From: Eledone cirrhosa
Lineage: Eukaryota
Assembly (NCBI GenBank): GCA_964016885.1
Contig: OZ024742.1
Span: 277,636,001 to 277,700,000, forward strand
DNA length: 64,000 bases
Direction of reading: 5' to 3'
Numbering within the stretch: position 1 is the stretch's first letter; each line of letters starts with the position of its first letter. Shown in pieces: positions 1 through 64,000 of this stretch. The position numbers and the translations under genes were made by a program. The notes below the pieces were generated by a model. It was given only the letters and a program-made list of their open reading frames with translations. It was not told the origin of the DNA and ran no database searches.

Positions 1-427
1 TGGCTTCTACAGTACGTTTCATTTTCATTTTTAAATTACAATTGCTCTATATTAAATTTAAATAATTCTATAACGATCATACAGTACTGTTTTATGAAAT
101 TCTGCAGTAGAATATTACGAAATGCCAAACCGAAAAAGGTAAGTGTTTTCTAACAAAAGAAATAAAACCCTTACATTGCGGACCCCCTGTTCTAATACTG
201 GGGTTAGTTATTTCCCCCTCTTCTAATAAACGTCTAATATATAGAGGCCCATCTTGCTGACCAGGGCAATCAAAGTGTAAACTATCATACAAACCTTCAC
301 GTCGCTCCACTTCTCATTGTACGTCGTCCAGCCCCAAGTGCATATTTCTATTTTTGTTCCTGAAACTGCTTCTTTATAATAAACTTTCAATAATATTTTT
401 CAAATTATTAACTTAATAAAAATTGGC

Positions 428-455
428 CTCGGGTGCCACCGGGCTCAGCTGCTAG

Positions 456-456
<1 letters not shown>
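428..456 (+). mobile_element. Helitron-type 3' terminus (GC hairpin + CTAG) abutting (TA)n
   Basis: ctcgg-gtgcca-ccggg hairpin, 8-nt spacer, CTAGT; same pattern at 32263-32291 (+) and 34521-34549 (-). Confidence 0.55.
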
Positions 457-502
<46 letters not shown>

Positions 503-569
503 AATGAAAGATAAAGGCAGTCAACAGATAATATGAATGTTGAGAGTATTTATACTTACAGTCCGACTT

Positions 570-890
570 AACTTTGGATTACCAGCGGTTTCAAGACGTA
601 GACACACATATCTCATCAGATGCATTGGAAAATAAGTGAAAACAAAATGGAGAATGGACAGTATTAAGGAGATGCTTGAGGCTCTTCCTGGGGACACTGT
701 CAAGGTCGCATGTGCCAGATTCCGGAGCCAGATTAAGGCCGTAGTGGACTCTTTGAGTCGATTTTCTCTAATGATTGTTTTAATCTTTATGCCACTTTCT
801 ATTTTTCAAATAAATTTATTTTTGGCTGAGAGATCCATTTTTCTACCCCCTAAAAAAAAAACCTGTCAAATTTAGCCGAAACACCCTGTA
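570..890 (+). mobile_element. Tc1/mariner transposase 3' relic with right TIR
   Basis: SPDL..LDY-like remnant, VKVACARFRSQIKAVV C-terminal motif, ends ...gccgaaacaccctgTA. Confidence 0.7.
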
Positions 891-902
891 TCATACATAT
901 AT

Positions 903-1605
903 ATAGGATTTCGCTTCAAGCATAGCTTTATACAATATGTATAAATATTTTGTATCTCCAAAGAAATACAGTTTTAGGAAGCCGTAGCTATGCAAACACC
1001 GGGGGGCTAACGCCCTCTGGTGATGTCCAGCAGAAGCAAGGGGGACAACCGTCTAAGCATTTCAGGCTTAACTGGCCTTCGTCAGAACGGTCCCTCCCAC
1101 CGCTTGCGACTGATGGACTAGAACACAGCTGAAAATATATACTTTTCTCGTCTGTGTAAATGAGGTGATTAATCTCATTTGCATATGAAGCTGCATAAGT
1201 TGGCTATACAATATGTATAAATATTTTGTATCTCCAAAGAAATACATGTATTTCTTTGGAGATACAAAATATTTATACATATTGTATAAAAACTATGCTT
1301 GAAGCGAAATCCTATTTCTTTTTTATTATAAGTTGAGCCAACTTATGCAGTTTCATATGCAAATGAGATTAATCACCTCATTTACACAGACGAGAAAAGT
1401 ATATATTCTCAGCTGTCTTCTAGTCCAGCAGTCGCAAGCGGTGGGAGAGACCGTCCCGACGAAGGCCAGTTAAGCCTGAAATGCATAGACGGTTGTCCCC
1501 CTTGCTTCTGCTGGACATCACCAGAGGGCGTTAGCCCCCCGATGTTTGCATAGCTACGGCTTCCTAAATCTGTATTTCTTTGGAGATACAAAATATTTAT
1601 ACATA
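903..1605. mobile_element. Fold-back retrozyme-like element, family A (about 324-nt monomer)
   Basis: Inverted arms centred at 1246/1247; plus arm has terminal direct repeat at 1247 and 1571; HHR in each arm; TA-rich flanks. Confidence 0.75.
1048..1091 (-). ncRNA. Type I hammerhead ribozyme motif
   Basis: accgtt CTGACGA aggc-cagttaa-gcct GAAA tgct TA gacggt; mirror copy 1450-1493 (+) has CCGACGA and palindromic stem III ATGCAT. Confidence 0.8.
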
Positions 1606-1739
1606 TATATATGTATATATATATATATAATAAAGTATATATCCCTACACGCAAAAAGCGTCTAGGAACACATGTATTGCCCAACCATATGCCAATGTGG
1701 TTCAATGGCAGGTTAATAAATTAACGAGCGAGAACATAT

Positions 1740-2140
1740 ATAATCAAGGTTTAGCAAATAAGAAAAAGTTTTAAAATAAATTTTAAAAAATTCGCTGTAC
1801 TCACTGTCGTTCTGACTGCTACCAGTTATAGTGGTAGTAGACTGACCTCCCTGCCTTTGCTTCTATCTTTACACACGGTACTGGACGGAATTGCTTCCAT
1901 ATCATTTATTCTCATCTCGGGAACAATTTTGAGCGCCAGTTCGTAATTTGAACTCGGGAATTTTATATTCTCCGAGTCAAAAGATCCTTCTGACGAGAGT
2001 TTATATTTGCAATGGAAGGCCGCAAGGACTGTCCATTTATTTTTGAGACTCGAAACCGATTCGGTAAAGGTAACCATAGTGAGTACAGCGAATTTTTTAA
2101 AATTTATTTTGAAACTTTTTCTTATTTGCTAAACCTTGAT

Positions 2141-2143
<3 letters not shown>
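1740..2143 (+). mobile_element. HHR-bearing module with about 65-bp inverted ends
   Basis: 1740-1805 is the reverse complement of 2078-2143; TA-rich flanks. Confidence 0.7.
1986..2070 (+). ncRNA. Type I hammerhead ribozyme motif with extended stem II
   Basis: cctt CTGACGA gagttt...agactc GAAA ccg-att-cgg TA aagg: intact core, all three stems pair. Confidence 0.85.
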
Positions 2144-2185
<42 letters not shown>

Positions 2186-2254
2186 CTATACCTACAGACA
2201 CATATATATATATACATACACACACACACACACATATATATATATTATAATAAT

Positions 2255-2468
2255 AATAGTTTCTTATATAAGCACAAGGCCAGCAATTTTTTGGGGAGGG
2301 GAAAGTCGATTAAATCGACCGCAGTGCGTGACTAGTGTTTTATATCGACCCAGTAAGGACGAAAGGCAAAGCTAACCTCGGCGGGGTTTGAACTCAGAAC
2401 GTTAAGGGCCGTAACTCTATACTGCGAAGCATCTTGTCCGACGCTCTACCGATTCTACTAATCCATTG
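2255..2468 (-). mobile_element. tRNA-derived SINE (main family)
   Basis: Similar to 35160-35380; B-box gagttcaaaccc on minus strand. Confidence 0.85.
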
Positions 2469-2837
2469 ACGAGGTGTCAAAATTTCATAAAATTTATTGA
2501 GGTGTGACGCGCGTTTGATCTGTGTCGATCGGGCCCGTCTCTGGAATCAAAAGCTCACCAGACTTCTGTTAACGTATATATATAGATATATAAAATATAT
2601 ATATATATATATATATATATACGCGCAGCATAAAAGGTTGATGCACATAGAACCTATTGCGAAAGTATGTAAAACACGCATACAAACGCATAAATCTCGC
2701 GCGCATATATGTATATACATCTAAATATACATACAGACACCACATATGTATATACATAAATATGTGCACGTACATATGGATTAATACAACTCCACACACA
2801 ACACACAGATGCATATTACTTTTATATATACATATAT

Positions 2838-2891
<54 letters not shown>

Positions 2892-2899
2892 TATATATA

Positions 2900-3200
2900 C
2901 GAGAGTAAAACAACGAACCGCAGAGGACACGTATCGCTCCTCTCCGACAGATAACCTTCTCCACCCCCGGAAAACCCCCCAGTTGATGGATGTGAATCCG
3001 AAATATAGGGAAAATTAAATCTCTCCCAAGGTAACTCTATTTCGTGTTATTATTTTTATTTTTTACACTCTTTCCTACATCCTTCTACACACTATACATC
3101 TCATTCTACATTCACTTACATCTCTTTCTTTTCACCACCGGATCTTGTTACCCGGAGAATTACACAGCTGCATTGTTGAGGCTTCCAAAACGCCCAAAAC
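2900..3200 (+). mobile_element. Diverged solo pseudo-LTR related to the PLE at 36895-40888
   Basis: Shares ccagttgatggatgtgaatccgaaatata, ctctcccaaggtaactct and caccaccggatcttgttac with 40520-40840. Confidence 0.8.
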
Positions 3201-3329
3201 ATATATATATATACGTTTTATATATATGTGTGTGCGTGTGTGTGTGTGTGTATGTGATTGTGTGTGTATACACACACATATATATATATATATTCGATCA
3301 TTACTACTAGGGTAAGGAGTCGACGTTAA

Positions 3330-3534
<205 letters not shown>

Positions 3535-3694
3535 AATAAATAATATATCTGAATTCAGTACTTTTTTCCAAGGCCAAGTAAATAATAACACAATAACTCA
3601 AAGCACTATACGTTTTATATATAGTTCATCATTCCTATATCCACAGATAATGCGTTTTGTATCATGCACATCACCAGAACAAACGTTAGAAAAT

Positions 3695-4235
3695 TGGTAA
3701 TTCAACGAAAAGTGAGGAAGAAGGAGTCAAGTTCCTGAAATCAATGAACATAAGTTCTGTGAAATCGTGGACGAGAGAGAATAAAGACCATCCAACCTGG
3801 TCAAAATGTGAGTAAGGAAAGAATTTCGCACAGGTCAAACGGGAGGAAGAAGGAGTCAAATCCCTGAAATCGATGAACATAAGTTCTGTAAAATCGTAGA
3901 CGAGAGAGAATAACAGGTTGGATGGTCTTTATTCTCTCTCGTCAACGATTTCACAGAACTTATGTTCATCGATTTCAGGGACTTGACTCCTTCTTCCTCA
4001 CTTTTCGTTGCATTACCATCTTTGTTTGTTTACTGTCTCGCTCGTTCCCCCTATTTACGTGTCCCAACGACTTTCTTTAGCCGTTGCTCGCACCAACCAG
4101 AGGTATATGGTCTTTAAAGCGATGAAATACCAATGAAGGCTGGAAGATCACTGATGAAGGACTAAATTTATTCACATATATATATTATGAAATACTGTTG
4201 GCTTCACGCTCACAATCATTTCTATACTTTCATTT
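3695..4235. repeat. Tandem-plus-inverted module
   Basis: gaggaagaaggagtcaa...gacgagagagaataa occurs twice (about 3714, 3843) and once inverted (3914-4018); lone CTGATGA at 4151. Confidence 0.7.
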
Positions 4236-4251
4236 ATATATATATATATAA

Positions 4252-4735
<484 letters not shown>

Positions 4736-4790
4736 TCGGTTTCAACACACGTTTTCAGATAAAGAATTTTGCTAAACAAATTCAGAAACG

Positions 4791-4863
<73 letters not shown>

Positions 4864-4883
4864 TATATATATATATATGTATG

Positions 4884-6180
4884 TATAATAACTAGAAATT
4901 GATTAACATATTACACAACGAGAACAAATCCTCATCTGGCCGCTACCACGTGTTGTGTCTACACATGATAGCAGGTTCGTTTCAGTGGCGTGAATAGGTA
5001 TTCGACAACTAGAAATAGCAGTCAAATTCTCTTCAACAGAAATAGCTCTACAATTAAGGAGCCGTATATATATATCTATATCCAAAATTAAGATAAATTA
5101 AATGAATTTAATCTAAATCGAAATTGTGGGTGTCAAGTCATAAGGGCATGCGCCATATCGTCTGGAAATAAAGTTGTCGAATACCTATTTACGCCACTGA
5201 AACGAACCTGCTAGCATGTGTAGACACAACACGTGGTAGCGGCCAGATGAGGATTTGTGCTCGTTATGTAAGGATGGATAGCTGGCCATTATTATTCTTC
5301 CTCGTTGACAATCCAATAATATCCACTTTCCGTGACTTACCATCTGATTAATTGGTGAAATATATTTCTTTAATGGGATATATACAAGGAAGGTTAATCA
5401 TACTTAAAGGTATAAATTTAATTATTACCCAAACTAGCTATCTGTGGTTACACGCGTGTAAAAATTATCTCCTGTGATTATTCATGTATATTTATATGTT
5501 AATCAATTTCTAGTTATTATAAAATGCTCGGATTTATCTTTGAGCTTATTTCCAGGCGATATGGTGCATGCCGTTATGACATGACACCCACAATTTCGAT
5601 TTAGATTAAATTCATTTAATTTATCTTAATCTTGGATATAGATATATATATACGGCTCCTTAATTGTAGAACTATTTCTGTTGAAGAGAATTTGACTGCT
5701 ATTTCTAGTTGTCGAATACCTATTCACGCCACTGAAACGAACCTGCTATCATGTGTAGACACAACACGTGGTAGCGGCCAGATGAGGATTTGTGCTCGTT
5801 GTGTAAGGATGGATAGCTGGCCATTATTATTCTTCCTCGTTGACAATCCAATAATATCCACTTTCCGTGACTTACCATCTGATTAATTGGTGAAATATAT
5901 TTCTTTAATGGGATATATACAAGGAAGGTTAATCATACTTAAAGGTATAAATTTAATTATTACCCAAACTAGCTATGCGTGGTTACACGCGTGTAAAAAT
6001 TATCTCCTGTGATTATTCATGTATATTTATATGTTAATCAATTTCTAGTTATTATAAAATGCTCGGATTTTTCTTTGAGCTTATTTCCAGGTGATATGGC
6101 GCATGCCGTTATGACATGACATCCACAATTTCGATTTAGATTAAATTCATTTAATTTATCTTAATTTTGGATATAGATAT
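4884..6180. mobile_element. Family C: inverted arm plus about 1.9 tandem copies of a 535-bp monomer, inside (TA)n
   Basis: Period 535 (5173 vs 5708); 4884-5172 is inverted relative to the array. Confidence 0.75.
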
Positions 6181-6197
6181 ATATATATATGTATGTA

Positions 6198-6286
<89 letters not shown>

Positions 6287-6365
6287 TGAACGGGAACAAA
6301 ACAGAGAGGCAGTACGAACAAAGGTTTATTAGTTTCACGCTCTTGAGAGTGGGGTGGTGGTGGGG

Positions 6366-6397
6366 AACGACGTTTCGGGCATAAGCTCTTCTTCAGG
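6366..6397 (-). ncRNA. Degenerate hammerhead motif at the end of a GT-rich tract
   Basis: CTGAAGA a gagc-ttat-gccc GAAA cgtcg TT; stem I does not pair. Confidence 0.45.
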
Positions 6398-6529
6398 TGA
6401 AAAGTGTGTGGGAAAAGAGTTCCAAGGGTGTGTAGGGGAGTGGTGGAGAGACATATAGAAAAAAGGGGTGAGAGGAAACGGTACAAATGAAATTAAATAT
6501 AAAAGCATAATAAAAATAAAAATAAACAT

Positions 6530-6619
6530 GAAGTAAAACAGGTGGTGGAAGTGTGTGGGGCGTGTAGGGGTGGTGGCGGGTGGAGTGGGGAGGGCTGAAG
6601 GTGGTGTGTGTGTAAGTGT

Positions 6620-6656
<37 letters not shown>

Positions 6657-7860
6657 TAAGAGTTGGGGGAAGAACGGGGTTGCATGTTCGGGAAGAGGTG
6701 TGTGTGGGGTGGGGTGTAGGTCGGTGTGTGTGTGTGTGCGTGTGTGGATGGGGAGGGGTCAGAGGGGTGGGGGGAGAAGATTCCGGAGGCTGAGTGTGTA
6801 AATATGTGGTGGTACGCACGTGTGTGTGTGGTGTTTATGCGTGTTGTGGATGTAGGTGGCGTGTGGGAAAAAAATGTTTTGCGTGTATGTTAGTGGGTGA
6901 GTCGTTAAGGTAGTTCCGTAGAGGATGTGGTGGAATGCTGGGTAATATCCTTGGGATGTGGTGGATTCTAGGGATCGATGGTCAATATGTGTAATCCGTG
7001 GTTGGTCGGAAGAGGGGAGATGTGGGGTGCGCGCGCAACAGGAAGTGGTCAGAGGGTCAAGTCAGGAGGAGGGTTGTGTATCTGTGTGTGCGGGGAGGTG
7101 GTCAGAGATAAGGGCATAGCAGCAGTCGGGTAGAATGGTAAGTGAAGAAAGTCGGTGTGTCAGTGTGTGCGGAGGTGCGGTGGACAGGAGAGAGGATGGG
7201 TAGGTTTGAAAGTTGGAGTGGGGAGGGGGTGTGTGTGTATTAGTAGAGGTGTTAGTGGGATGTGTGTGTGTGTGGGAAAGGGTGTGGGTGGAGCGGGGAG
7301 AGAAGGGTGTGGGGGCCGGTGGAGGGAGTGTAGTGTACTGGTGTGTGTGTGCGTGTTTGGATGAGTGTGTGTGTGGTGAGGGGGTGTTAGTGGGTGTTAG
7401 TATACTGGAGGTGGGGAAAGGGTTGAATGCGGGTGTGAGTGGGGGTCAGTGGTGGTAGGGTGTGTAGAGTGGGTGGTGTAAGTGGGTGTGTGTGTTCGTG
7501 TGCGTAGGGTTGGGGGTGTTAGTGATGTTAGTTGCGTGTAGAGTGGGTGGTATAAGTGGGTGTGTGTGTTCGTGTGCGTGGGGTCGGGGGGTGTTAGTGA
7601 TGTTAGTTGTGGGGTGGTGGGGTGGATGTGTGGGGGTGAGGGTTAGTGGCTGTAGTAGGGTGTGTTTAGTGTGAGCGCGTGTATATATGTACCGGTGGGT
7701 GTGTGCGTGTGATAAGGGGAGAAGAAGGGAGGGATGTTAGTATGTTAGTTGGGGAAGGGTGGTCGGGTGTGGGGTGGAGGTGTTAGTATTGTTAGTTGTG
7801 GGGTGTGTTAGCGGTGTTAGTGGGGGATATGTGTGATGGGGGGGGGGGGGCGGCGGTCGA
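6530..7860. repeat. GT/G-rich low-complexity tract
   Basis: Degenerate (GT)n/(GGT)n; strong G/C strand skew. Confidence 0.85.
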
Positions 7861-7886
7861 AGGCTAAAGGAATCAGGGTGGGGAGT

Positions 7887-7918
<32 letters not shown>

Positions 7919-8880
7919 GAAGTAATTCCGCCGGAAAAGTCCAGGTAAAAAGAGTGCTCTATGTAGGTAATATAGCTTAATAGTTATGTAATAAACAACA
8001 TAAGGCAATTATTCCATTTACCAGTGGTTTCTTAAAAGCAAAAAAATTTGCTTTCAATCATCAGAATGAAAAAATCCTGATGTATTTATTGATTATTGGA
8101 TTCTAAAAACAAAAATGCAATCTATATGAAAGTGAGGCTGGAGAAGGAAGAAGGAAAGGAAAAATAAAATAAAAACACACATGCAAACACACACACACAC
8201 GCACACAATTATATACATACACATATATATATACATACACACATACATACACACACACATATACACATATATATGTGTATATATATACATACACATACAT
8301 ATACACATACATACATACATACACACATAAATATCAACATATCCATACATACACATACATATATACAACCACACACATATATATATACATATATATATAG
8401 AAATATAAATATATATATATGCATACACATACACATACATAGCCATACACACATACATATACATACATACATACATACATACATACATACATACATACAT
8501 ACATACATACATACATACATACACACAATCATACGTATATACACACGTACATACACATACATACACATACATACACACATATATACATGCATACACATGC
8601 ATGCACAAAAATAGAAAAATATACACACACCTCTACATATTCACACACGCAAATAAATATAAGAAAAAATATATATAATAATAAAAGACATAAAAAAGAA
8701 AATAAAGACTATTATAAGTTGACAGCGATACAGGCAACAAATAAATGAACAAACACACGTGGTAAGCAATACACACAAATACACGTATACATACATACGT
8801 AAAAATAAATACATACACACACTCTCACACATAAATATACATATACAAATACATAAACACATACATACGCATACACAAAT

Positions 8881-8966
<86 letters not shown>

Positions 8967-9052
8967 ACACACACAGATACATATATACACACACATATAC
9001 ATACATATATATATATATATATATACACACACATATACATACATAGCCATAC

Positions 9053-9161
<109 letters not shown>

Positions 9162-9244
9162 TACATAGATAGCCATACAATTAAAAACAGCGGTTTTACA
9201 GAACAAATTTATTATTTACCTACTCCACCCCAAAACTAACCACA

Positions 9245-9936
9245 ATAACAGGAAAAGGAAAATTATTTGGTTTACACCCCCCTTCTCTCTAACTGTCAAA
9301 ACTAATGTAGGAAGGAAATTCCTTGAACTCTTAGATAAACATTTTCCTCCTAATCATAGATATTATAAGATATTTAATAGGAATGTAGTTAAGATCAGTT
9401 ACTCTTGTTGCCCATCTATGAAGTCCAAGATCACTAATTCAAATCATGCGAGAACAAATCCAGGATGCAGTTGCAGGAAGCCGGATGAATGCCCATTGCA
9501 GGGCGAATGTAACACCAAATCTGTTGTTTATGAGGCTAAAGTAACACCTTTAATCAACAACCAGCCAGCCAGGAGTGAGCGATATGTCGGCATGACCCAG
9601 GACAGGTTTAAAACCAGGTTTTATGCACATGTCGCTTCTTTTAAGCACTCCGATAAACGAAAATCAACGGCCCTCGCAAGTAAGGTGTGGGAATTCAAGG
9701 ATAAAAACATCCCGTACTCTATCGATTGGTCTATTTTAGACCATTCGAGGGAGTACCAAAGCGGCACAAAGAATTGTTCTTTGTGTACCACAGAAAAATA
9801 TAGGATTTTGCTAAACTTGAAAGCCACTTCTGCTTGCCTGAACTCAAAGACCGAGATCTTCAGATGTTGTCCTCATCTGAAATCACATCTGATCTGTAAC
9901 TGGATTGACATTTCTATGATAACTCAACCACCTTGA
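9245..9936 (+). pseudogene. PLE ORF C-terminus: linker + Cys motif + GIY-YIG endonuclease (Neptune/Nematis-like)
   Basis: RKRKIIWFTPPFSLTVKTNVGRKFL...IFNRNVVKISYSC, CSCRKPDECPLQGEC, VVYEA...YVGMT...FKTRFYAH. Confidence 0.9.
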
Positions 9937-10215
9937 ACTCCTTTTCTGCTCTTTACTTCCACTACGGTTTTTTTACCTGCTGAATCCACGTTCTGTACTC
10001 TTGAATTCTCTTTCTCCCTTATCTCCCCTTATATTTAAACCTTTTCCTATGTCATTTTCCCCCCTCTCCCCCCCCCTATTTTTTTGGCTTACCCTTCACA
10101 TACCAAACATTTTTTTATTTTTACATATTAATTTTTTATACTATGGTTTTGTGTGTTTTTATATAATAGCCTCAGAAAAGGCTTGAGCTCTGCCGTAGGG
10201 TCAGACTTTTTCCTA

Positions 10216-10258
<43 letters not shown>

Positions 10259-10713
10259 ACGTAATTGTATGTGTGTTTGTATTTCTGTGGTTGGTTTTTG
10301 TGTGTGTGTATGTATATATATTTATGTGTGTGTGCGTGTGCGTGTGTATATGTATATATGTATAAGGGTGTATGTATGTACATCATTACATATAGTGATT
10401 TGATGATTATTTTCATTGATCTTTTGCTCCAGGAACTTGCTGAGTGCTCTAGGTCTGCTATGGGCATTTATACCCTTTTCTAAATATATATTTTTTTATT
10501 TATTATTTGTCGTATTCCCAATTTTTTTTATATATACAATATTTATTTTATAATATATTTATGTTCTTTCTCATATATATATATATATATTGAGTTATAT
10601 ATGTATATATATGTGTGTGTGTGTGTACGTATGCATACGTATGTGTATGTATATATGTGTGTGTAGGTATAGATGTGTATGTTAGTATGTATGTATGTAT
10701 GTGTATGTATGTG

Positions 10714-10744
<31 letters not shown>

Positions 10745-10882
10745 TTTAGAGTTAAATAAGGTTTATATGAATTATCTAAGAATGAGTTTTACACACATAT
10801 ATATGTGTGTGTTTGTATTTGGTTGTGCATGTTTGTGATATGTACGTATTTGTATGTGTATAATTGTATGGCTATGTATGTA

Positions 10883-10937
<55 letters not shown>

Positions 10938-11749
10938 ATGTGTGTGTATATATGTATCTGTGTGTGTGTGTGTGTGTGTATTTGTGTATGCGTATGTATG
11001 TGTTTATGTATTTGTATATGTATATTTATGTGTGAGAGTGTGTGTATGTATTTATTTTACGTATGTATGTGTACGTGCATTTGTGTGTATTGCTTACCAT
11101 GTGTGTTTGTTCATTTATTTGTTGCCTGTATCGCTGTCAACTTTATAATAGTCTTTATTTTCTTTTTTATGTCTCTTATTATTATATATATTTTTTCTTA
11201 TATTTATTTGCGTGTGTGAATATGTAGAGGTGTGTGTATATTTTTCTATTTTTGTGCATGCATATGTATGCGTGTATATATGTGTGTATGTATGTGTATG
11301 TATGTACGTGTGTATATACGTATGATTGTGTGTATGTATGTATGTATGTATATGTATGTGTGTATGGCTATGTATGTGTATGTGTATGCATATATATATA
11401 TATATATTTCTATTTCTATATATATATGTATATATATGTGTGTGGTTGTATATATGTATGTGTATGTATGGATATGTTGATATTTATGTGTGTATGTCTG
11501 TATGTGTATATGTATGTGTATGTATATATATATACACATATATATGTGTATATGTGTGTATGTATGTGTGTATGTATATATATATATATGTGTGTATGTA
11601 TATAATTGTGTGTGTGTGTGTGTTTGCATGTGTGTTTGCATGTGTATTTTTATTTTATTTTTCCTTTCCTTCTTCCTTCTCCAGCCTCAATTTCATATAG
11701 ATCGCATTTTTGTTTTTAGAATCCAATATCAATAAATACACCAGGATTT

Positions 11750-11809
11750 TTTCATTCTGATGATTGAAAGCAAAATTTTTTGCTTTTAAGAAACCACTGG
11801 TAAATGGAA
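11750..11809 (+). ncRNA. Type I hammerhead ribozyme motif (mirror copy 8012-8071, minus)
   Basis: tttcatt CTGATGA ttgaaagca...tgcttttaa GAAA ccactgg TA aatggaa. Confidence 0.85.
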
Positions 11810-11838
11810 TAATTGCCTTATGTTTTTTATTACATAAC

Positions 11839-11925
<87 letters not shown>

Positions 11926-12534
11926 ATACTTGGGGAGGGTCATATTTGTGTAATATTGCCAGAATTAATAACAGAACACACTCACTGTTTGGTTGGTTTT
12001 CGCTTCTCGCTTCTGTGTCTTTTATATCGGTAATCTAATATACTCGGTCCTAAATGTTGCCATTGACTGACCGGCGGTCAAAAATAATACAGATACAATA
12101 TAGACACAAACACATATATATAGTTTATCATAAATCTTTCGTTGCACATCTGCAACATCGTCAGTGGTGCTATATTTTCCTCCTGTTGTATTGTATGTCT
12201 ACGCCATTTTTATTCAGTCTGTCTATATATTTATTTATTTATTTGCTTATTTGTTTATTTTATTATGTCTTCTTTGCGCATGCGTTTGCGTGTGTGTATA
12301 GGGTTTTGTTTGCTGTGTGATGGGTGACTAGTGTGTGTTTATGTGCTTGTTGTTATTGTGCTTGTGTATTTATTTACAGCACTCGGTATCAAACCTATCA
12401 AGTGCACGTCAGAGATTATCTTCTGTCGAACTAAGTAATACCATGCCGCCTGCAAAATCTAGCCGACTGATTCTACACTTCCAGTCGTGATACCACTCCT
12501 AACCCAGCTGCGCACGTCAGTCTTGTAAATGAAA

Positions 12535-12730
12535 ATAATTGTTTCTACTTTTGGCACAAGGCCAGCAATTATCTCAGTGTATTACTGGTACTTTATTTTA
12601 TCGACTCCGTAAGGATGAAAGGCAAAGTTAACCTCGGCGTGATTTGAATTCAGACCATAAAGGGCTGTAACTCTTTGCTGCAAACTATGGCGCCCGACCC
12701 TCTACCGATATTGCCAATCCACCGCCCTTT
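12535..12730 (-). mobile_element. tRNA-derived SINE (main family)
   Basis: Same core as 35160-35380. Confidence 0.9.
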
Positions 12731-12954
12731 GTTCATGAAAATAAGGATCAGTGGAGGTGACAGTACGCACCCTTGACGTAGTCTGACTCACATTGAATGG
12801 TTTCGATTTAGCGCCATTTATTCGAACACAAATACACGGGCATTCTTATAAAGACATCAGGGCAACACCAAGTTGACCATCGATCCCATACTCCTGCAAA
12901 ATCTGCCACAGCAGATTTCGAGGTACGCGGTAACATGCAGGAAATAAACACCTA

Positions 12955-14340
12955 AGTGTGGTCAATATAAGAAAAGGAATATTTCAAGGAGATTCCTCCT
13001 CACCATTGCTTTTTGTGATTGCCATAATTCCACTATCAATGGTTTTACGGGATACAGATATTGTCTCTCAGATAAAAAACAGAAGACCTAAAATCAATCA
13101 TTTACTTTTCATGGATGATCTGAAGCTTCTTGGCAAGAATGAATATCAGGTTGATTCATTGACGGAGGTTGGTATTTCAAAGTGCGCCACTCTAATCTAT
13201 GAAGAGAAGTAGACAAGTGGGATTGAGGTACATGATGGAGAGTTTCTTGATCATTCTGAGGGTAGAGGTACACATATCTGGGCAATTTGGAGCTGGACAG
13301 AGTTTTAAACGTGACAATGAAAGGAAAAGTGAAGGAAGTCTCTAAATCTGTTAAGACTGCTACTGAAAACGAAATTGAATGGGATGAACTTAATAACCGT
13401 TGTCGATGTTTGGGCTGTGTCAGTTATTGTATATAGTGTAGCTATTTCGAAATGGGCCAAAGAAGAAATAGAGAAGTTGGAAAGGCTAAGGAAAATAGTT
13501 AACAATGGTGTATTGGACCCAAAGGCAAATGTATGAGTATGGAGTTACATGGTTAATTTGAAAGAGAATAGAAGGAATTAAAAGTAGATCTTCATGGAAT
13601 TGGTTGACAAAAGGTGATTTAATAGAGACAGAATGTTTATTAATAGCTGTTCAAGATCAAGTACTAAGCACAAACGCAATAAGGAATATGTATAACCCAA
13701 ATAAAACAAACTTAGTGTTGGCTATGTAGGAAGAAGGTGGAAAGTGTGACACACATCGAGTCTGTGAAATGCTTGCGAGGAGGGAATATAAAAGATGTCA
13801 CTATAAAGTGTGTTTGTGCCTCCATTGGTCTTTATGCAAGAAATTATAGGTTTGTAACCACAGAGAAATGGTATCAGCACAAACCAGAGAAGGTCCTAGA
13901 AAATCAGACTGTGAAACGCTTGTGGGACTTTACAATCTAGACAGAAAGAGTTCTTGAAAATACAAGGCAAGACATAACTTAGGTGGATAAAGATATTGAA
14001 AAGAGATGTTTGTTGCCCAGGAAACCATTACATCAATGGTAAAGAACAAGAGAAAATTCTAAAGTATACAGACTTAAGAATAAATGTCAAGAGATTGTGG
14101 AATTTGAAAACAAGAGTGGTACCAGTTGGGATTGGGATACTTGGGGTCGAGGACAGAAAACCCCCAGAAAAACCTTGATAGAATTGGAATCAGTTCCAAC
14201 GTTACGACATTGCAGAAAACAACACTTGTGGGAAAAGAATATATCCTGCGGAAAGTACTGTCTATTTGACATTACATAACTTGATAGAGACTCAATTAAA
14301 TGATCCAGTGTTAATAAGATTATCATTGTGAAAATGTATA
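12955..14340 (+). mobile_element. Decayed R4/Dong-clade non-LTR retrotransposon (RT + restriction-like endonuclease)
   Basis: GIFQGDSSSPLLF, INHLLFMDDLKL, IAVQDQVL, WYQHKPEKVLEN..LWDFTI; many frameshifts. Confidence 0.85.
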
Positions 14341-14354
14341 TGAATAATGATAAT

Positions 14355-14715
14355 AATGATTTCTACTATAGGCACAAGGCCAGTAATTTCCCCACTACAT
14401 TACTGGTACTTTATTTTACCGACCCCGTAAGGATGAACGGCAAAATTAACCTCAGCGGGATTTGAACTCAGAACGCAAAGGGCTATAACTCTATGCTGCA
14501 AAGCATGGTATCTGACGCTCTACCGATACTGCCAATCAACCGCCCTTGTATATGAATAATGATAATAATTGTTTCTACTCTAGGCACAAGGCCAGAAATT
14601 ACCCAGTGTATTACTGGTACTTTATTTTATCGACCCCGTCAGGATGAAAGGCAAAGTTAACCTCGACGGGATTTGAACTCAGACCGTAAAGGGACGTAAC
14701 TATGCTAGAAAGCAT
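14355..14715 (-). mobile_element. Two adjacent SINE copies (main family)
   Basis: 14355-14547 complete; 14565-14715 lacks its 5' end. Confidence 0.9.
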
Positions 14716-14769
14716 ATGATAATAATGATTTCTGATAATAATGATAATGACAATGACGATATAAAAAAA

Positions 14770-14826
14770 TAATGGTGTTTCAAATAGCGATGATGATGAT
14801 ACAAAGAATAATGATGTTGAAAATAG

Positions 14827-14857
<31 letters not shown>

Positions 14858-15006
14858 AGAAAGCATAATGGTGTTGAAAATAGTGATGCTGATGAGGTGG
14901 ATCATGGGAATTATAATGATGATCATGGGGACAATGATGATGATGATGATGATGATAGTGATAATGATGATAAAGGATGATGATGACGGCGATGAAGATA
15001 ATGATA

Positions 15007-15054
<48 letters not shown>

Positions 15055-15081
15055 GGGATAGTGATGACGACGGCGACGACG

Positions 15082-15126
<45 letters not shown>

Positions 15127-15191
15127 GTGGTGATGATGATGATGATGATGATGATGATAAGATGATGAGGATGATGATGATGTTGATGATA

Positions 15192-15248
<57 letters not shown>

Positions 15249-15368
15249 GGGATAGTGATGACGACGGCGACGACGACGAGGATGATGATGATGATGGTGA
15301 TGGTGGTGATGATGATGATGACGACGACGACGAGGAAAACGATGATGATGAGGATGGGGATGGGGATG

Positions 15369-15402
<34 letters not shown>

Positions 15403-15490
15403 AATGGATGATGATGATGATGATGATGATGATAATGATAATGGTTATGATGATGATGATGATGATGACAGCGACGGCGACGATAATATG
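14770..15490. repeat. (GAT)n/(GAC)n trinucleotide tract
   Basis: Direct read. Confidence 0.95.
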
Positions 15491-15786
15491 ACGGCCGTTG
15501 TGGTGGAGGCGGCGGCAGGGATATATGTCTTACTGTTACTGCTACAGTAATGTCAGTGGGGCTGCTGTCAGTGGGGCTGCTGCTGCTGATGATGATGATG
15601 GTGATGGTGGCGAAACATTAAAATCCAACATGGCGGAAGCCAGTAAAGTGCTGGGTCTTTCCGTTTAGTTTCCTGTCAAGATGGAGAAGAGGTTTTTATT
15701 ATTTATTCGCCCCTCCCTACCAACTCCACCCACTGCAAGGAGCTATCATAAAGGACCTATGATTATCTCTTTCCGTTTTCAGAGGC

Positions 15787-15819
<33 letters not shown>

Positions 15820-15885
15820 GAATGAATGTCTTTATGTGTGTGTGTGTGTACACGTGCACACCTGCGTTTGTGTGTACGTCTGTTG

Positions 15886-15949
<64 letters not shown>

Positions 15950-15987
15950 ACACACGTGCACGCCTGCTTTTGTGTGTCCACCTGTTG

Positions 15988-16023
<36 letters not shown>

Positions 16024-16027
<4 letters not shown>

Positions 16028-16211
16028 CGAAGGAAATGTGGTAAGGAACCAGGTGGACCATAACGCACCAAAGTACTCAATACTTAGGGTAGTAGAGTGG
16101 GTAATAGGAACAAGTAAGACCCCGACGGCTGAGCTCAAGCCGTTTCGACGGCTAATTCTGAATTAGCCGTCGAAACGGCTTGAGCTCAGCCGTCGGGGTC
16201 TTACTTGTTCC

Positions 16212-16243
<32 letters not shown>

Positions 16244-16437
16244 ACAAAGGAATTGTGGTAAGGAACCAGATGAACCATAACGCACCAGAGTACTCAATAC
16301 TTAGGGTAGTAGAGTGGGAAATAGGAAAAAGTATGACCCCGACGGCAGAGCTCAAGCCGTTTCGACGGCTATTTCTGGACTGAAATAGCCGTCGAAACGA
16401 CTTGAGCTCTGCCGTCGGGGGTCATACTTTTTCCTAT
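16024..16437. mobile_element. Two diverged fold-back modules, each containing the 3' half of a hammerhead
   Basis: Hairpin centres near 16159 and 16378; stem-GAAA-cggct tgagctc agccg-TC-ggggtc. Confidence 0.75.
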
Positions 16438-16448
16438 ATATATATATG

Positions 16449-16526
<78 letters not shown>

Positions 16527-17063
16527 ATATATATATACATATATATAATATAATATATATATGTGTGTGTGACTTTGTGTGTGTGTTAGTTAGTGCGTAT
16601 GTATCTGTGTAGCATAGAAGTTCGTATGGTTTTAAGTTCGATTCCCGGTAGTACGTTCTTGAGAAAAAACCCTTGATTTCATGGTGTTCTAGTCCACACA
16701 GAGCTGTACCTGTAATTAAAAGGGTCAGTTTTGTCACACATTATATTCCACTGAATCTTCCTGAGAGCCACGTTATGGAACGTACAGTTACTAAACATTT
16801 ATTTCACGAGCAAGCTGTTCCGGTGATTAAAAAAGAAAGAAAAAAGAACACGCATCGCTGAAATCGACTGAGGTTTAAAATTCACTTGTGTGTATTAATA
16901 CGTCGATGTGTTGGTATATATATATATATATTAACCTGTGTGTGTGTGCTCGTGCGTGTGTGTGTGTATGTCTATGCCTGTTAATATGTATGCGTGCATG
17001 ATTGTGTATGTGTGTGTAGGCCTATATGGATTTGTAACCGAATAAAAGGGTTAACTTGCTCAC

Positions 17064-17126
<63 letters not shown>

Positions 17127-17285
17127 ATTTTTATTTACATTTCAGGAATGTATAATTTTTCTTTCTTTCCTGTCATCTTTCTTCCTATTTTTCTTTCGTT
17201 AATCCATTTGTGTATTCCTCTGTTCTGACACTGTAACAAGCTGCTCTTGTCAGCGACCATATCAAGCAAGTTTTCTCACCGTTCG

Positions 17286-17328
<43 letters not shown>

Positions 17329-18237
17329 GTCAAGGAGATGATACGAAAGAGTACAGTGAAGTACTCTGGTGTTGATGAGGTTAGATGTGTGCGGTTAACG
17401 TCTTATATATATAAATAAGACCTTTAGTGTTTGGTCCTGTTTAAAGGTTTCTGCCTGAGAAACAACTGCTGGAAATAATATCAATCTTTCTCTATGGAGC
17501 TTGACTGATCTCATATGTGTGTACATCTCGTTACTATCTTTTCTTTGTCTTATTTTGTCGTTCTATCTGTTCTGGTTGTTTTATTACACACACATCATAC
17601 CAGCAGTAAAACAATATTTTTCTGTTACACGATCAAGCATTTTAAAATTGTAGACTGAATTAAACCGTGCAAAACCATTTTGCTGGTTAGAGAGCTGATG
17701 AGGGTGAAGATGTGTGTGTGAACTTGTATTGTACATCGCCTTTCTTTATTTCTTTCTTCCAGTCGCTTTTATGCACCAACACACTTCTCCTTGTCCACCC
17801 GCCTCTCTCAGTTTTTTCTGTATTTCATCTATCTGTTACCCACATCGTGGATTGTCTTTCTGCCGACCACTGGCCGCTGATCTCTATCCACTGCGACATT
17901 TTTGCCCATCAATGTCATCGACAGCATTTAGCTGCCTTAACAGCTGTTCTAACGATGAGTTTTCTCATTTTTCTCTGAATTCAAATATACTTCGTCTCGA
18001 TCAAAGACAAGAATATTTATTCATCTGGTCCAGGTGGAGGAATAATCATCCACTTACATGTTAATTTATTGAGTAGGCTTTTCTGTTGATCTACCAAATG
18101 ATTGCTCATTGTCTAAACAGGCAGGAAATATGCCTGTATGTATGGGAGTATCTACTCGAATACGTGCGCCCCCCCCCACACAAACACATATATATATATA
18201 TATATATGTGTGTATGTATATACATATATATATATGC

Positions 18238-18300
<63 letters not shown>

Positions 18301-18320
18301 TATATATGTGTGTGTGTATG

Positions 18321-18366
<46 letters not shown>

Positions 18367-18388
18367 TATATATATGTGTGTGTGTATG

Positions 18389-18447
<59 letters not shown>

Positions 18448-18756
18448 TAGGAGCCCACTTGAATATATATCTATTGATGGTATACAAGCTCCTACATAAA
18501 TTGGTATAATTTCACCCAAATTGTAGGAATGCTATAATGAAACGAGACGTCCGTCCGGGAAGAGATATATTAGATATGTCTCATATGAAATAATACAGCC
18601 AATTTTCCACGCAATACTTTTAGTTACCACCCCGAACGCATAATTGGGAATATAATCACTTATTTCCTAATGTTTGTTGAGTGAGTTGGAATTTGGCCGG
18701 AGTATCGCTAAAAAGCTTTCTCCGATATTGTATTTATTATATATATATATATATAT

Positions 18757-19299
18757 AGAATAGAATGAAACGAAATTTCATTTCTCACTCTTAGTACGGC
18801 ACTTACTTAAATGTAAGTGTCTATGTATGTATACGTACATACATATATGTATACAGACGTACAGTATGCCGTACTAAGAGTGAGAAATGAAATTTCGTTT
18901 CATTCTATTCCATTTATCGTTTTCGGTGCGCCCGGCCGACTGAACTCACTCGATATGCAAATTAGGCTGCTCAGCTGTTAATATGCATAAGGAAAGTATA
19001 TACTTTCAGACGTTCAACCATCTGGCAGGAAGGTATACGATGCTGACGATAGCTAATAAGCTTGAAACTAGTACATCGTTCCTGTGTCAGTGTTGAACAA
19101 AAAGGTGACGTGGTTGCCTAAACACTGTATGGCGTAATTCGGGCTTGTTTACAAACAAACAAACCGAGCATTATAATAAATGTTCGGTAAACCGATACGT
19201 GTATATATATATGTGTGCATGTATGTATATATATACATACTACTGTACGTCTGTATACATATATGTATGTACGTATACATACATAGATACTTACATTTA
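18757..19299 (+). mobile_element. Family B retrozyme-like element: about 440-nt permuted monomer plus inverted arm 18757-18866
   Basis: Sequence order permuted relative to 34222-34509; HHR at 19037-19079; (TA)n both sides. Confidence 0.8.
19037..19079 (+). ncRNA. Minimal type I hammerhead ribozyme motif
   Basis: acgatg CTGACGA t agct-aata-agct t GAAA ctag TA catcgt; palindromic stem III ACTAGT. Confidence 0.9.
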
Positions 19300-19550
19300 T
19301 ATATATATATATATATTATATTATATTTAGAGTATTATATTATATTTAGAGTAATAATCTCAAACAGTCCTTTACAATTAATTAGCTCAAAGAAAGAAGC
19401 ATTTCTGAGCCGGGTTTGTTTTTATTGATTTATTATTTTAAATCGAGACAGGCAAACTATATTTATTTGAATTAGTTTATTTCATTCTAGCTAACTTGGT
19501 CATTTACAATACAAACACCTATGTGTTTATCATATATTAATTTATATTAA

Positions 19551-19635
<85 letters not shown>

Positions 19636-19638
<3 letters not shown>

Positions 19639-20140
19639 TTTTGAGTTTATGTTGGTTGTATACCAACACCTCAGTATGCAGGCTGGAGCACTCGACGAAG
19701 TGCGCAGGTTGGTTTGGGTACTCCGGAGTAGTGTAAAATAAAGTTAAATAAAAGTCAAATGATTAAAATTTAGCTTCGTTTATTACTGCTATATATATTT
19801 TTCAGTGACAGCCATCTTTGGCTGTGACCTCTTCAGGCAGTTTGAATTAGTATGGTATAGACAAGTACATATGTTGTTTAGGTGTATGATATTGTCAATA
19901 CTCTGATATGCCCAGTTCCTTGCTGGGTTGTTAATTCCCCAGTGAATTAACAACCCAGCAAGGAACTGGGCATATCAGAGTATTGACAATATCATACACC
20001 TAAACAACATATGTACTTGTCTATACCATACTAATTCAAACTGCCTGAAGAGGTCACAGCCAAAGATGGCTGTCACTGAAAAATATATATAGCAGTAATA
20101 AACGAAGCTAAATTTTAATCATTTGACTTTTATTTAACTT

Positions 20141-20147
<7 letters not shown>
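19636..20147. mobile_element. Fold-back element with about 204-bp apparently identical arms, HHR in each arm
   Basis: Arms 19734-19937 and 19944-20147; actgc CTGAAGA ...acagcc-aaagat-ggctgt... GAAAAA tatata TA gcagt at 20040-20096 (+) and 19785-19841 (-). Confidence 0.85.
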
Positions 20148-20179
<32 letters not shown>

Positions 20180-20182
<3 letters not shown>

Positions 20183-20500
20183 AAAAGATAACAAGGACGA
20201 TTGGTTACTCCTTCATTACATTTATTGGTAGGTGACGCGCGTTTCGCCACTGATCAGCTTTAAAGTGTCCGTCGAGCTGCCGATTATTGAGTCGGGTAAG
20301 ATCGATACAGATCGAACCTTGAGCGGATCCGTGGTGAAACGCGCGTCACCTACCAATAAATTTAATGAAGGAGTAACCAATCGTCCTTGTTATCCTTTCA
20401 ATATATTACACTCTGTATAGCTCTACACCTCAACACAGAAGTGAACCTAAACATCGAGTGCTCACCCGGGTGAACCTGCAGTAACTCCAAGTTACACTCC
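20180..20500 (+). mobile_element. Module with about 70-bp inverted ends and variant HHR-like fold (20265-20351)
   Basis: 20180-20250 inverted vs 20330-20402; CCGTCGA...GAAA cgcgcg TC. Confidence 0.65.
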
Positions 20501-20520
20501 CTATATATATATATATATAT

Positions 20521-21821
20521 ATGTCACATTTTAAAAGCTAAAATCGTCAAATTTTCTTCTGTGAATTTTGTTTTTCTCTCTCTTTTCAGACCCAGTAATA
20601 CCCTTCACAAAACAAGAGAAGTGGTTTTGCGTCCGAGAATTCGCTAAAACTGAGTCATGGACACGTGCTTAACGTAAATTTCCTACACAGTTTACAAAGC
20701 AGCCACCAGAAAGAGGTACCATTTTAAATTGGCACGCAAAATGTAAGGAGAAAGGGTGTTTGTTTCAGGCAAAGAAAACAGGACGCCCTTCAACTTCAGA
20801 TGATACGTTTGAATAAGTTCAAAATGCCTTCCAGCGGAGCCCCCAGAAATCAGTCAGAAGAGCTAGTCGAGAAATTCAGCTTTCATCAACAGCTGTTTGG
20901 CGCGTTTTATGGAGACGACTTCATATGTCACCTTACAGGCTGCAATTGGTTCAACAGCTGAAGGGCACTGATAAACCAGCTCACTATGAATTTTGCACAG
21001 ATATGCTGGAGAAGTTGGAAGATGACGGATTTTATAACCACCTTAGCAATGAGGTGACCTTCCAATTAAGTGGAAAAGTAAACAAGCAAAACAGACGCAT
21101 ATGGAGAACTGAGAACCCTCATGTAACTCTTGAGCATGTGCGACATTCCTCTAAAGTAAACGTGTCAAAGAAACATGTCAAAGAAACGTGTGTATGGACC
21201 ATTCTTCTTTGAAGGAGAAACAGTCAATGGTGAAGCGTACCTTGTCATGCTGCAAAATGCTTGATGGATGAACTACATGAGGAAGAGTCTGCAGACAGTG
21301 AGGTGGTAGTATCCCATCCTGTTGGATGGGATACCACCTCACTAGAATCTTAGAGTTAGACAGTATCTAAAAACCACTCTGACAGTCAGGTTGATCGGAC
21401 GTTCCGGAAAAACTGATCACGTGCTGCTGTAATGGATCCTTGGGTCCCCAGACCTCATACCATGTAACTTCTTCCTCTGGGGGTATGTAAAAGGGCTGGT
21501 GTACGTATCTCTCCTTCCCAGAGACGTAGTTGACCACAATACTCAAATAACTGGAGCTTTTACAGCCATTGACAACGCTATGATAGGTCGCGTTTGGGAA
21601 GAAATGAATTATCGTTTGGATGTGTGTCGTGTAACCCGCGGTGAGCACATTGAACACCTCTAAAAAAAGTTTAATAATAAATGAATTTCTTGCACTTTTG
21701 TGTTCAAAGTTTTTGTACAGAAACTTGAAAAGATTAGCTTTCAGGAAATGTAAAGCGTTTTGATATCTTCAATAGTTACTATGATATAAAGTGCCATAAT
21801 GTGACATTTACACTTGGAACA

Positions 21822-21825
<4 letters not shown>
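20521..21825 (+). mobile_element. Decayed Tc1/mariner element (maT/DD37D-like)
   Basis: KKTGRPSTS, FQRSPQKSVRRASRE, TFQLSGKVNKQN, SPDL.PC.FFLWGYVK; TIR remnant atgtcacatt / aatgtgacat...cactgTA. Confidence 0.9.
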
Positions 21826-21900
<75 letters not shown>

Positions 21901-21993
21901 CAAGAAACTGTTTTTAGTGCCAAAACATCTATGATCTGCGGTTAACAGCTGATGAAGGATTTCTTCTCTTGTTTCGTCCATATTACCATCTTA

Positions 21994-22042
<49 letters not shown>

Positions 22043-22241
22043 CATGATATTGATGGACGTGCGATCGAATGCTCAATATCAAAATAGTGTTTAAATATTT
22101 TTTATTATAGCAGTGGTGAGTCTTGTTTCTCTGGAGTTTTTTCTGCGTACTTACGGAATCATCAGACAATTGAGATCATGATCCTGTGAGTACAAACGTT
22201 AAACTATAGAGTAGCAAGTCTCATCATTTGGCCATAATAAA

Positions 22242-22342
<101 letters not shown>

Positions 22343-22436
22343 TATATTATACATTCATATTCATATTGGCACACACACACTTCTTATGGAATACCGAAGC
22401 GCTGGGTGATTTGAAAGTTGAAAATGTGGCCATTTT

Positions 22437-22470
<34 letters not shown>

Positions 22471-22528
22471 TGTATGTATGTATGTATGTATGTATGTATG
22501 TATGTATGTATGTATGTATGTATGTATT

Positions 22529-22976
22529 AGGAGCTCTTAAGAGTCAATGGCCATCCAAAATCACTGGGAGAGATGACCCCTTAGCCTTTGTCAAGGCAGA
22601 ATTCTAGGAGAAGGAAAACTCTGATATAACACCTGCAACCCTGATGGTATCCAATGATGTTGACTTGTTCTTCTTTTTGGTAAATATCATCTTGGTTAAG
22701 AGAGTGGGACTGGCTTTGTGCAGTGCCTTTGCTCACTATAAAAGCTTCACGGCACAGGCATTGCTTTATATCTGGAGATCTCTCTGCACTTGCCGTCACA
22801 TGGTACCATGGGCCCAGCACTATGTGTCAATAATTGTCACAAGTGTAGTGTTTGTACCAGAGTTTTCAAGTCGCTGACTGGACTAAAAAGTCACACTCGT
22901 TCAGCGCATCGGTAGGGGTTCTCCTACATGGATATAAAGTAGTGGCCGTACTCGAAAACGAGTTGGCAGCCACCAT
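22529..22976 (+). mobile_element. RTE-derived non-autonomous element, 5'-truncated
   Basis: 3' part encodes C2H2 remnant CSVCTRVFKSLTGLKSHTRSAH; high similarity to 32405-34172; in (TATG)n. Confidence 0.75.
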
Positions 22977-23189
22977 GTATTATGTATGTATGTATGTATG
23001 TATATATTAGATACATACATAATTCATCATCAAGTTTAACAGAAACAGACAGTCAAGCAGGGATATATATATATATATATATATATATCCCTGCTATATA
23101 TATATATAATAGAGAAAACGAGGAAGTTTGAAACTTGAACCGTTAAGGTCTCATTCCTGGCTATGTCAAGATTTATAAAACAAACTTTG

Positions 23190-23250
23190 TATTTTATCTG
23201 ATGAGAGCGTACCAAAGTTTTGGTACCATTGAAATATATATAATAGAATA
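23190..23250 (+). ncRNA. Type I hammerhead motif, related to the 41-kb family
   Basis: tattttat CTGATGA gagc gtacca-aagttt-tggtac catt GAAA tatata TA atagaata. Confidence 0.7.
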
Positions 23251-23383
23251 AAGATGGTTTTATAAATATAGTTTCAATTTATTTATATCATTGATATTAT
23301 ACTCCAGAAAACTTGTCGAGTGCTTTGAATCTGTTATAAATATATATATTTGTTGAATTACCAACAAAATAAATATCCCTTTG

Positions 23384-23456
<73 letters not shown>

Positions 23457-23749
23457 GAGACAAAAAGAATATTGAAACGAAGAGATTAAATACATTTTAA
23501 AACAGAATCTTTGAGTAAATCTTGCAATCAAGCTTCAAGGTATTTATGATACTAACTGTTATGACCGAGGAGGAGGAAGAGAAGAAGCATGGAGACGACG
23601 ACGGCGAAGACAACGACAAAGACGCTGTGGAACTTGGTTTATCTCACTTGTCTAAGATTCCTCAGACTTTATTCTGTCTGTTACAGAAATCACTGATAAG
23701 AACATAGAGAAAAATTAGTCTGTGGAGTTAAAATAAAAAAAAAATATAT

Positions 23750-23921
23750 ATAATGATGATGATGATGATGATGATGGTTATTACAGTGATGATGATGATG
23801 ATGATGGTGATAGTGATGATGATGATGGTGAAGATGATGATGATGATAATGATGATGATAGATAATGATGATAGTGATGGTCATGATAATGATGATGATG
23901 ATGGTGAAGATGATTACGACA

Positions 23922-23969
<48 letters not shown>

Positions 23970-24870
23970 ATGATAATGCTGATAATGATGATAGATAACG
24001 ATGATAGTGATGATGATGATGATGCTGATAGTGATGTTGATGATAATGATGATGACGATGATGGTGAAGATGATTACGACAATGATGATGATGATGATGA
24101 TAATGATGGTGAAGATGATTACGATAATGATGATGACAATGATGATGATTATGATGATTGCAGTGATGATGATGATGATTACGATGATAACAGTCACCGC
24201 TCCCCACACCACCACCACCACCACCACTGCCACCACCTCCACCACCACCACCACCACCACCACCACCACCACCACCACCACCACCACCACAACCACCACC
24301 ACCACAACCACCACCACCACAACTACCACCACCACCACCACCACCACCACAACCACCACCACCACAACCACCACCACCACAACTACCACCACCACCACCA
24401 CCACCACCACCACCACCACCACTGCCACCACCTCCACAACCACCACCACCACCACCACCACCACCACCACCACCATCACCACCACCACCACAACCACCAC
24501 CACCACAACTACCACCACCACCACCACCACCACCACCACCACCACCACAACCACAACCACCACCACCACCACCATCACAACCCCCCTTTAACAATCACCG
24601 CCACCACCACCGCCACCACCACTACCACAACCACCACAACAACCATCACCACCACCACAACCACCACCAACACCACAACCACCACCACCACCATCACCCC
24701 CCTCCAACAATCACCTCCACCACCACCACCAACAACAGCAACAACACCACCACCACAACTACTATCATCACCATTCTCACCATCAACGTCGCCACTAGCA
24801 CCATCACCATCATCATCAATAATACAACAACCACGACAACAGCAGCAGTAACAACAATAACATCAACAAC
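23750..24870. repeat. (GAT)n tract switching to (CAC)n/(CAA)n
   Basis: Direct read; source of the poly-D/H/T/V/G ORFs. Confidence 0.95.
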
Positions 24871-25014
24871 AACAATTGTAGCAACTTAAAATTTATTTGG
24901 AGAAGAATTTGACCGATTTCAGAAGCCGTGCAGTTGTAATTAATGCCTCATTTATAATTTTTATAATTTGGTATTGATTAATTCTAGAAACGTCGAATGA
25001 ATGTGTGTGTGTAC

Positions 25015-25049
<35 letters not shown>

Positions 25050-25051
<2 letters not shown>

Positions 25052-26513
25052 TCAAGTATCGAGAGAGAGAAAAAAGGAAAAATAAGCGATACATATATTT
25101 AGTTGCCAATAGTTTGTGCAAATGTGCTCAATATTTATACCTACATGGTTAAATATTAGAAGCGTTAATATTTAGTGGGCGAGAAAATAAGCAGAGCGGT
25201 TACAAAAGAAATGTATACAAAGGAGTATATACCGTTAAAACATGTTTATATAACAATGCACCTACGTACGTTTCGCCCAGAACGGGCTTCTCAAGGGCAT
25301 AGAAAACAAACAAAAAATGATCAGTACGCGACCCAGGAGGGGTTTTAAATCTAAATTCACATCAGAGTTCATTCTTCGCTTAAGTACATGTGTTGTTATT
25401 GCCGCAGAGCAGGGGGAGTAACTCTGGCCGGTGCTTGAATAATCTTGTCCGACTGGCTTTTTTACCCGTTCACATGATGGTGTTTTGCGTTATTATTTTG
25501 TGGGTGCTGCTTTACTAATGCCGTTTCGAGCTGGGTCTGGGATGCATATTTATTATTTTGTAGGTGCTGCTTTACTAATGCCGGTTCGAGCCGGGTCTGG
25601 GATGCATATTTAGTTCACAGATGTTTGTTTACGCTGCCTGCCCACCGGAGTGTTATGGTTTGGGCAGGGGGACACAGTTTATATTTTTCATGTCACAGTC
25701 GCTTCTCACCCGAAGTAAGACGCTTGTATTCGGTGCTTACAGTTTATGACTGATTCGGCTCTGCTGTTTATGAGCTAGTGGGGTGTACTTATGATGTAGT
25801 AAAGCTCCATGAGGCAAAGATCGCACTTCCTCTTGAAATTGTAGGTTGCAGCCCTACCGACAATATCCCAGTGTGTGGAGAAGCTGATGTTGGCGTCTTT
25901 TAATGTAATGACGTAATTGGCAAGTGACGTGGAGTGCCTTAGTTTTTTGTTCCTGAAAGAGTGGCGATGTGTTCTAAATCTCGTTTTGAACTGGCCAGAG
26001 ATGGCCCCTATATAGTGTTTAACTCCATTATGGCTAGTTATGGTGCACCTATAAATAACCTTATTAGTCAGGCAGTTTCCACTGAGAGGGCAGCCTCCCC
26101 TGTCACGACAGTTGCATTTTCTGCTACGGTCGCTCCTAGTTCCTGAAGTAAAGCTATTACTATTGATACCTATGTTGTTATCTATGTCTCTAACTCGGTC
26201 ATTGGTACTGTTATATCTCGAGGCGTGCGGGGTAGTACCATTATCCCTCCGCACACCGCCGCCCATTCCGTTGCCGGTGGGTGACCCGTGCGGGTTACCA
26301 GCATATTCACCAGTCTCTACTTGGTTATGTCGGTTTCGTCTGCCGGGGCTGCCACCAACACCATTGGGTGCTGTTAGGGAGACGTTAAGGCTATTAGTGT
26401 TGTTGTCGGGTCTAGATGTATCTGTGGATCTGGTGATCTTACTGTGATTAGTTGCACCTATGATGTCTGCTAGATTAGGGGTGGTAGAGAAGGATATTTT
26501 GATATTGTTCCTA
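25050..26513 (-). mobile_element. Truncated PLE: GIY-YIG ORF (25775-26513) plus 3' region with HHR-like motif at 25256-25300
   Basis: RNNIKISFSTTPNL, CNCRDRGGCPLSGNC, VIYRC...YIGAISGQFKTRFRTH; atgcc CTTGAGAA gccc-gttct-gggc GAAA cgtacg TA gg. Confidence 0.9.
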
Positions 26514-27900
26514 CCGTATATATTCGCGTATAGGTCGCACTTTTTAAACGATAAATAAGTATACATTTTTGGGGTGCGACCTATCCGATCGACATCAGAC
26601 TGACCAATGATTTTTCATAGACTTAATCAACGATGGGTATTTATAAAAATAACTTTGTTAATATTTTTTATTATTTAACATAATAATTTCATATATCTAC
26701 CTTCTTATATATTTCTTGATTTTAAATTTTTTACTAAAACTTCGTAGTGTTTACGTTTTTTCTATCTGACCGAAACCATCCGTCATTAAAATCCATAGAA
26801 ATGCATACCCGGTATTTAAAATGTGATTTCATTGTCTTAGCGTTGCTATGAACATGTATTGTGACGTATTTACTTTAACAGGAAACAGATTATTGCACGT
26901 GGCGTTTCTTTTCAAAATTAGCAATTGAGAAAAGTTGATAGTTGAATTTTTTTTTTATAATTCACTGAGAAATATGAATTCTGGTAAGAGAAAAAGTTAT
27001 CAAACAGTTTTCAAGTTAAAGGTGGTTGGTTATGACTATTATAACGAATGCACAGATTATAACGAATGCACATATGAAGAAATGAAAAAACTATTTAATT
27101 AACAGGTGTAAATGTAATAACTTTATGGATAAACACAAAAATTTAAACTTTATCTGCCTTTCCTGTTAGATTTGTCGCAAAAAAATTCAATAATTACCTA
27201 GATGTTGACTTCCATCAATTCTAGCAGTTTTTCGAACAGGTGAATTAATTAAAAATGCAGATATAATCAGTACAAGGTTTTAGTCTTTCTCTACATTCCA
27301 GGCAAATATTTTCATTGAAAAAAATGTATAAAACCTTTTCACCAGTCAAAATAATATTTGCAATGTACTCTTACACAATGTACGGTGTAAATTTACGTAA
27401 CAGAGTGTTCCCAATATATAAGTTCATTAACAGGTGTGAACATGTATTGGTGTTTTATCTTTCAACCACGTTGCTGTAATATTTTCAATGGTGTCCGTCA
27501 GATCTTCGCTTTCACTTTCAAAGTAACTATCATCGTCAGAAATAAATACGTCTGATTCATTTGAAGATAAATCACTAATATTATCTTGTGTTTCTTTTTC
27601 ATTTCGAATGTCGTCGCATGTAAAACCTTCAAAGTCGGTATTCGCTACTTTGGGAAGCCATGTTGATACGCTAAAAATCTGTTATACTTTCAACGTTAAA
27701 AAACACTTTATTTCAAGTTGTTTCACTATATTAAGAGTTAATTTTCGCGCTTATCTCGCAGTAATCTCGAATTGACGAAATTTCGATGACGTTAATGTTT
27801 ACTTTATAAACATTAAAGCTAACATTATTAGTTTCAATTATCATAAAAAATAGTAGTTTTACGGCCCAAATTTCAGTGCGACCTATCTGCGAGTCAATGG
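26512..27900. mobile_element. pogo/Tigger-like non-autonomous DNA transposon relic inserted at TA, truncating the PLE
   Basis: TA-ccgtatatattcgcgtataggtcgcac end with inverted gtgcgacctat at about 26574 and 27876. Confidence 0.5.
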
Positions 27901-28204
27901 CAAATAGCCTATTTGTTAAATGAAAAGTGGGATAAGAAATAATAGACACAGATATATACCTATTTTTTCTTCAATGTCCCGACTGTACAGTTTCGCTGGT
28001 CATTGTGTAACAATCTTATATCATAGAGATGCAGCATTCTTGTGAGGTAAGCCAGCTTTTCAAGGGAACACCCCAGGGAAAGAGCGCTTCCAGACACGTC
28101 CGTAGCAAACGAGAAAATCTCAAAAAGGTGGAGGGAGATATTATCACGTGATACACCGATCCAGATAGATGATCTTTTCTCACTTACCCCATTCCTCACC
28201 CAAC

Positions 28205-29045
28205 ATGGTTTTACTTAGAATAGGCAGTGTAAATGTATGTGGCCTGGGGTCATCTTAGAAGCAGGGCCACCTGCTTAACGACCTAAACATAGATGTGGTG
28301 GCCATCAGCGAGACCGGAATTTCCGAAGCACGAGACTTCGCACTGATATTCGGCGGCTATGCATCTCCCAGCCGTGCGGGAGCGGGGGGCGGAGTTGCAT
28401 TGCTTTTTAGGAGCGGTTTAGATCTTGCCATACGGGCCATCTTCCTGGACCCAGAAAGTAAGTCGGTGGTGCTGGACGTGACCAGCAGTGAAGTCAATGC
28501 TTTCAGGCTAGAAGCCGCCTACGCCCCAAAAGGGGCAGGACGGCCAGATTTCTTCAGACGTTTAGAGACCTTTCTGGGAACGTCCTGCTCTATAGTGTTA
28601 GTGGGCGACTGGAACGTATCTTAGATACACGCTGGGATTATTGAATTGATGGTGAACAGGTGTGGTCGCCGTTTGCCAGATGCGTTTTTCCCCAGCTAAT
28701 CTCCTTGACGGAGCTGCAGTCCTAGGCCAGGAAAAAACCTAGAGATAGCGCTTGGAAGCTGGAATGTCTCCAAGCGCTCAACGCCTTCTACCTGCTGGGC
28801 ACTAGTATCGGTGGAACATCCACATCGGCGTTCTATAGAGGACTAGTGGAGAGGAAGAGCGGCGACGTTCTTGAGGAGACCCTGGGCGTCGAAGAAGATC
28901 AGCTGTTCGCTCTCTTCGAGAGAACTTTCAGCCCGGGGCCTATGGATAACTTACAGAAATCCCTGGCCTGACAGTGCTATTGGAAAGCGTTGCCGGTTCG
29001 AGATAAACTCTACAAACACGGAAGGCCTTTGTGGTCAATAAATGA
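28205..29045 (+). mobile_element. Internally deleted Tx1/L1-clade LINE relic (APE endonuclease joined to ORF2 C-terminus)
   Basis: IGSVNVCGL, DVVAISETG, AYAP, LVGDWN, then CYWKALPVRDKLYKHG; no RT between them. Confidence 0.75.
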
Positions 29046-29264
29046 AACCATTATAATTACTATATATATATTAAGTAAGTATGTTTTGAAACAGCGAGCG
29101 AGTTTGAAATTAGAAATAGAAGCTTTCGCCGTATTTTTTGACTAAAACAATTTTAACCTGATAGTGGGGCTTAGAACCCTCTAAGAAATGATATATATAT
29201 ATATAACAGTGGATCGACAAGATCCCATACCTCATTCGGAGTGTGGTAGAACTCGTCAAATCGG

Positions 29265-29338
<74 letters not shown>

Positions 29339-29356
29339 TAATATATATATATATAC

Positions 29357-29406
<50 letters not shown>

Positions 29407-30009
29407 CGGGCTTCCACACAGTCTCCATCTATCAATTGACACTCACAAGGTATTGATCAACCTCAGACCAGTAGTAGACAGTGAGACTAAACCTAAACCA
29501 CGTGGTTGTGAAGTAAAGTCTTTAACCGAACAGTTATTCTTACTTATTTATGTGGTGTGGAAGGTTCCTGTTAATATGAGTACCTTGCAAGTATCCAAAA
29601 AAGCAGTACCATTACTGATAATACACATGTATTTGGGGCAGCGTTCCATCGAAGATCTGCGTCAGCCCTTATTGGTGCCGTGGAATTAAAGATGCTGTTA
29701 CTCAGCAGCTTTGAAATGCTGTCGCGCAGTAGTTTTGAATTTATAATATTTTTGTTCAAAGTATCTAACGTGGTTAGGAAGAATGACAGCGAATGTTAAT
29801 TGTGGAATATTTTTCTGTTCTAAGAGGAAAGCTACGACTGCCATTATTTTTGGTCTTGTGCCTAAATCAGAAACGATTATTTTATTCAAGTTTAATATAT
29901 TCTTTGACCACTCAGTATTTGTGGACTGTATAATCTTTATGTAATAGATTTTCATCATTACATACCTACCTACTTGAAACACGCGTTGTATGGAAGAGGC
30001 GAGAGTGAA

Positions 30010-30469
<460 letters not shown>

Positions 30470-30943
30470 GTTTGATGTTAATGTTTTCGTTTGAAAAGTA
30501 GCTATCGCATGTTTAACTATGAAATATAAAGATTTCTTTTGGCCAAATATCATCGTTATATATGCTGAAAATCTTATTAAATTCAGCTGTTATACGGTAT
30601 TATATATATGTTTTCAATGCCGATCTTAAAATTGTCATAAAGAAATTATGGGCTGCATTCGTGTTTCTTACTATTGTTGAAGCTAACATATAACTATGGT
30701 AAACGAAATGACTAGATATAGTGCTAACATATAAAAACCCAGATTGATTATCTCTTTGGAATATTCCTTTCGAAAGATGTTTAGCATCAAAGACAATCGT
30801 ATTTTCAGTTTTTTAACTGTTTAGTCAGGTTAGTGCCTATAACCACTTTCAAAGACCCCAACCTATGTATGTATGTATGTATGTATGTATGTATGTATGT
30901 ATGTATGTATGTATGTATGTATGTATGTATGTATGTATGTATG

Positions 30944-31158
30944 GTGAGCAAAGGCACTGCACAAAGCCAGCCCCACTCTCTTAACGAAGATGATATTTAC
31001 CAAAAAGAAGAACAAGTCAACATCATTGGATACCATCAGAGTTGCAGGTGTTATATCAGAGTTTTCCTTCTCCTAGAATTCTGCCTTGACAAAGGCTAAG
31101 GGGTCATCTTTCCCGGTGATTTTGGATAACCATTGACTCTTAAGAGCTCCTTTGCCCT
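30944..31158 (-). mobile_element. Fragment of the RTE-derived non-autonomous family
   Basis: Reverse complement of about 22529-22736. Confidence 0.85.
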
Positions 31159-31170
31159 ATGAAAAGTTTT

Positions 31171-31499
31171 CGTTAAGGGTGAAAGCAGCGATTCTTTGCT
31201 TAAACTTTAATCTGTTATTTTAATATATATATATATATATATAATTATATATTCGTGTACAGATATTTTTGCATACACAAAAACAAAATATAAACAAACG
31301 TATTTATTTCACAAAAGCACAAAATGTAGACACCATCCCGAAGCCGAGGTATTCCATACTTCTCTGTACTGATTCGCCCTTATAATATCTATTTGTATGT
31401 CTGGCTGTCTGCATTACGACATTGACTTCGCTATAATTGTAGTGCACCTGAGCACTGTACACGATATTTCATTATTATCTGTGTGTGTATGTATATATA

Positions 31500-31549
<50 letters not shown>

Positions 31550-31661
31550 TGTAACGTTTTTCAAAATATTTACTTCTGCGTTCACAGATTGATTTTTTTA
31601 GTTTCAGAAGATCCCGTTAAGGGTGAAAGCAGCGATTCTTCGCCTAAACTTTAATCTGTTA

Positions 31662-31707
<46 letters not shown>

Positions 31708-31762
31708 TATGTATACGTACATACATATATGTATACAGACGTACAGTAGTATGCATATATAT

Positions 31763-31795
<33 letters not shown>

Positions 31796-32075
31796 TATAC
31801 ACATACATGCACACATATATATATGTACGTATGGATTCATCGAACATTTATTATAATGCTCGGTGTGTTTATATATATATGCATACTACTGTACGTCTGT
31901 ATACATATATGTATGTACGTATACATACTTATATTTAAGTAACAGCCGTACTAAGAGTGAGAAATGAAATTTCGTTTCATTTTTTCCGTTTATATATATA
32001 TATATAATTATATATTCGTGTACAAATATTTTTTCATACACAGTAACAAAATATAAACAAACGTATTTATTTCAC
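31171..32075 (+). mobile_element. Family D: about 445-nt monomer plus partial second copy, HHR-like motif at 31600-31650, family B fragments nested at 31704-31992
   Basis: Direct repeat 31171 vs 31615; agttt CAGAAGA tccc-gttaa-gggt GAAA gca...tgc TT aaact (composite of both copies). Confidence 0.65.
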
Positions 32076-32347
32076 GAGGCTCGACAGCAGCAAAAACAAC
32101 AACAAAAAGGAGAGGGAACGCAATTACATGCTTTTGAAAAATCTTATTTGCCTATTCACCCAAGGCGACTTCACTTTTTATTAGGACTTCTGCATCAATG
32201 GTGAACATACGACGAAACTGTTTCAGAAAGGAGGGATAAACATGCCAATCTATGTGTAGAATCCCGAGCAACGCCGGGCAATTTTGCTAGTATATATATA
32301 TATATGTGTGTGTTCTGCCTTATCTTTCTCACTCTCTCTCTCTATCA

Positions 32348-32404
<57 letters not shown>

Positions 32405-32407
<3 letters not shown>

Positions 32408-32936
32408 TGGCTGCGAACTCGTTTTCGAGTACGGCCACTACTTTATATCCATGTAGGAGAACCCCTACCGATGCGCTGAACGAGTGTGACTTTTTAGTCA
32501 AGCCAGCGACTTGAAAACTCTGGTACAAACACTACACTTGTGACAATTATTGACACATAGTGTCCATGTGACGACAAGTGCAGAGAGATCTCCAGATACA
32601 AAGCAATGCCTGTGCCGTGAAGCTTTTATAGTGAGCAAAGGCACTGCAGAAAGCCAGTCCCACTCTCTTAACCAAGATGATATTTACCAAAAAGAAGAAC
32701 AAGTCAACACCATTGGATACCATGAGGGTTGCAGGTGTTATATCAGAGTTTTCCTTCTCATAGAATTGTGCCTTGACAAAGGCTAAGGGGTCATCTCTCC
32801 CGGTGATTTTGGATGGCCATTGGCTCTTAAGAGCTCCTTTGACAGGTTTTGTTTTTAGTCCTGCAGGATGTCCAAAGTCACCCTCCTCACCAAGAAACCT
32901 TGGTGGGGTTGCCAGTTTAGTCGCCAACGACCCGAG

Positions 32937-32999
<63 letters not shown>

Positions 33000-33538
33000 G
33001 CTGCCAACTCGTTTTCGAGTACGGCCACTACTTTATATCCATGTAGGAGAACCCCTACCGATGCGCTGAACGAGTGTGACTTTTTAGTCCAGCCAGCGAC
33101 TTGAAAACTCTGGTACAAACACTACACTTGTGACAATTATTGACACATAGTGCCGGGCCCATGGTACCATGTGACGACAAGTGCAGAGAGATCTCCAGAT
33201 ACAAAGCAATGCCTGTGCCGTGAAGCTTTTATAGTGAACAAAGGCACTGCAGAAAGCCAGTCCCACTCTCTTAACCAAGATGATATTTACCAAAAAGAAG
33301 AACAAGTCAACACCATTGGATACCATGAGGGTTGCAGGTGTTATATCAGAGTTTTCCTTCTCCTAGAATTGTGCTTGACAAAGGCTAAGGGGTCATCTCT
33401 CCCGGTGATTTTGGATGGCCATTGACTCTTAAGAGCTCCTTTGACAGGTTTTGTTTTTAGTCCTGCAGGATGTCCAAAGTCACCCTCCTCACCAAGAAAC
33501 CTTGGTGGGGTTGCCAGTTTAGTCGCCAACGACCTGAG

Positions 33539-33586
<48 letters not shown>

Positions 33587-34172
33587 GTGGCTGCCAACTC
33601 GTTTTCGAGTACGGCCACTACTTTATATCCATGTAGGAGAACCCCTACTGATGCGCTGAACGAGTGTGACTTTTTAGTCCAGTCAGCGACTTGAAAACTC
33701 TGGTACAAACACTACACTTGTGACAATTATTGACACAGTGCTGGGCCCATGGTACCATGTGACGACAAGTGCAGAGAGATCTCCAGATATAAAGCAATGC
33801 CTGTGCCGTGAAGCTTTTATAGTGAGCAAAGGCACTGCACAAAGCCAGTCCCACTCTCTTAACCAAGATGATATTTACCAAAAAGAAGAACAAGTCAACA
33901 TCATTGGATACCATCAGAGTTGCAGGTGTTATATCAGAGTTCTCATTCTCCTAGAAAATTTGCCTTGACTAAGGTTAAGGGGTCATCTCTCCCGGTGATT
34001 TTGGATGGCCATTGACTCCTAAGAGCTCCTTTGCCCTTTGACAGGTTTTGTTTTTAGTCCTGCAGGATGTCCAAAGTCACCGTCCTCACCAAGAAACATT
34101 GGTGGGGTTGCCAGTTTAGTCGCCAACGACCTGACCATGAGACAGGTTGTACTGGGATACATGTTACCAGTA
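32405..34172 (-). mobile_element. Three head-to-tail copies of the RTE-derived element separated by (TA)n
   Basis: Copies at about 32405-32938, 32997-33540 and 33586-34172. Confidence 0.9.
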
Positions 34173-34191
34173 TATATACATACATACCTAC

Positions 34192-34221
<30 letters not shown>

Positions 34222-34222
<1 letters not shown>

Positions 34223-34509
34223 AATGTAATAGAATGAAACGAAATTTCATTTCTCACTCTTAGTACGGCACTTACTTAAATGTAAGTATGTATGTATATA
34301 TACGTACATACATATATGTATACAGGCGTACAGTAGTATGTATATATATACATACATGCACACACATATATATGCACGTATCGGTTTACCGAACATTTAT
34401 TATAATGCTCGGTTTGTTTGTTTGTAAACAAACAAACCGCCCGAATTACGCCGTACAGTGTTTAGGCAACCACGCCACCTTTTTGTTCAACACTGACACA
34501 GGAACGATG
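34222..34509 (-). mobile_element. Family B copy starting at the predicted HHR cleavage site
   Basis: Minus strand begins CATCGTTCCTGTGTC, identical to 19074 onward. Confidence 0.8.
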
Positions 34510-35159
34510 TATATATATATTCTAGCAGTAGAACTCGACGCTGCCCGGGAAAGAAATGGTTCAGTCGATGAACAAATTTTTGGTAAATAATTGCGTTTCT
34601 ATATAAATACATTATTTGAAACACATTTTTATTCAGTAAGTGTGTGTATGTGTGTAAGTGTAAGTGTATGGTCTTGCTTTTGTCTTGTAATCTAGTCATT
34701 CGATAAACAGAGATCGGTAACATGTTACAGATTAATATATGAGCATAGATATGATCACCTAAGGCTCTTTAAATGTAGACCAGTCGAATTATTGAAACCA
34801 AATCAGTGAAAGATCTGATTAACTTTTGTTGTTATTGTTAGTTTGCTTTTTTTATTGTAATGGGTACGGAACTAAAACATCACTACACTCGACCACCCTT
34901 AGACATAGCTAGAACTGCATTTAACAGATTGTCCCTTCTCTTCAAAGCCAGTATATACTTCAGATCCCAACAACGTCTAACCCTCTACAAAGTTGAAGTA
35001 AGATCCACAATAGAGTAGTGTCCCCACATCCTAGACGGTACTGTTGCTACAAATACTTACATACGAGACCACAGCCAAGGAAAAGCCACTCGTCAAATTG
35101 ACATAAAATCACTGACCAACACGCTCCTGTTTATGATCCACGTTTTTACCGCTACAATA

Positions 35160-35380
35160 ATGGTTTCTACTATAGGCACAAGGCCAGCAATTTTAGGGGG
35201 AGGGGAAAGTCGATTAAATCGACGCCACTGCGTGACTGGTACTTTATTTTATCGACCCCGTAAGGATGAAAGGCAAAGCTAACTTCGGCGGGATTTGAAC
35301 TCAGATCATAAAGGGCCGTAACACTATGCTGCAAAGCATGGCGTTCGACCCTCTACCGATACTGCCAATTCACCGCCCTT
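35160..35380 (-). mobile_element. Full-length tRNA-derived SINE (main family; Nin/Deu-domain-like core)
   Basis: A-box tggcagtatcgg, B-box gagttcaaatccc, core gcctttcatccttacggggtcgataaaataaagtaccag, (TTA)n tail. Confidence 0.9.
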
Positions 35381-35750
35381 TTTTATCGCTACAATAATAA
35401 CATTTGCTCCTTGCTAACTCTATGCTACCGTCATTCAAGCACTCCCACTTCACCCGTCTTTCCTATTTACATCGCCCATACTGCGCCTAACTCCCCAAAC
35501 TTGGACTAGCCACTACGCTCAGTCTTTTCTCCTTTTATCCTGCACATGTCTTTCATGAAGTAGCCGACGTCGCAGCAATTTAAATTGAACATCAACAGCT
35601 TCAATCTCATCGGTATTAGAGGGCCTGCAAAGGTCATCGCCACAGTCACCTCCTCCAGACCTCGAGACAAATAGAAAAAAATGACACGAAAATCGCTACT
35701 TGAAAGTGAATTAAAAATAATACGTGAAATATATGCCGTTGCGTGTGTGT

Positions 35751-35782
<32 letters not shown>

Positions 35783-36144
35783 CTGCGAACGAGATTGTTT
35801 GATATTACGTGTGTATCACTTCCGCAAACACATACATTATTATATCCATACGTGCTAATGTACATATTCATAGTGTCTGTTTTTGTAATGGCATAATATT
35901 TGATGTATGATAAATTGTTGAAATGATAACTGTGGACTACAGAGAATGCTCAAAAGTATTGAGAGAGAGAGAGAGGGAGTGAGAGATAGTGAGAGAGAGA
36001 AAGAGAAAGAGAGAGAGAGAGAGAGGAGATAAAAAGGGAAAGAAAATATAATATGTAGTGATAGAATGTGGAAGTGTTCGTCATGACAACAGCAGAGCGT
36101 CTGAGGAAAAAGAAGAATATGAGAAAAAGGAGGAGATATGAGAG

Positions 36145-36242
<98 letters not shown>

Positions 36243-36307
36243 TGATAAATAAAGTGACTGAGTAATAGCAAGAGAAGTAAAACATACAGTCTGACGTGAG
36301 GCACAAG

Positions 36308-36442
<135 letters not shown>

Positions 36443-36570
36443 TCATTAGTTAAGCAAAACAAGACCACAAATTTCACAAGGAAGACATTATTAAAAGATT
36501 GTCAACATAGTTTTAGTTTGATGTAAGGAATGTAGAGAATAATAATAATAATATTAATAATAATAATATC

Positions 36571-36691
36571 CGTTTACAATTGTTTCGCTACTCCATATAA
36601 TGTTTCTGGATCAAATGATTATAGATCATTATTGATCTGGTTCAGTTGAAAATAATTAACTTTGGTAACATTAGAGCAGCTCATCGGAACA
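36571..36691 (-). ncRNA. Hammerhead motif, U4C core, long stem II
   Basis: tgtt CCGATGA gctgctc...gagtagc GAAA caattg TA aacg. Confidence 0.7.
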
Positions 36692-36809
36692 TTGAGCACA
36701 TGCCTTTACGCTTTGGCTTCTAACTAATTCACCAATCTCTTTTCTCCCCTCTTATCTCCTCTCCTATCTCCATCTCTCTCTTTAAGATTGGTTACTCTTG
36801 AACTATGTG

Positions 36810-36894
<85 letters not shown>

Positions 36895-36896
<2 letters not shown>

Positions 36897-39800
36897 CTTT
36901 AAGTCGTTTGGAAGCCTCGACAATGCAAATGGGTAAATCTCCGGGTAACAAGATCCGGTGGTGGAGAGAGAGATGTAAGTGGGTGTACGTTGAGATGCGT
37001 GGCGTGTATAAGACGTGTAGAGGAATGAAGGAAAGAGCATAAAGGATAAAATAAAAATAACAACACGAGAGAGAGTTACCTTGGGAGAGATTTAATTGTC
37101 TTTATATATTTCGGATTCACATCCATCAACTGGGGTTTTTTTCCGGGGTGGGGGAAAGGTTGTCTGTCGGAAAGGTGCGAAACCCGTCCTCCGCTGTTCG
37201 TTGTTTTGAATATCTGAGGTATCCAGCAGAGCGCGCGTGCGCGTGAAATGGGGTCGGTCGGGCAGAGGTCAGCGGCCGAAGTAGTTCTTTCAATTGTGGG
37301 AGTGGGGTGGCGCTAGCTGTCAGTCCATTCTCTGCCTGTTTGTTGAATGTTACTGTGTGTGTGTGTGTGTGTGTGTGCGTGTGTTGTTGTCTCGCTTGAG
37401 TGTGTGTGTGTGCGTGCGTTGTTGCCTTGTTCCTCTGTATTGGCAGTGTAGTACACCCACTTACATCTCTCTCTCCACCACCGGATCTTGTTACCTGGAG
37501 ATTTACCCATTTGCATTGTCGAGGCTTCCAAACGACTTAAAGAAATTTACCTTATTATTCCACAATGCTTCAAGCAAACTTCAATACTCTCTTATCCTTA
37601 CACCTGAGCCAGGAATTGTTTACATCCGTAAGGGAACTGTTTAGACTGTCGGAGAAATGGGCCAACGCTGGCTGTCAAATTATTTTCCTGAAACGCTGCC
37701 TAAAAAACGATGTCATCCCCAACACCATCAGGAACATCCGCTTACCAGTAAGCCTACGTACACCAGCTTTCCAAAACACCACTAACCGCATACATCGCAC
37801 GTTTATTAAACATATCCTGAGACATCTCAACCGCCAATTACACGTCCATAAGCGGACACTCTCAGAGCGGACACATCGACTGTCAATAGCACCCGGCGAC
37901 TTGCTCCTGAAAATCACTAAAGCAATCGACTAGTGCTACCACTCCAGAGTCCAATACGAGAATAAACGGCCCAAGCGAAAATATGAGTGGATCTTGTCGA
38001 AACGCCACAACGAGAACATCGACACTAACGAACAGACGGACCAGAACCACGTGGAAAACAACAACTTAACAACCGCCACCGCCGCATCCACCAACACCGA
38101 GCCACACCTCAACGATGCGACGCACCTGGTCACCGACCTAACCGGCACTCTCACGAGCGACGAGCTGAACCTCCTACACCTAGGACCTAAGTTCATCGTC
38201 TCACACCGACTCGACGACAGACTCAAACTCAACATCGAGGCCAACTTTTGTCGAGCCGCTTACCAACTTAAATGGGTGACCGCCATCAACAGCGCCACAG
38301 AAAATAACAGCGCCCACGCAACCCACCCCAAGTTCCCCACTTACCACCCCGACAACCCACTCCACTCCCTCACCCACCAACCACGAACTCGATACTAAAC
38401 TCATCAGGCTAAAACACTCCATCTCGGATATACTTCACAAACACACACACATACGCACAACACATAACCACACCAAATCTCAACTCACCACTCTCTCCAA
38501 CCTAAAATCGAAGAACCTCATCTATCTCCCCTCCGACAAGGAGAATAATTCTGCGTCATCATCAGAGATGCCTACATACCCTGGCCCTCCAACACCTTGA
38601 CGATGACAACCTCTACTCCAAGGTCACGGGAATCAATCCCGCGCAGATAGAAGAGCACATCAACGCCGCCTGGACCAACATCTGCGACCGGCGGAAGCTC
38701 CCGAAGAAGCTGAGATACAACCTCCTCACGAGGAACAGCAGACTACCCGCCTTCTACCACCCCGTGAAAACACACAAACAGGGACCCGACCTGAAGATCA
38801 GGCCCATTGTATTGAGCCTGGAAGGACCACTCTACAAAATTTCATGGCGCCTAGCCAGAATACTCAAACCCATCTTAGACACCTTGCCGGGACACGTTAA
38901 CAGCTCCGAGGAGGTGTTGAAGCGCCTGCATCAAATGGATCCCGACACCAGAAAGAATAACAGATATGCCTTCAGCTTTGATGTAGTCGCTCTCTACACC
39001 TCGGTCCCGGCACTCCCGGCCGTCAATATACTGATGGAACGCGTCAAATCCACCGACCCACACTGATTCGGGCTCACCACCACTGACATCCACCAACTCC
39101 TATCCATCGTCATCGACAACACCTACTTCGGATTCCTTGACCAAACATACCAACAAACCTCGGGACTGCCCATGGGATCAAGCCTGTCGGGTGTGCTAGC
39201 GATCTCTTACATGGACAACCTCGAGCGCAAGGCACTCAACGCCTGCCACCCCAACGCCGTCGCCTTTTTCTCAAGGTACGTGGACGATGCCCTCATCCTC
39301 ACATCTTCCCAAGACACGGCGAACAGAATCTATGAGACGTTCAACAACACGGACGAGAACATTGACTTCAGTGTTGAACACCCCAACGATGACGGGTCAC
39401 TTGCCCTCCTCGACTTCCGAATCAACATCACGGAACAGGGAAGGATCCACTGCAACTTCTACCGAAAGTCAGCCTGCAGGGACCTGTTCGTCAACTACAA
39501 GTCCGCCCTCAATAACAGTGCCAAAAGAGGATACATCACGAACGAGATCGCGCGAATCAAAAACAGATGCAGCGATCCCGCGAGTGGTGTCACTCATACC
39601 AAGCGATTCCTCGAGGTGCTGGAGACGAACGGGTACCCTACCTCGCTCACAGACAGAGCAGGAGACACCAGACACAAGAGACAGAGAGGCACCCAAGGCA
39701 AGTGCTTCCTTAAAATGCCACACCTAGGCGAGTATACCACCAACGCTATCCGCAAGGCTATACGGAGGGAGGGCCTCGACATCCACCTGGCCCACTCGGG

Positions 39801-40341
39801 CCCCTCCCTGCGAAGATGCCTCTCCAGGAAAACCGGGAAATCAACTGACGCGTGCTCCCTCAGAGACTGCCCGATGCGCCATGCGAACTGTTGCCTACGC
39901 ACATACGTCGTGTATAAGATAGAATGTAACAAGTGCAACCAATACTATATAGGTAGCACAATCCGACCTTTGCACATCCGGATCAAGGAACACACTAAAA
40001 CCAAGGCCTCGTCTTTCCGGAAACACATAGAAAAAGGCGGAAGGCCCATTGTCACAATTCTAGCGACTGAAAGAAACGTCGGCACGTTACGTATCAAGGA
40101 AGCACTTTGGATCAAACGCCTAGAGCCACAAATAAACAATCGATCCGAGAGAAGCGAAATGAGGTGGTTGGTTTAAGTTAACAATCGATGCAGCAACACA
40201 CGCACACACACACACACAAGCGAGACAGCAACACACGCACACACACACACAGTCGCATTCCAACAGACGAACATACTACACTGTCAATACAGAGGAACAA
40301 GGCAACAACACACGCACACACACACACTCAAGCGAGACAAC

Positions 40342-40385
<44 letters not shown>

Positions 40386-40885
40386 CATTCAACAAACAGG
40401 CAGAGAATGGACTGACAGCTAGCGCCACCCCACTCCCACAATTGAAAGAACTACTTCTGCCGCTGACCTCTGCCCGACCGACCCAATTTCACGCGCACGC
40501 GCGCTCTGCTGAATACCTCAGATGTTCGAAACAACGAACAGCGGAGGACGGGTTTCGCACCTTTCCGACAGACAACCTTTCCCCCACCCTGGAAAAAACC
40601 CCAGTTGATGGATGTGAATCCGAAATATACAGGGACAATTAAATCTCTCCCAAGGTAACTCTCTCTCGTGTTGTTATTTTAATTTTATCCTTTATGCTCT
40701 TTCCTTCATTCCTCTACACGTCTTATAGACGCCACGCATCTCAACGTACACCCACTTACATCTCTCTCTCCACCACCGGATCTTGTTACACGGAGATTTA
40801 CTCATTTGCATTGTCGAGGCTTCCAAACGACTTAAAGACATTTACCTTATTATTCCACAATGCTTCAAGCAAACTTCAATACTCT

Positions 40886-40888
<3 letters not shown>
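36895..40888 (+). mobile_element. Near-full-length PLE (Penelope/Poseidon-type layout) with inverted + direct pseudo-LTRs, inserted in (TA)n
   Basis: 36895-37452 inverted copy of about 40275-40843; 37450-37595 direct copy of 40746-40889; (TA)n both sides. Confidence 0.95.
37565..40176 (+). pseudogene. PLE polyprotein (N-terminal domain, reverse transcriptase, GIY-YIG) with two stops and frameshifts
   Basis: FLKRCLKNDVIP; KTHK..IRPIV; SFDVVALYTSVP; GLPMGSSLS; RYVDD; VVYKIECNKCNQYYIGST..RIKEH; stops at 37931 and 39064; frameshifts between about 38340 and 38580. Confidence 0.95.
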
Positions 40889-40962
<74 letters not shown>

Positions 40963-40964
<2 letters not shown>

Positions 40965-41392
40965 CCAAAGATTAATATGGTTCGTTGAATACAATTTTAC
41001 AATAGATTAAAAGCACTCAACAAAGGAGTTTTCCTGGAGTTTTTAATATTATTCAAAATATTAACAAATGAAAGATATTCACATAATCATAATATATGCT
41101 TTATTATATATATTTCAAAGGTACTGTGTTGTTTTTTCAGTACGTCTTCATCAGATAAAATATATGATTTGATATATGACATACCGCTACGGTCTTGATT
41201 ATACAATTCCAGTATTGGCAGTACTGGAATTGTATAATCAAGACCGAGGCGGTATGTCATATATCAAATCATATATTTTATCTGATGAAGACGTACTGAA
41301 AAAACAACACAGTACCTTTGAAATATATATAATAAAGCATATATTTTGATTATGTGAATATCTTTCATTTGTTAATATTTTGAATAATATAT
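40963..41392. mobile_element. Fold-back element with about 170-bp arms, HHR in each arm
   Basis: Centre about 41218; tttat CTGATGA ag..gtactg...cagtac.. GAAA tatata TA ataaa at 41277-41336 (+) and 41100-41159 (-). Confidence 0.85.
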
Positions 41393-41512
41393 ATATATAT
41401 ATGTAAAAGGAAAACATATATATACAGTATATATGTTTTCCTTTTTCTTTTTACACAACCACGGATATTGCTACACACAAGCGCATACACACACATATAT
41501 ATATACACACGT

Positions 41513-42150
41513 GAAGGCGTATGGCTTAGTAATTAGAGAGGGAGCTTGCAATTGTGAGATTGTGAGTTCGATTCCCGGGCCAGGTGATGCGTTGTGTTCT
41601 TGAGCAAGACACATTATTTCACGTTGCTCCAGTTTACTGTTGTCTATTTCGATGTGTTGCTATTGTATGAGGGATATCAGAAAAATGTGTTTGATTTGCG
41701 AGTGTTCTAGTTGTTCGAACAATGGAACTCGTGAAATAAATGTGCAAGTGGCTGAGCATTAGACTAACCCACGCGCCATTACAGGGTGTCAGCAGAAGAA
41801 CTAGTCAATCGACTTTTCAAATTGAGAGAAAGAACAGAAGTCATTTCTCCATGAGATTAAAGTAAAGATTAATACCGAAATGTGAAGGCGAGTGGTTTAG
41901 TAGTTAATGTGTTGAGACCACGATTATAAGGCCACGAGTGAAATTTCTGGATTCTGTAGCATAGTGGTTAAGGTTTTCTGCTTATGATTGTAGAGTCATG
42001 AGAGCACCTTATGGATTGGTCGGCGCGTTATGCCCTTGAGTAATACACTTTACTTCACCTTGCTCCAGTTTACTCAGTTTACTCAGTTGGAAAAGTGAGT
42101 TGCGAGGATATTGGTGCGGAAGCTGTATCGACTTTTCCCTTATTGGTGAC
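41513..42150 (+). mobile_element. Degenerate tRNA-derived SINEs of a second family (about two copies)
   Basis: tggcttagt.. A-box, gagttcgattcc B-box, gtgttcttgagcaagacac core; similar piece at about 16605-16870. Confidence 0.6.
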
Positions 42151-43062
42151 TGATAGTCTTTCGCACGCACACACATACCCCCCCCCCCCCACACACAACA
42201 CCTCACCCGCTTGGAGAGTCTAAATCAGTCAAATTTAGAGCTTACATACTTAGTCGATATATTAGGAATTTGTGAATACACTGAATATTCAAATGTAAGG
42301 AAGAGCTAGAAATGTATTTGCTAATCAAGATTTAATGAAATCGTTTATTGCTGGAGTTATAGATTTAGTTCAATTTCGCTGTCTTACCACAATACCCAGA
42401 AAAAATTAACCTATACTATACTGATTGAAATTATCGATCAGAATAGACCACGATGAATGCCGGTGCTATTTCTCAAAGTTGGATATGATAATGAACAAAT
42501 TATCCTTTAACAAGAAGCCTTTACTTCAGATGTGAATACCGTCCCAGAGAATTTACAAAGGAATTCTTTTTGAAAATTATAACAATTTTGGAAGATTCAC
42601 GACTTGTTGAAGCAATCTTGCATGGAAACGAAAAGCATTTTTGGACGTACATGTAGGTGAGTCAGAAAACCTCTCAGCAACAAAACATACCATTAAGATT
42701 TCTTCTGCTATTTGCATCAACTTGCATTTGCAAAAGTGGATTTTCATGCTTGATGCCAATTAAATTAAAACAGAGTGGAATTGTCTTGCAGTTGAAAACG
42801 ATCTTCGTTGAGCAATTTAAAGTACTACACCAAACATTGAAACTCTCGCCAATGATAAAAGAATTCAAATATCATTTAATGGCGTTAACACATTGGGTAC
42901 AAATAGAATTCACACACGAAAACGCCAGTTTAACAAGTTTTCTTATGGATATAATCACTAAAACGACGTAGCGTCTCTCTTCTCTTTTTCTTAGAAAATT
43001 GTGAGCTGAAACTATTATCTAAAGTACACACACACATATGTACGTATCAACTTGCGTACATG

Positions 43063-43094
<32 letters not shown>

Positions 43095-43191
43095 TGTATG
43101 TATGTATGTATGTATGTATGTATGTATATAATTCAAATCTAGTGTTCTTGGCAGTCTACAAGGGAAGTAAAACTCATAGAAAATATATTTC

Positions 43192-43258
<67 letters not shown>

Positions 43259-43369
43259 TAGTTACATATATATATAAGTTAGTGACATATACATGTATTT
43301 AGGTCTCGTTGGGTTATTCACCCGAACTCATTCAGCCTGTTATCTACACACACACACACACTATATGCA

Positions 43370-43408
<39 letters not shown>

Positions 43409-44312
43409 TACATAAGTAAATTTGCCACCAATATCATAATATCTCAATGAAAAAAGATCGCTAAAATAAATCTAATTCAGAGAAGCAAATACATATAGAA
43501 CATCTTATACCAAATCACTGATGGGTAGATACCAGTATAGTAATCTAAAATAAGAACATTCAATAAGCTCTTTCCCTAGGCATAGAGTCTTAGTTAAGCA
43601 ACCTAAAGCTAGATGGCTACTCCTCAAATGTTGAGTTGATAGACAGTTTATATTAGCTGCTATTTCTAGCGGTAAATTAGACTCGTCACTTTGTCCGTAT
43701 TTACAAATATTTAGATTGTTAGTAGATCTACGCATGCGTGTAATATTTGACACCATGCTGGTTCAGCGTGGATGAACACCTTTCACTTAACAGGTTTATA
43801 TATTTTTTCTTATACCTTACAGAATCCTTCTGATGAAAGGTTTTCTGGCAGGATGGTTTGTCTTAATCTATTGGGATAGTCAGTTCTGTTTCTTGATCAT
43901 GGAAACTGCAGTAAGCCTTTTAGCTTTAAGTTGCTCAACTAAGACTATCTTCTGGGAAAGATGCTTCTGAAGCAGGGACCTCGTTTGCCTTGAAAATACG
44001 AGGGGGACAAACCAATATTTGTTGATTCTTAAAGAAGCATAAATTGCTTATGTTGCCTTTCCCGCACCCTATCACATAAGTAAAATTTTACGCTAATTAA
44101 ATTTGATATATTCAAATGAAGTTCAGATATAAGAAAATAAGCTCAAAAAGAATTTATTATATCAAATAAACAAAAAATAAAGTATAGACGTTTTAAAAAG
44201 TGGGGGGAAACTTGTCACCTACTACTCCATTGAAACAAGGCCCTTGTTCTGAAGTGTTCTTATTTTAGATTATTTTACTGGGATCTACTCGTCAGTGATT
44301 TTGTATATGATG

Positions 44313-44348
<36 letters not shown>

Positions 44349-44789
44349 GCATTGCATATGATTGAACAATATATATTGTAGTCAGCATATGTAGACAATT
44401 TATAATAGACACCGAAACATATGTCAAAGCAAAAAAATACATAATCTCTTCACGCCTACGTTTTATTTTTCTTGGTCAAAATTTGGCAGAATCGGACTGC
44501 TTTTTCTAGTAGCACGCAACCTGCCAATCTGTCTACCGTTCATCGCATATCACGTTATAGTTCTTCCATTTGAAACTTTCACTGATAACGAACAAGGAAG
44601 AATTTTTCTATCTTGAATTTTCTTCCTTGACTGAGAAAGTCTCCTGAATTTTTGAAGTTTCTCGCTATACTCTCTTCGGAGTATTGTTATTTTCTCAATG
44701 AAACTGCAGTAGGGACATTAAAGTAAGTAAGTACAGATTTTTTCTTATTTTGTTTGCTTTTCCAAGGTATGATTATATATAACAACAAA

Positions 44790-45005
44790 AAGGTGTGGTA
44801 AGATATCAGGTGGACCATAACGCACCAGGTATCTTACCACACCTAGCAACGAAATGGTATGCATGATATATTTTCAACTTGTCTCCTTATTTTTATGAAG
44901 AATTCAACCCCGATGAAGAAACTTGAATTCTTCTAATATTGGTTATTCCAATGTCTTGGAATTGCCGATATTGTATCTTGAGTTTCAGAAACCATGGTTG
45001 GGTAT
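44790..45005 (+). mobile_element. Older module: short inverted piece related to the 16024 family plus degenerate HHR (44907-45003)
   Basis: gtggtaag..caggtggaccataacgcacca shared with 16036; accc cgatga a gaaactt...gagtttc a GAAA ccatgg TT gggt. Confidence 0.55.
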
Positions 45006-46217
45006 TATATAAGTTAAAATTGATTGTTTTTAAAGCTGATTTGACTTGTATCCCGCCCCAAGTAAGATTTTGGCTTAAACTTAATATGTTTTAATACTTC
45101 TCTGAGTTTTATAATTAGTTTATTAATTTATTAATATATCTTGTCCTTTCATTGAGATGCCTACCTATTAGAGACAGTTAACTTTAAAGAAGTATGAATA
45201 AAAAATTAGTGTACACACACACTCACATATACACACACACTCACGCGCGCACACATACACCCCCCCCTCTCTCTCTCTCTCTCACACAGACACACACACA
45301 CTCACTTATATATGCACAATCGAGGAAAATGGAGGTTTCAATGTTTCACAGTGGTCATTGGTTTCGTCGCTTTTGGGAATCCTCGAACACACACAAACAC
45401 ATATACGAACACACACACACATACACACACATATTTATACATCATACACCACATCACTTAACACCAAACATTTATTTTGCATCCACCACTTTATGAAACC
45501 AACTGCATTCAACACCACAACAGTGGATATTCGTCCAGGCCTGCTTGCATATTAACAGTTAAAGAAAACAACACACACACGCACTCACACATACATACAC
45601 AAACACGCGCATAACACATACACATACTGTATGCGAAGAGAAACGGACATGTTTGGATGCTCATATACACAGACGCTCATACACACATATGCATACATGC
45701 ACATACACGCACACGCATTTCAACATACATATGCACATATTCAAACACATACACACTTGCGCACAACCACACAAGCATTAACATATATACCCACATAAGC
45801 ATTAAAATATATACCCACATAAATTAACACACGCACACACGCAGATACATTGATACACACATATTCACACACACACTCACACAGATACATTGTACGCACA
45901 CACATTCATCCATTAATATATCTATCGACTTATGAGTTTCTGAAAACAATGTATAATGGCATTTCAGTTATTTTCGGTTATTTTCGGCTATTTTCGGCTA
46001 TTTTCGTTCATGTTCATTTTTCAAAATATTTATTTGTAAATTGTTATTTTTTCGTTTGTGTTTTTCCTTTTATATATACATACACACACACATATATATA
46101 TTAGCTTTCTTTTTGATCATTGTAGTTACACACACAAACACACACACATAAATGTATACACACACATGTAAACATATGTATATATTTATATATTTATATA
46201 TACACATATATACATAC

Positions 46218-46311
<94 letters not shown>

Positions 46312-46788
46312 ATATACATACATATTTTCGATATATTGTTCCTTCCACGTGATTTATAGTCTAATAGAATTTCTCCCCACTCTCTTCAACCAATTATCTT
46401 TCATGGTTTGTTTCATTTATATATTTATCCATATACGTATTTAGTTTTATATTTTTGTATTTTATTTTTTACTTTTTATTGGCGAATAGGTTACGCCCTA
46501 CACGAATGCTGATTGGATATAAATGTTGCGTGTATAGGGCAGAAAAGAAACCAACTATATTTTTACCCAACGTAAATTATGTGAAGAATTATGTGAACCA
46601 ACTATTTTATCCACGGTTAATTTACAATGGCAAATATCTACTATGGCAGGCATAGTTGCGTGACTGAAAGTTTGCTTCACTTCTCTTCAAATAGTTTTCA
46701 GGTTAAAGTCCTATTATGTATCACTTTTGAAAAAATTTTACCTTTTACTATTATCCTCAAGTTGACCAATGGATGCTTTGCGAGTGAA

Positions 46789-46824
<36 letters not shown>

Positions 46825-46851
46825 GTAGATAAATCTACCAAGAGTTTACGG

Positions 46852-46886
<35 letters not shown>

Positions 46887-47029
46887 TTCACTCGCAATAT
46901 ATATGTCTGATGATAGCTAATATGCTTCCATAGGCGGTATGCTGGTTGAGCACTCTATGCTCTTACAGAGCAGAGTATGATAGAATAGAAAATGAAAAAT
47001 CAGTGATGCATCTGAACTCAATTTATTGT

Positions 47030-47117
47030 GTGTTACAATTGTTTCGCCGGCGGACAGCTCGAGACGCGATCATTGTGTAGATCTGTCTGATTCTGGATCC
47101 GCAGGTTCGACGGACAC
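47030..47117 (-). ncRNA. Variant hammerhead-like fold (CCGUCGA core)
   Basis: gtgt CCGTCGA acctgcgga...tccgccggc GAAA caattg TA acac, then AATAAA. Confidence 0.55.
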
Positions 47118-47137
47118 GTCTAATGATTTTCATTTTC

Positions 47138-47251
<114 letters not shown>

Positions 47252-47254
47252 TAT

Positions 47255-47768
47255 GTCAGGTTGCTCTTGAGAGTTATTGGTAACATGTAACCCAGTACAA
47301 CCTGCCTCATATTCGGGTCGTCGGCGACTAAACAGGCAACCTCACCAAGCTTGCTTACTGAGGAGGGTGATATTTGGGCACCCTGCGAAATGAAATGCAA
47401 GACCCGGCAAAGGGCGGGGGAACTCAGCAGAGTCAATGGCCATCCAAACAGTACTTCCCCCTCCCCTGGGAGTGAAAGGCCCCCAGTTGTCACAATACCT
47501 TTCTAAGAGAGGGAAACTTTGAAAAAAAGCAAAAAACCTGCAGCTTCGGAAGCATCTGATGATTTTGACCAGTTCTATTCAGGTAGTGTTTTCGATGCTC
47601 AGAGAGTGGGTCGAGTCTAAGGCCTTTCCCCACTTAAAAAACCTTCAAAGCATAGGCATTGCTTTTTCAGGATCTGTTACAGGATCGCGTGGCAGGCCGT
47701 AGCCTAAAAGTGCACAATTTTCTGTAATTTGACTGCAATACGCTTAGCAGAGTTTGTAGCCATCATAT
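47255..47768 (+). mobile_element. Diverged relative of the RTE-derived non-autonomous family
   Basis: ggtaacatgtaacccagtacaacctg...ggcgactaaac...gaggagggtga...gagtcaatggccatccaaa shared with 33586-34172. Confidence 0.7.
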
Positions 47769-47845
47769 ACATATAGTGATACTCATGCTAGGTCTGTCAA
47801 CTTCTTATTATATATATATACCAATACTGCTAATCCACCTCCATA

Positions 47846-48033
47846 AGGGCGGTGGATTGACAGTATCGGTAGAGGGTCGGACGCCATGCTTTTCAGCAAA
47901 AAGTTACGGCCCTTTATGGTCTGTGTTCAAATGCCCTCGAGGTTAACTTTGCCTCTCATCCTTACGATGTCGATAAAATAAAGTACCAGTAATACACTGG
48001 GATAATTGCTGGCCTTGTGCCAAAAATAGAAAC

Positions 48034-48037
<4 letters not shown>
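47846..48037 (+). mobile_element. tRNA-derived SINE (main family)
   Basis: Same core. Confidence 0.9.
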
Positions 48038-48079
<42 letters not shown>

Positions 48080-48199
48080 GTATATATATAGGTATACTAG
48101 CAATCGGTTTCTGTTACTCGGGTTTATGAGTCAAAGTGACGTAGATCGATATGCAGGGGTAAATTATTTACCATAATTGAATCCGCTTTCTAGATGCAG

Positions 48200-49935
48200 T
48201 AGCTTCACATCTATTTTGTAGTGGGCACTTATCCGGTAAGTGACATTTACATTTTGAGGCCTTCCTGTGTGCCGGTTCATCGATGCGGTTTTGTATGTTG
48301 TTATGTATGGGCTGAGATTTGGGTTTGTTGATGTTTTGTTGTGATGCGTTCTGACGTGTGTGTGGTTGCGATATTGTTATGTGTTTGAGTTTTGTATTTG
48401 GTGTTATGCTGCTTGCTTGTAGGTTATTTTCTTTAGAGATTCTACAACATAGATGCCTGGAGTCAAATATAGTGTACCTGTGTACTATAAATTCAGGCAA
48501 CTTAGCATGGCACTACATAGGTTCTACGGCAGGGGAGTTAAAAAAAAGATGGTACGTCCACAGACAATCTATAAAGAACCGTAGACTAATGAACACAACA
48601 ACGCTCGCCAATAAAATCTGGCAGCTTAAAAATACAAACCTGGAATACGGGATTAGCTGGTCGAAACTGTCAGGGGCAAAGACCTACAGAAATGGAATGT
48701 CCCACAACGGAATTTGCAATATGGAGTTACTCAATATTTTAAAATATGACAAAATGCTGCTTAACACCAAAATAGAACGGTCAATTTTCTGTAGGCATAA
48801 AGCAGCTACTAAATTCGCTAATTTCAAACCAACTTGATTCGACCCAACAATTCCATAATTCAAACTGTACCACCTGAGTCTATTATAATAACCCATTGGC
48901 AGTATCGGTAGAGGGTTGGACGCCATGCTTTCTAGCATAGAGTTACGTCCCTTTATGATCTGAGTTCAAATCCCGCCGAGGTTAACTTTGCCTTTCATCC
49001 TTACGGGGTCGATAAAATAAAGTACCAGTAATGTGCTGGGTAATTGCTGGCCTTGTGCCTAAAGTAGAAACAATTATTATTAACTGTCAATAAATCAACT
49101 AATCACTAAATCAACATCATAACCTCCCAACTTTTCTTTCTTTCACTCTCTTTCCCTAAAACTATTTGACCTCTTCCATTATATCCTATCGTGTTCTCTT
49201 CACTTCTAACATAACTTCCAATTTATTAACTTATTAACTTACCTTTTATTTAGCACTGTACTATTTTTTCATAATATAATTTAACCAATATATGTATATA
49301 TTTAATATTTTCATGTTTATACCATCACATCTTTATATTTTAACCACCACAACTATTTTCAACAATCATATTATGTTCACTTTTCTTCACACACATATAA
49401 CATTTTTTTACTTATTTTTTATCGTCTTTATTCTAACTTATTTATTATTATTTATTTATTATTTTTTCTTTATCTTTTTTCTTTTTCTTTTTTCTTCTTT
49501 TTTCTTTCCCTCTCTCTCCTTTTCTTTTTTTCTTTTTCTTTCTTTATTACTGATGTTGTGATTTGAATTTTCCTAGTATATTACAAACGCCGTGTATAAT
49601 TTTAATCAGTTTTTCCGATGATTTAATTAAGCATACATTGTATTTAAAATTGAGTCACACAGCTTCAAGTGATTAGCAATTTTTAGACAACTTAATCAAT
49701 GAAACAATTGTTAATACTGTAAATAAAACCATTTTTGTACTGTTGACCATGTTATTCGTCACTCTTTCACTATTATTACTCCAAGATTAACCTGCATAGG
49801 AATTCCCGAGAACTCGCAAACTGGCTACCTAAGGAAACCTCGTTGTTGAGTCAAACAACGTCGTACGCTAAAACTATCCACAATACGGAGTATTCAAACC
49901 TCTAACTGGATTACCTATAACGATAATTTGTTATC
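48200..49935 (+). mobile_element. 5'-inverted, truncated PLE (GIY-YIG) with SINE at 48895-49080 and HHR-like motif at 49607-49719
   Basis: Minus: CKCHLPDKCPLQNRC; plus: CLESNIVYLC...HYIGST..KKRWYVH; cagttttt CCGATGA...GAAA caattg TT aatactg. Confidence 0.85.
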
Positions 49936-49973
49936 CCATATATGTATGTATGTATGTATGTATGTGTGTATGT

Positions 49974-50009
<36 letters not shown>

Positions 50010-50979
50010 ATGTGTTTGTATGATGGATTCTCTCATCGATTTCGGTGTATGAGGATCCACACAACTTATTCAGTTTGTATGTTTATCTCGAGTATGGCAT
50101 TTTATACCTGCCTACAATTTGCAAGCAAGTCCACAGATCATGCAAGGGTGAGGATTACTGGACAATGTTGCTGGTATGTTTGATAATGCTTTTGTCCCCC
50201 CTCCTGGTTCTTGTAGCTGATGGATACAACCTTATTCAAAGTTCCTGATACCATTATATATAAGATCCGTATATTTTTATGTCTCGTAATTTTGCGGTTC
50301 TACTATAAGAGATCGATAATATGAGTACTAGACATGAGAAAAATAAATATTGGGATCGATATGATTGACATGGTCGACATGATCAACTAAATTCCTTTTA
50401 AAAGAGAAGAAAAGAAAACATATACATACAAAACAGAAATATGTAGTTTGAAAGGGTTTTGACAGCTACTACCAACATATCAAGCGACGTACGGAATCAC
50501 AATAGTATATTAGTTATACTAACTTAAACTATATATAAAGATATTAATTACAGCCTTTTTATATTATTAAAATATCAATAGGAATAGAAGTACAGATAGA
50601 AATAGAGCCAAACAATTATGAGTATACCCCTCGAAAAAATCTAAATGGATTTTCTCGAAACCGGTACATTATTTTCTCTTTAGCAAACACCTAATGCAAA
50701 TTTAAGGCCGAAAAAATAATAGCAAAATTAATCTTTTATATGATTTTAAGAATCGAACCCGATATCCTTGAATTTAATTTATGCAAACTCATATGGAGAA
50801 GTTAAGCACGTAAACCTATAGTGAAATTAAACTTCGAGATTTACAATATTGCGGGAGCAAACATGAGTAGAATCATCAAAAGCTATAGGAAAGCAGCAGA
50901 GAGGGCACCCAGATGGTAACAGCCGAAAAGAGCGACCTATTGTTGCAAGTAATGTGTATGAAGCTTGATCAAACTCAGT

Positions 50980-51033
50980 TGGGTCACCTTGAGAAGGGTG
51001 TATGTTGTAAGGCCCGAAAAACCCAGTGACTCA
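50980..51033 (+). ncRNA. HHR-like motif with CTTGAGAA core, stem III decayed
   Basis: tgggtcac CTTGAGAA gggt...gccc GAAA aaccca gtgactca. Confidence 0.45.
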
Positions 51034-51199
51034 GTGATGATGTCCAAGGCTTTTTATCAGTGGATGTATGAAGAACCTAAAAACATCCATTAGGTTATCC
51101 ATTAAGCTCGATCGTCAGAGTTTGGGATTAAATTGTTGGCGATATTTCTGAATTCGACTCCCAGAGTTCGCTTCTACACGCATGAAGAAGACTAACATG

Positions 51200-51720
51200 A
51201 AAATCTTTTGGGAAGAATTTTCAGAAAAAATTTGATAAAATCTTTGCTAATCTTTTGAGAAAAATTTGGATTAAATATTTTATGAAATTTGAAAAGAAAT
51301 TTTTAGGATAATTATTCCTCGAACTTTTTGAAGAAAAATTTTAATGGAAGTTTGGGAAAAGTTTGAAAAAATGTCGAGGAAATTTTTGGGAAAATATTTG
51401 AAAAATCTATTGAAAATATTTGAAAAATCTATTTAAAAAATTTTAAATGAATTTTTAATGAAAATTTTTTTGTAAAATTTTAATGAAAATTTTGGATTTT
51501 TTAATGAAGTTTTTACAGTTATTTTACAGTTATTGAAATTTTTACAGTTATTTTACAGTTATTGAAATTTTTAAATGTAAATTTTTGAAAAAGTTTTGAT
51601 GAAATATTTAAAAAAAATAACAATGAGATTTTTGGAAAATGTTTGATGAAAGTTTTGTGAAAACTTTGATGAAGTTTGGGGAAATTTCTTTGTGAATGTC
51701 TTGGGAAAAGTATATTATGA
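51200..51720. repeat. Degenerate A/T-run low-complexity tract (gaaaaatttt-like units)
   Basis: Direct read. Confidence 0.7.
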
Positions 51721-51959
51721 AATTACTGAACCTACAAAACACCAGTTTAATATATATGCTATATTGTAAATATTATATAGAAAATCGTGGTGTCACTTAT
51801 CTTCCAGTATGACTTACTCACGAATATATGCAATAATTGCTATATAGATGTGAGGTAATTGAATAGATCGTGTGTTGTGAGTTCAAATATGCTGCTGATG
51901 TAAGAACAACACTGATTTGATTAATTTTTTATATCACTCTTTGCAGATAATAGTATTGT

Positions 51960-53110
51960 TGGTTAAACACATTTCCAGCAAGTGAAACACTGTTTCACTC
52001 CATTTTCTATACCAAATTTTGAAAAAGATCACTCGTCATAAGACGAATCTTGAAAAAGATCACTCTTGGCATAAAGTTATTGATAGACCTGCTCCAGTCA
52101 CTGGACAACAGACATTTCGTCTTTTTTTTTTATCTTCGAAATTCAGTGTGTAATAAAAGCTACTCAACTCCATCTTTATTGTCGTGGTAAAGCTGCCAAT
52201 ACATATACGGGTATTCAAAGGACGGGCTTTTATTTTATATATTGCTTCGATTACAATTTGCAAAATTTCATGCAATCAACCACTGATATGCTTTTCAGTC
52301 ATATGTTGACGATGTATAATGCACTATATAGTAAAAATATTCGTAACCGCTTTATCTAAAATGTGATAAAATCCGAAATGATGACCAATTATTGAAGGCA
52401 TTCCACCAGTTCCACATACAATGACGTTTGTAAGAGGAGTATTTCTTTCCTTGAAAAATGATTCAAGTGCCTTGAAAATTGTTGAACCTTTGGTGTCAAT
52501 TTTCAGTAGTTCAGCAAACAATAATTCCCCAATAATGCTCTGGTTTGTATTTAAAGCGCTAAAATGATCCAATAATAGAGCTTCAATGTCACTGATTTGT
52601 AACCAAAGTTAAGTTGTTTTCAAGCCATCGCTTAGTTTTGTTTCAAAACCATTACCCATTTCATCAATTCTAGCTGATACTAAACTGTTACTAAGTGTAA
52701 ATAATAGAAATATATCAATTGTATCCATCACAGTATTACACATTTCATCCACAGCAGACAGAAAAATGAACGTTTCTTCAATAGTAAGAGGCGTTTCATA
52801 TTTAGCCATAAGCTTTGAAATTTTGTATGATGTAATTATCCCTTCTCAGTTTGGTTTCCTGTTTTTTTAAACAGTCATTTGAGTGCAGATAGATTTTGAA
52901 ATTTCTGTTTTAAATCACGGAAAGTGTTTATAACATTGCTTTGACTGGGCGCATTATTTTAAAGTTATCATTCTTGAAAGTTTCATTTCTTCATTTGAGA
53001 AAGTCTTCTCACATATTAAACAGATGGTTTATTATTAACCTATGGAATAACGCCATATTTCAAGTGTTCATTTGAATATTCATGACTTTCTTTTTTGCTC
53101 GCTCATTCTA
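51960..53110 (-). mobile_element. Decayed hAT (Buster/SCAND3-like) transposase
   Basis: CLICEKTFSNE.MK, LSNSLVSARIDEM, CGTGGMPSIIG, CIIHRQH, IKARPLNTR. Confidence 0.85.
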
Positions 53111-53179
53111 ACAGAAAGCGTCGTTTCTTGATTACAATTATTTACATAAATATATACATACATACCAGGTCCAAACACA

Positions 53180-53585
53180 ATGGAACGAAACTACACTGTC
53201 GCTGCTTCCGTCTTTTCCACTCTCCCCATCTCTCACTATTATGAGCAAATAGGGTTCAGGTGCTGTTCGCCCCGTTGGTCCGGCGGACAGAATAGAGAAG
53301 GCGTTTCCCCGGAGGATGGTGAGGGAGACGCACTGGAAGAGCCATCCCAGCTCACGAGGCTCACATCTGTGGGTAGCCAACTCTGTGGTGAGTAGGAAGG
53401 TGGCTCTACGGCCAAGGAAACCATAAGTCTCCACTGCTGCAGACTCGACCGCAAACCCGTCGGTGAGAGACCGATAATTGGAGAGTTTACCCTCCTCGGC
53501 CTGATGTACAGCAGAGCCTGGGTTAGCCACAGACTGCACCAGGTTGCCGCTGGAGAATGTGTCGCTGCATGTGGCATCCCTGGGA
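53180..53585 (-). mobile_element. CRE-clade non-LTR 3' fragment (restriction-like endonuclease)
   Basis: DATCSDTF, AAVETYGFLG, LFQCVSLTILRGNAFSIL. Confidence 0.8.
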
Positions 53586-53696
53586 TACAAACAACAATTG
53601 TCTGAACTACTAAAGATCTGAAAAGAAATAAACTCCATTCAATTCTTCATTTTCTGTGTGTATGAAATTGTTTTGGTTTGTTTATTTTGAACGATA

Positions 53697-54453
53697 TATA
53701 AGGTCTGTGAATAAAGTATCAGACTTATATTGTCCCCCCTGAAAGTAATGGCATTAAGCATGACTTTTGGTGAGCTCGCTGGATGCATCAGTCACTCACA
53801 GGTAGTGAGCGTGTGATGTGCTGTAGTACTTACACCTCGCATTTCCATTTCATCCGATACTGCGAAAAGGGCTCTGGGTTCTTGAATACCGTAATAATCG
53901 GAGATGAGACGTGGCTGTTCAAGTACAATCTGGAAACCAAAGCCTAATCATCACAGTTTTAGCATCCAGCATCACTAAGGCATCCAAAATCATGTCAGGT
54001 GTGGAGGAAAACGAAGGTGATTCTCACTGTTTTCTTCGACTACCGAGGTGTTGTACATCACGAACACGCCCTAAGAAGACAACACGTTACAAAGCTGTAT
54101 TATCAGTTTGGTGCTAGAGACCGAAGCTGTGGACATCATAAAACTGGTATATGCATTATAACAATGTCTGGACTCATTTGTCGCAGTTGATCCAAGATTT
54201 CTTGGCAAAGAAAGGCACTTCGCTCATTTGTCAAGTTCCCTACTCTGCAGACATAGCTCCTTCTGAGATGACATCATGCCGACAGCAATGGCGGAGCTAA
54301 AGGCCATTTTCAAAGAAGTATTACAGATATGCTACGAACTGGGGAAGATCGCTGAGCTAAGTCTATCGAGACACAAATGCCTATTTGGAAGGATATTGGA
54401 CTCACCAAGTTCATACTTCTTTCCTGTTGGATACTTTTTTGACAGAACTCGTA
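53697..54453 (+). mobile_element. Internally deleted mariner relic
   Basis: IIGDETWLFKYNLET, ILTVFFDYRGVVHHE, PYSADIAP; imperfect TIRs. Confidence 0.85.
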
Positions 54454-54539
54454 GTAATGCTTTGGAATGTTTTGACGTGGTTTTATCTGTAATGGAATCA
54501 GCAGAAGCAGAAAAAAAATTATGATAGCAATCGTAGCTT

Positions 54540-54744
54540 TATTAGCAGTAGTAATAGTGGTTATTGTAGCTCAACTAGCAGTAACATTATTTGTAGTAGT
54601 AGTAGTAGTTATAGTAGTACCTGTAATAGTAGTAATAGTAGCTGTACAGGCAGTAACATAAGTAGCATCAGTAGTAGTGAGGTAATAGCAGTAGCAGTAG
54701 CAGTAGTAGACGTACTGTTAGTAGTAGTAGTAGTAGTAGTAGTG

Positions 54745-54780
<36 letters not shown>

Positions 54781-55460
54781 ATTGTGTTACCAATATCTTT
54801 ATTGATCTTGTTGTTGTTGCTGTTCATATCTTAGAAATATTGCTTCAGTCTTTATAGAAAGGAAAAAAAGGAGAAACAAGTGAAGAAGGAAAATGAAAGA
54901 AATGAGAAAAAGAAAGAAAAGAAGAACGCCATAGAAATAAATAACGACGGAGCTATATATATATATATATACATATACAAATGAAATTCCAGAGAGAGAA
55001 AAAAGAGAAAGAAAAAAGAAAATGAGACAATAAAATAACAACTACAACATCAGCCACAACCACAATAACAACAACAACAACAGCAGCAGTAACAACAACA
55101 ACAACAGCAACAACAGCAACAGCCACAACAACAACAACAGCAACAGCCACAACAACAACACCAACAGCCACAACAAAAATAACAGTAGCAACAAAAACAA
55201 CAGCAACAACTATAACAACAACATCAGCCATAACAACAACAACAACAACAACAGCAACAACAACAATAACAACAACAACAACAGCAAGAGTAACACCCAA
55301 AACGACGAAAGCAATAAATACAACGTCAGCAACAACCACAAGAGTAATAATAATAATAAAAAAAATACGACGACGACCACCACAACATCAAAAACACCGT
55401 CAACAGAAACCACAACAACCGCAACAACAGCAGCAAAACAACAACATCAGAAAAGTAGCA
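54540..55460. repeat. (TAG)n and (CAA/CAG)n tracts
   Basis: Direct read. Confidence 0.9.
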
Positions 55461-56414
55461 GTAATTTAAATAGAAAAAGTTCACTATTTAGCTTGACGTC
55501 ACTAAATTTCGTTGCCGTTAAAAAGTTATGCAAGCTACTTCCGTCAACCATTTTCTATACCGGATGCTCATCACTCAACTTAAATCTTGCCTGTGCCATT
55601 CAATCTCCTTTACATAATGTATAAACCTCTTAACATATGACTTAAGTAGTTTTCTTCCACTAATATCCTTTGTTTGTTTTTTATTCTTTCTTTCTTTCAT
55701 TCTTTTATTCACTAATATATTTCTTTCATTCTACACTCTTTTGCAAGCATTAGGTCCGGGCTTCCACCAGTCTGGAATAAATTCCTGCCCTTCTCTCCCT
55801 GACTATAGACCTGTCAACTCTCTATGTCCGACAGGGAGATCTCCCACCAACTTTTGGGTTGGTGAGAAGTGTCTTCTCTTGTGAAAATGGGTATAGTTTT
55901 CATTATGTAAAATCTTCCCATTTTGTCTCATTTCTCCCCGTTTTGGGGCACTTTTTTTCATAGGACTCCCCGTCTGTGATTTTAGAGATTGGCAGGTCTG
56001 TGACGATGTGATAAAACTGTTTGCCGGTATTAAATTCATCTTTGAATCATAATTAGGATCGTCGCCCTATTCTATCAAATTGAATAATTTTAACTTTCAG
56101 TTTGGTAAGCTGGCAAACAAATTTTCATTCTTCTTTTTTTCTGACCACGCTAAGAAAATAACTAAATTTCCATTTTCCATTACACAGTTCACAATTATCC
56201 ACATCAAAATTTTGTTACAGGTCATAACATCTTACGACCTTTACCTCTGCTATTCGGACAAAAATATTTAATAACATTTATTGACCACGAGAAATTACAC
56301 CTAATTTAATTATACAAATTTGTATAGGACTGTTTCCATTAATTCTTTTTGAGGCGTGCTCCCTAGGTGATTACCTAGTTGCCCTTAATTGTAGCGCCGG
56401 CTCTGAACCTAATA

Positions 56415-56772
56415 TTGGTTTCTAACATTGGCACAATGCCACAAATTATGAGAGAAGAATGTTATATTCGATGAAATAAAGCGCAAATACTTGGTATATA
56501 CCCTGGCATCTTATCGAACCTTTAATGATAGATGAAAGTTAAAGTTGACCTCGGCTGGTTTTGAACTCAGAATTTAAAGGTCCGTAACTAAATACATTTT
56601 TTCCGACAATCTATCCATTTTAATACTAATTTCTAACATCGGAAGAGGCCAGAATTTTTAAAGGAGTGGCATAGTCGAATATATTGACTTCAGTACTTGA
56701 CAGATAATTTATTTTGTTGACCATGCAAGGATGAGATACAATTTTACTTAAGCGGGATTTGAACACAGAAGC
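56415..56772 (-). mobile_element. Two old SINE copies (main family)
   Basis: ttgaactcaga, aaagttgacctcggc, ggcacaa remnants. Confidence 0.6.
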
Positions 56773-56778
56773 ATTGAA

Positions 56779-56815
<37 letters not shown>

Positions 56816-56959
56816 AAGCAATTTCGTTAAAATGAAACATTGTGAGATATGTAATAAGTGATAAGACCTTCAGAAAGCCGGTACAATGCAGACATAAATA
56901 TATAAAACTAGTCCCAAACGTAAGGATACTGATAATGTATGTAAATGCATATTAGACGT

Positions 56960-58440
56960 TCATGAAATTACAAGTTATCTCCTTGGGATATCACTCAGTG
57001 GTTTTAAAGTTTTTTCCATTGATCGTAGCAGAATCGGGAGTGGCCTTAGCTCGTCGTTTACAATTTTCTGTATGTTTTTCACAGTCAAAAAATGATGACA
57101 CTTCAACTTTGGTTTTAAATTAGGGAAGTGTTAAAAATCACACGGAGTTACATCTGGGCTGTAGGGTGGATGTGGAAGAGTAGGAATGTGTTTCTTCGCT
57201 AGAAATTCTCTAATTGACTGTGCTGTGTGAGCAGGCGCATTGTCATGGTGCAGTACTCAATATCCTGCAATATCCTTTCGGACTTCCTGAACTCATTTTC
57301 GAAGTCATGCCAAGACATCTGAGTAGAAGGTACAATTAACTGTCTGTCTAAGGTAAAAGTTCTGTTTAAAAAAATGAAAATCATTGATTTCACACTGGAT
57401 CTACTCATGCATGCTTTCTTCAGACGAGGAGAATTTTTCGTGTACCTCTCCTCACTGCCGTTTTGTTTCTGGATCGTACTCGAACATCCATGATTTCTTG
57501 TTATTATTTTATCCAAGGGGGCGGTGAATTGGCAGCATGGGCGGTGAATTGGCAGTATCGGCAGAGTCGGACATGCTTTCCAGCATAGTTACGTCCCTTT
57601 ACGATCTGAGTTCAAATCCGGCTGAGGTTAACTTTGCCTTTCATCCTTACGGGGTCGATAAAATAAAGTACCAGTAATGTACTGATAATTACTGGCCTTG
57701 TGCCTAAAATAGAAACAATTATTTTATCCAAGAAAGGGCGGTGTATTGGCAGTATCAGTAGGGCGGTGGATTGACAGTATCGGTAGAGAGTCCGATACCA
57801 TGCTTTGCAGCATAGAGTTACGGTCCTTTACGGTCTGAGTTCAAATCCCGACGAGGTTAACTTTGCCTTTCATCCTTACGGGATCGATGAAATAAAGTAC
57901 CAGTGACGCACTGAGATCGATTTAATCGACTTTCCCCTCCTCCCAAATTGCCTTGTGCCTATATAAGAAACCATTATTTTATCCAAGAAATGTGGCTCAA
58001 TTTCATGTCTTTCTAGCAAATCCTGACACATTTCCAACCGGTTCGCCTTTTCCTCTTCAGACAAGTGTTTAGACACTAGTTTTGCACACATTTTTCGCAT
58101 GTCCAAATTGTCTGTTCTGCAAGCACCCTAACACTTAATCGGCGACCTGTCGCTACCAACGCTCGCACCACTTCCACATTTTATTCATTTGTTGACGAGA
58201 CTGGCCTTCCAGAACGGGGTTCGTTTTCAACATTTTCACAACGCTCGTTGAAAGCTTTGTGCTACTTAAAAACCTTCTCGTCCATCTCCATAAGCTTTAA
58301 ATGTTTCAGTGGCAGATTTATTGATGTTCACACAAAATTCGATTGCATACCGTTGTTCGATATTTTCCTGAACCGTAAACGTAACAGAGGTTATAAACAC
58401 GACTGCATATAAACAGCAATAACTCACGACTAACTCCATT
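56960..58440 (-). mobile_element. Mariner relic interrupted by two SINEs (57517-57975, +)
   Basis: PRSGRP, MRKMCAKLVSKHLS, WMFEYDPETKRQ, HPPYSPDVTPCDF. Confidence 0.9.
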
Positions 58441-58579
58441 GATCATGTTGAAACAAGTATGTGGGTGCAGTCAAGGTCATAACCAACACTATATACATCA
58501 ATGTATCTGTCTCTGTCAGACACAGGCAGCCAGCGTGGGAGGTACTGTAGTATTAACTCGTCGTACTTTCATTTCGCAT

Positions 58580-59590
58580 GTAATGACGGAATGGTTGGAG
58601 CAACGATCTTGCATCAACTTTTACCAATAGCTTCGTAAACAATTCTAAAAACTCAACAGACTTTTAGTGGCACTAGGTTATTATTCAAATACAAGAATGG
58701 CACAACAGTTTCAAAGATGACATCATATTGGTGGAGAGTAGGAGCGTTTCGAGAGGCCATCAACAAGCCGCAATACAGTTGTTGACGCTGCAGAATAACG
58801 GCGAGGAGTTTGAGAACAGTAACGATTTTACACATGGAGTTTTAAAGGAGGATTCAGGCATGTAGAGTGGCAACAAAATTTGCGCACAAGCTACTTTCTT
58901 AGGAACAACTTCACCGTGAGGTTGTGCAGGACCTGCTGGATACTGCCAACAATGATCCTAATTTCCTGAATAACGTGATAACTAGACATGAGACGTGACT
59001 GTCAGGGTATAACACGCAGACCGAAGCTCAATCATTATAGTGGAAGCATCCAAAAGTTGTCCCCCCCCCCCGAAAAAAACACGTCAAGGTGATACTGACT
59101 GCCCTTTTCGACTATCGAGGCGTTGCGCATCATGAATATGCACCAGGACAAACAGTCACAAAATAATACTACCAGGAAGTCCTCCGAAGTCTTTATGATA
59201 CAGGTCGGCGCAAAAGACCGGATGCGTGGGTCTCGCAAAAACTGGCAGCTGCATCATGACAACTTTCCGATTCATTCGTCGCAGCTGACGCAAGGCTTCT
59301 TGGAAAAAGAATTTCATTCATCCGCAAGGTTCCGTACTCTCTAGACATGACTCCTGATTGCTGGTTGTTTCCAAAAATGAAGATGCCAATGAAAGGCTCC
59401 CATTTTAAGAGCTGAGAAAAACACCATACAGAGCAGAGAGGTATTTTTTAAAAAATATTTCAGACATGTATCGAACGGTAACAGTGTGTGCAGGCCCGAT
59501 GGGTCTATTTAAAAGTGGATTAGCAATTGAACCCCATCAAATACTTAATGTTTTCCCCAGCCTAAAGTCGGATAGGTTTTCGACAGCTGT
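58580..59590 (+). mobile_element. Mariner relic
   Basis: MTEWLEQRSCINF, FFDYRGVAHHEYAP, WQLHHDNFPIHSS, PYSLDMTP. Confidence 0.85.
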
Positions 59591-59625
<35 letters not shown>

Positions 59626-60187
59626 CCCGCCCCCCATATATATATATATATATATATATATGCAAACAAACAAACATACACACATATATATAGTCAGATA
59701 TATGTCTTTATATATGCATACATACATGCTCACACACTCATTTGTATATATAACATCATACAATTTTACGCCCATTTTACACGGGGGCATATGTCGTGGA
59801 CAGGTTATCGGGTTTTGGATCTAGTTAGGTTGGATGACCACGCCTTGATCATATGTTCCAGTTTGGTATGCTTTGTACGGCTGGATGCACTTCCTAACGC
59901 TAACCACCTTGCAGCATTTACTGGACGCAATTTATCATCACACTGACATAACCAGTTTACAGAGTTGGCTGGGTGTATTTTATCGTTGCATCAGCGTCAC
60001 CACGTTCAAAGAGCACTGGGTACGATCCAGTGTGGCATTAACTCCAAGACAATCGCTGTGTCTTCTACAAGGAGGACGTAGCAGCTATATGTTGCTTGCT
60101 GAGGGGAGGACAAGAAAGGAGAGTGCGAAAGCAGATGCAAGGCTTAAAATCTTCTAAATAGACGTTATTAGGCGTGGGTGATTGGCA

Positions 60188-60378
60188 AAGGGCGGTGGAT
60201 TGGCAGTATCGTTAGAGCGTCAGACACCATGCTTTGCAGCATAGAGTTATGGCCCTTTACATAAGTTCAAATCCCGCCGAGGTTAACTTTGCCTTTCATC
60301 CTTACGGGGTCGATAAAATAAAGTACCAGTAATGCACTGGGTAATTGCTGGCCTTATGTCAAAAGTAGAAACAGTTAT
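60188..60378 (+). mobile_element. tRNA-derived SINE (main family)
   Basis: Same core. Confidence 0.9.
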
Positions 60379-60636
60379 TTGGGGGCGGGTTTTTTTTTAA
60401 GCGTAGTGGTTAACGCATTTATTTAGCATCCAAGAGACGCGAGGTTCGATTCCTCGGAGACACCTGTCTATTTTATTCCGTCTCCCGGGTTATTCTAGTC
60501 AATTTTCCTAAATATAATTTATAGTAATCGATTATTATTATGGTGATTTGCGTTCGGACACACACATTTCAAATTTCAAGTTTTCTTAATGTTTATGTCA
60601 ACCGTTTATAAGCACACACACACACACATACACGTA

Positions 60637-60667
<31 letters not shown>

Positions 60668-61056
60668 TTGTACATAATATTTATGTATGTGTATATATAT
60701 ACTTTAGAGCAGAGTTTTTCAAACTTTTTGGGCCACTGCTCCACTCACGGCTACATAATACCCTCAGCGCTCCCAACCCTATTTTCAGAGAGACCTGCTT
60801 ACATGCAAAGTGTAAATAATACATAATAAATAAAATCGTTAAATTATATATGATAAATGATATAATATATACTATGTATAAATAAATATTATATATTTCA
60901 ATTTACTATAAATATGCATAATATATATCATTTGATATTTAATATACTATTATATCATCTCTAACGAACCCCCGCCGCCCCCTTACGCCCAGCGCCTCCT
61001 GGACCTCCTCATCGACCCCCCCGCCCGGGAAGTGGGAGCGCCCATTTTGAGTAATA

Positions 61057-61242
61057 GATAAAATAAAGTACCAGTAATGCCCTGTGCCAGCAATTACCCA
61101 GGGCATTACTGGTACTTTATTTTATCGACCCGTAAGGATGAAAGGCAAAGTTAACCTCGGCGGGATTTGGACTCAGACCATGAAGGGCCGTAACTCTATG
61201 CGTCAAAGCATGGCGTCCGACCTTCTACCGATCCTGGCAATA
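61057..61242 (-). mobile_element. SINE with short inverted duplication at its 3' end
   Basis: 61057-61084 is the reverse complement of about 61099-61126. Confidence 0.8.
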
Positions 61243-61360
61243 TAATGAACGGAAAAAAGTTTCTTTAACTGAAACTGGACATTATAATTCTCATTTCAAA
61301 CCACATCGTCACCAGCACCACCACCAACCACCATCACCAACCACCATCACCACCACCACC

Positions 61361-61394
<34 letters not shown>

Positions 61395-61574
61395 CTACCA
61401 CCAACCTCCTCAACTTCACCCTCATTCTTATCATCCCTATCCTCTTCTCTTCTTTTTCCTCCCCCTCTTCCTTCTCTTCGTCATCACTATCGATATCATC
61501 ATCATCCGCATCATCACCACACCATTGTCGCCATTAATGTCACTGTTGTTGTTGATGTTGTTCTCGTTTATAAC

Positions 61575-62520
61575 TTGTTGTTGTTGTTACTATTGTGTAT
61601 GTTGTTGTTGTTGCTATTGTGTATGTTGTTGTTGCTATTGTGTATGTTGTTGTTGCTATTGTGTATGTTGTTGTTGTTGCTATTGTGTATGTTGTTGCTA
61701 TTGTGTATGTTGTTGTTGTTGCTATTGTGTATGTTGTTGTTGTTGCTATTGTGTATGTTGTTGCTATTGTGTATGTTGTTCTTGTTGCTATTGTGTATGT
61801 TGTTGTTGTTGCTATTGTGTATGTTGTTGTTGTTGCTATTGTGTATGTTGTTGCTATTGTGTATGTTGTTGCTATTGTGTATGTTGTTCTTGTTGCTATT
61901 GTGTATGTTGTTGTTGTTGCTATTGTGTATGTTGTTGTTGTTGCTATTGTGTATGTTGTTGTTGTTGCTATTGTGTATCTTGTTCTTGTTGCTATTGTGT
62001 ATGTTGCTATTGTGTATGTTGTTGTTGTTGCTATTGTGTATGTTGTTGTTGCTATTGTGTATGTTGTTCTTGTTGCTATTGTGTATGTTGTTGTTGTTGC
62101 TATTGTGTATGTTGTTCTTGTTGCTATTGTGTATGTTGTTGCTATTGTGTATGTTGTTGTTGTTGCTATTGTGTATGTTGTTGCTATTGTGTATGTTGTT
62201 CTTGTTGCTATTGTGTATGCTGTTGCTGTTGCTGCTGTTGTTGTTGTTTTTTGCTATTGTGTATGTTGTTGTTGCTGTTGTTATTGTGTATGTTGTTGTT
62301 GTTGTTGCTATTGTGTTTGCTGTTGTTGTTGCTGTTGCTGTTGTCTATGCTGTTGTTGTTGCTATTGTGTATGTTGTTGTTATTGTTGTTGCTATTGTGT
62401 ATGTTGTTGTTGTTGTTGCTATTGTGTATGCTGTTGTTGTTGTTGCTGCTGTTGTTGTTGTTATTATTGTTGTTGTTGTTGCTATTGTATATGGTGTTAT
62501 TGCTGTTATTTACGTTGTTA
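61575..62520. repeat. Minisatellite (gtt)n-gctattgtgtat
   Basis: Dozens of units with variable GTT count; stop-free in all three plus frames. Confidence 0.95.
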
Positions 62521-63001
62521 TTCTTACGTCATTACAATGAGAACAGGTTAATCGTAACTTTTTTGTTTTACATAATATTTTTTTTTTTGCTGTTTTATTT
62601 ATTTCGTTTTTTTTTCTTTTATCTATTTGTTTATTATTGTTGTTTATGTTATTGCTGTTGTTGTTGTTGTTGCTAATATTCTACCTGCTTCTTTTAGTAT
62701 TTTTTTTTTCGAATATATTCGGCTATTTTTTGCCTTCCCTTTCATTATTAACCATTTTGGGGTTGACTTGGCAGATATCGGATGATATGGACCGTTAGAC
62801 ACGGATATTGAACCTATGAGCTAGGGTTCTTTGAGTTTTTTTTATTTGGTTGAGCGGCAGTTAGCGGTGGCGGTCAGTAATCAGAAAAAGGGGGCATGGA
62901 AGAATGGGTGCGTAAATTGAAAAGGGATTACGACAATGTGTTGGTATGTTGTGGTGTAGTGTGTGTAGTGTGTTGGGATACATACAACATATATATATAT
63001 A

Positions 63002-63041
<40 letters not shown>

Positions 63042-63236
63042 TATGTACACTCACACACACACACACACACAAACATATATGTATATATGTATAAATGATT
63101 TCCCTTTCTTCCAGGAGAAATTATACCTCAATGTTAGATGAAGAATACTGAAGTAAAACTAATAACGAACATGCTTACATTGCATTTGATTAAATGCAGA
63201 TACACACACCCACATACGCACACACATATGTACACA

Positions 63237-63310
<74 letters not shown>

Positions 63311-63348
63311 CACACACGCTCCGGCAGGGATTTTACATCTCTCTCTCT

Positions 63349-63396
<48 letters not shown>

Positions 63397-64000
63397 ATAT
63401 ACGTACACATTTGTGTATGCGTGCCCGCACTCATATCCACACACACAGAAACATATATCAACATACGAGCAATCACGCACACACTAACACACTGTCCCTC
63501 GCCTTCACATACTCACACACTCACATAGAGAAAGAGAAATGGGGAATCTATAACTACAAAGAAAATGGTGGAGACATAAAGACAGGGGAATGCTGGGCTC
63601 GCAAGGGCCGTTCCGTGTATTAGAATATCCTATCCATGAAAACAAAAAAGTATAAAAATGTAAACAAGCAAACAAAACAAAATAAAGAAATAAAGAAACA
63701 ATAGACTGAAACCTCTCAAATCTTCGTTTAACTATAAGAAATGAGAATAAAAAAAAACAAAAAACAAAAAGAAGAAACAAACAAATGATAAAACAAAAAC
63801 AAAACATACACGCACATATCCCACAAATACACTAATACACTAATACACACATAAATGCATATACAAACATACATAAGCATAAATGTAAATCCAAACACAC
63901 ATACACAAACGCAAACACACACAAACAAAAACATACACTTAAGCACAAACTCACATCAAATCACAAACACACTCATACAAACACACACATGTGTGCTCAC

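Follow-up and report, generated by a model that had tools for sequence, protein, structure and literature searches.

The Hydra clade of Penelope-like elements (PLEs) is characterized by a C-terminal GIY-YIG domain, DKT, RW[K/R], CxCX5C and CxxC/CxH motifs, and no CCHH (Craig et al., 2021, PMC8557442). Inverted, 5′-truncated pLTRs of EN+ PLEs have been described as head-to-head arms with a tail on one arm and a palindromic junction (PMC8557442; PMC3846280; PMC2377424). The making of these inverted, one-tailed insertions was called undefined in the 2021 survey (PMC8557442), and Arkhipova et al. (2013, PMC3846280) took junction palindromes as self-priming with an antisense template. The pLTR hammerheads of PLEs are of type I, with U3-A8, a short helix I and a palindromic loop 3, and come in pairs lying on opposite strands (Cervera and de la Pena, 2014, PMC4209133). 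TATA and Inr elements were proposed in the pLTR of rotifer Pen2a, and a start site was mapped in the pLTR of Drosophila Penelope (PMC8557442; PMC3846280; PMC2377424). The start of a plant retrozyme was mapped upstream of the ribozyme cut, and cleavage removes the 5′ part (PMC12029980). The purified protein of Poseidon (Anolis), which belongs to another clade, cleaves and extends both strands and has two internal initiation sites, and ribozyme cleavage was not needed for insertion in vitro (Frangieh et al., 2024, PMC11167929).

The family analysed here shares with Hydra-clade PLEs the single ORF with GIY-YIG, the (TA)n target, the pLTR hammerhead and the partial tandems (PMC8557442); its likeness to Hydra-1_Obim was judged by eye rather than from a tree. 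The monomer is ~3.54 kb and the tail 80 nt, against generally under 3 kb for Hydra-clade monomers and 30–40 bp for PLE tails in the survey (PMC8557442). Unlike the Hydra-clade PLEs described in the published passages considered, it has a U3-A8 core and a long stem II, and consists mostly of stubs with one 5′ boundary. The paired motifs on opposite strands and the type I, U3-A8 core with short helix I and palindromic loop 3 are as in other PLE pLTR hammerheads, but stem II is ~58 nt with a predicted promoter and stem III is 5–6 bp, unlike the minimal PLE forms. Neither the element class nor the head-to-head one-tailed layout nor the U3-A8 core is new. The Drosophila Penelope start lies upstream of an intron that ends at helix I, hence upstream of the ribozyme; here it would lie inside stem II. 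No statement of a capped start or of twin priming was found in the titles and passages considered from the PLE literature, nor in the print covered was a predicted start inside a ribozyme, recorded by a cap-like G.

Layout of the locus

The window is a stretch of 64,000 nt from Eledone cirrhosa (OZ024742.1), whose genome is 3.0 Gb and TA-rich. It contains two near-perfect palindromes inside (TA)n, module 1 at 16027–16211 and module 2 at 16244–16434. Each module pairs a long minus-strand arm with a short inverted arm on the plus strand. Offsets are counted from the A of YAGTCC, the inferred RNA start (offset 0). The family has two fixed 3′ ends, site A at offset +57 and site B at +137, with native TAT after both. 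The features are as follows.

15989–16026, no strand: left (TA)n flank
16027–16160, minus strand: module 1 tailed arm, reaching from offset +4 to site B across the hammerhead 3′ half, site A and the 80-nt tail
16124–16146, minus strand: module 1 hammerhead 3′ half in the tailed arm (GAAA, stem III with near-palindromic loop, GUC)
16160–16211, plus strand: module 1 inverted arm, spanning offset +6 to site A, where TTCC gives way to the TA repeat
16172–16194, plus strand: module 1 hammerhead 3′ half in the inverted arm, predicted cut after 16194
16212–16243, no strand: (TA)n target microsatellite separating modules 1 and 2, read from the sequence
16244–16381, minus strand: module 2 tailed arm, second subfamily, closest to intact copy L061
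16382–16434, plus strand: module 2 inverted arm, from offset +6 to site A, joined bluntly to the tailed arm
16435–16560, no strand: right TA-rich flank
31171–31223, plus strand: stub of family D, a different hammerhead family (core CAGAAGA), cut short within the stem II loop

The minus-strand arm of module 1 was identical to the intact copy L055 at 134/134 positions, and (TA)n comes directly after its site B. Its two arms overlap by 1 nt at the junction, and the predicted cut in the tailed arm falls after 16124, the 5′ core being absent. The tailed arm of module 2 ends at offset 0 relative to L061 (the A of YAGTCC at 16381) without an extra G, and the arms of module 1 are trimmed to +4 and +6. 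The inverted arm of module 2 differs from its tailed arm by one substitution and one extra G. The modules are mutually 89% identical, with arm-matched differences, and match different subfamilies, and are therefore separate insertions, as the first-pass annotation had suggested from those differences. Tandem duplication of one module was ruled out because the modules are of different subfamilies, and a MITE-like unit amplified as a fixed palindrome because the apices vary from copy to copy.

The first-pass annotation had read the right arm of both modules as GAAA-CGGCT..AGCCG-TC, without CTGAnGA. Both readings were confirmed, with a point change in module 2 (CGACT..TGCCG). The modules do carry the 3′ half of a type I hammerhead; both stubs lack the 5′ half, and hence the complete core. 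That annotation read the motif on the right arm; the full, tailed arm is the left one, read on the minus strand. The quoted apex letters (aattc-t-gaatt; atttc-tggact-gaaat) are present, and both apices lie inside stem II. They had been placed in a presumptive stem II loop. The native stem II, however, possesses a separate 5′ strand, with ~40 nt between the outer strands, so the apex is the junction of two inverted arms and not a loop.

Further copies were seen elsewhere in the window. A diverged single stub of the same family lies at 10165–10216 (plus strand), starting near offset +7 and ending at site A. A fragment 91% like the tail is found inside a small hairpin at 44794–44828, perhaps from a sister family. 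A further TA-associated family, in which a hairpin comes after GAAA, occurs at 4280 (minus), 18784 (minus)/18884 (plus), 31961 (plus) and 34253 (minus), one pair of copies standing head to head.

Assignment of the element family

The window modules are assigned by sequence as stub insertions of a Hydra-clade PLE with ~30,000 copies. A core 35-mer gave 29,627 exact matches genome-wide (0 for the reversed control). A genome-wide pattern search found 29,898 site-B ends with TATATA directly after, a (TA)n preference to be set against the 328 tail-to-ORF junctions (variants matched) at which the tail continues into the ORF. Long copies run into this ORF and form tandem arrays with a period of ~3.54 kb. 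The frame of the tandem copy L099 is 786 aa (L099:3179–5536). By motif reading it contains YRDD of the reverse transcriptase and, at the C-terminus, GIY-YIG (VIYQ..AYIG). It also has SDKTG (DKG changed to DKT), RLRWR (R for K in RWK), a linker CNCPDRSIC that fits CxCX5C, and CNLC-SEE plus LLN..CKH, which give CxxC and CxH around E and N. CCHH is absent, and a single C was seen by eye inside the GIY-YIG core. A Pfam search of the L099 ORF gave no match, and the Hydra assignment is based on motif reading. The Nematis clade was rejected because CCHH is absent and DKT replaces DKG. A non-LTR retrozyme of tandem non-coding monomers of a few hundred nt was rejected because the arms derive from a 3.5-kb monomer with an ORF, of which they cover the pLTR and tail.

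Most copies are stubs of 60–200 nt with one common 5′ boundary. Head-to-head pairs of every size were found; in 20 stretches chosen for such pairs, the arms measured ~180–1,870 nt. Near L055:1909–3034 (minus-strand count), an ORF of a different Penelope-like clade (SDKG) lies beside a copy of the Hydra-clade family.

The hammerhead motif in intact relatives

The intact copies carry ACCCC-TTGAnAA-G ~58 nt before GAAA (4,257 matches genome-wide). TTGAnAA, with varying N, was present in 82 of the 94 sampled intact copies, and CTGAGAA (mismatched 3-8) in nine. Together with GAAA, UH and three helices, this constitutes a type I core (C3/U3-U-G-A-N-G8/A8-A). The expectation that intact relatives have an upstream core was borne out, but the core is TTGAnAA at this distance, not gaccc-CTGAnGA. 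CTGAnGA within 34 nt of the core gave only 55 matches, mostly junction accidents and sister families, and was rejected as the upstream core of this family. Canonical CTGAnGA with a short stem II and nearly the same stem III was found in sister families (L016:1498–1580, L022–L024).

A single-sequence fold recovered the three-way junction (z=-0.64), and 89.7% of cells in the hammerhead alignment were paired, against 21–42% in slid controls. The RNAalifold consensus favours a competing hairpin over the hammerhead, no covariation in the alignment rose above shuffles, and Rfam on the window plus one intact copy returned no hammerhead, only sub-threshold miRNA matches driven by microsatellite and palindrome. 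In L099:3160–3175 and in both modules, the stem II 3′ strand can pair with the stem III 5′ strand in a 6-bp hairpin with a CGAA loop; this hairpin, a rival to the hammerhead fold, is predicted when the RNA begins at offset 0.

A second pile of 5′ ends was seen at offsets 38–43, around the predicted cut. It held 7 of the 26 early-stopping arms that come from the ORF (expected 1.4, p=3e-4, for an interval picked after the data were seen) and 5 of 38 stubs (p=0.06); examples are L330, L333, L360 and L361. The pile hints that intact copies are sometimes cleaved.

The 5′ boundary of the arms

The 5′ boundary of the arms is sharp and lies at the A of YAGTCC inside stem II. Among 100 aligned site-B tailed arms, 49 ended at offsets -5 to +7, one at -60 to -6 and nine further upstream; the other 41 stopped earlier, 23 of them at +8 to +57 and 18 beyond. 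This sample was drawn from the loci of the first 100 site-B places (102 rows minus 2 duplicates) and includes a few further arms inside the same loci; the arm samples are first places on contigs C1–C2, not random draws. Three early-stopping tailed arms were internal deletions of arms that reach the boundary. Apices are thus far from random with respect to the hairpin, as proposed earlier: 49/100 tailed arms fall within -5 to +7, against 1 in the 55 nt upstream. Most ends lay at +1 to +6 rather than 0, and 10/100 tailed arms were scored at -1 to -4, so trimming or minor starts must be assumed.

An inverted partner was found by script for 64 of 91 short arms, and 51 of these 64 partners ended at site A. 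The script set misses a few (L150, L151, L196) and includes a few weak matches, and a clean set of 56 pairs was used for comparison. In the clean set, 47/56 partner arms ended at -5 to +7 and one upstream. Several arms stop at the boundary without an inverted partner (L130, L185, L206, L208, L214). Two stubs 257 bp apart (L309; C1:27009639 and 27009896) start 3–4 nt before the inferred start; both run past site B, and the first goes on into the beginning of the ORF.

Arms coming from the ORF behaved differently. For 90 such arms, from places among the first 100 of the 328 tail-to-ORF junctions, 11 stopped at -5 to +7, 53 read on and 26 stopped earlier, so that 53 of the 64 reaching the stem II region read through. 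The stop/pass ratio was 49/10 for stubs versus 11/50 for ORF-derived arms, one array being counted once (p=6e-13). Since ORF-derived arms mostly pass stem II, the fold is no obligate block; and since only 11/90 of them end at the inferred start, most long copies would come from read-through RNA.

The short palindromes might instead be collapsed longer inverted insertions or assembly artefacts, which we consider scarcely credible. Palindromes are unstable, and long inverted pairs with arms of ~180–1,870 nt do exist, but collapse would not yield a one-base boundary with an added G. Contigs from a public run, whose kind is not on record and which may be the assembly's own sample, also argue against it: their depth steps up at the same boundary, from 144,000 (3106–3131) to 3.5 million (3158–3183) in X1, and another run holds a 60-nt fold-back contig (X4 record 11).

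The base before the boundary

Natively, offset 0 is preceded by C or T, and a purine stood there in 5,497 arms genome-wide. In a hand count of the first 100 listed, this non-native purine was G in 85 and A in 15. At a control A, offset +5, 1,394 arms had a purine, with a 50:50 ratio of G to A by hand count (p=2e-7 against offset 0). After five point variants were dropped from the first 30 loci, the control gave 16 G to 9 A and the difference was weaker (p=0.024). In an unselected set of 17 rows the base before offset 0 was G in 11, C in 5 and A in 1. The G was not a continuation of the partner arm in 20 of 26 G rows (one row duplicated).

The boundary word was TTAGTC, TCAGTC or TCAGTA (TYAGTM, Inr-like) in 91 of 94 intact copies, and a TATA-like word, in the stem II 5′ strand at -29 to -31, was present in 89 of 94 by a pattern defined after the sequences had been seen. 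Both were judged against the TATA and Inr consensus words. The AT-rich UTR within the same 3.9 kb holds three further TATA+Inr pairs. Among L1 insertions, capped full-length ones are marked by an extra G (PMC11702581). The boundary is likely to be a Pol II start, with the extra G as the copied cap.

The same boundary could be read as a product of RNA processing, the YAG being a 3′ splice site and G-AG the end of an upstream exon or leader. The boundary words TTTTCATTTAG or TTTTCATTCAG are acceptor-like, and the Penelope intron ends at its hammerhead (PMC4209133). Nevertheless, no shared exon or leader was visible upstream of the extra G in 30 rows inspected by eye, and the pLTR has no GAG|GT donor upstream, the three GAGGT sites of L099:2467–6330 all lying in the ORF. 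Processing is highly improbable.

Family D and the possibility of a roadblock

Family D (27,990 genome-wide matches) offers a comparison with another hammerhead. The copy at 31171 does begin in the stem II loop, as the first-pass annotation had observed, but it is atypical for its family. Of 65 family D arms, 40 extended upstream and 21 ended within -5 to +7 of the A in the word TTAGTT, which lies at stem I's 5′ edge; two were scored in stem II or its loop, one of which (L432) is in fact an intact copy that an indel caused to be mis-scored, leaving 1 true case. Both arms that end exactly at the A of TTAGTT carry G. The family D stop follows the Inr-like word and not stem II. An intact family D hammerhead-like motif lies in the window at 31600–31668 (plus strand), with core CAGAAGA at 31605–31611 (A at position 4). 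A family D arm was also found head to head with a stub of the Hydra-clade family ending near the inferred start, a two-family junction (L412).

These data bear on whether twin-primed and end-joined cDNAs were merely halted on a longer RNA by a roadblock, either a protein or the stem II inner helix. Such a block would fit the stop, which falls within the 3′ strand of the inner helix as predicted, and the spread of ends over ~12 nt, and reverse transcriptases add untemplated bases at stalls. Yet most ORF-derived arms read through the same fold, the bias towards G is confined to offset 0, all subfamilies seen keep the Inr and TATA-like spacing, and family D stops at another structural position but at a similar Inr-like word. 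A roadblock is therefore unlikely, and a run-off at a start site is preferred.

Relationship between the two arms

The first-pass annotation had proposed that the cDNA stalls in stem II, folds back and self-primes the inverted arm. The apices lie inside stem II and the arms are subfamily-matched, with 1.3 differences within a pair versus 6.1 between pairs (26 pairs). Moreover, 31/56 clean pairs were near-symmetric, and self-priming is the published reading of such palindromes (PMC3846280). The junctions that a fold-back predicts were nevertheless rare: one in the outer helix of stem II and 32 in the inner helix genome-wide, against 11,823 palindromes with a gap of at most 30 nt between two stem II 3′ strands. 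In the predicted fold, a cDNA ending at the apex has its 3′ end unpaired.

The asymmetric pairs point in the same direction. In 8/56 clean pairs the tailed arm stopped before site A and the arms shared nothing, 7 of the 8 partners reaching the boundary; this non-overlap means that one arm was not copied from the other. In 15/56 pairs (18 minus three internal deletions) the partner contained more than 10 nt that the tailed arm lacked, although a one-sided later deletion could mimic some asymmetric pairs. The reading through of stem II by 53/64 ORF-derived arms, the use of site A as the end of long, non-stub arms and the extra G, which snap-back leaves unexplained, also count against it. Snap-back is very unlikely as the mechanism and, for the bulk of copies, largely refuted.

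Discussion

We consider it probable that the stubs arise from twin-primed cDNAs on one RNA, which would run off a predicted capped start in stem II and be end-joined. Transcription would start at the Inr inside stem II of the upstream pLTR. The element protein would nick both (TA)n strands and prime on the RNA at sites A and B, near its 5′ end. Both arms would derive from one RNA molecule and both cDNAs would run off the cap, their ends then being joined head to head by end-joining, with short trims, overlaps of 1–7 nt or small insertions. A site-B cDNA that reached the RNA end would give a palindrome, and one that fell short a simple inversion; priming at the downstream copy of a read-through RNA would give the long pairs.

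In print, self-priming has been suggested for the palindromes of EN+ PLEs; the present copies favour two primed cDNAs. As in Poseidon, two internal sites delimit the tail, although sites A and B here have TAT microhomology to the target (PMC11167929). In the parts of that study considered, inverted insertions are not explained and a capped start is not mapped. The resemblance to L1 lies in the priming of a second reverse transcript from the target's other end and in the extra G at full-length 5′ junctions (PMC11702581). The arms here differ from L1: they generally span one common stretch of 60 nt, have fixed starting sites and lack poly(A), and L1 inversions for the most part do not overlap.

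The ribozyme 5′ core would be missing from a transcript that begins at offset 0, which would leave the 5′ copy in that transcript unable to self-cleave in cis. We lean slightly towards a fuller proposal, in which the core promoter would be embedded in stem II, with the TATA-like word in the 5′ strand and the Initiator in the 3′ strand, so that the 5′ copy is disarmed and downstream copies stay whole. A dimeric enzyme would use a single RNA, at two fixed sites, to prime both target strands, and the palindromic stubs, many thousands in number, would be strong-stop-like cDNA pairs that record the cap.

PLEs are the closest relatives of telomerase, and the origin of their inverted insertions is at stake here. 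The Hydra-clade family supplies natural insertion products by the thousand, which show a boundary exact to the base, a cap-like G and asymmetric pairs by which the models can be told apart. If the proposal is true, the inverted, one-tailed shape of Penelope-like insertions would be explained without self-priming, and the element could keep a self-cleaving RNA without losing its own cap.
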